From Octopus sinensis (Eukaryota), in assembly GCF_006345805.1 (NCBI RefSeq), contig NW_021836289.1, forward strand, positions 124,001 through 188,000: 64,000 nt of DNA. The letters are read 5' to 3'. A program made the position numbers and the translations under genes. Position 1 is the stretch's first letter. Each line of letters opens with the position of its first letter. The notes below the pieces were generated by a model. The model was not told the origin of the DNA, did not search any database, and saw only the letters and a list, made by a program, of their open reading frames with translations. Positions 1-64,000 of the stretch are shown here, one piece after another.

Positions 1-150
1 AAACGTGACCACTTGAAAATGTGTTTTTTTTCAATTTTTATAGATTCTTATGTAAAATTTCCAAGGAATAACAAATTTAAAACCTTTCTATCTACACATT
101 TCAATTTTTATTTTTGTCACTGTCGGCTACATTTTCAAAGTAACTACATA

Positions 151-1951
151 CAGTGAATCCTCGCAAATTGGCCACCTCGCAAATTGGCCAATTTTTAAAT
201 TGGCCAATTTTTTCACAATTTACTAAGAAAAAAATTAATTTTCTTAGTAAATTGGCCAATTCTCAAATTGGCCACAATTTTTGAATTATTATTTTTTTAA
301 TTAGAAAATAAACTATTTTTTTAATCACATGTCTTATAAAATTTTCGTGGACGTTATACTCGGCTCACTTTTCTTGAAAAAACACAAATTATAAACTACA
401 AGGAAGAAAATGACAGTGTTTCGTGTCAGCTTCTGGCTGACAGATTCTCACATTTATTCCACAAGACGATCTCGAGAAAGACGATCAATAATCTACTGCT
501 TAATAAAGACTCTATTTTACGGGATTCGAAAATCTATCAAAATTCGTATAAAGCTGCTCACAAACCAAAATTTCCTACGCTTGAAGAAAAATTGATCGAA
601 TGGATGGATACAATAGAGTCTAAAGGTATTAATTGAAAACCAATTTTTAGGTGGTTTTTTGAATGATTCCTTAATATCGTGTAAGGCTGCGCATTTTGCC
701 GAAGAGCTACAACTTAGTAACTTTAAAAATTCTAATGGATTTCTGGCAAAATTCAAAAAGAGACACGGTTTTAGAATGCTAAAATTACATGGAGAGATGC
801 GAACAGATAAAGTAGTTGACATTAATTCTTTTCGTGAAGAATTTAAAGAAATTTCTAAATCGTATAAGCCTGATCTAATTTATAATTTGGATGAAACTGC
901 ATTATACTACAAGCTTATTCCATCGAAAAGCGTATGCAGAAACCGATTCCAAGGATACAAAAATTTTAAAGACCGTGTGTCTATTATGCTTTGTTCAAAC
1001 ATGACCGGAAGTCATAAATTGAAACCTGTGATGATTGGAAAACCAAAAATGCCTAGATGTTTTAAAAATTTTGACTATGGATGTCTTGTCTCATATTATA
1101 GCTCACAGAAAGCTTGGATGACTGGATCTATTTTTATTGATTGGATTATTAGCTTTGATCTCCAGCTTAAAATTAAAAAGAAGAAAATTTTATTGCTAAT
1201 AGACCACTGTCCTGCACATTCTATTCCTCAAAACTTGGATTGTATTAAGATTTTATTTTTTCCTAAAAATTCTACTGGATTACTACAACCAATGGATATT
1301 GGAATTATAAAAACCTTCAAGACTCATTTCATGAGAAGAAAGCTACAGTACTTAACTGATTTGCTGGAGACTGAAAATATTTCTGTATACAATTCATACA
1401 AAAATTGACATTAAAAGATGCAATTTGTTTGTTAATATGGCTTGGGATGACGTATCTACTGAAACTATTCAAATTGTTTTAAGATTTTAAATGAATCTAA
1501 TCACGAAAATACATTAATTGAACATTATGAGACTGAAATTGAAAGAACTGACATTTTCGATCCTCTAATGAGCGAAGATTTTCTAAATATCGAAAACACA
1601 GAAGATCAAGATATAAACGAAAATTGTTTACAAGAGGATCAAGAGTCTGAAATTAGCGACGAAGAGACAAAAATCATATATCCACTCGATAGAAAAGATA
1701 TTGCAAAGACATTAACTAGAATAGAAAGGCAACTTTACTGTAATGCAGAAAATGAGAATGATGTTTCGCTGATTACTGCAATAAGAAAATACAAAGAAAA
1801 TGTAAAAAGAGCAAATAAAAAGGAATTAGGGATTGAATTTTATTTTAATAAAATTTAAACGTGTTTATTTTATTTTTTAAATATTGATTTTTTTCAAATT
1901 GGCCATTTTCTCAAATTGGCCATAAAATCTCTATGTACCAAAAATGGCCAA
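151..1951 (+). mobile_element. Tigger/pogo DNA transposon copy 1; right TIR lacks its terminal 17 bp
   Basis: TA then CAGTGAATCCTCGCAAATTGGCCA at 151, with many subterminal AAATTGGCCA repeats. Near-identical to 5024-6828 up to position 1951, where LINE sequence begins. Confidence 0.95.
329..1858 (+). CDS. Tigger transposase (CENP-B HTH + DDE_1); 25-nt intron at 626-650; homopolymer frameshifts
   Basis: NGFLAKFKKRHG, YNLDETALYYK, SQKAWMTG, LLLIDHCPAH, LLQPMDIGIIKTFK. Frameshifts near ~345, ~1400 and ~1423 are absent from copy 2. Confidence 0.9.
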
Positions 1952-4045
1952 GATTGAACAGGGATGGAGACAGCACGGAACCCTGCGGTACCCCGTTTGG
2001 AAGATAGCGTTGTTTGGAACAGTGGTCCATGAGGGAGACGTAGCCCATGCGGCCCGATAAGAAGTTAGCAAGCCAGGATTTGTAGTTTGAGTCTAGGCCG
2101 GTCATGAGAATTTTCTTGGTGAGACCGCAACGGGGGACGCTGTCAAAAGCTTTAGATATGTCGATGGAAGCTAGAACTGTTCGTTTAGGGGGCCTCTTCA
2201 CATTGAAGCCGTCCAGGACGAACTGGGAAAGCGTTGTTAAGTGAGTGGTTGTTGAGTGCAGTGGTTTGAAGCCATGTTGGGTGTGGGATGTTGGTAAGTG
2301 TTTCGAGACTCGTGAAAGGATTAGTCTTTCGAGGATTTTAGATAGCGTGCACAAAAGAGAGATTGGGCGGTAGGAGCTTGGAATGCCAGCCGGTTTGTTC
2401 GGTTTGATTAACGAGATGATACGTGATTTTTTCCAAAGAGATGGAATTTCGTTTTTTACAACGGAATTGTTGAAAATAGACACTATAGCGTTGATGGCGT
2501 TGGGGCCAAGTCTTTTAAGGTGGTGGATAGAAATGTTGTCAGGCCCCGTGGCGGGGGAATTCTTCGAGTTTTTTATACACTGCGAAACTTCGTCTGCAGT
2601 GAAAGGCGGTAAGGATTCCGTGCGAGGTAAGCTCCTCCGAGATTTGGCGACCTTTCGGTCGTTTTTGTTTGAGGTTTTGTGGCTTAAGGAGGCGTAGTAG
2701 TTCATGAGCGAGTTTGCCTCCTGAACCGGATTCAGTGGGATGTTTGAGTTAGAAGTGGCAGATTCATGGGACTTGGGCTTTTCATAAATCAAATCATTCA
2801 TGTCCTTCAGGGTCTTCCAGATTTTGGAGCTGTTAGATCTGTAGTCGATTGAGGTGATAAATTCGGTCCACTTAGAATCTGCGTGCAGGTTAATGGCAGC
2901 GGTGATTTGTTTGTTTAGGTTAGCCAATTCAATGGAGGACTCGGCAGAGTGCCTTGATATCTGTTTCAGTTTGTTGCGAGTCTTTATGAGGGATTTCACT
3001 TCGTGGCTGTAGTTAGGGCGGAACTTTTCAATTTTTCCTTGGGGGATGAAATTTTTGGAGGTGGAAATGATGAGAGCATTAAGGTGATTGACTGCTGCAT
3101 TAGTCGAGCGAAAGCTGTTGATGTTGAAGTCATTCAGAGAGTTTTCTAGGGCAAGGCGGTATTCGTCCCAGGAAGCTCTTTTGTAGTTAGTGTAACAGTG
3201 GCGTTGTAGGTCAATGTTAGATTTTAGCGCATTCTCGATTATGATTGGGTTATGGTCACTGGTTAGGTCATAAACCACCTTCCAGGAGGTAGCAGAGGCC
3301 AGAATAGGAGTACACAGTGAGATGTCGGGAGAGGAGATTGCGTCGCCATTTCTTGACGGGGTTCTGGTATGGGATGAGGAGTTGTTGAGGATGACTAAAC
3401 CGTCAAGTTGATCAAGTAGAAGAGTTCCTCTTGAGTTGAGGCATTGATTTTTAAGCCAAATCGGGCTCTTTGCGTTCATATCACCACAGATAAAGACATT
3501 ACTGAGGGACTGGAGGTTTTGTATTGAAGGGGTCCAGCCGTGAGGACAGGATGAACACGGAGGGATGTACATGTTGATCAGCCTTCTGGTTGAGCGCCCT
3601 GTAGAGACCGTTATAGCCGTCAGCTCAATTACAGGGTCGTTATCGATTAGTGTGTAAGCTTGTGATGTACAGTTAGAGAAAGGGATTGATTTTCTGATAA
3701 GGGTTAAAAGGCCCCCGCCATTTACGGAGTTCGGTCTGTCTCGCCGGATGTATGAGTAACCCGGGAAATCGGGCAGGCGGTTTTTGGGCGAGAGCTTCGT
3801 TTCCTGCACCAAAGCAATGTCCACGTCGTACTTCTCCATGAAGGAACAGAGTTCAGTGGTCTTGTGGGCGATCCCATTAATGTTTACTTGCAGGATACGA
3901 AGTAGGTTCTTCCTGGCGGGTCCAGGGTTTTGTTCAATGTCTCCTTTATCTTCTGTCTCCAAATGAAAACAAATTAAGTTAGGAATGGGCAGAGGGGAAA
4001 CTCCGGAGGAGGCTAAAGCACGCACTTTCCTGCGGACATCAGTAA
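1952..4045 (-). mobile_element. Ingi/Vingi-like non-LTR retrotransposon (2A-like motif, APE endonuclease, RT truncated at its 3' end)
   Basis: ORF 1911-4025: GDIEQNPGP, RILQVNINGI, ALVQETKL, ICGDMNAK, SPDISL, SDHNPI, YRPISLL, DISKAFDSV, GVPQGSVLSPSLFN, then an abrupt break at the Tigger TIR. Confidence 0.85.
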
Positions 4046-4099
4046 ATAAAAATTAATTTTTATAGTCTTTCCCGCAGAGCCATATTGATTTATAACACA

Positions 4100-4810
4100 C
4101 TTTATTTTATGTACAAGCGAGTCCAGCTGTCTGATACGATCAAAAGCTTCCTCGAGAAAAGTTCTTTTTTGCGTAGGGCCACATCGATAGAGTTGCCAGC
4201 TACCGGGGCTCCGAGGATAAAAAGTTCGTTAATGGGAGTAGATTGAACTCCCGGGATAAGATCGCAGAAAGAGGAAACAGCGTCTTCGAAAATAGATTGC
4301 GAGGATTCGAGGTTGGAAATTTCACATTTGGAGAAATTTAAAATGAGACCGATTTTCTCCAGAGCCGGAATGATTTTAATTATGTCCTGCAGAACGATGT
4401 CCGGAGAGCTACCGAGAGTAGCGTCGTCGAGATATCAAAGATTTAATGGAGAAGATAGAAGCTTGGTCACCTCAGAGATTCCAAGACAAAAAAAGGAGTG
4501 GCCCCAGAGGGCCTCCCTGTTGGACTCCCGAAGCAGACGGGATAGTGTCGGAATCAAAAATAAGGGAAGATGGTTGGCCGTATGATTCGAAAGTTAGCCC
4601 AAATAAGGAAGGACAATACTCAGAGCAGGCCTCAAAAACTCTGTCCCGTCGGATACTGTTGAATGCATTTCTGATGTCAAGCTTGATCAGAATGTTTGGA
4701 CATTGTGATTTCCTGCACGCTTCTGAGAAAGTGCGGATAGCATGAACAGCAGCACATCCTCCAGGCACGCCGACCCCGAGTTGGACTGGACTGAGCTTTG
4801 CGGCAATGGT
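4100..4810 (-). mobile_element. CRE-clade retrotransposon RT fragment (frameshifted)
   Basis: QLGVGVPGGCAAVHA, KLDIRNAFNSIRRD, GVQQGGPLGPLLF, GLILNFSKCE, ILGAPV. Confidence 0.8.
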
Positions 4811-5023
4811 GGGGATAATTTTCTTGCATGCGATCTATGAAGCGCTACGAGACCGTTAATGCTAAATTATCGAGGCCTTTTCCGCCCTCAAAAGACAAAT
4901 ATCAATAAAAACTTTTTACTTAAAAAATTATTTTTATCTTATATTCTATGAAAAAAAACATGGGTCTGAAACATCTAGTAATACAACATTCTCTAATTAT
5001 TAGTAAATACATGAAATAAACTA

Positions 5024-6828
5024 CAGTGAATCCTCGCAAATTGGCCAATTTTTAAATTGGCCAATTTTTTCACAATTTACTAAGAAAAAAATTAATTTTC
5101 TTAGTAAATTGGCCAATTTGAGAATTGGCCACAATTTTTGAATTATTATTTTTTTAATTAGAAAATAAACTATTTCTTTAATCACATGTCTTATAAAATT
5201 TCTCGTGGACGTTATACTCGGCTCACTTTTCTTGAAAAAACACAAATTATAAACTACAAGGAAGAAAATGACAGTGTTTCGTGTCAGCTTCTGGCTGACA
5301 GATTCTCACATTTATTCCACAAGACGATCTCGAGAAAGACGATCAATAATCTACTGCTTAATAAAGACTCTATTTTACGGGATTCGAAAATCTATCAAAA
5401 TTCGTATAAAGCTGCTCACAAACCAAAATTTCCTACGCTTGAAGAAAAATTGATCGAATGGATGGATACAATAGAGTCTAAAGGTATTAATTGAAAACCA
5501 ATTTTTAGGTGGTTTTTGAATGATTCCTTAATATCGTGTAAGGCTGCGCATTTTGCCGAAGAGCTACAACTTAGTAACTTTAAAAATTCTAATGGATTTC
5601 TGGCAAAATTCAAAAAGAGACACGGTTTTAGAATGCTAAAATTACATGGAGAGATGCGAACAGATAAAGTAGTTGACATTAATTCTTTTCGTGAAGAATT
5701 TAAAGAAATTTCTAAATCGTATAAGCCTGATCTAATTTATAATTTGGATGAAACTGCATTATACTACAAGCTTATTCCATCGAAAAGCGTATGCAGAAAC
5801 CGATTCCAAGGATACAAAAATTTTTAAAGACCGTGTGTCTATTATGCTTTGTTCAAACATGACCGGAAGTCATAAATTGAAACCTGTGATGATTGGAAAA
5901 CCAAAAATGCCTAGATGTTTTAAAAATTTTGACTATGGATGTCTTGTCTCATATTATAGCTCACAGAAAGCTTGGATGACTGGATCTATTTTTATTGATT
6001 GGATTATTAGCTTTGATCTCCAGCTTAAAATTAAAAAGAAGAAAATTTTATTGCTAATAGACCACTGTCCTGCACATTCTATTCCTCAAAACTTGGATTG
6101 TATTAAGATTTTATTTTTTCCTAAAAATTCTACTGGATTACTACAACCAATGGATATTGGAATTATAAAAACCTTCAAGACTCATTTCATGAGAAGAAAG
6201 CTACAGTACTTAACTGATTTGCTGGAGACTGAAAATATTTCTGTATACAATTCATACAAAAAATTGACATTAAAAGATGCAATTTTGTTTGTTAATATGG
6301 CTTGGGATGACGTATCTACTGAAACTATTCAAAATTGTTTTAAGATTTTAAATGAATCTAATCACGAAAATACATTAATTGAACATTATGAGACTGAAAT
6401 TGAAAGAACTGACATTTTCGATCCTCTAATGAGCGAAGATTTTCTAAATATCGAAAACACAGAAGATCAAGATATAAACGAAAATTGTTTACAAGAGGAT
6501 CAAGAGTCTGAAATTAGCGACGAAGAGACAAAAATCATATATCCACTCGATAGAAAAGATATTGCAAAGACATTAACTAGAATAGAAAGGCAACTTTACT
6601 GTAATGCAGAAAATGAGAATGATGTTTCGCTGATTACTGCAATAAGAAAATACAAAGAAAATGTAAAAAGAGCAAATAAAAAGGAATTAGGGATTGAATT
6701 TTATTTTAATAAAATTTAAACGTGTTTATTTTATTTTTAAATATTGATTTTTTTCAAATTGGCCATTTTCTCAAATTGGCCATAAAATCTCTATGTACCA
6801 AAAATGGCCAATTTGCGAGGATTCACTG
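5024..6828 (+). mobile_element. Tigger/pogo DNA transposon copy 2, full length
   Basis: Perfect 24-bp TIRs CAGTGAATCCTCGCAAATTGGCCA (5024-5047 and 6805-6828), with TA on both sides. Confidence 0.95.
5186..6719 (+). CDS. Tigger transposase, ~500 aa in consensus with copy 1; 25-nt intron after IESK
   Basis: ORFs 5186-5494, 5516-5827 and 5748-6719 join via the intron and two 1-nt homopolymer shifts (~5515, ~5823) that are absent in copy 1. Confidence 0.9.
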
Positions 6829-6872
6829 TATTCCAAAAAAACATTGTTCAAAAAAAACGTGACCAAATTCGA

Positions 6873-7888
6873 TTAGTAATTAATATGCTTCCCTTTCGTC
6901 TTATATACTTTCAGAACTCGTTTGTGGAAGCTTAAAACATATTTTCTTATTAGTTCCGGGGGGAGGTTGTTCCAGATTTTCAAAACTTCTTGCTTTAAAG
7001 TTTCCTTATCAAGCCTTCCCATATTGCGTAACTGGAACTTTATATAGGCCCACACATGCTCGATTGGATTGAGATCTGAACTTTGTGCAGGCCAATTAAT
7101 TGTTTTGATTTTTCTTCTTCAAGAAATTTCCTTGTGACTCGAGCTGTATGCTTTGGGTCGTTGTCGTGCATAAACTCTAAGTCAGTTAAACTCATTTCTC
7201 CGGCGGATTGGTTTAAATTTTGTGCTAAAATTTGCACATAATGCGCATCCGTCATAATTCCGTCAATAAAAACGAGCCGGCCTACTCCATTGGACGAAAT
7301 ACAGCCCCAAGCTAGAACACTTCCTCCTCCAAATTTAACTGTAGGTAAAATGTTGGCCGAATGATATCTTTCACCGCGAAAATATCGAACATTATTTCTT
7401 TTATTTGCTGAAAATAACTCAAATTTTGTTTCATCGGAGAAAATAATTTTGCCTAGACCTTCAGACGAGATCCCTAAATAATTTTCAGCAAATAATTTTC
7501 TCTTTAACACGTTTACTGGTCGTAATAACGGTTCTTTACACGGTTTTCGATTTTCTAGTCCAAAAGAATATAAAGCATTCCTTATTGTTGATCGAAAAAG
7601 TCGTAAATTGTGCTTAGATTCAATGTAATTTGCAATTTCTTGTAAAGTGGAAAAATGATTTTGATCATATTTCGTCAATATTGCGTTTTTAATCGCCAGA
7701 GTAAGTTTTTCTGGACGACCAGAACCAACGGCACGTTCAAAAGGCATTCCGTTTTTCATTTTCGCGCTGACTTGCTGCACAAAAGATTTTGAAACATTGA
7801 ATTCTTTGGCGATTGTTCTTTGTGAGCATCCTCGCCTTAATTGTTCCGCTATTGAATATTTTTTGATCAGGAAACTTTGAGATGACAT
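6873..7888 (-). CDS. Tc1 DD34E transposase, one frameshift near 7110
   Basis: N-terminal HTH (GSGRPEKL), IIFSDETKF, TVKFGGGSVLAWGC, FMHDNDPKH, then shifted-frame WPAQSSDLNPIEHVWAY. Confidence 0.9.
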
Positions 7889-7949
7889 CGTGCTGGATTA
7901 AAGTTTTTCTTCAAATCTTGGAATTTTTTTAATTTTGAATTTAATATCG

Positions 7950-8407
7950 ATAATTAATTTCTCAATAGGATTATGTTTATGGTAGATATGTAGCCTGGCG
8001 GATTGCCAAACTGTTTCCCCGGATGATGGCAATCGAGAACCGTTGCATTAGCCAATTCGCCTCCCGAGGATCATGGGTGCGCAATGAGATTTTGGCTCCG
8101 AGCTTGCGAAGAAACTTTTCTGTTTTTGGACCGAGAGCACCCGACGTCTCCGCCGCGATCGGCACCACGGAAAACTTCTCCGAGAGGGCAGAATATTTTA
8201 AAAGCTTTAAATCTTCAGCCTTCTTAGCTGCAGATTTGGCCTCCAGAGCACACGAAGTTAAGTGAGAAGCAGAAAAGGTGTCGCAGCAGGTTGCGTCTCA
8301 GACGAGGCCTTTTCCGCCTTCAAAGGGAAAAAGGGTCATCCCGTCAGGACGTTTCCCGTCGCCGCGATCAAGGCCCGGTGGTTCGAGAACCGAAGGAAAT
8401 CCCGCCG
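7950..8407 (-). mobile_element. 5'-truncated CRE retrotransposon (restriction-like endonuclease end) inside the Tc1 5' region
   Basis: [15 protein letters not shown], then in other frames DATCCDTF and PIAAETSGALG...WLMQRFSIAIIRGN. Confidence 0.85.
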
Positions 8408-8667
8408 AAAAATCAAGTAATTAAAGAAAAATCAAGTAATTGTAAAAAAAAGTGTAACAAAAATAAGTGGTCACGTTTTTTTTGAACAAAGGTTTTTTTA
8501 AAATACTTGGTTAGCCTGGGAATATAGCCGATCATGAAATAATAAATAATGAATCATGTAGATTAAATGATTTTAAATTTAGTATTAAAATTTTTGAAAA
8601 TAAGATACACAAATTAAGAAAAACACATATTTTTAAGTGGTCACGTTTTTTTTGAACCGACTGTATA

Positions 8668-9400
8668 TTTTTTTTTTTTTTTTTAGAAATTAGAGTTTAT
8701 TTTTTGAAAATAATAACTGTAAACGAAAACAGAGAGAAAAGAGAGTTAACAAGAGGACTTCCCCGCCTCGTAGATGGAGAAACAGTTTCCACGTACAATG
8801 GCAAGGGAAATCCTCTGAAGGAGCCATCCACACTCACGCGTGTCGTTTCTCTTGCGAGAAATCAGACGACCCAGCTTTTTGAGGAAAATGAGTGACCTGT
8901 CACCGATTACGCCAGAGGTCTCCACGGCGATCGGGGTAAACAGATAGCGTTCCGAGAGATTGGTGTACTTTGAAATCTTTAATTCTTCTGCTCTGCGAGA
9001 AGCAGAGCCAGCTGCGACAGCTGAAGGAGGAAGATTTAGTTCAGAAAAAGTATCTGAGCAAGTTGCATCCCATATCAGCGATTTTCCGAACTCGAATGGG
9101 AAGGTGGATAGACCGTCAGGCCTCTTTCCGTCTCCCCTAGCAAGCCCAACTGGTTCGAGAATTGATGGGATTCCGGCAGCTTTGAGCCCCCTCAGGACGA
9201 CGTCATTTAGGGCAGCGTGGCGTGGGGCACGCCCAGCACTGCGTCTGCAGGAAAGAGGGTGTAGTCCGTACTGGTCGATCATGGCCCCACAGCGGCACTT
9301 GTGAATTTCGCAGATCTTCAAACCGAGGCGGAGGGAGATAGCTACTCTGAGGCAATCGCCGTCGAGTAGTGTCCCGATGCTCGGAAGAGGGGGGGCCTGT
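8668..9400 (-). mobile_element. 5'-truncated CRE retrotransposon with poly(A) tail
   Basis: HKCRCG...HPLSC...RHAALND...[16 protein letters not shown]...WDATC...RISLAIVRGN. AATAAA and a 17-nt poly(A) (T-run 8668-8684). Confidence 0.9.
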
Positions 9401-9611
9401 ATATTTATCTTTAGTGAATATTTGTCTATACTTATTGATATAAAAAACCAATTACTCTTCAGTGGTGTCGAAATTCTTATGAAAGCAGGTAGAAATCCAA
9501 GAATTCGTCGTCGACTTTTTGCATGGGATAATCAAATCAGGAAATTTTTCCACATTAAAATTCTTAAATAGAAAAAACGTCCTTTCCATCCAATTTATAT
9601 ACAAATCTTTT

Positions 9612-10070
9612 ACTGGCCGTGCTCCCAGACACTCCGCTATCAACGAGACTATTTCGGCTGCGTTACAAGCAGCTGGATTCCCGACAGAACTGGAACCCGT
9701 TGGGCTTGACCGTGGAGACGGCAAACGCCCAGATGGAGTCACCATTTTCCCGTGGAGTAATGGGAAATGCCTCGCGTGGGACTCCACGTGCACAGACACC
9801 TTCTCAAAGACCAATATAGTTGACTCCGCGATCAGTACAGGCTCAGCCGCTGAGAAGGCTGAGGTACATAAAGTTCAGAAATATTCCAACCTGTTGGACA
9901 ACTTCATCTTCTCCCCAATATCCGTAGAAACCTCCGGGGTCATGAGCCAAAAATCGTTCGAACTCGTCGGGAAAATCGGGAATCTGATCTTGAGAAGACG
10001 GAGAGAGCCTCGGGAGAAGCAATGGTTGTTCCAAAGAATATCCATTGCGATCAGCAACAAAGAAATCTAA
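9612..10070 (+). mobile_element. CRE endonuclease-domain fragment
   Basis: RAPRHSAINE...[16 protein letters not shown]...AWDSTCTDT...PISVETSG...WLFQRISIAI. A related copy lies at 62690-63140. Confidence 0.85.
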
Positions 10071-10342
10071 AATACAAGAAATAAAATAAACCGGTCGATT
10101 TTTGACAAACACATTTTAAAGGGATTAATCAGCATAAAAGTGACCTTATCGAGATGTTGATTATTTAGACATATTCTTAGACTTTGTCAGAAACACCGAA
10201 CAACCGAATAATGGAAAATTATTCTCGCGATACATTTTTTAATTTTATTGTATTAACTATAATATTTAATAAAAATAAAATAAAATAAATACCAACAGTA
10301 TGAAAGATAAATAAACTTTTAAATATTTTTAAAGATTAGAAA

Positions 10343-11143
10343 ATGAAAATTTTCTTCATCATTTTAAACATATTTTACATTGGATGTAACTACATAAATT
10401 CTCCTCAAATTTCAAGAGACGAACCTTTAATTCTTACTGACTACTTAAATAATGGACAAGGAGAATTGGCTAGGGAATTAAGCAGAGTTGAACCTATAAT
10501 AGGAAATGCTGAACTCTACGCTGGTTTTTTCAGAGTAAGCAATGAATGTGAAAGAAATACATATTTCTGATATTTTCCAGCCGAGGTTTAATTATTTTTA
10601 TGATCACAAAAGAACGGAAACATATCAGCACCTATTCTAGTTTGGTTGCAGGGTGGACTCGGAACTTCTTCAATTTATGCTGCTTTTGTTGAAAATGGTC
10701 CATACTTTTTTAATTCAGACGACGAATGTTATTTATTTTTAATTAATTATGCAGTAAAATTAAGAGAGATTTCGTGGACAAAAGAGTTTAGCGTTATTTA
10801 CATCGACAATCCTGTATATTTTAATTAGTTACTTCTAGGTCGGATCTGGATTTAGTTTTTCAGATACAGAGTGCTACCTTACAAACGAAGAACAAGTTGG
10901 TTATTGTTTATCAATGTAATCTTATCAAACTGACACGAGTTAGTTTCGTGCAACAATTTTATCTGCTTTTTCCAGAATTGAGGATTAACCCCCTTTACAT
11001 TACTGGAGAATCTTATGCCGGAAAATATATTCCTGCAATGGTTTCTGCAATAGATCAATATAACTGGAACAATCCAACGCCAATTAATTTAGTTGGAATG
11101 GTAATTGGAGATGGTCTTTGCGATCCGTATAATGTATGTTAAT
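10343..11143 (+). pseudogene. CPVL: Serine carboxypeptidase (CPVL/vitellogenic-like, S10), 5' half; premature TGA and truncated
   Basis: Signal peptide, YAGFFRV, WLQGGLG (normally GGPG), VENGP, YIDNP|VGSGFSF, ITGESYAGKYIP, IGDGLCDP, with micro-introns. TGA at 10568-10570 replaces Trp and there is no recognisable 3' half. Confidence 0.8.
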
Positions 11144-11754
11144 TGAGGGTTTGAAATCATGTTTCCCAGTTTGTTCAAAAGTCACTTTGATTTCTCATCA
11201 TGAAACCACTCGTTTTAAACAAAAATGGGACGAAATTATACTTTTCGGTAAAAACAGCGGTATTTTGATTTTTTTGAACCTTAGGTCAGATAATGTCATG
11301 TCCGGCAGTTGTCAACTAACTTTTGCAAATAAACTTTTTTCCGAGTATCCCATAAAATGATTTCTCCAAATCACCTGCCTACTTACTCAATTCCAACGTC
11401 AAAAACTATTAAATAAATCCAGCTTATTATTAAAAAAATAAGTATTATTCAAAAGTATTAATAGCCTCAAAATGATGAAATGGACAGAATAGCTCGAATG
11501 TCATTTCAAATGAGAGGACCAACAATCCAACAAGTCTTAATCAAATGAATAAATATATCACGAGCAATCAAATAAGCACACTTCAGCAAATAAGACTCGT
11601 CAATAAAATAACAAGAGTGCAAAATGATTAAAAAAATATAAAAGAAGACACCGAACTATAATATTCAGACACAACAGATTATTGCAAACAGATTAGACGG
11701 CTCAGCCCCCTGTCTTTACAGATACGCAATACAAGAAGAACAAATATTCCTAAT

Positions 11755-12050
11755 TCTATAAATATGTACAAAAACCGACGTGACATTGACCACAAACGAG
11801 TGGTTGAGGGCTTTTTTGATAGAAAATGTCTAAGTCTCCTACGGAAGCCCGGTTTTTACTCAATTCAACCCCTTCAAGTCTGTTTCGAAAAAGAATGTCA
11901 TCGTAAAGAGCAACAGTCAACCCTGCTCCCGTCAAAGGATGTCTTGTGTTGAACGAGTCTCCTCCTTGGATCAGTCCGGGAACTGAAGGAAATGCATTAG
12001 TAGTATTCCTGCAGGGCAATACCATCATATCCGCGTTATTCACAACATCG
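11755..12050 (-). pseudogene. SQLE: Squalene epoxidase (squalene monooxygenase) fragment
   Basis: GDSFNTRHPLTGAGLTVAL matches GDAxNMRHPLTGGGMTVA. HSFVVNV follows after a frameshift. Confidence 0.75.
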
Positions 12051-12087
12051 AGGGACAGCACTGGGGGAGGACGTTTTTATTAAAAAA

Positions 12088-14320
12088 TTATTCAAAATCA
12101 GCAGATGCCCACATTCCAAGTCTATGAGCCTTAGCCTCATCCTGAGCAAGAAAGTAGTCGTGGGCAAACTGTTGAGATATGTGAACACTGACAGAACACA
12201 GTCCTAGTCTGACCATCTCCAACCCAAAGTCCCTCCTCTCCCCTTCTAGAAGAGTGAACATGACAACATAGGTGACTCGGTCAGTCTCCTCCACAATGTC
12301 AACCAGACAGTTATCCTCTGTCTCCTTGGCCATATTCCTCACAACACAGGAAACAAATGTCTGATTGTACTCCACAAAGGCCAGTCTGCATTTCACACAC
12401 AGTGGGGGATAGTCCTGCAAATGTGTGGGCAGACTACGCACATGACTGGACATGGGCAAGTCCATCTGCTAACAATACACCCACAACCAAGACATAGCCA
12501 TAGTCGATGAAATACAGTCGCATTTCATTTGTCGACTGGTCGACCGACTCGACTCTCGTTCGGTACCAATTCAAGTCACATCTGGCCCTCACAACACACA
12601 GAGAGTTGATTGTGAGTTGAGCAAGAGGGAGGAAAAAGAACTTGCTCTTGTCAATGGGGTTCAACTCTCTCATGGTCTCCTCAATCACCGTCACTACAAC
12701 ACTCACAGAGAATGGTCACAATTCGTCACTCTCTGCAGATAGAATTCGTCCTCCTTTATGTACGACAGACACATTTCCAACATCCTTCTGTCCGCCTGCT
12801 TCGGGGAATCTTCCCAGATCTGGTTATATAAGTGAGAGGACATTTAGTTGCTTCATTCTGGCCACTCTTTGGGCATTCCTCATGTCCTCGTCTTTATCGG
12901 AGCCTGCAGTGAGGAAAGCCAGTCCATTCTCCACCAAAGACATGGCCAGTCCCCTCCCTTCCACGCTCACCCAACCAATAAGGAATCCATAATTATCCAC
13001 CCTAACCACCCTCACGTCCACCTCCTTATTCGTCACCAAATTCCTGACAAACTCGACCCCCCTCATCCTCACACAGTCCGGGGATTTGGGACACCTCACT
13101 CCGTCCAGCAACAATTTGACTCGGTAGTGGTCCCTCACTGTGAGAATGGTCAGACTGGATCCGTAAATGACATGTTCTATCCACGCCTTGAACCACCCCA
13201 TCTTCTCAAACCGCGGAAACAGTGATTTGACCTCAAAAATGTCCTACCAATTGCCCACCCATAACAACATGTGTCAAATCGATCAATTTATCAGTCACAC
13301 TCCACATTCCTAGCTGGGAGTCTCTGCCTATTCTGTGGGTCACACAGAAAATGTACTTCTGTGCTTGGGAGTACTCTGGGTGGGCTGGAGATAGCGATTC
13401 AGCCAGTCCTTTCTGGAGGAGGCTGATGGCTACATCACTTTTCTAAAATAAATATGCCACTGTGACACATTTAGCAAAACAGTGGCAAGAAAAGTGCCAT
13501 TTTTGGTAATCCGAGCAAAGCGGACAGTCACCTTCCTCTGCAAAAGACGAGCGACCATACACGCCTTGGCTTGTTCCTCCCACTCAGTACAAAACCAGTA
13601 CATTCAACAGTCGGGGACTACACACACGTATTCCGTGGAGAGTGACATAAACATACTGCCAGTCCTCTAACAACAGAATTCTCATTTTGGATTCATTCAC
13701 GACGTGTTCAACCAAGCCTACCAATCAGGCCAAATCAGACCAGAACAGTCCCTTCCTTGTCTGGCCAGCAAGAAGGACTGACTGTCCTCCACCACCCACA
13801 GTACTCGCCTCACAATCGCCTGGGAGAGACCCCCCCAGCGACCTCGTCCGGCTTGTCTGGCCTCCTCCTGACAGGCCAGCATCGCCCTGTACTCCCCACT
13901 GCCATATTAACACACATCACCAGTCGGCCGCCTTCCCGACCAGTCGACGGACTGATGACAGGCCAGACAGGACCACTCGTTGGTTGATGCTCTGCCCACC
14001 TCCCAGGTGGAGGGTCACCAGTTCTGTCTCCTGCAGTCCTCCCTCCCGTTTGACGGACACTCGTTTATTCAGACTGAGGGATCGAAGGAATTCACGTGCT
14101 TCCCAGGCAAAGGGCTCGTCTGGCTGGAATGATTTGAGAACTCACTGAATTGGTCGATTCTATGGCCAGTTTAGGGGAGATGACGTTGTATAATAATACT
14201 TTCCAAGGGACAGCACTGGGGGAGGACGTTTCTTGGAGGATTACTGTATTTCCGCTTAATACCTACCCCTATTAGACACGTAACCACTTGCTTCACAACA
14301 AGGTAGGTGTGTTTATTCAT
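12088..14320 (-). CDS. SND1: Tudor staphylococcal nuclease (Tudor-SN), multi-exon, apparently with one fewer SN repeat
   Basis: VKQ|VLSGNTVIL, PDEPFAWEAREFLR, VEHVVNESKMRILL, RLLQRKV, IEHVIYGSSL, FLIGWV, Tudor NWYRTRVE..YFIDYGY, C-terminal GMW. The frame is restored by 19-26 nt GT-AG introns. Confidence 0.85.
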
Positions 14321-14388
14321 ATTAATTTATTTAAAATTAATTGTTTTAACTATTAAATAAATAAAATATTAAAAACATAATTGTTGTG
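14321..14388. promoter_or_regulatory. Putative bidirectional promoter (68 bp, nearly pure AT) between SND1 and MED18 start codons
   Basis: Divergent ATGs at 14320 (-) and 14389 (+). Promoter function is inferred from geometry only. Confidence 0.6.
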
Positions 14389-15094
14389 ATGGATATCAAC
14401 TACATACAAGGACAAGAGGAAGGAGACCAGAAAATGAACAACCTCTACGTCTCCTATGGCACAGTCTACTCAGCAGCCAAAAACGCCTTGCTGACCCGCC
14501 TGTCCCTCCTCTGCGGGGTCAGTCAAGGCCCCCAGGACTTCAAAAACACAGTCTCGACATACCTCCAAAGTACCCCACCCCCACCACACAGGAAACCCCA
14601 ACTCCCAAGACCGTCTCCTCACCGTGAGACGAAAAACCGACAGTGCGGAAAACGTGTGCTACGTCATCCATCACGGAATCGCGGATTCCCTGCCCGACAT
14701 GCCCCACGTGATGTCCCGGTCGATCACGCAATGTCGAGGGGACCTAAAAATAGTCAAATTCCTGGAGGAAATTGGATTTGAGTATTCACGGAGGTTAATC
14801 CGCAGACACACGGCGGACTACATCACGGAAGGACAGGTCGTGTGGTGGGGGACTGTCAAAATATCCATCTACCGGATTATCCCCGTTGGTCCCCCTCTCT
14901 AAGAGTAGTCCAAGTCTCACTCCCTTCATGATTTCACCGAGTCTGTGGTGGTGGAGATCTCCGTGGTGGGGGAGGAGGATGCCTGTGGGGTGCTCAAACA
15001 TGTGATCGACGGCCTCTCTCCGTGTGTGAGTGTTGTGTATTCTAGACTGGTCGATTTTTATAACTTTGGGAAGGATTCGTTCATGTTTGGATAG
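14389..15094 (+). CDS. MED18: Mediator subunit 18, five exons
   Basis: Spliced product LLTRLSLLCG...FLEEIGFEHTADYITEGQVVWWGTVKISIYRI...VVVEISVV...GLSPLVDF parallels MED18 LIHRLRGLCD...FLMEMGF..EFVAKG..KGIMKIMVYKI..LVELSVV..QLKPLV. Confidence 0.7.
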
Positions 15095-15145
15095 TTTTAA
15101 TGACTATTTATATTCACAAAATGCAGACAAATTTGCTTAGTTATG

Positions 15146-15770
15146 TCATTTTCTTTTTAGGAATTGTTTTAATTCGTTTTCTTCATTGCCCACGTAGGTG
15201 TCACGTGGGAGTGTTGTGAGGGAAAAGTAGTGGTAGCTCTTTGTGGTAGAGTTGTCCTCTCTTTTGATCTTCCGGGGGACCACAAAGGGGAGGTCCGTGA
15301 AGGCATAACTGAGCCTCTTCTCTGGCTTGAACTCAAAATTCTCCTCAGCCACACTCCCACGAGAAGAACACTCGGACAGGTGGAGAGTGAAGGCCGAGGT
15401 GTCCTCACTCAGAGAGGTCTCTGACGATTTGGGTGAGTCGGGTGGCTGGGTGACCGCCTTTGATCTATGAATGGTGAGAGGGGAGGACAGTTCTTCCAGT
15501 CTGCGAGTCTGTGACCTCGTCTGCACGTGGGAATCCCGCCCGTCGTCTGCACTCTCAGGACACCCAAACCCTGGAGGTGTTTGAGCAGCCAAATGTAGCT
15601 CTCGATGATGTCCTTTAGTGACGTGAGGGCGGGAAACTCGTCCTCCGACACTACCGAGAGTGACTGGCACTCTGTTTTGAATGTTCGACACGTTTTTTTG
15701 CAGTCTATTTCGTGGAGGTAGTCAGAATAGGGGTATTTAGTTATATTATACCCAATACTAGTTGTGCCAT
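15146..15770 (-). CDS. Hypothetical Ser-rich protein, convergent with MED18
   Basis: Long open frame 15146-15691 plus a candidate upstream exon and GT-AG micro-introns. No family recognised. Confidence 0.4.
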
Positions 15771-16859
15771 TTTGTTATTGGAGACCATTTCCTAGGGGTT
15801 ATTGGGGCATGGTAACTAGTGTGATAGGGAAAATGCGACCGCAATTCGGAAGGTCATTTTATTCAAATGTTCAAATCAAGATTTAAATAAATTAATTACA
15901 GTTTAATAAATATCAATATTTCTTTGTTCTAATATTTTGTGTATATTTATTAAGATTTTGAATATTTTTCATAAAAAATTATTTTTCAAGAGGATAATTC
16001 AGCAGATTTATGTTAACTGAAGAATCAAAACCAGATTTTTAAGTGTAAATCGAGTTGTTTGTCTACAATTCAAATAATTATTTCAAAATTTTAGTTTTTT
16101 GGAAAAAAAGATTTTGGGTTAGACATTTTGAAATGAAACAATCAATGAGCCTCTTTTCTATTTTTGTTTTTTAATTTCGGCCTTGACCGGCAAGACCGAC
16201 GTTAGAAAGAAGCATCATTTTGAAAGTTTGTTGACCAAAACGTGTCGGAACAAGTGTTTTCCAGACAAGAAATGCGTCGTGCCGTTTTCTGTCTTGAGGT
16301 CTAAGTTGATAAGTTCCAGCTGAGTTCAAAAATAGACACCAAACTGGAATATAATATGTAATTAGAACTGCAATTAGGAAATACAAGCCTTCTTAGAATA
16401 TTTGTCATACTTTTCAAATCCAGTATAACACAAACTGTCTTTCTATTTACAAAACTAAGTCACGATGATAACACAACACGCTTGGGGTCAATGTTGGCAT
16501 TCATTTTCACAAAATGAGATCTTAAAACCCCACCAATTAGCAGTAGCTGAGAGTAATCAATGTCGGGGCACCAGTTCATTTGTTAGAGAATGATACAGTA
16601 AAATCTCTCGTGTCCATAATTCTGTAAAACCGCAGCAAAAATATATTTTAAATGGAAAAATGAGATATCCTAAAAAAGATGACAAAAAATGGGGATGTTC
16701 TCAATTTGTTGAGTAGGCAGTTATGAAAAACAGAATCCTGGATTTGTCTTTTCTGTTTTGCACCTCTTAGACTTGAACTTTTGAGCACTCTTCAAAAAAC
16801 ATAGGTCTTTGGCTACTGGGATTAAAATGAATCTAAAATACCGTCTTGAACGCATTATT

Positions 16860-17340
16860 AAGGATTTAATTGATCAGCCTTGACCGCCCTCGCTTGAAGG
16901 AGAGGAATGGGTCAGAGAAGAAGCCCGTAAATTTTATAGTGGGGTACCTCTGGGGAACTCTCAGGGTTATTTTCAACGACGACATACACCTGCGAATCAC
17001 TCAAATGAAGAGTCCTCCTTTGCCAAGGAAGTGTTTGAGCATCCGGCTCCTTTTCCTTAACCATTTGAATAACTCTGATTAACTCCTCCGCTACAAATGA
17101 CACCCCTACTGGGCAAACGAGTCGTCATAGTAGAACTAAGTCTCCTCTTCTCTTCATACAAATACCCTTTTAAGAGTCCCCTGTCCTCGGACAACTCACA
17201 AAACACATCAAAACATCTTTTTTGAAGAGTCCCATGTCCTCGAACTCGCTGGAATAAGTTAAAGACACAGCTTCTTAGGCATTGGTCGACTATTCCCTCC
17301 CGGAGCCTCCTTCTTTTTGCCAGGAGTGACCACATATTCC
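16860..17340 (-). other. Unassigned coding-like fragment, broken at its 5' side by a CRE relic
   Basis: Consecutive ORFs 17057-17335 and 16912-17103 are joinable by a short GT-AG intron. Gene-like composition. Confidence 0.3.
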
Positions 17341-17354
17341 GTAATTAGATTGTT

Positions 17355-17720
17355 AATTTCAGTGTGCCGGGGAAATCGGCCGGCACTCATTCTACAAAAC
17401 AGAGCCCAAAGGCGTTAACTTTAGCTCCACAACGGCAGGGGTGAGGTTTGCAGACAGGAAGTCCAAAGAGATTGCAGATACCCAAACGGAGTGAATCCCT
17501 ATCGAGGACAGTATCCAAAAGCGGAGAAGGGATTACATTAAGCTAGGAATCTGAGTATGGCTGACAGGCGGAACGGAAACAAGCCAGTCTGTGTTGGTCG
17601 AGAAGCGGTTCCAAGTCATCTGAAGATCAGACTTTTTCCCGAATATATTTGTTTTGAAACTCAATTGAATCAATTTGGAAACATGTTATGTCGCCATTGC
17701 CGTCATTAAAAATATCCGAT
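17355..17720 (-). mobile_element. Decayed CRE fragment (post-RT/zinc-knuckle region)
   Basis: HRLACFRSACQPYSDS*LNVIPSP...LRLGICNLFGLPVCKPHPCRCGAKVN, then AGRFPRH. Confidence 0.75.
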
Positions 17721-17829
17721 TTGACAAGGCGGTAGTTGTGGGTTTTTTTGTAGTTAATCCCGAAATGGGCTGCTGTTTCTGATAGCTGCTAGTCTCTATG
17801 TCTGAGCGGGGTTATGCAAAAACTACAAC

Positions 17830-18470
17830 AAATAGGATAAACCCCTCTAAACTGACTCTTCGGTATATCGGAATTCCCTTAAAACCGGACTAAACTTCTG
17901 GTCCCGATTCACCTCATAGACCATCATTTCTATTTTATCTTCAATATTTTATTTCGAATACCGGCTGTATTATTTGATCCGACTTGAATTTTCTTTTATC
18001 ATAAACCGGCATTTTACACATGGATTAATTTTTTTAAGAATAAATTTGAAAAAAATCTCGTACTATATCAAAAGCAATTAGTCAATTCTGTATTTTTATA
18101 TGAAAGCCATGCTGACTTTTTATCGAAAATTTCATCTAATGATCTCAAAGATGAAAAAATCAGAAATTTTAAACTAGTTGATGTAATACCATTGATAATT
18201 GAAGCGTGGTATGAAATTAAAATAACAGTAACGAATTGCATTGAAAAAGCATTTAACAATTGGGCAATCAGGACACTCCAGATGACTCTACTTTTAAGGA
18301 AGACTCTCCGGTTTCAGATGATAATGAAAATTGTACCTATAAAATTTGCAACAACAATGATGAAGAATTTTTGAGAACAATTGAGTTCTATAAAGATAAG
18401 GATTAAGAGAATGAAAAATGATGAAGATATAGAGAAAATTAATTTCTGTGATGCAATGTGTGCAACGAAA
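17830..18470 (+). mobile_element. Degraded Tigger-like relic
   Basis: Tigger-like left end and the C-terminal remnant KLVDVIPLIIEAWYEIKITVTNCIEKAF. Confidence 0.5.
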
Positions 18471-18762
18471 GTTATTTAAAATTTTAGGCTAAAAATACAA
18501 TCCACTGTATTGCGAAAAACTTGACAAAAAACCGAAAACTAAAAGATGATACCTTCGATAAAAATTACGTTAAAAATTGTTTTTAAATAAGAAAATTCAG
18601 ATAAAAATCCAAACACAAACATTTCTCGCAAAGAAAATGCAAGAGACTACTAAAACTTAACTTCTTGGCAAAATGGACAAAAAATTTCAGACTAACTTTC
18701 TTTGAATATTAACTCGAAATGGCCACAGAAATAAAGATCAGTCTCAAATAAGATTTATTTAT

Positions 18763-20105
18763 TGTCACCGTCCAGACCGGCCGGGGCGCCAGATCGGTCA
18801 GGTCAATTATCTAAATACAAAACAAATATTTTTCCTACAAAACATTTCATTGCAAAAAAATATTGATAATAAAAAATAAAATCTTATTAATAAAAAAGTT
18901 CTAAAAAGTTGAAAAGATTAGCATTAATCAATGGTTTTAGTTGAATTAACTCGAGACACCCTCGAAAAAATTAGGGAGTATTTGGAATCAGGCCACCTTT
19001 ATGATTCCTTGAGTTCAGAAGAAAGGGCACGAATACGGAGATATGCCAAAAAATTTAGTTTCAAGGAGAACAACACCTACATTTCTAAAAATGGCTCAAA
19101 GTTGCGTTTTTTTGTATCGAAGACACTGAACTTAAGTTAAAATTCATTGAAGTAGTGTATTTGTTTATTTAAATTAGGCTCCACGAGTGCATCAAATGGA
19201 AATTTTGGATGCTATAAAACATGCGTGAAGAAAATAGCAAGAGACTACAATAAATCCGTCCACGAAACAACAAAACAAAGGCCTTTTGACCTCTTGTTCG
19301 GAACTGATTTGGAGAAACCAAATAAAAAACTAACAAATTCTGAGGTCGTGAAAAAAGGAACAAAGCCCTTGAAAATATTGTAAAATCGGGAGAAAAAATG
19401 AAAAGGCGGAGAAAATGGAAATATGACGAAGTTGAAAGTGGCGATGAAATTTTAATACGCCATGATGGGGATGCAAACCCGGGTTATAGAAAATACCCAT
19501 TATACGACGAGATATCTGCACAAAAATATATTGTGAAAAATAGGGATCGAGAACTCGTAACGATAATTAATGAAGAGGATGAAAAAGATCAAAGGATACA
19601 TATTAGCAGAGTAAAAAAAATTTAACTGCAAATATTCATGGGGTTCGTTCTGTGTTTTTTCTCGTGTCATATTTACTTAATTGTGAAATAATTGTGCCAT
19701 TGTTACAAATTCGACGCGGCCGAAGGCCGCATAGGGAAAAATATTCACATTGAATCATCCGGCCGTAGGCCGGATTGTATTTTAGAGTTTTAATGATAAA
19801 AATAGAAATTTACAACATTTTTAAAAATTAAAAATGGATTTTTCTAATAAACTTTATTGTTGAGAATTGTTTGGCTAACCTTGGTTAAAGCGTTTTTAAA
19901 TAAAATGCAAAATCAATACGGTAATTATCCGGAAATGACTGCATGTTGTTTTTTTATGAACTCAGTAACTTCAATATTTTGGCAAAAATAATATTAAAAT
20001 CAACAAAAGAATGAACAGAAAAAGAAAATAACTTCCGAAAGGTAGTTTTTATTAAAAATTTTATACATAACCGATCTGGCGCCCCGACCTATCTGGACGG
20101 TGACA
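18763..20105 (+). mobile_element. Internally deleted Ginger (Ginger2/TDD-like) DNA transposon
   Basis: ~35-bp TIRs TGTCACCGTCCAGA..GG.CGGGGCGCCAGATCGG with TGT..ACA ends and a TTTAT flank on both sides. Remnants YLESGHLYDSLSSEERARIRRYAKKF, YNKSVHETTKQRPFDLLFG and IHISRVKK. Confidence 0.75.
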
Positions 20106-20189
20106 TTTATTTTATTTATTCATAAACCGTTCAGTAAAACTGAAGATAGACTTATCAGCCTTCCGCTGTAGGTTCGAGATCGTTTGCAG

Positions 20190-21170
20190 ATTTGTTTTGA
20201 TATATAATCCCCAGGCAATACAAACATAACCAATCCGGCGTAGAATTTCATGAGTTTACTCAATTCAGGTTGACTTTTCTGTTCGGAGTCTGTTCAATAG
20301 TTGGCGGGTCTGAACTTTTTGAGAGCGTTCCACATGCGTTGGGAAGATTTTTCATTTCTAAGCGATTTGATTTGTTTTTCCCATCTTCTTCTTTGGGATA
20401 CTTTCAGTTTCTTAGTGATTGTATCATTTAGGTTCTTTATTTCTTTTCTTCCTCCGGGAATAGAAATTGGATTCTTTTTAAGAAAGTTTCTTTTCCTGAT
20501 AAGGATTTTGTCTCCTGGTCGAGATTTTCTTCAAAGTATGGTAAGTGCATTTTGGGATAAATAGTTTTCTACTCAGCAAGATCGCCTCATTTAGGTACTT
20601 GACAGCTCCGTCGATTGATTTGAACAGTTTAGTATCAAAGTTTTGCAGCATTGCGTCGGTGAAGTTAGCATATCCCTCCCAGTTTGCGTTCTTGTAATTG
20701 AAAAATGACATAGCTTTGTTCGTACGGGGAAGGGCTTTTTTGATCATGATTGGATTGTGATCTGAATTAAGATCGTAGTCTACTGCCCTGAGGATTAGTT
20801 AGTTGAGGATAGTGTAATGTCCGGAGATGTAAAGCGTTCGGTATCCTTATAAGGTGTCCTAGTGTGGGTCTTCGGATTGTTAAGGAAAGACATGGCAGAG
20901 GGTTGTTCCAATAGAGACCATCCTCTTGCCCGTTGGGATTTAAGCCAAGTCGGATGCTTTGCGTTCAAGTCTCCGCAAATTAAAAGGTTCTTTAAATTGG
21001 ATAGCTTTGAGAAGTTTGGATTGAATCCCTTTGGACAAGACTGAGGGGGTGGAACATATATGTTGGCAATAGTGGTCTTTCCAAATTTAGTATTCAACGT
21101 AATTCCAGATATTTCTGATACGCCGTCCTGAATTGTTGCCTTGAGGTCATCCGTGGAGTCTGTATAGTGC
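20190..21170 (-). mobile_element. Second, decayed Ingi/Vingi-like LINE (APE and linker)
   Basis: IANIYVPPPQSCP..LLICGDLNAKHPTW..THTRTP..SPDITL and FFNYKNANWEGY are homologous to the 1952-4045 element. Confidence 0.8.
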
Positions 21171-21619
21171 AAAAAATTAAACTGGATTTTTATAGATAAA
21201 ATTTTGTTTCCTAAAACTCGCAACAGCCGTTTTTAGACATTAAATGTTACAAAAATTAGACAAAATTTATTGTTTCATATCGAATTGGAGTCTAAAAAGC
21301 GCAGGAAACTAACACCTTTTTCGCTACTTTCGTTTAATGTCAGAGGAATCGCTAAATCTTGGAAAAAAACAGCATTCTGAAAAAATACAAAGTCTCTGTT
21401 GGATGTTTACAGGAGACAAAACTGCATGGGGAGATTTTGAAAATATGACTAAATAGTTTATAAATTCTTTCATTATTTCATACAGTAAGTTATATAAAAA
21501 TGTGCGGCGATAGTATTCAACTCTAAATTGCATTTACACAGTAAAACAAAAATCTATATATTTTCTTCCGTTCAAACTGAAATAAAAAATATTTTATCTT
21601 CATTAATTTGACAAAAAAT

Positions 21620-21686
21620 GTGCGGCCCCTATAACTAAAAAATTTGATTTGTGCGGCCCTTGGCTCAAAATTCTTGAGAACCGCTG
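21620..21686. mobile_element. Buster/Charlie-type hAT end
   Basis: Reverse complement reads CAGCGGTTCTCAA with subterminal GGGCCGCACA repeats. Flank ATCTAGGA has a central TA. Confidence 0.55.
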
Positions 21687-23367
21687 ATCTAGGATATTTG
21701 ATTAAATTGCCATTGCTGATTTGTTAATAAAAATTAATTCTAGTTTTCGTCGGGGGTATTTAAATCATACGTCACTTTTGTATCTGAACCAAGAACAACC
21801 CCTCCCACATAGGGTATAGTTAACAATGTTGTGAAACTTGTAGGATTCTAAATCAAAATTATGAAATTCTAAGCAATCATTCGAAGCATAGTTATCAACT
21901 GAGTACGCTAAAATATTCATAAACGACTACAGCTTCAAGGACGACACAGTCTAGGGGTGATTGAGAGGAAAGGAGGGAGGGTGGTCAGTGAGGACTTGTA
22001 TGATCTGAGTGTGTTTATGTGTGATTGGTATATTCCGACGGTCAATTCATTCGGGATTGAGGAGGAGATGAGAAGTAGGACGAGGGGATGTGTAGTTGTC
22101 AGTTCAAGTTCTCACATTGGGAGGTTGTGGGGGAGGGGCGTGGAGATGATCGACTGGGTGATAAAGTTGTGAAGGAAGTTCGGCTGAGGAAGGGATTGGT
22201 TACTCAGGAATAGATTGTTGGGGATCCTAATAAGCAGAGGACGTTGGCTAGGAAAAAATAATTTACTATTTTGTATTCTTCAGTATAATTAGATGCAAGT
22301 GTGCTAATTATGAATAATAGTATAAATATAGCGGTTAAATCAAACAAAATCTACGTAACTTTCGCGGATTGAAAAAGGACCCAGTATTTTCTAGAGTTTG
22401 TAAACTCTGGCATGGATCCATATTGGGCATTCCATCTAACACCTCACGCCAATGGGAATGGGATGATGTCTACAGTAAAGCTATAGTGGAAACACTCAGA
22501 CCTATATTGGATCAGCCGCACCCCACTCGTTTCGGTGGACCTGCTAGACCTGAAAATAATGCACCCCTCTTTTAGTCTGGAAGTTTTCTCGATAATAACT
22601 ATGTAAGAATTGGCGAGCAATGTGTATGCGAATTAATGCTTGTTTGGTGATCAACGCCGATGTAGTGCGTATCTTAATGTACCCCTCTTTTAGTCTGGAA
22701 AATAAAATATGCCATCAAAGTCTAAGCCCCGTTTCGTGTAACGATGATATTACTAGAATAGCACGCCATTAAGCAACACTGAACACGCTCAACTTGTACA
22801 CAAAGCATCTTGGCAAGTCAGAGGAACTTAATGAATATTGGGATAACTCTCTCAATGCGACGGGGACTTTACCCGAGATAGTTTAAGCAATAAGCTTAGG
22901 AGTAACCTCGTATCAACACTATGGTGACTTTCTAAGAATGGAGGAAAATATAAATATAGCTATAATCTATAAATTTTATATTTCATTATAAATTATTAAG
23001 TGCGTTTAATTAGATTTGCTTAATACTAAATTATCTATATTTAGAAAATCAAGAATAAATTTACAAAAAAATATTATCAAAGTTATAAATGTTTGAGTTG
23101 CAATTAACAAGAACAATAAAAAAAACTAATATTCAAAGACTCAAACATTGCCATTCCACCTCCTGACAAGATGGGGGTTCTGGGTTAAGGTCACTACATA
23201 CTATTTAGAAAATCTGATCGGAGTTCAAATATTTTCGAATCATTCGCGGATGATGGATATCTAGTTCGAACAGCTAAGGAAATTCTCAACAACCATGTGT
23301 TAGTTAGCAGTGTGACCTCTTCCGAAGTTATTCGAACATTTCGGCAAACCACAAATGTCGCCACAAA

Positions 23368-24105
23368 TGTCGCGCTCCATGCAGGTTACACTCATTTTAA
23401 GCGTTACACTTTGGCCTTGACTTTTTTTGGATATTGACATCTAAAATCAATTAAAGTTTCCAAAGCAAAGTTTCCACGAGAAAGATTTCAAATGGACTTG
23501 GTGGATTTAAGTCGATGGTCCCAAGCCAATGATGGCTTTATTTAATATCATTGACGTATATTCCAAATTTTGTTTTGCAAAAGCTATCGTCACAAAAGAA
23601 GCAACTGCTATTTGTTCAGCTTTAAGAACTATCTTTTATTGTTTTGGACCTCCTCAGATTTTACAATCTGACAATGGGAAAGAGTTCAAAAATGAACTAG
23701 TAAATTCTTTATGCACAGAATTTAACATTTTAAAAAAGTTTTGTCGTCCAAGGCATCCTCAGTCGCAGGGCCAAGTAGAACGTTGTAACCAAACGTTAAC
23801 TCGTTGGTTACAAAAAAGAAAAATTGTGAATGCGAAAAAGATGTGTTGATATCACAAATTAAAATAATCCCGAGTTAACAATTCTTTTTGTTTTGTAAAT
23901 ATCTTATCATGTTGCGTTAACTTTTTTTAATAAAAATTACAAAATAAGGCAACTCCCTGATTTGTAAGGTTAAATAAACTACAAAATGAAATTAAATATG
24001 TGGTGTTTAAAATTGAGATTTCAATTTTTATGAAGTCTGTCACCTGTCAACGTCAGGGTCAAAGTGTAACGCTTAAAATTGGTGTAACCCGCATGGAGCG
24101 CCACA
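23368..24105 (+). mobile_element. Second Ginger-type element (different family) with integrase core
   Basis: ~53-bp imperfect TIRs TGT(C/G)GCGCTCCATGC.GGTTACAC..ATTTTAAGCGTTACACTTTG. The rve core reads RFQMDLVD, NIIDVYSKF, PQILQSDNGKEF, RPRHPQSQGQVERCN. No clear TSD. Confidence 0.75.
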
Positions 24106-24457
24106 TTAAATCTAATTGAGCAATTTCCAAAGAGAGAATTTTCCGTTTTTTAAAAACATATTTTTCTGAGTTTCCCCAGACAGAAATAAGTCCTCACAAG
24201 TGACTTCACATTCAATATTGACTTAGTAGTCTGAAACTTTTCATTGAACGCCCTTGTTATATGGGGCCATCCACCGCGACGAATCCTTCCAAATCTTTGC
24301 CTGGCAGAGTAAACCACTTCTGTGGCCTGATGAATCTTGTCGGCATTGGTGACTTGATCGATTACTGCCAGCAAGGTGAGCAGGCCTTCATGGCCCAACA
24401 ACAGAAACACATTAAGGAACAAAATTAGATGCTAACTAAAGTAAGTGGCTGAAAGGC

Positions 24458-24516
24458 TAGTCAAGAGCCTAAGGGTCGCCTCAACGACATCGAGCTACTT
24501 ATTGAATGGCAGTTTC
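24458..24516. repeat. Dispersed repeat, with a second copy at 30073-30131
   Basis: Shared TAGTC.AGAGCCTAAGGGTC..CTCAACGA and TATTGAATGGCA.TTTC. Possibly a retroelement 3' end. Confidence 0.5.
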
Positions 24517-25109
24517 CGCGGAAAATGTTCTCCCCGTGTGTCCAGCCAATCACCTGATTTTTTAGGGAAATCGTCCCTGTCGGTTGTTGACTATTTTAAC
24601 TTGTTCGAATTCTCTACACCTTTTTTATCTTGAACTGAGGAATCTTGCAACGTGTACTTAGGATGTGAGACCTACAATGAAAATGAGAAAATAAATTAAT
24701 AACTAAAAAAATGGTTAAATATCACATGGAAAAGCTGAGGACCTCCTTCTGGTTGTCTGGATAACTAATTAATTTATTTAATTCACGACCCGGGAGCGTA
24801 GGTTAAATCCGGTCTTTCCCATGTGTTGGAAAGAGCCTCCAGGATTCCCAGGAATGGGTGGCCTAACCTCCTTCAGTGCTCTTTTTGGCCCGCGGAGGAG
24901 AACTGACGCCGAGGTTACGCCTACGGGATGCCCCCTGAACAACACAAGAACCAGAGTAGCGAGTTAATGTTACTTTTGCAAGTTAATGAGATTGTTAGTA
25001 GATATATCTCTGCGAATCGTGGCGTCCCCCTGTGGGCCGCAGAGTGACCAGAAGGATACCTCGGTGGCAACTCAGGAGTAACGCTATTAGATGCATTAAT
25101 CGTACAATA

Positions 25110-25700
25110 TCTTATGCGATCGTGCGCAAGACTCTATTTGTATCTCGTTTATCAGAAAAAGCTTTCAAGTCATGAGTCTCGGTGTCAGCACAAACCAATA
25201 AATGATTGCATGTGTCGAACAATCGAACATTTTACATTTGAACCTGGACTGATTCCAGAGTGTTTATGTGATGGAGTTGGGTCATTTATTTTGACCCAAG
25301 CAGTATTGCGCTTTATGGGTTGTGCTGGAGTGAGTTTGGGTTACAGTTCGTTAATAAAGTAGCCCTGAACGAGTATACCTGATAATCAGTTTTTTCTTAC
25401 AGTCAGAATTCCCACTGACTTTTCTTACTATGGCTATTGAATATGGCGATCTTGGAACGTTATATGAAGGACGTTGTCTGGAGCTAGACTACAACAAGTT
25501 GGTCATTTACACCCCTGTGTGTGGTGACCTAGTCAAAGTTTTGGAGGAGCACCAAGGGTATAAGTATCTTGGCGTGGTTGAGAGTCCGGCCTCATTAATC
25601 ACACCCGAAACGAGAAAGTGGTTCCATACAATATGGTAAACAGAGAGGGGCCAGTGGGTCACCCTGCTAAATACCGCATTTGGACATAATAATTTCATCA
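25110..25700 (+). mobile_element. Decayed R4/Dong-like non-LTR RT relic
   Basis: IPECLCDG and EEHQGYKYLGV. Shares DNA blocks with 44020-44460. Confidence 0.5.
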
Positions 25701-26559
25701 TGGAACAAGAAGAGGCTTAGGGAAGAGTACGATTTGGAAGAGCTCTGGGCAACGTACCGAGACCACTTCGAGCAGGTGGTCCCTGCAGTTAAAAGCGTTA
25801 CTAACGTCCAGCTTTACGATGAATTTGCAGTCTTCGGGCATCGACTGGGCGATGAGCACAGCAGAGAAAAGAAGCTTTCTGGCGACGGTTGAAATGTTTC
25901 CCGATATGCGAGCAGAGACAAGTTACAAACGATAACCTGTCACTTCTCGGTTCGTGGGTTAATGGGGACAGGAGATCGCCGAGCTGATGGGCTTTAGGCA
26001 ATTTATTCTACCGCTGCTGCTAGACGCAAAAGACGCCAGAGCAGTCGAGACCTCAAACGAAGTGATCGGAGTGGACAAAAGCGAATCCAACGACCGTGTT
26101 GCACGGAAATCAACAGGGGCATGAGGGTGTTTGCTGCATAGTTAATTTAAAAATGCATCACACCGAAGAGCCACAGAGGAGTTTGACGAAATAACACGCA
26201 CAGCTCCAGAGGTATCGCCCTGGATGAGTTTGCTTGGAATATAGTCTGCTTACTATATAAAGGTTTACAAGAAAAGCCAAAGCGGCCCTTCATGTAAGAA
26301 TTGGATGATTTACAAGAGACACAAGTTGTCATGGAAGAGAATGATACAAAAATTAAAAAAAGAAGAAACGATTAACAAAATCTAGTTCCGCGTTGATATA
26401 AATATCAATCGCGGTTTTTATTGGAGGCAAAGTTTCATCTAAAGTTTATCCTGAAAAGAAACGAAAAAAGAAAAAAAGACTCTTCGAACAAATAAATGCT
26501 TAGAAAACGTCTATAAGATGGAAGAACAAAACATGACGCATATTATCACTGGCTCAAAC

Positions 26560-26950
26560 TCTTCGGCTTTGCCCCGCTTGCACTTGGGATACCTCACATT
26601 GGGTCAAAGGAACAACATCGGAACACCAAAGAAAGTAGCATACGTGGAAACTCCCTTTCCTCAAAGATAAAAAAATATTCAGGATTTCCAAATACAATCT
26701 AATAACAAAATGGAAGTTTTGAAATCAAAACATCCGGATACACTCGGAGAGAAAGTAAATCGTAAACTTTTTGAAGGCAACGTCCGGGCGGCGTTGCAAG
26801 TCGTTTTTAGCGACGTTGCCGTTTTGGAGTTCTTGAGCAGATCAGACGAAAACATACGTCCTCAGAAGATTACCGCTCATTCGTTCTTCCTGGAAATATT
26901 CCAAAGACAACTGTCATCGAAAGCGAAGTGCGGCGAGCAGCAGTGGAGGT
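26560..26950 (+). mobile_element. CRE pre-RT relic
   Basis: VNRKLFEGNVRAALQVVFSD resembles the CRE KLxEGDVRGAVRLLSSD motif. Confidence 0.45.
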
Positions 26951-27164
26951 CTCGATGACATGTGAAAAACAGTTTAACTTTATTAACTTTATCACCCCTA
27001 ATTATAACATTGAATCGAATATCAAAACAACAAGATCACAAATAATTATTTTAATTTAACATAATTCAATTATCTTGTAGATACGGCTGATTTTTAAATA
27101 TTTATTTATTAGTTTAATTAAGCTTGTCGAATACATAACAATAAATAACGTGTGAATCGTGGTG

Positions 27165-28997
27165 ATGGCCCAGACAGAACAAAACCTAATTCACAGACTG
27201 GCTCAAAGATACCACGGAGACCACACGGCAGATGTGCTGAGAGAAATAACCCTCTCTAAATTCATCTCCAAATCAGAACTAAAGAAGATCTGCCATCACA
27301 TCCCCCAACTGAACAACCCACTCGCCATCCTCCTCTCCATGGACCTTATTCAAATGCTCGACGAAAAGACTTTTCATGTCCCAAACATGCAAACTCTCCT
27401 CCAATCCCTCCTACAGAAGATTCTCCACCACACCACCCTCCTCAACGCTCCCCCTCCCAGAGAAGTCAGAAGGGCAGTTGCCCACGTGCTCATTTCGGAG
27501 GGGAAATTGTCGCCACTGCAAATCCTGGTCAAGTCGTATAGGAGAAATAAGAATGCCGAGGAAAGACACGAGTTGTGTGAGCATGTTCGCTGGCTTACAA
27601 AGGCTGGTTTTCTGGGGTGTCAGGGGCCCCACGTAGACGATGGTGAGGTATCCAGTTTTTTGCAAAGGAGACGTGATACTACTTCTTTCTTTGGTAATCT
27701 CTACCAATCAAATCTTGTTGCTATCAATGAAGCTATTCAAGGTAATAAGAGAGCTTATTTTGTAGTTTTTGACAAATTTAGTCACAACGAACTAATGTCA
27801 CAACAAGAACACCCTGTTGAGAAAAATGTATTTAATATTTAACATATTCTAATCCAATATTAATATAAATTTATTAGTATAATTCTCTGGAGTCTTTATG
27901 GTCACTAAATCGGAGTTTCTTCAATTCGTGGATATGTCTACACAAAATGTGTTCATTCATCAAATCAAAGATCTCCGAGGTGGTGATTGGGCTAATGATT
28001 AAAGACTGCCTCCAATGCCTATCGACTACTCGTCCTGTCCTCCCTCATATCCGCCAAAAACCCACATTTCCAACTCCCAATGTCGGGTGTGTCTCTCGGC
28101 CAGGCCCTCGAGGCAGCCAATCTCTTCAATATTCCGGGATTTCCCAATTCGAATGCCCTGCGCACTGCTATTGATTCTCTGACCTCCATTCCTGTTGTCC
28201 CTACTTATTAAATGTAGTTTGGATTCGTTGTCGGGGACCACTTCAATGACTCTTACAGACCTGGTTTGTTTATTATATATATTTTAGAAGTGTTTAAAGT
28301 GATTTCCCTTCTATCAATCGACATATGTTTCAAGCTTATTGAAAGGCGGGTGTCAGTAAAGGCTGCTACTATTTTCAATGTGCTCAGTCTGCATCCCGAC
28401 GAGCTGTTCCTCCAACAAGACCTAGAACAAGCCCTTCTCTGCAGTGCCAATGACCTGACAGGAGACCTTCTCTTCCTCTATAGGGAAGGATTGATCCGAG
28501 TGCGAGTATGCCTTGAGGTGAGTGGATTAGGCGGACCCCCCTGATTCGACCTCCGAGGACGTGAATTATCTCTTCTCTGTCAATTTGGAGAGGACTAGTC
28601 GGTCGGGTATGGATATATTGCGGAGATTATTGGAGAGTCTGGTGAGGGAGAGAGAGGAAATATCGAGACAGATTAAGTATGGTGTCCTCTCGAGTTCAGA
28701 CCCTCCAAGGATCAGTATGAGCTGTTCGTGTCTCTCCACACTCAGATGATATTGGAGAATGTCGATGAAGGAGGGTTTGTAGACTATATCCCTCCCGCCG
28801 AGATGGATCGACTCCACAAATATCACAAGTCTGCTGAAAAGTTCTTACTGATATTCTGATGAGGTAGGATGACACTGATCGAGGTTGCATTGGTTGCTGA
28901 GTTGACTGTCCTGGAGGGGTTTGTTGACTTGTGTGTCCTCAGACGGTATCAAAGCATCAGGGGCGTCGATGCCTTCATTGCCAGGCGTTTTGACTGA
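27165..28997 (+). CDS. POLR3C: RNA polymerase III subunit RPC3/RPC62, multi-exon
   Basis: N-terminal winged-helix region (VLISEGKLS..WLTKAGFL), VSVKAATIFNVL, YLFSVNLERTSR..ILRRLLESLVRERE, and YIPPAEMDRL..KMTLIEVALVAELTVLEGF align by eye to RPC3. Exon structure of the middle is uncertain. Confidence 0.65.
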
Positions 28998-31214
28998 TTT
29001 ATTTTTTTAATTTTATTTATTTGTTGTTGTGGCCCAAACCTAGCTTTAATGTAACCTCACAGTTTATTTTTGACACAAACCTATTCTAAGCAGGGTGTCC
29101 TTTCTTTGAAGAGGTGCTGAGGATAATCCAGGTGCTGTAATCGGCAGGTAATTAAAGGAACCTGACTATTCCTTCCTCTGTTTAGATTTGTTCTGTAGAG
29201 TCGACTGTATTTCCAAATCTGTCGGATTATAGGGATGTAAGTGATCTTGGCCTACTGTGGACTTACTTGATGTCCTTCCATTATATTCTTATTTGTCATT
29301 CTTATGGGTGTGTCTCTACTCTCATGTTCTGTGGAGTTTATACTTTTTGTCATTTTTGTAAGCGGTGGATGGACACGTGCTTGTTGATGTTGACATGACC
29401 GACTAGAGAGGAGTCTTCTTGAGCTTAGTGATGTGTTTGAATTATTTAATGTCGGTGTATTCTGACTATTTTGTTCATGAAAATTATGCGTTCTTATTTT
29501 GGTCGATTATTGATAGCCGTTGTTTAGATGACCATCCGTTTAGTCGGATCATCGTCCATTTTAATGGCCAATTCGTTTTAAACTGAACAAAATAAGTCTC
29601 AAAAGTGAATCTAACCATTCACTGTTAGAAAGTATTTTTACATCCTGGGTCTTTCATGGATCTTACTTTCCAAGCCTACTTCTTGATTTTCAGCAGTCGT
29701 CGTTTGTCTATGAGATTTTCCACTCCTTCGAGAAATGCAACGCTCTACAAACGCCGAGCAGTAAAATCTACCATGTTTATTAGTCAAACATACTCAAACA
29801 AACCCACTATCTGGTAAAACCAAAGCCAACTACTTTGGTTTGTATAAAGTGGACAGATCTAAAGAGTTCTGTACTAAAAAGATCAATTTTACCTTTGTTT
29901 TTTTCTTCTCTCGCATTTCACCCTAGAATTTCATTTTATATCTCACCGACAATGTCGCTGAAACTTCTGAAATTAAAACGTTTAACAATGAATTGAAAGC
30001 TTTTTTTTATTAGTGAAAAACAAATAAGTATTTATTTGACCGGTTGTGAAAAAGAAAAAGTAACTCAAAGAATAGTCGAGAGCCTAAGGGTCAGCTCAAC
30101 GAGACTGCACTGCGTATTGAATGGCAATTTCAGCAAAGCACAGCGACCAAGATTCGCTATTTACTTTGGTTTTTATGTTTTTGGTCTCCAGGGGTTTTTA
30201 ACTCGACTACTGTTATCGACTCTCATTTTTGAAGTGTGGAAGTTCTATTCCTATAGTCTTTTTAAACGGATTTTAAAATAAAACGTAAAACTTTAACTAA
30301 ATGAAACAAAACAAAATTAACGAAACCAAAAGAGATAGTTAAATGTTTAAATGGGTTTAGTTAAATGGGAAAAGTAACCCCATGTCATCACCTTGAAAAA
30401 AGGCCTGCATTTTAATTTACATTCATTGTCATTGAGTTCACATCCTTTCTTCAAGTAATTGAATTGCTTACAGTAGACTGTCGGGAAATCGATATCCAGG
30501 CCGCCTTTAATCACCTCAATCCCAATTCTGTTATTTTCGAATATAAATTTCTAAAAATAATAACTGAATCGGGTCCGAACCTAAAATATCTTAGTCAATG
30601 AAAATACAGTCCGTCTCCGCCAATATACTCCAAATTTTTAAGAAAATTAAGATTTTTTAATTTAGCAGGAACGGAGATCATGATAAATCCTGTCAGCGCC
30701 TGAACCGAACTTAGATATTTAAAGTTCTCAATTTGAATTTCTCTAATTATAGGGATTTGCAATCAAGTACTCGTGTGGCATTATGAAAATGCTTCCGATT
30801 ATGACAGAACAATGTTCAAATTGATTGATGTTCAAATTGGTGATCAAAATGACTTCGTCCACAATTTCACAAACTATTTTTGTAAAGCAAAAACATTTCT
30901 AAACATTTCTAGCGCATCCAAATTTTCTTGAAGAATTTTAATACAATTACATCACAGGACTTAACAACAGGCATGATTTTCACTTTTGACCAATAGATTG
31001 TCTCCAGTTCATTTGACATTGATTTTATGAAATGATCGGATGAAATTGTTTGCATAGAATAAAAAAGTCGCAGTTAAACTAACATCGCGGAAAAAAATAT
31101 ACGTCATTATCTCAGACAGCATAGTCAGCTAAATAACCATCCTAAATAACACTCTAAGCCACGTCAATATCATCAAACTCTACGACTTTAACGTAGAATT
31201 GAAAATATAAGTCC

Positions 31215-31430
31215 TAGTGGGACGCCAACAACTGTTATGATGGAGTTGTGTGGTTGTGATCTGACACATCTATTGAGGAAACGTCTCAGTCTTGATATAG
31301 TCCGTCGAGTGCTCCAACCAATTGGTCGGCCTACATTAAGTACTCAGCTTCCGCCAAGGTGTACCTCCACGGACAGCTTAGCGTCGAGGCAATTCCGGAA
31401 ATAAAAATAAACGTAGATTATCAAACTGTT
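31215..31430 (+). pseudogene. Degenerate protein kinase remnant
   Basis: VMMELCGCDLTHLLRKRLSLDIVRRVLQPIGR followed by a decayed catalytic-loop-like stretch. Confidence 0.3.
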
Positions 31431-33080
31431 CCTGTGTCAATGATTCGGGTTTTTGAGTCATTATGAGAAAAATCTGTTCAAAATACTTTCTTAGTCTACG
31501 ATTGAAAAATAATCAGAGACATCCAAAACCAAATTTTGTCAAAAATGACTTTACTACGAAGTAATTGTTTATAATAAGTGTTATAACCGATAATTCAAAA
31601 AACTCGATATAAAACTCAGACACAACACACCATGGAACCGTATTATGTGCGTAGTGAGTGAAAATTTTGTTATAAAGTGTACCTAAAAAGTTATAAGGCT
31701 TATTCAAAGATATATAATTTTTAGCCAGAGACGAACAGTGAAAAAAAGTCGTAAAAACATTTATCACCGTTCGGAAGGCCTCAATCTCATATCCCTTTTA
31801 AGTCGTTTTACTTAAAATATAAAAGTGAAAAAAACGTTAAGAGGAACCGCAGAAAGCAATCTTAGAAATATGGAGAGAATTGCCTGGACAAGCATGCACC
31901 GACGAGAAACCATTGTTGCTATAAAGACTAGCAGCGACTCTTTGTTTAAACTTTATAAAACAGGGAATAACTGGAAATAGTACCATTGATTAGTTTACAT
32001 AATAAGGCAAGTAAACATGATTAACGGCCGAGTCATAAATGCTGTTAAGATCAGTCAGAAATTCTTGTAAATAGCGATTTAATATGAAAATTTCAACACA
32101 GCAAAGAGACATTTGAAAAGTTCTGGAAATACTAATTTAGGATTTCTAAACTTTGTCAAATTATTGGAAATGGCGATAGTCCCAACAATATTAACAATAC
32201 GACTCTGAATCAAAGAAAATTCTGCCATTCCCAAAATAAAAAAGAGATTGAGAACTTCACCTATTTTAACAACAAACTCAAGCAAACATGAATTTCCGGT
32301 TTATCCAGGAAAATAGACTGTCATCGAATATCAAATAATACCCAAACACATTTATCAAACCATTCGAGGTGATTCGAGTACAGTCAAATGAAAAGTCTTT
32401 ATACTTCATATCGAAATCAGACTTAAGGTAATCAAAAAATGTAACAGACTTCCCACGAGTAACGGGTCGCCAATGTAACATAATAACATCGTCAAGAATT
32501 TTTTTAGGTTCAATAGGCATTTGCCTTCACATCAAAAGAATATTGATGCAGAATGCAGTAAAGATGCATTGACAGAGTTTACCTTATCTCAAAAACCAGA
32601 GTTACATTCAAGCAATGCTGGTGCTCCATCTGTAATACATGCAATAAGATTTTGCAAAAATAGACCTTCTGCTTCAAAAAACAATTAAATCCATCAAGCA
32701 TATCTGCACAATTTTTTAAACGAGATAGCTTATTGCTTTAAATAAAAAAAGGAATAAAAGAAACACAGCCAAAACCGGCTTGCATGATTGTGAGGAAATT
32801 CCCGGGTAAAACAGACACCAAGATCCTCGAATAAAAAACGTAAATTCCCTGGGATCTCTAGAACGATTGGTGCACAAATGGCCAAGTTTCTAAAAATGAA
32901 CAAGAGTCTTGAAAAACACAGGAACCCTCTAACGCAATTGTCCAAAAGCAAAATCGTTTGCATAAGTTACTGTACTTCGACAGTTTTATAGATTCGACCT
33001 TCTCAGCCGATGAACTGGGTCGACAAGCAGTAGAATTAAAGGTTCCCTTGGCAAAAGAGTCAGCACAGGTGTGTTACGGC

Positions 33081-33680
33081 TTGACGAGTGACGCCGTCAT
33101 CAGTGATCTTTTTCAGCCACACCATAAAAGAAAAAGACAAGAGGGAGCAGCGACACATGACTTTGTTCGGATTATTTAGTTTCTTGATAACATGTTCTCT
33201 TTCTGTCTTGATCTTGTGTTAGTTAGTTAGTTATGTTACCCCGGCTTCACTAACACGTAGGAAACCGGCTGCAATCAGGAAGCGCGACGCGAAGATCGGG
33301 CGCTCCCAGAGATCCCGAATCCCAATAGGCGGAGACAAGTGAGGCGGTTCAGGACAGGGGAAGAGGTCTTCAGGGGTGAAGGAACGGTATGTTTCGAAAA
33401 TGAGTGGATGATGTCGCGAGCGAATCTGAGCAAGCTGGACACGGAGATATCTGCAGAGTGATTGCTCTGAGGAGTGGACCGGCGGGGGGGGGAGAGTTGA
33501 GAAGTTTGTTGTTGTTCGGCGGGGGAAACAACGATGTGGGTCACCTTCACGTGGTGTTGTTTGGATGCTGTGATTACAGTAACTAAAAGACCCTCAACAA
33601 TCTCCCCATCTGATCGTTGTCACGATCTTTTGGCTGCAATTTGATCTTGTGTGGCTGGCCCAAGTGAGATATCATATTGC
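33081..33680. repeat. Dispersed repeat (possibly solo-LTR-like), interrupted by a LINE 3' end; paralog at 48340-48527
   Basis: 27-bp identity TTGACGAGTGACGCCGTCATCAGTGAT and shared TAACATGTTCTCT..TCTTGATCTT.TGTGGCTGGCC. Confidence 0.55.
33220..33640 (-). mobile_element. 5'-truncated Vingi/Ingi-like insertion with (TAAC)n tail and 12-bp TSD
   Basis: TSD TTGATCTTGTGT at 33208-33219 and 33641-33652. C-terminus LLNSPPPP..RVQLAQIRS..CPEPPH..RDLWERP..SRFL. The empty site is visible in the paralog at ~48495-48510. Confidence 0.8.
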
Positions 33681-33702
33681 AGCAGGGCAATTAATAATAA
33701 TA

Positions 33703-35632
33703 CAGTAAAACCTCTGGTGCTCGCCATTTTCGGGACCGAAGAAAAAATGGCGAGCAATAGAATATGGCGAGCAATAGAAATAATCAATAAATTTGTTGAC
33801 ATTGAAATTTTGAAAACATCTCCGTTTTCGATACTTTCCGATCATAAGTGAGCCTTCCAAGTCATATTTGAGCAAAGAAACAAAGAGAATCGAAAGAAAT
33901 TAAAAGAAAAAAATTAACTAAAAAAATCTTTAATAGTTTTTTTTAATTCAGCCATATTTCTAATAACGGTTTCGATTAGTTCCAACGAATTTATATCAAA
34001 ATTTTCATTTTGATAAAAGAATGACTTTATTCTTTTCAACATTTTCAAAGCCTCTTTCGAATTCACATGAGATTCGTCATTATGAGTATCTTCATCGTCA
34101 TATTTGTGTGGGAAAGAATCTCCAGCAATATTAAGGTAATCTTCAATTTCATCTATTTCGGTAAATTCATGATTAATAAAATCATCTTTATCCACCGGGT
34201 CCAATATTTTCAAGATATTTACCATTTTATCATAATTATCAATTTTAACAGTTGGTCTTTCGAATTGATTTTCACATTCGATCCATTTTGAATGTCCGAA
34301 ACAATTTGTAATTGTTTTGGTCGTTACTTTTTTCCAGGCAAAATATGTAAAAAGAAGACCGTCTTTTAAGGTTATTTTTTATGAGCTTCCAGTGGATTTT
34401 CTCCATTTTCAATTTTTTCTAACATTAACTCAAATTTATGTTTATTAAAATGGCCTTTGAGGGATCTAATGATTCTTTGATCCATTGGCTGTAGAATTGT
34501 TGCAGTCTTCGAAGGTAGGTAAAGAACTTCAATTGACTGTAAATCAGCGTAAAGTTTATGGGATGGGCATCGATCCACAACTAAAAGAATTTTTCGTTTT
34601 TTTAGATGCCTATCCCATGTTAAAAGCCATTCGTTAAAAATTTTACTTGTCATCCATGCTTTTGGTGAATGACAGTAATCGACAAAATTTTCGACTTTAA
34701 AATTTTTAAAGCAGCGAGGTTACTGGAACTTTCCAATCATAAGTGGAATTTTTTGTCTGTCCCAGTCATATTTGAGCATAGCAACAAAGAAAATCTAAAA
34801 AATAAATTAAAATTAAACCGTTCTTAAAGGATATTATGTCCATGTCGAACCTTCTGACAAACACTTTTTGAAGGGATAGATTTGTAAAAAATCCCAGTTT
34901 CATCAGCGTTATAAATGTTTTCAGCATTATATTGTTAAATCTTTGCAGAGATCAAAGAAGTAAATGCATCAATTTCTTGTTTCTGATCAACTGCAGTAGA
35001 TCCTGATTCTCCATGTAAAGTCCTCAATTTTAAGTTGTTCCGTATCTTGAACTTGCTTAGCCATCCATTGCTGTTTTTAAACTCTTTAATTCCATAAATA
35101 TTAGCAATGTTCTTTGCTTTCAACAAAATTGAATTATCGTCCAGAAACCCCCCTCTAAGCTCAATGTAATCCATTCAAGTTAATAGTTCGGTGTCAATAA
35201 CAGAATAAGTTAAGTTAAATAATCTCTTCTTATTGGAGAAAATAGGGTCAGTGGACATTATTTTCTCTTTTCCAAGTCTTAAATCGTTCACAGCCCTTCG
35301 AGATATTTTTTCTTCAAAATAGAAGAAAAATGTAAGCTATACGGTCCATCGTGAACTTTTGTTCTCCTCCATGTACGCAATAATGCGACGTTTTTCATTA
35401 AAAGACAATCTTGTGCACTTACGCATGTTAAATTTATCGTGGTTGAAATATTTTATATAAAAAATAGTTTAATCAAAAAAAATATTTTTAAAAATTAATG
35501 GCGAGATTTAGAAAATGGCGAGCAATAGAATATTTATCAAAATTTACTAGAAATTTTTAATTTTTTGAAAAATATGTGGCGAGCAATAGAGGTGGCGAGT
35601 AACAGAGGTGGCGAGCACCAGAGGTTTTACTG
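33703..35632 (-). mobile_element. Full-length but decayed Tigger of a second family
   Basis: Perfect 24-bp TIRs CAGTAAAACCTCTGGTGCTCGCCA with TA TSD and TGGCGAGCAATAGA subterminal repeats. Transposase 35426 to 33914 has stops (SNGWLSKFK, LVVDRCPSH, LQPMDQRII) and a 24-nt intron at 34795-34818. Confidence 0.9.
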
Positions 35633-35794
35633 TATGAACTTTTTGAAAATATGTATTTACACACGCATTCTACATTTTGTTGTTTAAATTTTTCAAGTTC
35701 TTATCTTATGTTTCGTTTAACTATTTATATTAGTTTTATGTCCAAAGGGTTAAACCAATTAAGAAACAATGCACAAAAATTTTTAAATTGTATG

Positions 35795-35833
35795 TGGACA
35801 AGGGGGCGATAAAAAAAAGGTTGAGAATGCCTG
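35795..35833. mobile_element. hAT (Buster-like) terminus
   Basis: Reverse complement CAGGCATTCTCAACCTTTTTTT; flank ATCTAATA. Confidence 0.45.
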
Positions 35834-36329
35834 ATCTAATAGATTATTAAACAACAAAAATTAAAATAGTAACTTTGATTAAAACAATAAAAAACACTAA
35901 AAATAATCACTTTTCTTGATTTGAATCAGTGTTCTGATTACAACGACATGACAATTGCCTATGAGAACAGTTCAAACTCTTCATAGACTAATATTGTAAA
36001 AATGAACTTTCTTTGCACAAATGTTCAAATATAGACAGATGATCCTTAAATTACGTTAAAGTTTGTAGCATTTTGAATTTTAAAAATAAAAAGTACGGTA
36101 AATTCCCTACAATTTCTCAACGTGGCATTAGTGGCAATTGCATTCAACTTAAAATTCAGCAAAAAATTAGACTAATGAGTTATAAAGATTAAAATACACT
36201 GCTGTCTGTCAGTGAATAGCTGATAGATTTTCTTATATGTTTGAAGTAAACACTTCGAGGAGGACAATTAACGATATTTAAAAGACGCGTGGAATGATTT
36301 CGAAGAATGTTAATTCCTATATGAAAATT

Positions 36330-36617
36330 TGCAAAAAAATGCGGAAGTACTCCTCACTTACGGAGAAGTTCCAATTCCTTCCATTCGCGGTTGAGACTTC
36401 TGGTTCCTTGGGCAGTAAGGCAATCAGCTTCGTTCAGGAGATCGGGTCCCGCATGTCTGCCATCACAGGCGACGCCCGCGAATCGAGATGGTTTTTCGAG
36501 CGGATATCCCTTGCGATAGTACGCTCTAACTCTTTCTCGATCGCGTCGGCTTCCCGCCCATGAAGCTTTTAATTAATTAACTTGTAGTTTTGTAAAATAT
36601 TAATTTAAAAAAAAAAA
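36330..36617 (+). mobile_element. 5'-truncated CRE 3' end with A-tail
   Basis: KYSSLTEKFQFLPFAVETSGSLG...WFFERISLAIVRSN followed by an A-run. Confidence 0.85.
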
Positions 36618-36799
36618 TTTCAGAGCTGGAATATTCGAAAATTGATGAAACCTCTCATTTTGGAGAATCTCTCATTTTACCAACTATAAAAATGTCCTTC
36701 AAATCTTTTTAGATATCAATGCTAAAATGAGTACAAGACTTGTATTTAAATTGACTAGTAAACCGACAACTCAGAAAACAAACAAGAAAAATAGTTAAT

Positions 36800-37652
36800 G
36801 CCTAGAAAGCAAAGTCCCCATTAAGCCAATTGGGATCCTCCATTGCGGAAGGGACCTAGACTATAAAAAACCGAAATCCAAACAAAGTTCATATCGTACT
36901 GACGAGCATCCTGATTATAGGGCATATCCGACTCCTGTTCGTCCACATTTTCAACCTCCTCAACACGGTCTGTCTCCTCGACTTCTCTGTACAGAAACAT
37001 ATCGACCATAACATCCCACGGACTTTGTCTGCTCAGAACTCCCTTAATTCTGAGGAACTCTCTGGACAACAAATACCACATCACCCCAATAGACTCCCTC
37101 CCCTACACACTCACTATGGACGACAACCTTGTTATTGCAGGGAATAGCACAATCCACGTTATTGGGGTAGTTGTCACTGTCACAGAAAGCAATCACGATT
37201 ATCCCCCGCATGGAGGCTTCCTTAATACACTGATAATCCACTTGGGGATTGGCTACCACCAACACCAGGGGTTCCATGAATTGTTTCTACCAATAAGAAA
37301 CATTCCCAGCCTGTCCCCGATTGGTGAACGAGCCGGGAGTGAATCTCTGGACGACGGAGGCAGACCCCGTGTAGTGGGCAAACTTGAAAGCTGCTCGCTG
37401 GGCCAGAATGTTCCCCCCCACAGCGACGATATCCTTGGGGTTTTTGATGGCAACCATCAATCGAGCGGCGATTTGGATTTTCTCCCACATGAGGTGAATG
37501 TTTATTATGTTTGTCCCTTTTGATTATTAAAGTGAGTTACCGTCTGTGTTGGTGCTGTAAATGTACCTTTCCATTTGTTTGTTAATGCTCGGAGAGGCGA
37601 TGTGAGCCTTTGAAACGAGTATGAGTCTTACTTCCTCGGGAGTTATTTTCAT
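36800..37652 (-). CDS. RPSA: 40S ribosomal protein SA (uS2/p40), multi-exon
   Basis: QMERYIY..D|GTNIIN..WEKIQIAAR, RAAFKFAHYTG, RFTPGSFTN, EPLVLVV, AIPCNNK|GKESIGVMWYLLSREFLR, PWDVMVDMFLYR. The 3' end coordinate is approximate. Confidence 0.92.
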
Positions 37653-38773
37653 AAGATTAGATCCACCAGACATTTATTCTTATCTAGCTATAAAATGCGT
37701 GCAAACATTAAAGCAACAAGATAGAAATCAATTAACGTGTCTGATTTTATTTAAATTAAATTTGTTTTTAGTATTAAAAAAAACTTTAATTATTTATTGT
37801 CAATTTCTAGTTTTCTATCCATCTATTTTTTTCCTGTCTAATTATTTATCTTATCCACTTGTCTGTTCCTATTTTCATGTCCTTTTGCTTTTCCTATAAA
37901 TCTGTTAACTCTCGTGAATTGGGGCGGGGCGTTTCCTGCAGCCAGTTTTTTTTACCTTTCGTGTGTTAAACTTACTAAGCGCGACTTGGCCGCAATATTC
38001 TCATGGAAAGACTTTTATGCATTCCACACACGATGATCACTAAACCTATATCATCTGAAAAATCCTTAACTGACCGGCCTTGTTATTAGGCACAGGCATT
38101 CCTTATTCGCTTTTCCGGTTTCTGTAGAAATAAAATCATTCCGTCGCGGATTCCTAAATCAGGCAGAATCCAAGTGGCCAAATCTTTGGCTCTTGCAATC
38201 GAGCGATCTCTGGGCTCAAACTCGCCAGATGATTGATACAAGCTTTTCTCTTTTGTCTTCGTTTGTCTCGGAGAGTCTCCCAGTCACAACCACGGTGGCG
38301 GTCGCACGTCTCTTTCGCAGAATTTTAAATCAAAATTGTGAATTATTCGACAACGCTAAATTCGATATCAGCGTCATTTCTACTCAGTTAGTCAACTACG
38401 TTCAAAACACCCTGCGGCACCGGACGATCTATCCGAAATTCCTGAGTTGGTCACTGGTTCCGTTTGTAACGCATATTCCGTCACTTCAGCAGAAGTATCT
38501 GCTGCTCTCAGTTCTTTCCCCTCAGTAGCAGTGGTGGTATTGATGGTATGAAACCCATCCATCTCAGGGACCTTCTTTCTCCGGTAACTTTTGAGACGAG
38601 AGGACGCCTAATATTGGCTATCATGTGCCTATTTACAAGAATTATCTCTGGTGAGATTTCTCCTTTCGCAAAGGATTTACTTTTCTTCACAAATCTGACG
38701 GGTCTAGACAAATGTGATGGTGGAATACGACCCATTGCTGTTGGGAATGTCTTTAGACCCCTGGCGGCTAAAA

Positions 38774-39008
38774 ACGCATTTGTAAAACAGAGTGGATTAT
38801 TAACAAATACAAATCAAGGAAATAAGACTACGCAGTTTAGGACGCCCTCCCAGCCTCGCGGATTGCGAAACAGTTGCCACGGATTACAGCAATGGAGAGG
38901 GGTTGTAGAAGCCAAAAGGACTCTCTCGGCGATTCTTCTTCCCAAACCACGTAAAAAAACAAAGCGACTTGGAGGCAAAGACCCCAGAGGTCTCAACGGC
39001 AGTGGGCA
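38774..39008 (-). mobile_element. CRE 3'-end insertion, antisense inside another CRE, with 11-bp TSD
   Basis: TSD GGCGGCTAAAA at 38763-38773 and 39009-39019. The insert encodes PTAVETSGVF and LSIAVIRGNCFAI. Confidence 0.85.
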
Positions 39009-40038
39009 GGCGGCTAAAATTATTTGCCGTTCGGTAGTCTCTGAAGCAAGTGAACTTTTAATGCAGATCCAACTGGGTGTAGGTGTGAAAGGTGCTTGTA
39101 AAGCAGCCGCCCATGGTATACGGCAGCTGGTTTCTCCGAAAAATAATGGAATCCCTTTCCTCCTTAAACTGGATGTGAAAACGCATTCAATTCTATTCGA
39201 CGAAATCATATGTTAGAATCTGTCCGTAATCGTTTTCCTTCATTATATCCCATCGTACATCTATCATATGCCTCCCCAAGTTGACTCCTGTTTACTGACA
39301 ACGTTATTATGTCTGAATTGGGGATTCAACAGGGTGACCCATTGGGGCCTCTTTTTAGCTCATCGTATCGAGCATTTGAGCATCACCGCTTTTGACGACC
39401 TGATTATCCTCGGATCCCTAATCAGTGGGAAGGGTACTAATAGACTCTTGCTAACAAGAAAGAGGAAATAGAAATCCTCATTTCGCGTATATGTAAACTT
39501 CAATCACACCTGGGGCTTTTTCGACTTAAGAACTATCTCTTTATTCCGAAACTTACTTTTCTCATGCGCTCTACGCTCTGTTTCCTCAAACAAAAATACT
39601 TATCTCGCCTTGATAATCTGGTTTCCAAATCATTTGAACTACTGGTAAACCCCCAACAAGTGGGTTTCTCGGGGGCTTAAAGTCCCGGACATTCCATCTG
39701 TTCAAACCATTCCATCAGAAACTGGGATAATATATATTGTTCGCACATACTTGAAGATATCCGCTTACACGCCGACCAGTTTCAGTTGGCAACTATTAAT
39801 TGTGCCTGACAGCTACATTCGGTCGATTGGCTGAATGTGTTACCGATCTCGTCAGCCGGTATGTTCCTGGACAACGAATCAATCAGCATTGGAATTTGTT
39901 TACGGCTTGGCATGGAGATTTGCCAGCCGCACCATTGTAGATGTGGAAAATTCATCGACAGGAGGTGTTAACACCCTCTCTTTTGTCGCCTCAGTGCCGG
40001 CAAGATTCCCCTCAATATTAGAACCGGTTGGACTAGAC

Positions 40039-40989
40039 CAGGGGTCGGCAAAAGCAGGCTCGCGAGCCTTTAAAGGCTCTTTAACTCTTACGGTAGGCTC
40101 TTTCAATTTTTAACTATTTTTTTAATAAATGATTTCAATTTTAACTATTTTTTTTGTTTTGTTAATAACAAAAAATCTTTGCACGTTTAACATTAATTTT
40201 TTGTGGTACATCGATATATGCCTAGCAATAAAAAAATTAATAAAAAATCGATAATGCGCGATATTTTCAATCAAAATGGACTGAAACTTTTGCATTCACG
40301 TCTAATTCAGAACAACTACCGAAATGTCTCATTTGCCAGGAAAGTTTGAATCAAAATAAAAAGTCAAATTTAGAGAGACACATTAACACAAAACACTCAA
40401 ATTTCGCAAAAAAAATATCCAATTGGTGATTCCAGAAAGAAAGCTGTAGAAGAACTTGCAAAAAATAATCAGATTAAGAATTCCGCTTTTAAATATTGGT
40501 ATCACAATGCCAGGACTGCAAATATTGCCAGTTTTTTGATAAGCCACGAGATCGCAAAAAGGAGAAAACAATTTACCGATGGCGAATTTATAAAGGCATG
40601 TTTCATTAAAAATTTGCATACGGAATTTTGACAATATTCGGGTCCACTTATATGTGTGAACAAAGTTTTTCTCATATGAATTATATAAAATCGAAATTAA
40701 GGAACAAAATTACAGATTCGAATTTGGAATCTTATTTCAGATTAAAATTAACGACTTACGACCCAGACATTAACCAACTCTCCAAAGAAATGAGGAATCA
40801 CATTTCTCATTAATGCGTCTAATTAATTTAATTTTTTAAAATGAATTCTTATTTATTTTTTAAATTAATGTCTATTTAATTTTATGAATTTAAATTTTTG
40901 ACAAGTGGTATAAGGTGGCTCTTCAATTTTTCGAAATTTCCAAAAATGTTCAAAATTGGCTCTTCTCCAAAAGTATTTGCCGACCCCTG
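40039..40989 (+). mobile_element. Internally deleted Buster/Charlie hAT
   Basis: 14-bp TIRs CAGGGGTCGGCAAA and 8-bp TSD GACTAGAC. Remnants FTDGEFIK and FGSTYMCEQSFSHMNYIKSKLRN. Confidence 0.9.
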
Positions 40990-41840
40990 GACTAGACCGT
41001 GGGGACGGAAAACGTCCTGATGGGTCGACTTTATTCCCGTTCAGGGAGGGACTGGCACTCTTGTGGGATGTTACCTATGTCGACTTGTTTTCCTCTTCAT
41101 CGCTAATAGACTCTGCCTCTCGCCCTGGATCTTCCTCCGCTCTTGTTGAAATAAAAAAATCCTGAAGTATGTTTCCTTAACCGACACTTGTTGCTTCATT
41201 CCTCTGGCTTTCGAGCACAGTAGAATAATTGGACCCAAAGGGCTCAAACTCCTCTCAGAGAATGGTTTAATCATCTCGAGGAGGAGTCACGACAGTCGTA
41301 AAACGAGCTGGCTTTTTCAGCGGATATCGTTCGCATTATTACGTGGAAATTGCCTGTCCATCCGCTCGGCGACTCATCTAATTTAGTTAACTTCTCTTTA
41401 AAAACTAATTTTTCAAATAAAAAAATTCGCCAAGTTTCCAGACTTTGGGGTCTAGCCAGAGACGCCAAAATTAGTCGTTTTAATGAGTTTTTGATTGTCA
41501 CTCGTGACTTCAGACTTGTCGATTTATTTAATTAAACAGTCAATAATCTATTTGTTGAGGAAGCAACTTATATTATTACCACGGAGAAAATCAAATAAAA
41601 TCTCTTAAAATTCGTCAGCAGATCTTGCCTTAATCTCCAAAAAACTCCTGGAAAGAAGAATATTTTGTATTTTGGATCTCCTGGAAGAAGCGTATTCCGG
41701 AATCACTGTTTTGAAGTTTAGGAAACTAGGAGAGAAATGAGAAACAATTCGGTCAGCAATCCAAAAACTAAACCTTAGACAAAGTACAATCTGAACATCT
41801 GAACATTTTATACAACTATTTTTATTAAAATGACACATTG

Positions 41841-42914
41841 TTAAAAATTAAGATCTCGGTAGAAATTCATATTGGGATAGTTCTGGAATGTCTGATCAGG
41901 AGTTTGGAAATGCATTGAAGGAGGAAACAGCATTTGATTTGTTGGCTCCCTCAACATACTTTCTGGATAATATTCGTTTCCATAGTGTTGATAATCTGTT
42001 ATAAATAATGAAAACAAACTATTTCCAGGTGTGTTATTCTGGAGGATTTGTGGCCTTTGATTAAACTGATGTTGGTAGATTCCAACTTCTGTGTTATCAG
42101 GAGGTTGATTAAGGGGTAGGAGGCTCGAGTTGCTCGGGTTGTTTTTCCGTTCCTTGGACCTTCTGTTTTGAAACCAGACCTAACACTAGAGACCTCCATC
42201 CTGACTTGGATGACGCGAATTGTTAGTCCAGTCAATTTACTCATTTCTTCCAATATATGACGTGATGGCTTTCTTTCACTTTCGTACAATTCTGTAAGTA
42301 GCCCAATTTGGTGTGGTTTGATCGATGTCCTTCGTCCTCGTTGTTTGGATTTTTGAAGGTTTTTATTGGCTTCATGATTGGCCTGAACTTCCTCACTAAT
42401 GGATCTAGGCTCTTCAGGACTCCCATTCGCTTCCGAACAAGAATTAGGGGACTTTGAGATGCCTTCCGATTCCCCAGTGTTTTCAGTTTTTACTAAAAAT
42501 AACTCGATTACCAAACATGTATTTTTGTGAAAATAGTCCATGCAGTAAAGTGTGGATTTATCAGCATAGGAGAATGAGTCCCCAGTTTTGAGTCTTTTGT
42601 TACAACACCGACACTTGAGGCATTCAACATGATACATATGTGACATGATGATATACACAAACGTATTTAGTTCAATTTGGACGTTACACAACGGACAAAT
42701 CCCATAGAGCCTACAAACTAAGATTTTAATAAAACATTGCATAGTCGTTAAAACAGTAAATCCCGTTCCTCACATAACAAACATTTGTGAGTACTTGAGA
42801 ACACTTAGAGCACTGGAGACAGTTAGTGTGAAAACATGAGTCCATAACACGCAAATGTGGGTGTTTTGTATTAATTACTTCTTGACATTTGGTACATTTC
42901 AGTTGACCATCCAT
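41841..42914 (-). CDS. LHX1: LIM-homeobox transcription factor, Lhx1/5 (Lim1) group
   Basis: Two LIM domains (CxxC..HxxCxxC). Homeodomain RGRRTSIKPHQ..KPSRHILEEMSKLTGLTIRVIQ|VWFQNRRSKERK carries the Lhx1/5 signature KP(T/S)RHI and RRSKER. Confidence 0.85.
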
Positions 42915-44019
42915 GCGGGGAGAACAACTAAAAACAGTAATGATAACTGCGCTAATTATTTAATGAAATATCAGAGCGGAGTCTACGCTGAAAGTCGCCC
43001 TTTGATACGGTTTTAAGCGACGCCGCAGGGGAGTGCAGTCAGATTAAAAAATACAATAAAATATATTTGAGATTAATAAAAACAAGTCATTTCCGACTAC
43101 TAGTGCGAAGCATCCAATTTACTTTTAAGTACCACTCAATACCAGGCTAAAACCAAAGTATATATCTAACCACTGAAAATACAGTTTCCAACAGGCGTTT
43201 TCCAATCGGGGTGTTTGAGAGTAAATAGTACCAAGTGGGTTAATCACTTAAGTTAAATTTTCAAAATCATGGCATTTACAAAAGTCAATTTTATAATTAT
43301 ATAAGTCATTATATGCTCGAATTGAGTTGGAAGTTTAGTAAATTGATTTTTTGAGTTTTTGACTAAAATCACTTCTTTTAGAGAATAAATGAAAATTTAA
43401 TAATTGACTAATAATATAATCAATAAGCATCTGCAAGAATTTTTTTAACAAAATAATTGTAATTTATTAGAAGTTAACAAAGCCATCCATCTGCAATAAT
43501 TCTTGTACATAAAAATGGAATTGATTATAATCAAGGAAATAATTGTAGTATTTCCAGACAATTATGTACGTGAACTATAATTTAGAGACAGTTATAAAAT
43601 AACTCGATTTTTGGCACGTAAGTAGTTTACTAAATTTATATTTCAGAAATCGATTATTGTACTAATTATGCCATAGAAATATCATTTTTCGAATGATATT
43701 CCTTAAAAATATTTTGAGTCAAATCAATTATTTGCACTTCTCATATAAACCAGATTCTCAAAAATGTATGTACCTGTCAGTTCTAACCCATTTTACCCGT
43801 TAAAGGAAATTTGCCATATTAGTTCTTATTCTTTTTAATGCAACCAGCGAGAGTGTTATCCGATGCGTCGATAGTAGGATAGTACAGTCTAACACCGGGG
43901 TGGAGCACCAAAGTGCCCCAGAAAGCGGGGGTGCCTTTCCAAACAGGGGTCTGGTTTAACTATTGAATTATAGTTCATTTAATGAAGCTATGAGTAACAT
44001 CAATTGTGCCATATCTAAC

Positions 44020-44460
44020 GTAATCGTGAATAAGGCTCTATTTGTATTTCGTTTATCAGAAAAAGCTTTCAACTCATGAGTCTCTATGTCACCGCAGGCA
44101 AGAAAACAACATGTTTAAGTTCAATCACAGCCTTTTCTATCGGTAGCTGCACGGAGAGATGAAGGAGGATACCTAGCAAAAGGCCGAAATGCTTGACACA
44201 TGGTGGAGTATTTCTTCAAAGGTGTGTCTTTTCAGTTCGGTGGATCCGATTTATATTGTCTCTGACATCCTCAAGAAATTCGATGCGGGAGTGACGCGTT
44301 TTTCTGACTGGAAGACACCTGAGGTCAATAAGGTGTATAATTTCTTTATAAAAAATTGTAAGCCAATCCATGATTGGATGTGTCGAGCAATCGAACAGTT
44401 TACATTTGACTCTGGCTCGATTCCAGAGTGTTTGTGTAATGGAGACATACTTACCGCCAA
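44020..44460 (+). mobile_element. R4/Dong-like RT relic
   Basis: FSDWKTPEVNKVYNFFIKNCKPIHDWM..GSIPECLCNG resembles the R4 pre-RT region. Confidence 0.5.
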
Positions 44461-46170
44461 AAAGTCGAAAGATTTGAAATAAATTTTCGTGGAACATGAA
44501 AGTCAATAAAGAACAGATACTTAAAAAAATTAGTTATGCAAATGAAAATAAGTTTGAACGTTTATGAGCCACGTGGAAGAATTAAGCTTTAATTTGCATT
44601 CTTTATCTTGCAGCTTTAGAATTTGTCAGATTTTTTAGCGTTTTGCCAAATCCGTGACAACCAAAAGCTCAAAAAGTCTTTATTTTTTAGTTTCGTGGAC
44701 GGATTGATTGTAGACTCTCACTATTTCAAGTTTTTTAGCACCCAAAATTTCCATCTGATGCAGTTATAGATAGATTCATTGTTTTAACAATTGAGTAATT
44801 CTGTTGAGCCGTAAATGGTAACTGTCAATAAACTATGTAATTTTTCACGTCCAAAGAGATTAAGATTGTGCTGAGCCTAATTTAAATAAACAAATACTCC
44901 ACTTCAATGAATTTTAACCAATTTTGAAGAAACGCGACGTTACGCGATTTTTCTTAATACAGTTAAATCCTGGGATAAAGATATTAGATAATTCAATTTT
45001 GTCAATATTTTTTTCGCCATGTCTTTGATAAATGTATTCAAAATAAAATAGGAATCTCCCCCCAAACGACGAAAAGCATTGAAAGTTAATTCGTAAAGTT
45101 TTTCACTTGATTTATTTCATTAGAAGCTGATTCAACTTTATCTATTTGAATTTATCTATTAATTTTTGTTTCAATAGAAATCTGTTTTCAGTCGATTCTC
45201 CTCCTCTTCGAGCCCGAGCAAATGTCTTCGACGGGTACATTTATCCATTTTACAGAACAGGCCACTTTTGTTCTCGAGTCTGATTTAATTGCATACTTTG
45301 CCGCTGTAGGAAGGAGTTTATACTCCGGGCACATGCTTTCCAATGTTCTCTTGATCACGATTGACTGGATATAAGCTCGCGTAGATTAATGAACTTGTAA
45401 GAAGTTCTGGAAATGCTTATAGAATTTGGATGTTATTCCATCACCTGCCAACAGGTCGTATTTATGTAATTTCTCAACTTCCACATGTTTCAAAGATTGT
45501 TAAAAAGTAATCCCAACTTTGATCAGCGTAATCATGTTCCGATGATGTAATAATATTAAAATAAATTAGTAATGTGCCCGATACTGGGGTTTTGATAATT
45601 TGCAATTATTGATGGAAAACGTACTAAAATTATCCAAAAAGTAAGGGTCCCCAAGGCAAAGGTTTATTTGGCAGTCGTATCGTATAAGAGTCGGAATCAT
45701 TTAAAGCGAATTTCCTGCATATTTTCCGATTTATGGCATTTTTTCATATTTAAAGAATCATCAAGTTGGCCATATACCCAATAAATTCTTTTTTCGAAAG
45801 TTTAAAGAATTGGGAGAAGATTCCAGCATGATAATCTTTTTTAAAAATATTGTATTAATAAGTTTTATGCAATAAAAAATTATGTACAACAAATATTTTT
45901 TAAAGTCTTAGAAAGTTTTCAAGCATTAATGCGGAGTGCGAAAAACATTCGTGGATTTGGTGCTAGTACTTTTCAACACGTTTTACTATTGATATAAATA
46001 TTTTTATAACAATTTATGTGATTTAAAAGAATTAACATAATACTTATTTTTGTTTTATCAATGTTTAAACAAAAATTAATAAATTTAATACAGGTTCAGT
46101 CGAGCTTGGTTGTTGTATTGCTCGAACTATCAAATTTAATTTATCCACAAGATATATACAATTCACATAT

Positions 46171-47861
46171 ATGAACAACAAAACTAAAAGATCTTCCATA
46201 AGTCCTCTAAATATCCCGACTTCCCCTCAGAAACGACAACCTCTTACAAATTCTCTTTCAATACTATTAAACGAGATAATCCCAGCAATCATCAAACACA
46301 CCCACTCCAAACCCTTCCGATCTCCAATAGATCCTATTCTTGTCCCAGTTTTATTCACAAATGTTTATTTTTAAGGATTACACAAAAGTGATCTCCCAAC
46401 CAATGGACCTCTCCACTATCTCCAAGAGACTGTCCAAAGGCTGGTATTCCTCGGCCTCGGAATGCATCTCGGACTTTAAACTGATGATCTCGAATTGTCA
46501 AAAGTTCAACCACCCCTCTGACGTAATTCCATCCCCCACATTTCAGATTATATCCAAGCTAGGCCGCTCGATAGATGTCCATTTTGAGGAATTGGTCGAG
46601 GGACTGCCCAGGTCTGAACACGTGGTTGGGGACAAACCCCCTCAGCAATCCGAGAATATCAAGCGAGGGAGCAATCGGTGTAGAGAAGTCGTCAAAATGC
46701 TGTTGGACAATAAGAATAATGTTTATTGGTGGTGAGGGAGTCCTAGGCGGTGACGAAGCACTTTATGGAGCCTGTGGATCTCAACAAATACCCGGACTTT
46801 CCTTCCTTGATCAGCATTCCTATGGATCTTGGCAAAATTCGACAGACTGCCATGAATGGGGGATACTCGGCAGTTTCAGATTTGGTGCAAGATATGAGAC
46901 TTCTTCTAACCAACTGCTATGTATACAACATTCCTGGTTCTGATTTGTATGAAGATGGGGTCCGTCTGCAGGCTGAGTTATCAATTTGATTTTTAGAAAT
47001 GTTTTGAGAAAGTTCTGAGCAATTTGGGACTCGATAATTTAGGCAAGTTCAAAAGTATGGAGAACAAGTTGATTACCCTCACAAACAAGCTGGATGTGAT
47101 TGCATCCCAAGTGTCTTCCCTGAGTAAGTCTGCCAAGCCTACTGCAATTCCTCCCTCCCCGAAGAAAAGGAAACGAACTGTCGTCAAGTTAGTGACAACC
47201 AATTTTATAATCATAGGAAGGTTCTGCCCACAATCGAGAAGCGACAGAACAAGAAATATTCCTCGTCAGACCGACGAATTCTGTTGAATAAACTGAACAA
47301 ATTTATACCACGTGATAATCCATGTGTTATTTGTTAGGACGGGAAATTGACCGAATGAAAATGCTGGGTTTGTTTGGAGATGTGGTGGACGGTCAGCCAC
47401 TGAACATTGACACCCTGGACGAGCACAGATTAAAACTGATTGAGAAGCAAGTGGATGAGTTCATTAATCACCACAAACAGGGTGGACAGTTTGAATAACC
47501 TTTAGTATCTCCTCCTGTCAAGAAACGATCATTTTTACCAGCTACTGGTAAGGAAGACGACCTAGAAAGCCTATTCCGCCCGGAAAATCTGCCCGCCCCG
47601 GTGTGGCCCAAAATGGTCATTTCCCCACCGACAGAACACAAGCCGGGAAATGTCGCCAAGAAGCAGTCCAAGAATATTCCTCCTCCAAAGTGGGAGTGAG
47701 TGGGTGACGTTGGCAGGGAGGAGTCTCTCCTAGACTCGATATTGAATCCCTCTCCAAACGAGGTCCCCATGCCAGGTGTGATCACAGCCGAACAGCGATT
47801 GGATTGGGACAGGCGTAAGCTCGCTGATAGGCAGAAAAGGAATAGTCATAATGTGAGATAA
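46171..47861 (+). CDS. BET-family protein (two bromodomains + ET domain), compact
   Basis: BD1 PFRSPIDP..|DYTKVISQPMDLSTI..NCQKFN; BD2 FMEPVD..PMDLGKI..NCYVYN; ET-like LNIDTLDEHRLKLIEKQV. Confidence 0.85.
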
Positions 47862-48258
47862 CCAAGTTTATTGATAGGAAATGTATGGAGTTAATTTGAT
47901 GGAGCAATACGACCTTTTTTTATTGATGGAAGAAGAACTTGTTGACTATACTATTGTGTGACAATATTTCTGTATAAATACTTTTTTACCAATCAACTCT
48001 GTTTTTCTATTGATACTGATTATTTCTATAAAAATTAGATTTATCTAAACCCAATTAATATTGGCATAGATTAGAATCTCTCTTGGTAGCCCCTTTTTTG
48101 ATGCTAAGAATTTGTCCAATTTGACGACAGTAACTAATCCTTGGCATATTTTCTCATTTGATTCCTCTTCAATAGTTGCTTCCTATCACCTTGTTCAGAT
48201 TTTTCTAAAAATTCTATTAGATCTTATTTTCCAGTATATCCATAATGCTTGAAGAATT

Positions 48259-48298
48259 TGGCAGTTTAGCGAAGCTCTGGGTTCGAATCTCACTGCTA
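48259..48298 (+). other. tRNA-like remnant (acceptor stem + T-loop only)
   Basis: TGGCAGT...ACTGCTA can pair (7 bp) around GGGTTCGAATCTC. No D or anticodon arm. Confidence 0.3.
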
Positions 48299-48973
48299 TC
48301 ATTCCGGCTGAAGGTTCCATGCATTACATGCACCCAGGATTGACGAGTGACGCCGTCATCAGTGATTTCACTGCGGAACCGGATGTCTACATCAGCCACA
48401 GCACGAGAGAAAAATAGATGCGGGGGGACAGCTCGTTTGGATTCGTTCGTTTGGATTAGTTAGTTCCTAATAACATGTTCTCTCTTTCTATCTTGATCTT
48501 ATGTGGCTGGCCAGTGCGAGATTTCACATTAAGTTGCGATCTTGCGGACGTGCCTCTATTATTTATTATTATCCATAATCAACAAATTCATTATAAGATA
48601 TTGGATTATTTTTGTAGTTATTAGATTCACTGTTGAGTGTGATTGTTTCACATTTTATCTATTAAGCATGACGGAAACATTTTTAAGTGATCGTAGGAGT
48701 TACTTTATTTCAAGCAAATAATTTTAAAGGTGATTGTATTAATTGGATCATGACAATTTTTTCTGCCTCAACTTTTCTCCTTAGAAAGACAACTATATTT
48801 TTCTTTTTTTTTATTTTCTCGAATGTCTTCCATTATATTAATTCAGTGGGAATACGGCGACGATGACAATCTATGCTTTGTGACAAGAACCAGTGGGTTT
48901 TCTTTTTTATTCATTCATATTCATTTTAAGCAAAACTCTCACTCCCCATTTCAAGTATTGCTAATTCAAAGTA

Positions 48974-49460
48974 CAGTCAACCCTCCTTAATCCGAAAAAT
49001 TCAAATCGACTTTCCCTTCAAATTATGAAGGAATCTAAAATTTATATGATTTTTAGATAAATGATCAAATTATTAATCTGTTTATAAACACAATTATTTA
49101 TTGAAAAAACAATTTGAATTGCATCAAATAAAGTGGTTGGGCTAATATCGTAACTCTCATCCACCTGGCCATCTCCAGCATTAAGTATGATATCTTCAAC
49201 AGTGTATTCTTCTTGAAACAGTGTAATGATTTCATCGTCATCAATGACTTTTTGTGCTTGAACCATATCTTCGTGAATCATAATTTGGTCTAGCTCATTA
49301 TTATGCATCATGCATTTAAACAAATAACTGGTCATCCAAGCTTTCGAATTTGCATAATAATGAGAGTATTTCCAACATTGAATCCTTTGAAACATCTTGG
49401 TTTATTGCTGTATCCAACAACAAAAGGTGTCATTTTAATTGATCCACTTATATTAGAACA
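48974..49460 (-). mobile_element. Degraded Tigger relic
   Basis: TA+CAGTCAACCCTCC end; YYANSKAWMTSYLF and PRCFKG remnants. Confidence 0.65.
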
Positions 49461-49469
49461 TAAAGCAAC

Positions 49470-50040
49470 AGTTATTTAAACTTTAGATTGTTTTACGCCC
49501 TTCCTTCGGCTTAATGAAATCGTTCTTGTAATTTTCTCCATTATCTTCGATGTAGAACAGATTTGGCTTATAGGCCTATTAGCTCGAGGCTTCTTCTTTA
49601 AGTTTCTTAGGTTTTCGAACCATTCGAACTTCGGTTTTTTCCCATGACTTTGGAACAAATCCTCTCTAGAGGCTGGAATTAAGAAGTTATGAACAGTCCT
49701 AAGAAATCATTTCCTTGGCATGAAAAATAATTTGGTTTTTCCGATGTCCAGAGGTCAAAACCAACTTGATCAGATAGAATCCGCAGGATTTTTCCATCTC
49801 GATTTTCTTTTTGACAGCCAAAAGATAGGCATTTAGAGTTTAGATCTCCAGGCAATTAGTGCAAATTGGCTGCATTTGAAGAAATCAGCAATTGAGTTTT
49901 TGTTTTCAGCTAGTTTCTTAGAGTACATTCCCTCAATCAGAATCCACACTTGTCCACATAATAACTCGAGAGACACAAATTCACAGATGGTTTCATTTTC
50001 TGTTCTCAAGTTTCTGATCTTCAACCCATTCATTTAGTTG
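49470..50040 (-). mobile_element. Decayed APE-type LINE relic
   Basis: RPISQICSTSKIMEKI (RT start) preceded by decayed APE-like sequence. Confidence 0.55.
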
Positions 50041-50479
50041 ATGGCCGTACAACCCCACCATCTCCCCACGGGACACCATATAAAGTATAGCCATGTTTTA
50101 ATTTTGACTCGTATACTACTAAGATATCCGGCCGATGGAAAGCCACGAGCCATATTGATCTGGCGTTCACGAGGATGACCACAAGAGAGACTGTCTTCCC
50201 CCAGCAAGAACAGAAGTAATCGAGTTCAATATATTACCAAGTAACTAAGAAATGGTTAATTTGTTAAAGAACCCTCGTGACTAAATTTATTCACATATCC
50301 ACAACAAGTTAGACTGACAGTTGAGCCTAGGAAATTTCCCCTGAATAATCAGACCGAATCATTTGGTCCTCATCTTTTATTTTTTTAAAATTCCCAATAA
50401 TTAACCTATGTACTAATTAAGAAAATATTAGTTTATATTAAGAAAAGTCTCAAAGGTATGTTTGCTACGAACGACCCAC

Positions 50480-50700
50480 TCCCGCTGGGCTTTGGGACTA
50501 TTTAAGACTTGAACAAATCTGTCGGCCAGTAGAAAACCCCTGCCCAGCCATTTTGCTGAATTCCCTGAAGAAGATTTTATCATTGATTGTGCAGGAATGT
50601 ATCAAGGACAGAGTGAACAATTTTGTATCACAGCGGATTTAGAAAAGGACGTTCAACCGTTGACGTTCTGTGGGATCACCGATGGTAAAAAATTATCAGA
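50480..50700 (+). mobile_element. RTE-like RT relic
   Basis: ILLNSLKKILSLIVQECIKDRVNNFVS followed by shifted-frame SGFRKGRSTVDVLW. Confidence 0.55.
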
Positions 50701-51767
50701 ACAATTAATTTTACAGACAAATAATGGGAAAAATTTGAGAAAAAATGTGTGGAAACGATGTGTAATTACTTAAAAATCATACACATAACTGGATGCCGTA
50801 GAGCACCGTGATTCATGGTCAGGTAGAAAGGAAGGTTATTTGTAAATTTATCCTTAGATTCAATCAATCGTTAAAAAGTGGAGCGAAGTACTGAAGGCAC
50901 TCTTTGGAGAATTAAAAAAAGGATTGATAATCTTTTGAGGGCAAAATTAAAGTCGATATTGCTGAATCTTCTAATTGGTTATCGCATGGAAATAACTCTC
51001 CCAGGACCGAAGGGGTTCTGTGTCTAATACAGGACCATAAGCATTGTGAGTCACTGTTACTCAGCCACAAAACAGTTGATTACTTAGCGACAAAGTGTGG
51101 TCGAAGTATGGGATTAAGAAATCCAGAAAGTTGAAAACTAATTATGTTCAGTCAGTGGCTGCGAATAACTCCGACATTAAATACGGATACGAAGAGGAGG
51201 AGAGTCTACAGAGAGCAGATGCATTAATTAGACATTAATAATTACTTGTTAAAAAAGTGAATTGTTAATTAGTCAAATTGCGTAATCACCTCCCTATATG
51301 TGCTCAATAGCTTTCATTAAGCTTTCAACAGTTCTTCTCCTGCCATGGCTCTAACAGTTTATAGTGCCTTGATCTTCAGCTACCAAAGAAGCATAGCACT
51401 ATCCCTGACAATTCCCTAGGAGACTCCTCCTATGAGAGGCCGATGTTTCAATTGGTTTCAGGTAATCTTCTTAATAATGTTGGCTAAATTAGGCTGCCTT
51501 AAAAGGACTATAAATCACAGCCGTTTTAAACCTCTTCTAAGCCAGGGATAAAATTTGGGAACACACCTTGAAGTTCAAATATTTGTGTAGTCAAAATGCT
51601 GAATTGTAATTGAGTAATCAAGCATCAATTTGGAACTAAACCCTTTGAATGGTCATAGGTAATTTTTTAATTTTAGTGAATTTTACGTATTTTGTATTGA
51701 ATAATTTTAAAACAATTTTATTGATAAAATTTAAATAAAATATTGTTAATATTTATTTTGTTTCATC

Positions 51768-52942
51768 ATGACTTCGCTTCAGCAATTAAAGAATTATTCT
51801 GTGGTGGTGGCCGACACTGGGGATTTTAATTGTTTTGTCTATATCTAAAGACAATTTTAGCCATCGAAAAGTTCACTCCAAGGGATGCCACAACAAACCC
51901 TTCTTTAATCCTGCAGGCCGCCAAACTATACCCAGAATTGATAGACGAAGCAGTGAACTATGGACTCTGCAACTCACCGTTTTTCGAATACTGAACTAAT
52001 ATTAGCCTCCTCGAAGAACAAATTGAATATGCAGTGGATAGATTGGTCGTACTGTTTGGAACAAAAATCCTGAAAGTGATTCCGGGAGTCGTTTCAACGG
52101 AGATAGACGCCAGGCAATGCCTCATGTTCACCTTCCAGACTCTCATTCAATAAAACTGCCCAGGTTCAGAAGGCAATCCGTCTGATTCGACTCTACGAAG
52201 AACTGGGGGTTGGAAAGGACAGAATACTCATTAAAATTGCAGCTTCCTGGGAAGGAATAGAAGCCGCTAAGTGCATTTCTACCAATCGTTACTTTTCAGG
52301 ATTCTGGAGACCGAACACAATATCCGCTGCAACCTGACGCTTATTTTTTCATTTTATCAGGTTTTTAAACTTTTCTATTTTTGTTAGGCCTTGGCGTGTG
52401 CCCAGGCGCAAGTGACTTTGATTTCTCCATTTGTTGGCCGTATTTATGACTGGTGGAAAAAGGAGACGGGAATTGAGTACGGTCCTGGAGATGATCCTGG
52501 TTGACTAATTTGGGGATGTGTTAATAGGTGTATTCTCTGTCACTCGAATTTACAATTATTTTAAAAAATATGGTTATAAAACGAGTATTATGGGCGCTTC
52601 GTTCAGAAATATTGGACAAATTAAGGCACTGGCTGGTTGTGACTTGCTCACCATTTCGTATATAAAAATCTTATTTCTTAGTCCAAACTTGCTTGGACAA
52701 CTCGATTCCTCGAATGAGTCAGTTGAGGCAGTCTTGACTGTCGAAAATGGTGTGATTTTAGATTCTGATTATTAGCAATGGCTTCGGATGAGATACAAGT
52801 GTTTGTCGATGAGGCGGAATTTCGTTTCAGACTTAATGAAGACCAAATGGCAAATGAAAAGTTGTCGGAGGGCATCAGGAAGTTTGTTGCTGACTCTGAA
52901 AGTTTAAAGAAATTATTGAGAGAGAAAATAATCAGTCGTTAG
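51768..52942 (+). CDS. TALDO1: Transaldolase, nine exons, intact
   Basis: [30 protein letters not shown]|[56 protein letters not shown]|[12 protein letters not shown]. Eight introns of 24-29 nt. Confidence 0.95.
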
Positions 52943-53241
52943 TGAAAATAATTGTGAAACTAATCCATTGTTTGGTATTTAATCTTGATTTTTTGTTTAT
53001 TATATTTACAAGTGATTTATTCCGTCATACGAATAGATCACAATTTTGAATAATTTAAAATACACTTTTTAATAATTTTGAGAATGATTTAAAACAAATC
53101 ATTAATCTGGGTTGTAAATTATCAGAAAATAGCAGGATCTGGAAAACCTAGAATATTAAATAATAAAGATTTTAATAACAGTGTTTATTCTGTTTATCCT
53201 TCAAATCTTTTTAAAAGAAAAATCTTTCAATTAGTATACGT

Positions 53242-53680
53242 CAGCGGTTCTCAACCTTTTTTAGACTGGGGACCACTTTTGTACTATAAAATTTTGTGGG
53301 GACCACCTTAAATAAAATAAACATTTTTTGGTATTAGCGCACAATTTTTGGCCTCGTCAGGGCCAGGTTTAGACATTTTCGAATATTTATTATAAAAATA
53401 ACATGAACATTATGAAAATAACAGAAAATTTAATAGTAATTTAGTGAGATTTCTGATCTTGTTTGCTCAGAATAATTTTACTTATATCAGGCTCTATGTT
53501 CGACAAAGCTACTCGCATATCATCTTGTACCCGTAGTCTATTTCTATATTTTGTTTTTAGAAAAGTCAGACACGACATCGCCATTTCACAGTGATAAGTA
53601 GTGGGGAATGCAAGTATTGATTCCAATGCAGTTTTACTCAAAATGGGGAATTCTTTCGCCATCTGACACATAACAATAAA
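53242..53680 (-). mobile_element. Buster/Charlie hAT 3' end
   Basis: Terminus CAGCGGTTCTCAACC; C-terminus FPTTYHCEMAMSCLTFLKTKYRNRL..DMRVALSNIEPDI. Confidence 0.8.
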
Positions 53681-54329
53681 AAGTAATTATTGTCGTAAGT
53701 TATAATGTCTAGGCCCGTTCTAAGTGTCCGGAGTGATAAATCGGATTTATCACTCCAAATCATCTAAATTCTTTGTTTAAGATCTGAAATTCTTAATGAT
53801 TACTTTTGTTAATTCAATAATTTTTTAAATTATTAAAATTTGAAAAAAGTAACTCAGTTAACAAGAACGCGGAAATTAAATAAAGAAATTTTCATCAACC
53901 AGGTGATTGAGCGTCATAGTAACGAACATCAACTTCAGCTTGCTTTAGGTGATCTTATCTAGAAATTCTAAATGTAAGAAAAAGGTGGATGTCAATTTTA
54001 AAAGTTTAATAGAATTTCTCATTGATATTCAGGAAATAAATCTGATTTGAAAACCATGTTGGTTCTGTAAAAAAGTATTGTCAAGTATTCAATCAATTCT
54101 AATTATTCTTCAAGTATTATTTCAAGTGAACCTCAATTATTCTTTAAGAAATTAGTCTGGGCATGTTTTAGATGTGTAAAAAGCTTATTCGATAGTTACG
54201 TATTTAAGAATCTTATCACATCCCGTTGTGAAAACTTTCTGTCATTGATCTTGATCATTCATTCTTTATCCTCTATAACTATCCTTTGATGCAAAAAATC
54301 ATTTATATTTTCCCGCCTTTCTTTCTTCG

Positions 54330-56085
54330 GCATTGGAAAACTACTGAATCATCTGACGGTATTGGATTCCATGTTGGGAAGCAAACATATTCCCGATTTG
54401 TAAAATTTTTCACGTTTGCACGCGAACTTTACATAATTTGTACTCTTCCTGACTCATTGTCATCATCACTTGGTCGACTATCTCGATTTCCGTTTTTCAT
54501 AAGAACGTAGAGATATCCCTTTTAGAAAAACGCTTGACATCACCTTCCAACTAAAAATTACTTTCAAACATAGCCAACTTCATCATCACTGTTATTTTAT
54601 AGCCGCCATCTTTCTAATTATTACATCATCTCCCAAAAAACGTGTCCCCGGAGCAATCACCCCGTCTTCGTCCAACTTTTCATAAACGGCGTGTCTCATT
54701 CCGATTACTTCATTTCTATTTGGTCTTTTGAAACACCCTTCCCCATATGGAGGACGTCGTGTTTCCTGGTCACGATAACAACGATAAAATACTGCTCTGA
54801 GTCATTTACAAGACCAATAACCTAAATAGCCCCTGACCAATCTCGACTGATCCATTATTATGGAATCTTCTGATTGTAGCCTGTGTAGACATCTATAGTC
54901 ACGATTGTGTTAATTCCTGTAATTCACCAAAATTGACTAACCAGTCAGAAGTTCTCTAAACTTTAGAAACTCGGTGGCTCTAATCGTTGTGAGTAATTTT
55001 TGTGGATAATAAAGATAGAATGCTAACGAATCCATCCTGACGTGAAAGTTGGTGACGTACACTCCCATAGTCTGCTTCCCCATGGCAGCCTGGTTAGTGT
55101 TTCTAGAAGGCTAAAAGGGTAATGGAAAATGTAAAACACCTGGTTATGATCGGGAAAGGAAATGAGGAAGGCACACACTCCCAATGTCATGGACAGGTTT
55201 ATTTCGCAATGAGTGTAAGACGAACAGTGAAGAGGATACTTCGGATAAATCGTCAGGATGCATTGCAATCGTTGTCATCTGTTTTTCAATCGAGTCAATG
55301 TAGTCCAAAACTCCACCAGATACTAAATCCTTCTATCTGATGCTAGAAACAAAACAATCAACCCAAGTGAGTCGTATTGGCGCTTGAATCCCTCGAAATA
55401 GCGATTTTTTAGTAATAATTAATAGTTCTCCACAATAAGAAGCGGACGAAATGCACGACCGGCGTCACACGATATTTTGATCTCCCTGTCTTCAATGCCC
55501 TGTAATGTGGAAACCTACAATTCAACATGACTCCATACCTCCGAGACCACCACGTCTCCAGTCTGACGTCTCAATTTTTCGAGAATCACCATTAGTCGTT
55601 CAGGATCACGGTGAATACCCACCAAACACCTATTTACAAACACCTTTGTAGTGCTGAGGCTCAGTCAGAATTAACAGATCTTCCAACTATCGTCGGTGAT
55701 AATATCTCCTCTAAATTCTCCATCCGCCATTCTTTCAAAAACTCCAAGATTGGATAAGGCTGAGACCCCATTAAGATATAAGCCATGAGAGCCAAGTTCT
55801 TGATCAACTGCGGTTTCCTCGGGTGTCTTTGCCGGACACAGGTACTCCCATTGTCTGTTGTGGCGTTGACGAGGACGGGCCAGTTTTCAACCACGGCCGA
55901 TAGGGGAATTGAGACGTCGCAAATGTGAGAGAGTCGACATATATGTTAGTCTATTCAATACCTAAAAAAACTCAAAATATCCATTAAAACTGAGAAACAC
56001 CAGCACGGGCCATGTGGGCTTTTTTGATCACCCCATTTACCAGTCGCAAATGAATAACGGAGTCCGTCGGTGATTATTCTCGTTT
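54330..56085 (-). pseudogene. POLR2B: RNA polymerase II second-largest subunit, internal decayed fragment with introns
   Basis: [93 protein letters not shown] (normally GDKFASRHG). Multiple stops and frameshifts. Confidence 0.9.
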
Positions 56086-56965
56086 TATGGGAGTTTGCCA
56101 GTGATTAACTCGTAAAGGACTATTCCATATGCATACATGTCAGAAGAAAAAACGGTCCACTTTTTTCTCGCAAACGGATGATTTCCGGAGCCTAAACATG
56201 TCTCATAAAACATGCCATCCAAAAAACTAATCCAAAAAGTTTTGGTTTTTTGAAGAACTTGTATCAACAATTGTCTGAACACGTCTGCATAATCATTTTC
56301 AACAAAACTGTTAGATTTAAGATCACAATGAATGATTTGTTTAGAATGCAGATAAGCCATTCGTGGCGTTATGGGGTCCACCATGTCAGTTGGAAAATTC
56401 CAATCGGATATGGCAACGCTCAGGAGGCACTTAATGCCTACCGAAAAAGGACTTCTAGCTCTCAGACCCTGGGACATCGTCGTTTTAGGCCGATCATGCG
56501 GGCAGGATTGAACCTTTCAGAAGGATCTCCCTCGTTTGGATCGGCGATCACGGGAATAACTATAATTAACTGGCTTTGCCCGTGTTTGGTCTTTAATAAA
56601 TAAATAAATAATAAATAATGCAGATAAGCCATTCCTTCTGCGAGTTGACGAGCAATGTAAAGAATAGTAAACGGTTCGAAAATAAGTTCTTCAACGTGAA
56701 GACTTTTATAAAGAGAAGACCTTTCACACCACTCAGTCACAATCGCCATGTACGGGTCTGTAATACATCTCATGAAGAGCAGACTATGCTCATGCCCCAA
56801 TCTTCTAAAAAACGTCTTGTACTGCAAAACAGCGATCTCGTTTCGAAAAGAAGCCAAATGCTCGTTTGAAGGATTAGTTGCGTGGATTATCTTTACCGCT
56901 GCCTTTCCAAATAATCACATTTGTAGACAGTCCAAAACGACCCCTTCCCCACACACTCCCCGAAC
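56086..56965 (-). pseudogene. RAF: Raf-family kinase domain fragment, decayed
   Basis: GKGSF.TVYK, AVKII..LASFRNEIAVL, AIVTEWCERSSLYKSLHV, IARQLAEGMAYLH, IIHCDLKSN, SDMYAYGIVLYELITGKLP, then a stop. Confidence 0.88.
56363..56616 (+). mobile_element. 5'-truncated LINE 3' end with (TAAA)n tail and 18-bp TSD, inside the Raf fragment
   Basis: TSD AATGCAGATAAGCCATTC at 56345-56362 and 56617-56634; TAAA tail at ~56594-56616. Confidence 0.8.
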
Positions 56966-58069
56966 TGTAGACTTTTTGAATCAATCTCCCAATCAATCAC
57001 TTTGATGTCAGACTAGGAGATACAGGCATGAACACATGGGAAATTTTTTAATTCGATAATTGCGGCGATTTCTCACTGGGAACTAGACAAGTAGTCCTAC
57101 AGCTACCTTTTCTTAAAAAGATGATTCTTTATGATACAGGAGAATTACTTTTTCCAGATCATTGTGACAAATCCGGTAGTTATTATGTCTTTGAAAAAAG
57201 AAAGCAAAACTATCCAATCTTTTTTTGAACATTTTCAAAAAAAGTTTTTCATAGCACCAGCATCGTTTATTAAACATCCGATATTAGTTGGTTGATCGAG
57301 GGACCTGCTAAAGAGGGATTCTAAATAATTTTTTAAAAAAGTTAAACTAATCAGAGGCCATCAAATCGTCAGGTTTTGTTTTTCAGAAAACAATTTAAAA
57401 CTTCGTCTTCAGCAGCGAGAAAATCATGAATTTTTATCATCGATACAAACTTATGATGTACTTTGTCTTTTGGAAGCTTATTGTAGACAGTTAATAACCG
57501 GGTTCTTAACTTTTACAGTAATTATCCCAAGGAAATGTTTTTCAAAATCTAATTCAGACCAAACTGTTTGTTTTTGGAAAAAAACTGGGGGGAATTGTAA
57601 TATAATCGATTGATAATCAATATGTTGTACCGAGCGAGGGATGACACGAATTTTTTAGAAAAGCATGTAAAAACCTGCTTCCGCTCAAATTTGTTCCCAA
57701 GGTCTTACCAATACAATTCTAATAAATTCGCTTGATACATTGAAAATATTGTAATCCATTAACGATTTTTTAATTAATTTGAAGAGATTTATTAAACAAA
57801 ACAGTCAAAAACAGAATCTGAAATACATGGACTACCATTTTGTCCAAAAAGGAATAGTTTTGTGTTTGAGAAGTGTTATATTTTACAAAGAATCTTGCAT
57901 TATCCGTTTGGAAACATGTATCACTATTCAGACAGTCTGATGGAAGTAAAATTAAAGAGTTTTGTCAATTTAAAAAAGAATAGAAACTGAATTCGGATGG
58001 TCACTGAAAAACTGTGAGAAAGCCGGGGTCTCATTAAGAAACTCTTGATCGATAAGAACTATCGATATA

Positions 58070-58298
58070 CGTATTAACCGCTTTTTGACTGGACCCAAAT
58101 ATACTTATTAAGAGTCTCATTAAGAGCCATAAATAAATTTCACGATTTGAAAATAATTAATTTAGTTGTAAAATAAATTAAATTTATTTATTTGTAATTT
58201 AAAATACATTTTGTATCTTTAGTTGAACCACTAAATTTGCAGTAGAAATGGTTCACCACAAATTTAAACGTATTTACCGCTTTTTGACTGGACCCAAA
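58070..58298. repeat. 30-bp near-identical direct repeat pair, probably MITE-related
   Basis: CGTATT(A/T)ACCGCTTTTTGACTGGACCCAAA at 58070-58099 and 58269-58298. Confidence 0.6.
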
Positions 58299-58429
58299 CT
58301 GATTCACGTGTACAAAAAACCCGACTCGGTAATGAAATTCCTGATCTATTCCACAGGAAGATTACCACATGAATAAATTAGAACACATTTCGTCAGTATA
58401 CACGAATATTGTTTGTTTTATATATAACC

Positions 58430-60161
58430 ATGGCAGATCTCATTTGTTAATAAAATAGTATTATACTCTGCAGTCCCACTTGTCCTCCTTGGTTCTGATA
58501 AGCTAATGATACTTTATGTATACATAACTTTATTCCTGATCAAAAGAGTCCTCAGTTTGACAAATTGTTAATAAATTGTTGTGCCGATTTTTTAGTGCTG
58601 GGTCGATTCTACAATCCTGTGTATATGGCATTCTTTGACAAATATTGCCAAGTACTCGACCAAAAGTGCTCAAAAGTAAAATCCAATTTTAATGAAAAGA
58701 ACGTTTTGAAAGCATTTGACTACGATTTCCGATTCTGGCCTGTGGATTATGCTGCCCAATGTTCTGATTCTGCCATACTCAAACAGCTGCAGTCGGATTC
58801 TCTGGTCGATCATATTTTCGATCTTAAATATATCCTTACGTGGTTATTAATGCTCTTTGTGGGACGTCCTTTGGTCTATCCGGGGTCCACACATTTCACT
58901 AAGGACTATTTCGAGCCCATGTTGAACGACGGACGGTCATCGCTTGTAGAACTTGTACATTTTGACTTGATTACCAAAGTATGGGGGACGAAGAGCCAAA
59001 GTCAAGACCCTCACAGGCGCAGAAATCGACACAATGTTCTTGGACCGTCGGGACTGCCACGCTGGGCAGTTTCTTGTCATTTGCAGTGAGGGAAACTGCT
59101 CGTTTTACGAGTGTGGGTCAAATCAGAGCATAATATCACTGGGACATTCAGTCCTGGCCTGGAACCATCCGGGATTTGGGGCAAGTTCGGTATTTGGTTC
59201 AACTAGACGTACTTTAAGAGTCTTCCGTATGTCTATGAGGAGAATAACGCCGTTTATGCTGTCATTCTGTACGCCATTGAGGAATTGGGATTCAATACAA
59301 ACAAGATCATTTTGTATGGGTGGTCTATTGGGGGTTATTCGGCCGCATTTGGAGCTGCCCTCTTCCCCTCAGTGGATTCAGTGGTTGATTTTGTTCGACT
59401 TTAATCAGATTGTCGATGGGACTTTCCATTCCATTATTCCCGTTGCTAAAAATTCGATGGCAGATTTTTTCCGTAATGAGTACTCTCAGAATTTAGATTT
59501 TATGGTTGAGGCTGTCATGAAAGCTCATTTTGACCTGGACGTTGCTAAGCTTCTCAAAAGGTCGTGTGGTTTTGATCATTTCATGCAGATATAGTGGCCC
59601 TCTTCTTATCCTCAGACGAACTAACGACGAAATAGTCTCCCTTGTGTATAATAAGATTATTAAGTTTATAGCACAAATGATGTATCTACTAATTGTGGAA
59701 ATTGCCTTGCTATGTCTGTTCTACAACACAGGTTTTGGAACTATATTTAGATTTGTAAGATTTCCAGCTCTTTTTACTGAGGAAGTGATGGAGGAATGCA
59801 AAATTTGCATCGCTGTTCCAGCCGAGGCTAGAGGTTAGTTTTTAATTAATATTCTGTATAGTTAAGCGCTACTCAGGTCACAAAATAAATGAACTGGAAT
59901 CCCAAAATGTGTTGAATAAATATTTGGGGGAGACTGCGTGCTGTGAATCTGCCTTGTTTGGTCGGCTGTGTTATTCATATTGTAGGAACTGATTTAAATG
60001 ACGGCGAGAGATTGAAATTTGCTTTATTTTTGGTCGATAAAACGCTATGCGATGTTGTGGAAAGACACTCAGTGCCTCTTCCGTTAGAGTTCTTTGAAAG
60101 GCCGTGGAGACCTTATGGCTCGGAGTGCTTTGCTGGTTGTCACTACCATTATGTCGGATAA
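58430..60161 (+). CDS. ABHD16A: Phosphatidylserine lipase ABHD16A (BAT5), multi-exon
   Basis: GRFYNPVY, YDFRFWPVDY, LVICSEGNCSFYE, SVLAWNHPGFG, LYGWSIGGY, YSGPLLILRRTNDEI, FALFL..HSVPLP..PW. The start is tentative. Confidence 0.85.
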
Positions 60162-60759
60162 TTCTGGTTTCAAGGAATTTCGTTTTATTATTCCATATTT
60201 GATATCGGGGTTGGATGGATTAGTTGCGTTTTATACTCTGCTCGTTCGTGACTTTATTTGTGGAGATCCATGTCGCCATCTTCAAAAGAAGCGCTTGTCG
60301 ACGAAATCACTGATCTAACAGGCAATAGAAACGAGTGATTCAGGAAACAAGCATATTTTTTGATCTTCGTATCTTTGCCCTGTAGGAGACGTGTTCAGAA
60401 ATCACTACTGGAAATTGTAGGAAAGTAAGCGCGTAGGTGTTTACGTATGTGGCGCCTATTCAACCGATTGTCGGTCATCCCGGCATGGTCAATAATCAAA
60501 TTGTTCTGTTAGTTGTTTTAAATTTTTAATTATTTGACTGATAAAGACAAAATTATATTAATTTTAGTTTTATTTATCAGGTGAGATGAATTTTAAAAGA
60601 AGATATTAAAAACCTTCGAAAACTAATTTTATTTCAATTTGCAGAATATTAAAAAACTTTGAAAACTAAAATCTTTATAAATATTATTTTTATTTATTTT
60701 TATTTCAAATTTGGAAATGTATTAAAAAATTAACTATAACACCTTATACTATTTTCTAA

Positions 60760-61990
60760 CAGGTTCAATGTTCATTGTGATTAACCCAAATTCTGGTAAT
60801 AAAAAATCTTTAAAACGGTTTGAAAAAGTGATAGCTCCAATTTTAAAGAATAAAAACATCCCATACAATACATTTATTACAGGTATACCTTAATGCATCA
60901 ATATTATAGAATCAAGTCATCAAATAAAAAAATATTTTGAAAAAGAATTCGATTTTTCTTTATTAAACGTGATTGTCTTTGTCTCTGGGGATGGAACTAT
61001 GTTCCAGGTAAATAAAAAGTGCTTATTTATTTGGTAATTCATTCATTATTGGGTCGGGAGGACTTTAACTTATCAAAAAGCATTCGTTTCATCATTTTTC
61101 CTGGAGGAACCAACAACGGGTTGTATAAGAGCTTCTCAGTTCAAAAAAAGTGAACAAAGTTGTATTTAATTTAAGTTGTTCTCGAATGACTGAATATATA
61201 CATAGCTCTATATCTTCATACAAGTCGAATATACCCCAGGATGTAAATGCAGTGTTTGTTAAGCTGACTCGATGTGAGAAAACCGTCCGATCTCATATAA
61301 TAATCTCATTCGGAATACTCCCAGACATTGATTTTAAATCTGGAAATCCGCGAGCACTGACAACACGTTTGATGGCGACAAAACTAATCATATCCAGTAA
61401 TACTCCATAAATCATACAGATCCTTACAATAATGACAAATATACAATTTTTTACAAACCAAAGTATTCAAAAAAGCCCCTCAAACCATTTTTTCAAAAAT
61501 TGATTGTTACCGAACATTACACACTATATCCAGAGATTTCAGAACCGTTAACTGGTGAACGATATAAAACATTTTAGAAGCAAGAGAGAAGTTTGGTGGG
61601 GATATTCCAAATGAATGGGAAGTCATCGAAGGAAAATTTGCTTCAGTTACTGTTTCTGCACATCCATTTGTCGGGGAAACTTTGTGTCTATTTCCTGGGT
61701 TCAGTTCTTTCTCTGGAAATCCTTATTTAGTTTATTACTACTTTTTATTTAATTTAGTTTTTGTTAAAGCCTGGTTCATTCCGGAATAAATTCAAGTTCA
61801 TGATGCATGCCCTAAATCCCGATATTGAATCTTTAAATGACATTCAGGTTATAGAAATCGAATCTTTTGGAATTTTCCCTCCAGAAAGGCTAAAATCTAT
61901 GTCAGTTGATGGCGAACCTTTTGATTCTCAGCCTATTTGGGGTGATTCGTGCTCTATCAAAATGTACGTATAAGCGTATTTATTCCTTTC
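60760..61990 (+). CDS. SPHK: Sphingosine-kinase-like lipid kinase (DAGK catalytic domain)
   Basis: IVINPNSGNK, VSGDGTMFQ, FPGGTNNGL, ISFGILPDID, SVDGEP. Ends are uncertain. Confidence 0.7.
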
Positions 61991-62689
61991 TTTTTCATAA
62001 AAACATTTAACTTTTATTCATTAATACTAAATTGTAAAATTCCAGACAACACATTAACATTGCATTTCAAGTTAAGTCTGACAATAGCCCAATTAAACAT
62101 AGATCAGTAAAGTTCAATATAAGCATTATAATTATCGATGAATTAAATTTATACTTTAAAGCGAACTGTAAAAAATCATTACTTTTATAAAAAAGGATTC
62201 CCCAAACAATTTAAGGCGGACGGACTCCGAATGGGATGTCACAGGCTTCCTAGTCTTCTTCAGCCGCACGCCAATAAAAAGAATTTGAAAAGAAGAGATG
62301 CAACTCATTTCGGATTAATTAGAATAAATAGTTATTTGTTCTCTTTCTTTTGTTACAAATAAATGTGTGGCTGGCACAAACGGGACCTTAGTCAACATAA
62401 CGTTCTTTAGTATATATCGATCTTTTAAAAGTGCTGTAAATAATCAAGAATTGAAATTTAAATAAAGACGGCACTGTTTGCCTTTCACGAAGAAAATTGT
62501 GGTCAGAGAGCTTTTTTTTAATGTTCCGGTATTCCTCACCCGAAAGAGCATTAATAAATTTCAAAGCTGAAAAAATCCTAAAAATATGCTTTGATGACGT
62601 GGACTTGTTGCAAATTACCTTTAAGGCTTGGTGGAATTAGACTAGGTTTGCCACTTAAATAGGTCTTTCTGCTTTTCTCTCCCCACGTG

Positions 62690-63140
62690 CATGCTCTCAG
62701 ACATTCTGCTATTAACGAGACTATTTCGGCTGCGTTATAAGCTGCTGGATTCCCGATAGGACTGGAACCTGTTTGGCTTGACCTTGGAGACGGTCAACGC
62801 CCAGATGAAGTCACTGTTTTTCCGTTGAGTAATGCGAAATTTTTTGTGTAATAGGTCCATCGACACCTTTTTGAAGACGAATATAGTTGCCTTTGTAATC
62901 AGTCCAGGTTCAGCCGCTAAGAACGCCAAAAAATATAAAAATCTCAAAATATTCCGATCTGTCGGACAACATCATCTTTTCTCCAATTTCCGTAGAAACT
63001 TCCGGACCAATGAATAATAAACCGTTTGAACTCGTTGGAAAGATTGGGAAACTGATCCCAAAAAGACGAAGAGAGCCTCTAGAGAATAAATGTTTGTTTC
63101 GAAAAATCTACATAGCGATTCTGATAGCAACATTTTCTCT
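62690..63140 (+). mobile_element. Decayed CRE endonuclease fragment, same subfamily as 9612-10070
   Basis: Colinear DNA similarity (..AACGAGACTATTTCGGCTGCGTTA..GCTGGATTCCCGA..) with stops. Confidence 0.8.
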
Positions 63141-63406
63141 ATCGTTAATTTAAAGTAATTTTGAAAAAAGAAATAGTTGATGGGCAATTATCTAAAGATC
63201 GTTAATTTAAAATGGTGACAAATTATATTTCATTTCTGTTAATTAAATATTAGTTCTCTTCTAAATTGATCTAATATTTGTTTTATTATTTTATAAAAGT
63301 AATAGGTAAAATTTAATTTGATCATTTTACTCCTCATTAATTCTAGTATAAAATGTATAATAGTTTCCGTATTTTATGGTTAATATTCTGATTATTCGAA
63401 ATTAAG

Positions 63407-63900
63407 ATGAAGAGGTCCAGCGAAATTGAAATTAAAAAAACTGAATCAACGTTTGACGAAATTTCTTTATATTCGCAAAGCAAATTCGACGATAGCTCAA
63501 CTGATTCAACACCTGATACAATAAAAATGAATAGAAGAAAGACAGAATTTAATTTAAATTATGTAAGGTCTACTGACGAGGAATCGGACTTAGTGAACGA
63601 ATACAAAAAAGAATTGATTCTCATGATGCCGTACGTTGAATCAATTTGTATTATTTATATATTTACATGAAAGCAAAAAGAGCCAAGGAAATAGACTTGT
63701 AGACATTTCTTATAAAAAGTCAACAAAATGTGACAATAAAATTCTTGAACTATCTTTAAATTCTACTGAAGAAAGGATTGCCTGTATACTTGAGGTATTT
63801 ATAAAATGTATTATGTTAGAATTCAATCTGCATTACACATGATTTGAACACGTTCAGTTGTAGACAGAACAGAATAGAACTAAACAATCCTAATTGTTGT
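63407..63900 (+). CDS. Hypothetical protein, 5' exons
   Basis: ATG after an AT-rich stretch with consecutive overlapping ORFs. No family recognised. Confidence 0.3.
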
Positions 63901-64000
63901 TCTATTGGACCATCTGGAAAAAATATACTTATTTCGTTGATAATTTTTATAATTTTTTAAGAGGGTTTGATTCAATCTGTAAAATTTGGACTCATGATAT

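Follow-up and report, generated by a model that had tools for sequence, protein, structure and literature searches.

A block of 6,678 bp (positions 151-6828), which splits a terminal repeat of a Tc1 element in the genome of Octopus sinensis, is tentatively interpreted here as the insertion of a composite transposon (macrotransposon) from a young pogo/Tigger family of the octopus; we assign this reading a probability of roughly 40%. Based on the sequence of the window (the whole stretch of 64 kb that was analysed), macrotransposition on the two outermost ends appears to be the simplest reading of the structure, and the block probably arrived as one unit, although the window by itself is no proof of this. 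The features of the block and its surroundings are as follows:

1-150, plus strand: outer part of the left Tc1 terminal repeat, its tip cut by the window start; outer direct repeat at 1-11; aligns to the reverse complement of 8521-8648
149-150, no strand: TA, left-hand copy of the block's target-site duplication; in the alignment, the opposite repeat shows one TA here
151-1951, plus strand: Tigger/pogo copy 1; left 24-bp terminal repeat intact, right repeat without its last 17 bp
1952-4025, minus strand: LINE fragment covering an APE endonuclease and the N-terminal portion of the reverse transcriptase
4026-4104, no strand: AT-rich stretch, LINE 5' leader or filler, without reading frame or similarity
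4105-4866, minus strand: R2-like LINE reverse-transcriptase fragment (LDIRNAFNS ... YLDD; Pfam RVT_1), truncated at both ends
4867-5021, no strand: AT-rich DNA, read from the sequence
5022-5023, no strand: TA left of copy 2, presumed target dinucleotide of copy 2's own earlier insertion
5024-6828, plus strand: Tigger/pogo copy 2, full length; both 24-bp terminal repeats present, Pfam hits on the reading frames
6829-6830, no strand: TA, right-hand copy of the block's target-site duplication (from sequence and repeat alignment)
6831-8663, minus strand: remainder of the host Tc1 (from repeat alignment, motif positions and HTH_Tnp_Tc3_2)
6831-6866: inner part of the left Tc1 repeat, with the inner direct repeat at 6855-6865
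7040-7888, minus strand: Tc1 transposase, continuing frameshifted in 6873-7055
about 7977-8400: 3' fragment of an R2-like LINE nested in the Tc1
8465-8663: right Tc1 repeat, followed by TA at 8664-8665

The host element shows the IR-DR organization of Tc1 transposons, with long repeats, the AAACGTGACCA motif twice in each repeat, a TA flank and a Tc1-type transposase (Pfam HTH_Tnp_Tc3_2, E = 2.2e-11; the homologs are Tc1-like transposases with a PF13358 domain). One of its terminal repeats is present in two halves (1-150 and 6831-6866) with a single TA as the split point. When 1-150 is rejoined to 6831 onward and one TA is kept, the sequence forms a colinear alignment, gapless across the joint, with the reverse complement of 8465-8663 (BLAST of 1-133 against 8648-8521: E = 4.5e-14), and the rejoined TA faces the sole TA of that opposite repeat at the aligned position; the empty site reconstructed in this way is paralogous, being the other repeat of the same Tc1 element, and not orthologous. 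The two occurrences of the direct-repeat motif AAACGTGACCA in the split repeat, at 1 and 6855, are spaced 174 bp apart once rejoined, compared to 170 bp in the right repeat (8478 and 8648). A single TA target-site duplication (149-150 and 6829-6830) surrounds the whole block, and the target is uninterrupted once the block is removed. Since the split repeat rejoins exactly across one TA, the whole of 151-6828 entered, or came to occupy, one TA site. The preliminary description had proposed the two halves of one repeat, spacings of about 174 and 170 bp and a single TA site bounded by the left end of copy 1 and the right end of copy 2, and all of this was reproduced.

The two Tigger copies are colinear, in direct orientation and 99.3% identical. 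Homology between them extends to 1951 in the first and to 6811 in the second; copy 1, as already described, therefore lacks exactly the last 17 bp (TTTGCGAGGATTCACTG), i.e. 17 of the 24 bp of the terminal repeat at its inner right end. At its outer ends, the block has one left and one right Tigger terminus, correctly inverted relative to each other and with complete 24-bp repeats. The same element is thus found twice, bracketing unrelated DNA, with outer ends that are competent by sequence. Differences between the copies include eight 1-nt homopolymer indels that disrupt reading frames; indels of this kind are the sole disruptions in the frame of copy 1 and also occur at another Tigger locus, L001. 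Three further changes are private to copy 2 and fall within its left 180 bp, comprising the loss of a 16-bp unit, an inversion of a hairpin loop (5118-5122) and a T>C substitution at 5176. The derived left-subterminal changes thus belong to copy 2 and not to copy 1.

Assignment to pogo/Tigger is based on the domains found in the frames of copy 2 (Pfam HTH_Tnp_Tc5, E = 8.8e-7; DDE_1, E = 8e-44; a weak CENP-B_N), and the nearest named proteins are Octopus sinensis "tigger transposable element-derived protein 6-like" sequences with 82-100% identity. Copy 2 and the family consensus both begin and end with a perfect 24-bp terminal inverted repeat (CAGTGAATCCTCGCAAATTGGCCA), and TA flanks the Tigger copies in the window as well as at L001, L002 and L005. 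Copies of the family in O. sinensis share about 98-99% nucleotide identity and differ from copy 1 by one to three substitutions outside the left subterminal region, where the alignment is unreliable. After removal of a 25-nt intron, the consensus built from five young copies has an intact coding sequence for a transposase of 502 aa. The family thus appears young enough to have had an active transposase and is possibly still active. As copies 1 and 2 are no more similar to each other than unlinked family members are, their similarity does not discriminate between the readings discussed below. No match to the terminal-repeat pattern was obtained in metagenome or prokaryote collections.

The passenger DNA between the copies consists of 3,070 bp of retroelement debris plus the TA, namely a 3'-truncated LINE, an R2-like reverse-transcriptase fragment and AT-rich DNA. 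The LINE fragment shows Pfam matches to Exo_endo_phos, Exo_endo_phos_2 and RVT_1 (positions 3-132 of 205), carries a 2A-like DIEQNPGP motif at 3918-3941 and aligns to residues 209-842 of a homolog of 1226 aa (P0001). Beyond its breakpoint at 1952, P0001 and a second homolog (P0002) run on with ...LFNFY/F.... The LINE is therefore 3'-truncated inside its reverse transcriptase exactly at 1951/1952, which makes this junction a breakpoint; the candidate explanation of 1951/1952 as a retrotransposition joint was rejected on the same ground. Here, a truncated Tigger abuts a 3'-truncated LINE, and the junction is illegitimate. Because the LINE is 3'-truncated and two unrelated fragments lie beside it, the passenger is not a later insertion in situ.

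The preliminary description had named a LINE and a CRE fragment as passengers. While the LINE and a second reverse-transcriptase fragment were indeed found, the CRE label is not established. LINEs of the site-specific CRE clade would have a C-terminal restriction-like endonuclease behind the reverse transcriptase; the block contains only a reverse-transcriptase fragment (with one frameshift near 4435-4475) and the top solved-structure matches are R2 proteins, albeit weak (E = 0.005). A short scrap at 4869-4894 is homologous, in 22 of 24 bases, to the part of the R2-like LINE that encodes the endonuclease domain (8303-8326), and neither the window nor six O. sinensis loci yielded a further match to 4867-5021. 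The neighbouring fragments 8746-9321 and 9519-10070 display endonuclease-like motifs by eye and gave no Pfam or PDB match. Overall, the evidence supports a putative R2-like LINE of the RLE (restriction-like endonuclease) group for the element at 4.1-4.9 kb and reaches no further.

Under macrotransposition, the donor locus would have contained two Tigger copies in direct orientation, separated by about 3 kb, with the upstream copy probably inserted within a LINE. Loss of the inner (right) end of the upstream copy would have left its left end pairable only with the right end of the downstream copy. The transposase would then have brought together and cut the two outermost ends, and everything between them would have been pasted into a TA of the older Tc1's terminal repeat, with duplication of this TA. 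The anatomy, with two direct copies, a dead inner end, intact outer ends and one TA duplication, appears as expected for a macrotransposon insertion. The "asymmetric TIR" model of composite formation predicts a degenerate inner end (PMC11544213), and the dead inner end of copy 1 fits this prediction. With two intact ends, copy 2 could also transpose by itself, so that only a minority of events would involve the far left end. A comparable arrangement exists at L002, where an upstream copy that retains a left repeat but has no right end is separated by 7.3 kb from a complete, equally oriented copy, the latter nested in a LINE reverse transcriptase; by its layout, this locus appears to be the kind of substrate postulated for composite movement. 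The earlier proposal of a composite transposon moved by transposase thus stands with respect to anatomy, and movement as a unit would be its simplest reading; no second copy of the block, donor or excision footprint was detected in the 64-kb window or in six annotated O. sinensis Tigger loci.

Besides macrotransposition, three routes yield the same structure: a composite insertion from one donor, recombination into a resident Tigger and a double mis-join of the assembly. In a one-donor composite insertion, a single Tigger, inserted at the TA beside AT-rich, R2-like and LINE DNA, would give rise to both arms, with the inner ends end-joined at 1951/1952, and the donor would keep its original arrangement. 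Either the left and right ends of sister chromatids paired (alternative transposition) and inserted into the Tc1 TA, after which replication or repair synthesis proceeding inward from both ends aborted, or a simple Tigger excised from the site and the gap was filled by synthesis-dependent repair, which changed template to an ectopic Tigger and continued for 3 kb into the adjoining DNA. We consider this origin unlikely, but worth serious attention. The 1951/1952 junction between truncated Tigger and truncated LINE fits it equally well as macrotransposition, and also fits homologous recombination; under macrotransposition the junction requires a separate deletion, whereas one-donor models would generate it directly. 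A single event would cover the illegitimate junction, the Tigger 17 bp short and the LINE broken in its reverse transcriptase, and would also explain why copy 2 has a TA and foreign DNA on its left and why the block has one TA duplication at its outer ends. The private changes of copy 2 are of slippage and template-switch types in its repeat-rich left 180 bp and would suit error-prone repair synthesis. The same architecture is on record for composite insertions of maize Ac/fAc (PMC4270019), but this record concerns hAT elements only, in engineered or special maize alleles, and not Tc1/mariner/pogo; moreover, several coupled steps are required, and the six O. sinensis loci contain no donor.

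Homologous recombination, which the preliminary description had raised as an alternative in the form of ectopic recombination, would start from a resident Tigger in the Tc1 TA, in which ectopic gene conversion mended a break with a Tigger-LINE-R2-like-Tigger locus as template, or into which a circle carrying Tigger(1-1801) and the passenger integrated by a single crossover. The two 1.8-kb flanks with more than 99% identity offer ample homology, and the product would be identical to the observed structure, including the single TA duplication. Yet the number of steps exceeds that of direct transposition, since both a resident element and a pre-existing composite or circular donor are needed; heterology of 3 kb is rarely copied or integrated in the germ line, and no sequence feature specifically favours recombination, which we regard as improbable. 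Even less credence is given to an assembly artefact, in which a simple Tigger in Tc1 and a separate Tigger-LINE-R2-like-Tigger stretch were threaded through the 1.8-kb repeat. The 99.3% identity over 1.8 kb would favour such an error, and the frame-breaking homopolymer indels, seen also at L001, suggest a lightly polished long-read assembly. However, two independent wrong joins, one per copy, would have to restore both halves of the same Tc1 repeat, real differences (16-bp unit, loop inversion, substitution) separate the copies, and repeats of 1.8 kb are normally spanned by long reads. Finally, a sequential origin in place is highly improbable: a first Tigger at the TA would have undergone one-ended cleavage at its right end, lost 17 bp and captured 3 kb of filler before a second Tigger entered the same TA. 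The breakpoint indeed lies at a transposon end, a site of transposase-induced breaks, and Tigger always targets TA, but exactly the same TA would have to be reused and the end of a multi-fragment filler of 3 kb would have to coincide precisely with the former target TA.

Maize Ac/Ds provides the established precedent for macrotransposition, by elements that are closely linked and lie in direct orientation (Huang and Dooner 2008, in the account given in PMC4270019), and the block is a probable new example of a phenomenon already known. As far as this account goes, the maize macrotransposons share with the octopus block the linked direct copies, the use of the outermost 5' and 3' ends, the transport of the intervening DNA and one target duplication. 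They differ in being hAT elements with an 8-bp duplication whose movement was tracked genetically, whereas the octopus block belongs to pogo/Tigger, has a TA duplication, resides in an animal and would have its movement deduced from one static copy. In the maize Composite Insertions, which arise by alternative transposition with re-replication, transposon termini enclose DNA from the donor flanks, the internal junction is newly formed by NHEJ or HR, and a target duplication flanks the whole; the authors note that the insertions have macrotransposon structure (PMC4270019). Outer termini, inner flank DNA, a novel internal junction and a target duplication are common to the octopus block, while the maize cases derive from reversed Ac/fAc ends at one studied allele (PMC4270019). 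In bacterial composite transposons (Tn5, Tn10, and Tn630 of the IS630 family; PMC11544213), two element copies likewise bracket a passenger and degenerate inner ends favour the outer ones; IS630 and pogo fall into the same broad IS630/Tc1/mariner group. The bacterial elements, however, are prokaryotic, carry functional passenger genes, are multi-copy and are known to move, unlike the dead retroelement debris in the one known octopus copy.

Abortive gap repair of Ds and P elements usually yields internally deleted single elements with short filler. These products resemble the octopus block in their internal illegitimate junctions, foreign filler and intact ends, but lack a full second copy plus 3 kb of flank, which the block has. 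To our knowledge, no natural macrotransposition has been documented for pogo/Tigger, and we know of no equivalent of the Composite Insertions in the Tc1/mariner/pogo group.

We lean slightly towards the view that the octopus pogo/Tigger transposase performs alternative transposition in nature, pairing the ends of different or sister copies and thereby relocating or duplicating kilobases of neighbouring host DNA; we are not aware of a description of this activity for the Tc1/mariner/pogo superfamily in animals. If the block moved as a unit, or through pairing of ends of different copies, cut-and-paste elements of the Tc1/mariner/pogo type would be able to transduce several kb of flanking DNA in an animal germ line. 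As far as we know, such transduction is well documented in maize Ac/Ds and bacterial insertion sequences and hardly at all in this superfamily. Since the passenger is dead retroelement DNA, the block has no obvious functional consequence, and its value would rather be that of a mechanistic footprint and of a lead to a Tigger family that is young and possibly still active. Alternative transposition, if true, would be a way in which a transposase drives segmental duplication and shuffles sequence in a repeat-rich cephalopod genome, and, as octopus genomes are very repeat-rich and heavily rearranged, such events could add to their dispersed duplications.

The window opens with 9 kb of nested transposable elements stacked on one another, in which a block of two Tigger copies and the passenger DNA between them (151-6828) lies within the left terminal repeat of an older Tc1 element. 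The parts of this stack are as follows:

1-150 and 6831-6866: left Tc1 terminal repeat in two halves, from the alignment of the rejoined halves to the right repeat
149-150 and 6829-6830: TA copies flanking the block
151-1951: Tigger copy 1, in direct orientation relative to copy 2
1952-4025, minus strand: LINE coding for an APE endonuclease plus the initial two thirds of the reverse transcriptase (Pfam)
4105-4866, minus strand: second reverse transcriptase fragment (LDIRNAFNS ... YLDD), frameshifted (Pfam and reading frames)
4869-4894: short piece similar to the endonuclease-domain part of a related element at 8303-8326
remainder of 1952-5021: AT-rich DNA
5024-6828: Tigger copy 2, complete, with TA (5022-5023) before its left end
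7040-7888, minus strand: Tc1 transposase, HTH_Tnp_Tc3_2 (Pfam)
8465-8663: right Tc1 terminal repeat, with TA directly after it

When bases 1-150 are rejoined to the sequence from 6831 onward with one TA kept, the product is colinear with the right Tc1 repeat in reverse complement; the joint shows no gap, and its TA faces the single TA of the right repeat. The direct repeat AAACGTGACCA, a predicted binding site of the Tc1 transposase, occurs twice in each terminal repeat, with a spacing of 174 bp in the rejoined left and 170 bp in the right one, and BLAST independently paired 1-133 with 8648-8521 (E = 4.5e-14). The split repeat reported in the preliminary description is therefore borne out, and, since it rejoins across a single TA, all of 151-6828 occupies one TA site. 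The Tc1 transposase was also used in a homolog search for another copy of its family, which could have supplied an independent empty site, and the best O. sinensis protein, at 59% identity, belongs to a different family.

Both Tigger copies were assigned to the pogo/Tigger family by their HTH_Tnp_Tc5 and DDE_1 domains (Pfam), and they are 99.3% identical. The last homologous bases are 1951 (copy 1) and 6811 (copy 2), so copy 1 is without the last 17 bp of its 24-bp right terminal repeat, a loss that had already been proposed from the sequence. The two copies differ by one 16-bp unit CCTCGCAAATTGGCCA, by a small hairpin whose loop is inverted (GGCCAATT-CTCA-AATTGGCC vs -TGAG-), by one T/C substitution and by eight single-base homopolymer indels. 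Comparison with the Tigger copies at three further O. sinensis loci (L001, L003 and L005) showed that the ancestral sequence has the 16-bp unit twice, a CTCA loop and T. All three real changes are private to copy 2 and lie in its left 180 bp. We accordingly rejected a duplication of the 16-bp unit in copy 1, as two units are ancestral in other family members and copy 2 lost one. Apart from these three changes, both copies are consensus-like, sharing no private variants and no unusual likeness. Their reading frames are broken by single-base homopolymer indels only, at sites differing between the copies. Because the L001 Tigger copy (8373-10530) is full of the same kind of indel, with many more than the window copies, the sequences point to long-read errors left in the assembly and not to genuine decay.

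The Tigger relatives indicate an octopus as the source: the copy 2 transposase frame has annotated O. sinensis counterparts at 82-100% identity, and Tigger copies at GCA_006345805.1 loci show ~98-99% nucleotide identity. The majority consensus, 1,823 bp long and built from five young copies, specifies a 502-aa transposase without interruption after removal of a 25-nt GT...AG intron, found at 627-651 and 5485-5509 (plus strand) in the window copies; the frame is continuous only without it. Between copy 1 and young copies at other loci, only 1-3 substitutions were counted outside the left subterminal region, where the alignment is unreliable. These low counts indicate a recent family, and the similarity of copies 1 and 2 therefore says nothing on their relationship. 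The L005 copy, which is young, full-length and TA-flanked, is one substitution from copy 1; its right terminal repeat contains a small internal duplication AGGATTCA (L005 11960-11985).

Two directly oriented Tigger copies, 7.3 kb apart, are present at L002, another O. sinensis locus. The upstream one (1009-2227) is older and has a TA-flanked left repeat and no right end; the downstream one (9484-11197) is young, complete with both repeats, and nested in a LINE reverse transcriptase. The architecture of this pair is that of the donor postulated for the block.

All recognisable pieces of the passenger are on the minus strand, and the passenger has no evident function. The LINE frame matches residues 209-842 of P0001, a homolog of 1226 aa, and then enters Tigger sequence directly, so the LINE is cut on its 3' side within the reverse transcriptase, exactly at 1951/1952. 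Retrotransposed copies have an intact 3' end and a truncated 5' end. As this LINE is 3'-truncated at the joint, 1951/1952 is a breakpoint or deletion junction, and retrotransposition of the LINE into Tigger was rejected. Past the break, LINE homologs read ...LFNF-Y/F..., and a TA-containing tyrosine codon may possibly have lain 1-2 nt beyond it; the conjecture that Tigger was formerly nested in the LINE and that ~20 bp were lost later would fit such a codon. Just upstream of the endonuclease domain, the LINE carries a 2A-like 'ribosome-skipping' motif (DIEQNPGP, 3918-3941, minus strand), and P0001, 37% identical, has IEQNPGP near its N-terminus too. For the second reverse transcriptase fragment (4105-4866), matches among solved structures were to R2 proteins only, and weak.

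Searches for a sister or donor copy of the block covered several collections. Exact-product look-ups with the junction-spanning LINE frame and the copy 2 transposase frame returned no record, and in the homolog search of the protein collection the LINE frame had no relative above 37% identity, which means that its family is missing from that collection. The 24-bp Tigger terminal repeat pattern had no match in metagenome or prokaryote-genome collections. Comparison of six O. sinensis loci with the whole window recovered Tigger copies, with no passenger DNA and neither inner junction (1951/1952 or 5021/5024); the passenger likewise does not recur elsewhere in the window.

The structure requires that left and right Tigger ends of different copies were joined to either side of one TA, and five routes can yield it. 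Macrotransposition, i.e. movement as a composite transposon, is the leading explanation, with a probability of about 0.42. Two linked Tigger copies at a donor site would have been mobilised on their outermost ends, and the dead inner end of copy 1 may have helped the use of the outer ends. No other route explains the outer structure in so few steps, and the substrate required for macrotransposition occurs in the octopus genome as the L002 pair. Ac/Ds macrotransposition in maize, as cited in PMC4270019, provides a firm precedent, and the asymmetric-end model for composites gives a rationale (PMC11544213). The anatomy described initially was reproduced with its coordinates; movement of the block as a unit stands as the leading explanation only.

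It is conceivable, if rather doubtful, that a one-donor composite insertion took place, in which sister-copy ends were inserted, or the excision gap of a resident copy was used, followed by inward synthesis and joining at 1951/1952. Such a single event would account for both the unusual inner junction and the donor-derived flank beside copy 2. We know of no case in Tigger's superfamily. The route matches the maize Composite Insertions shown experimentally, which the block resembles in architecture (PMC4270019). Homologous recombination, either as gene conversion or as integration of a circle into a resident simple Tigger, is unlikely, although the sequence fits this route and the two preceding ones alike. 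An assembly artefact is quite improbable: it would take two wrong joins, the two halves of one Tc1 repeat would need to have been recovered, and copies 1 and 2 carry real differences. Capture of filler in place, then a second hit in the same TA, is very unlikely and deserves hardly any weight.

Several other features accompany the stack. Three 3'-terminal R2-like LINE fragments with CCHC and endonuclease-like motifs, judged by eye, cluster at 7977-8400 (minus), 8666-9321 (minus) and 9519-10070 (plus); their putative endonuclease-domain frames had no Pfam or PDB match. One sits inside the Tc1 element, and the poly(A) tract of another (poly-T at 8666-8687) adjoins the TA next to the right end of Tc1. 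At L003, 143 bp from the 3' end of the R2-like LINE seen at window 8677-8819 (L003 11061-11203; 92% identity), flanked by repeated AAACGTGTTTATT, lie near the right end of an older Tigger copy. The SINE-like repeat of ~320 bp at 48246-48566 is 99% identical to L001 8939-9261, which interrupts the L001 Tigger copy; this points to possible activity of another young repeat family after Tigger. The GC-rich, intronless and multiply frameshifted segment at ~11700-15700 (minus), with staphylococcal-nuclease-like and Tudor-like parts, looks by eye like a putative processed pseudogene whose parent gene would be of Tudor-SN (SND1) type. A frame at 41999-42742 (minus) that encodes a LIM domain and, after it, a homeodomain-like segment probably represents exons of a LIM-homeobox host gene, in keeping with the metazoan source, which it confirms.

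Taken as a structure, the block belongs to the known class of macrotransposons and composite insertions, of which it would be a new example, for pogo/Tigger as well as for cephalopods.
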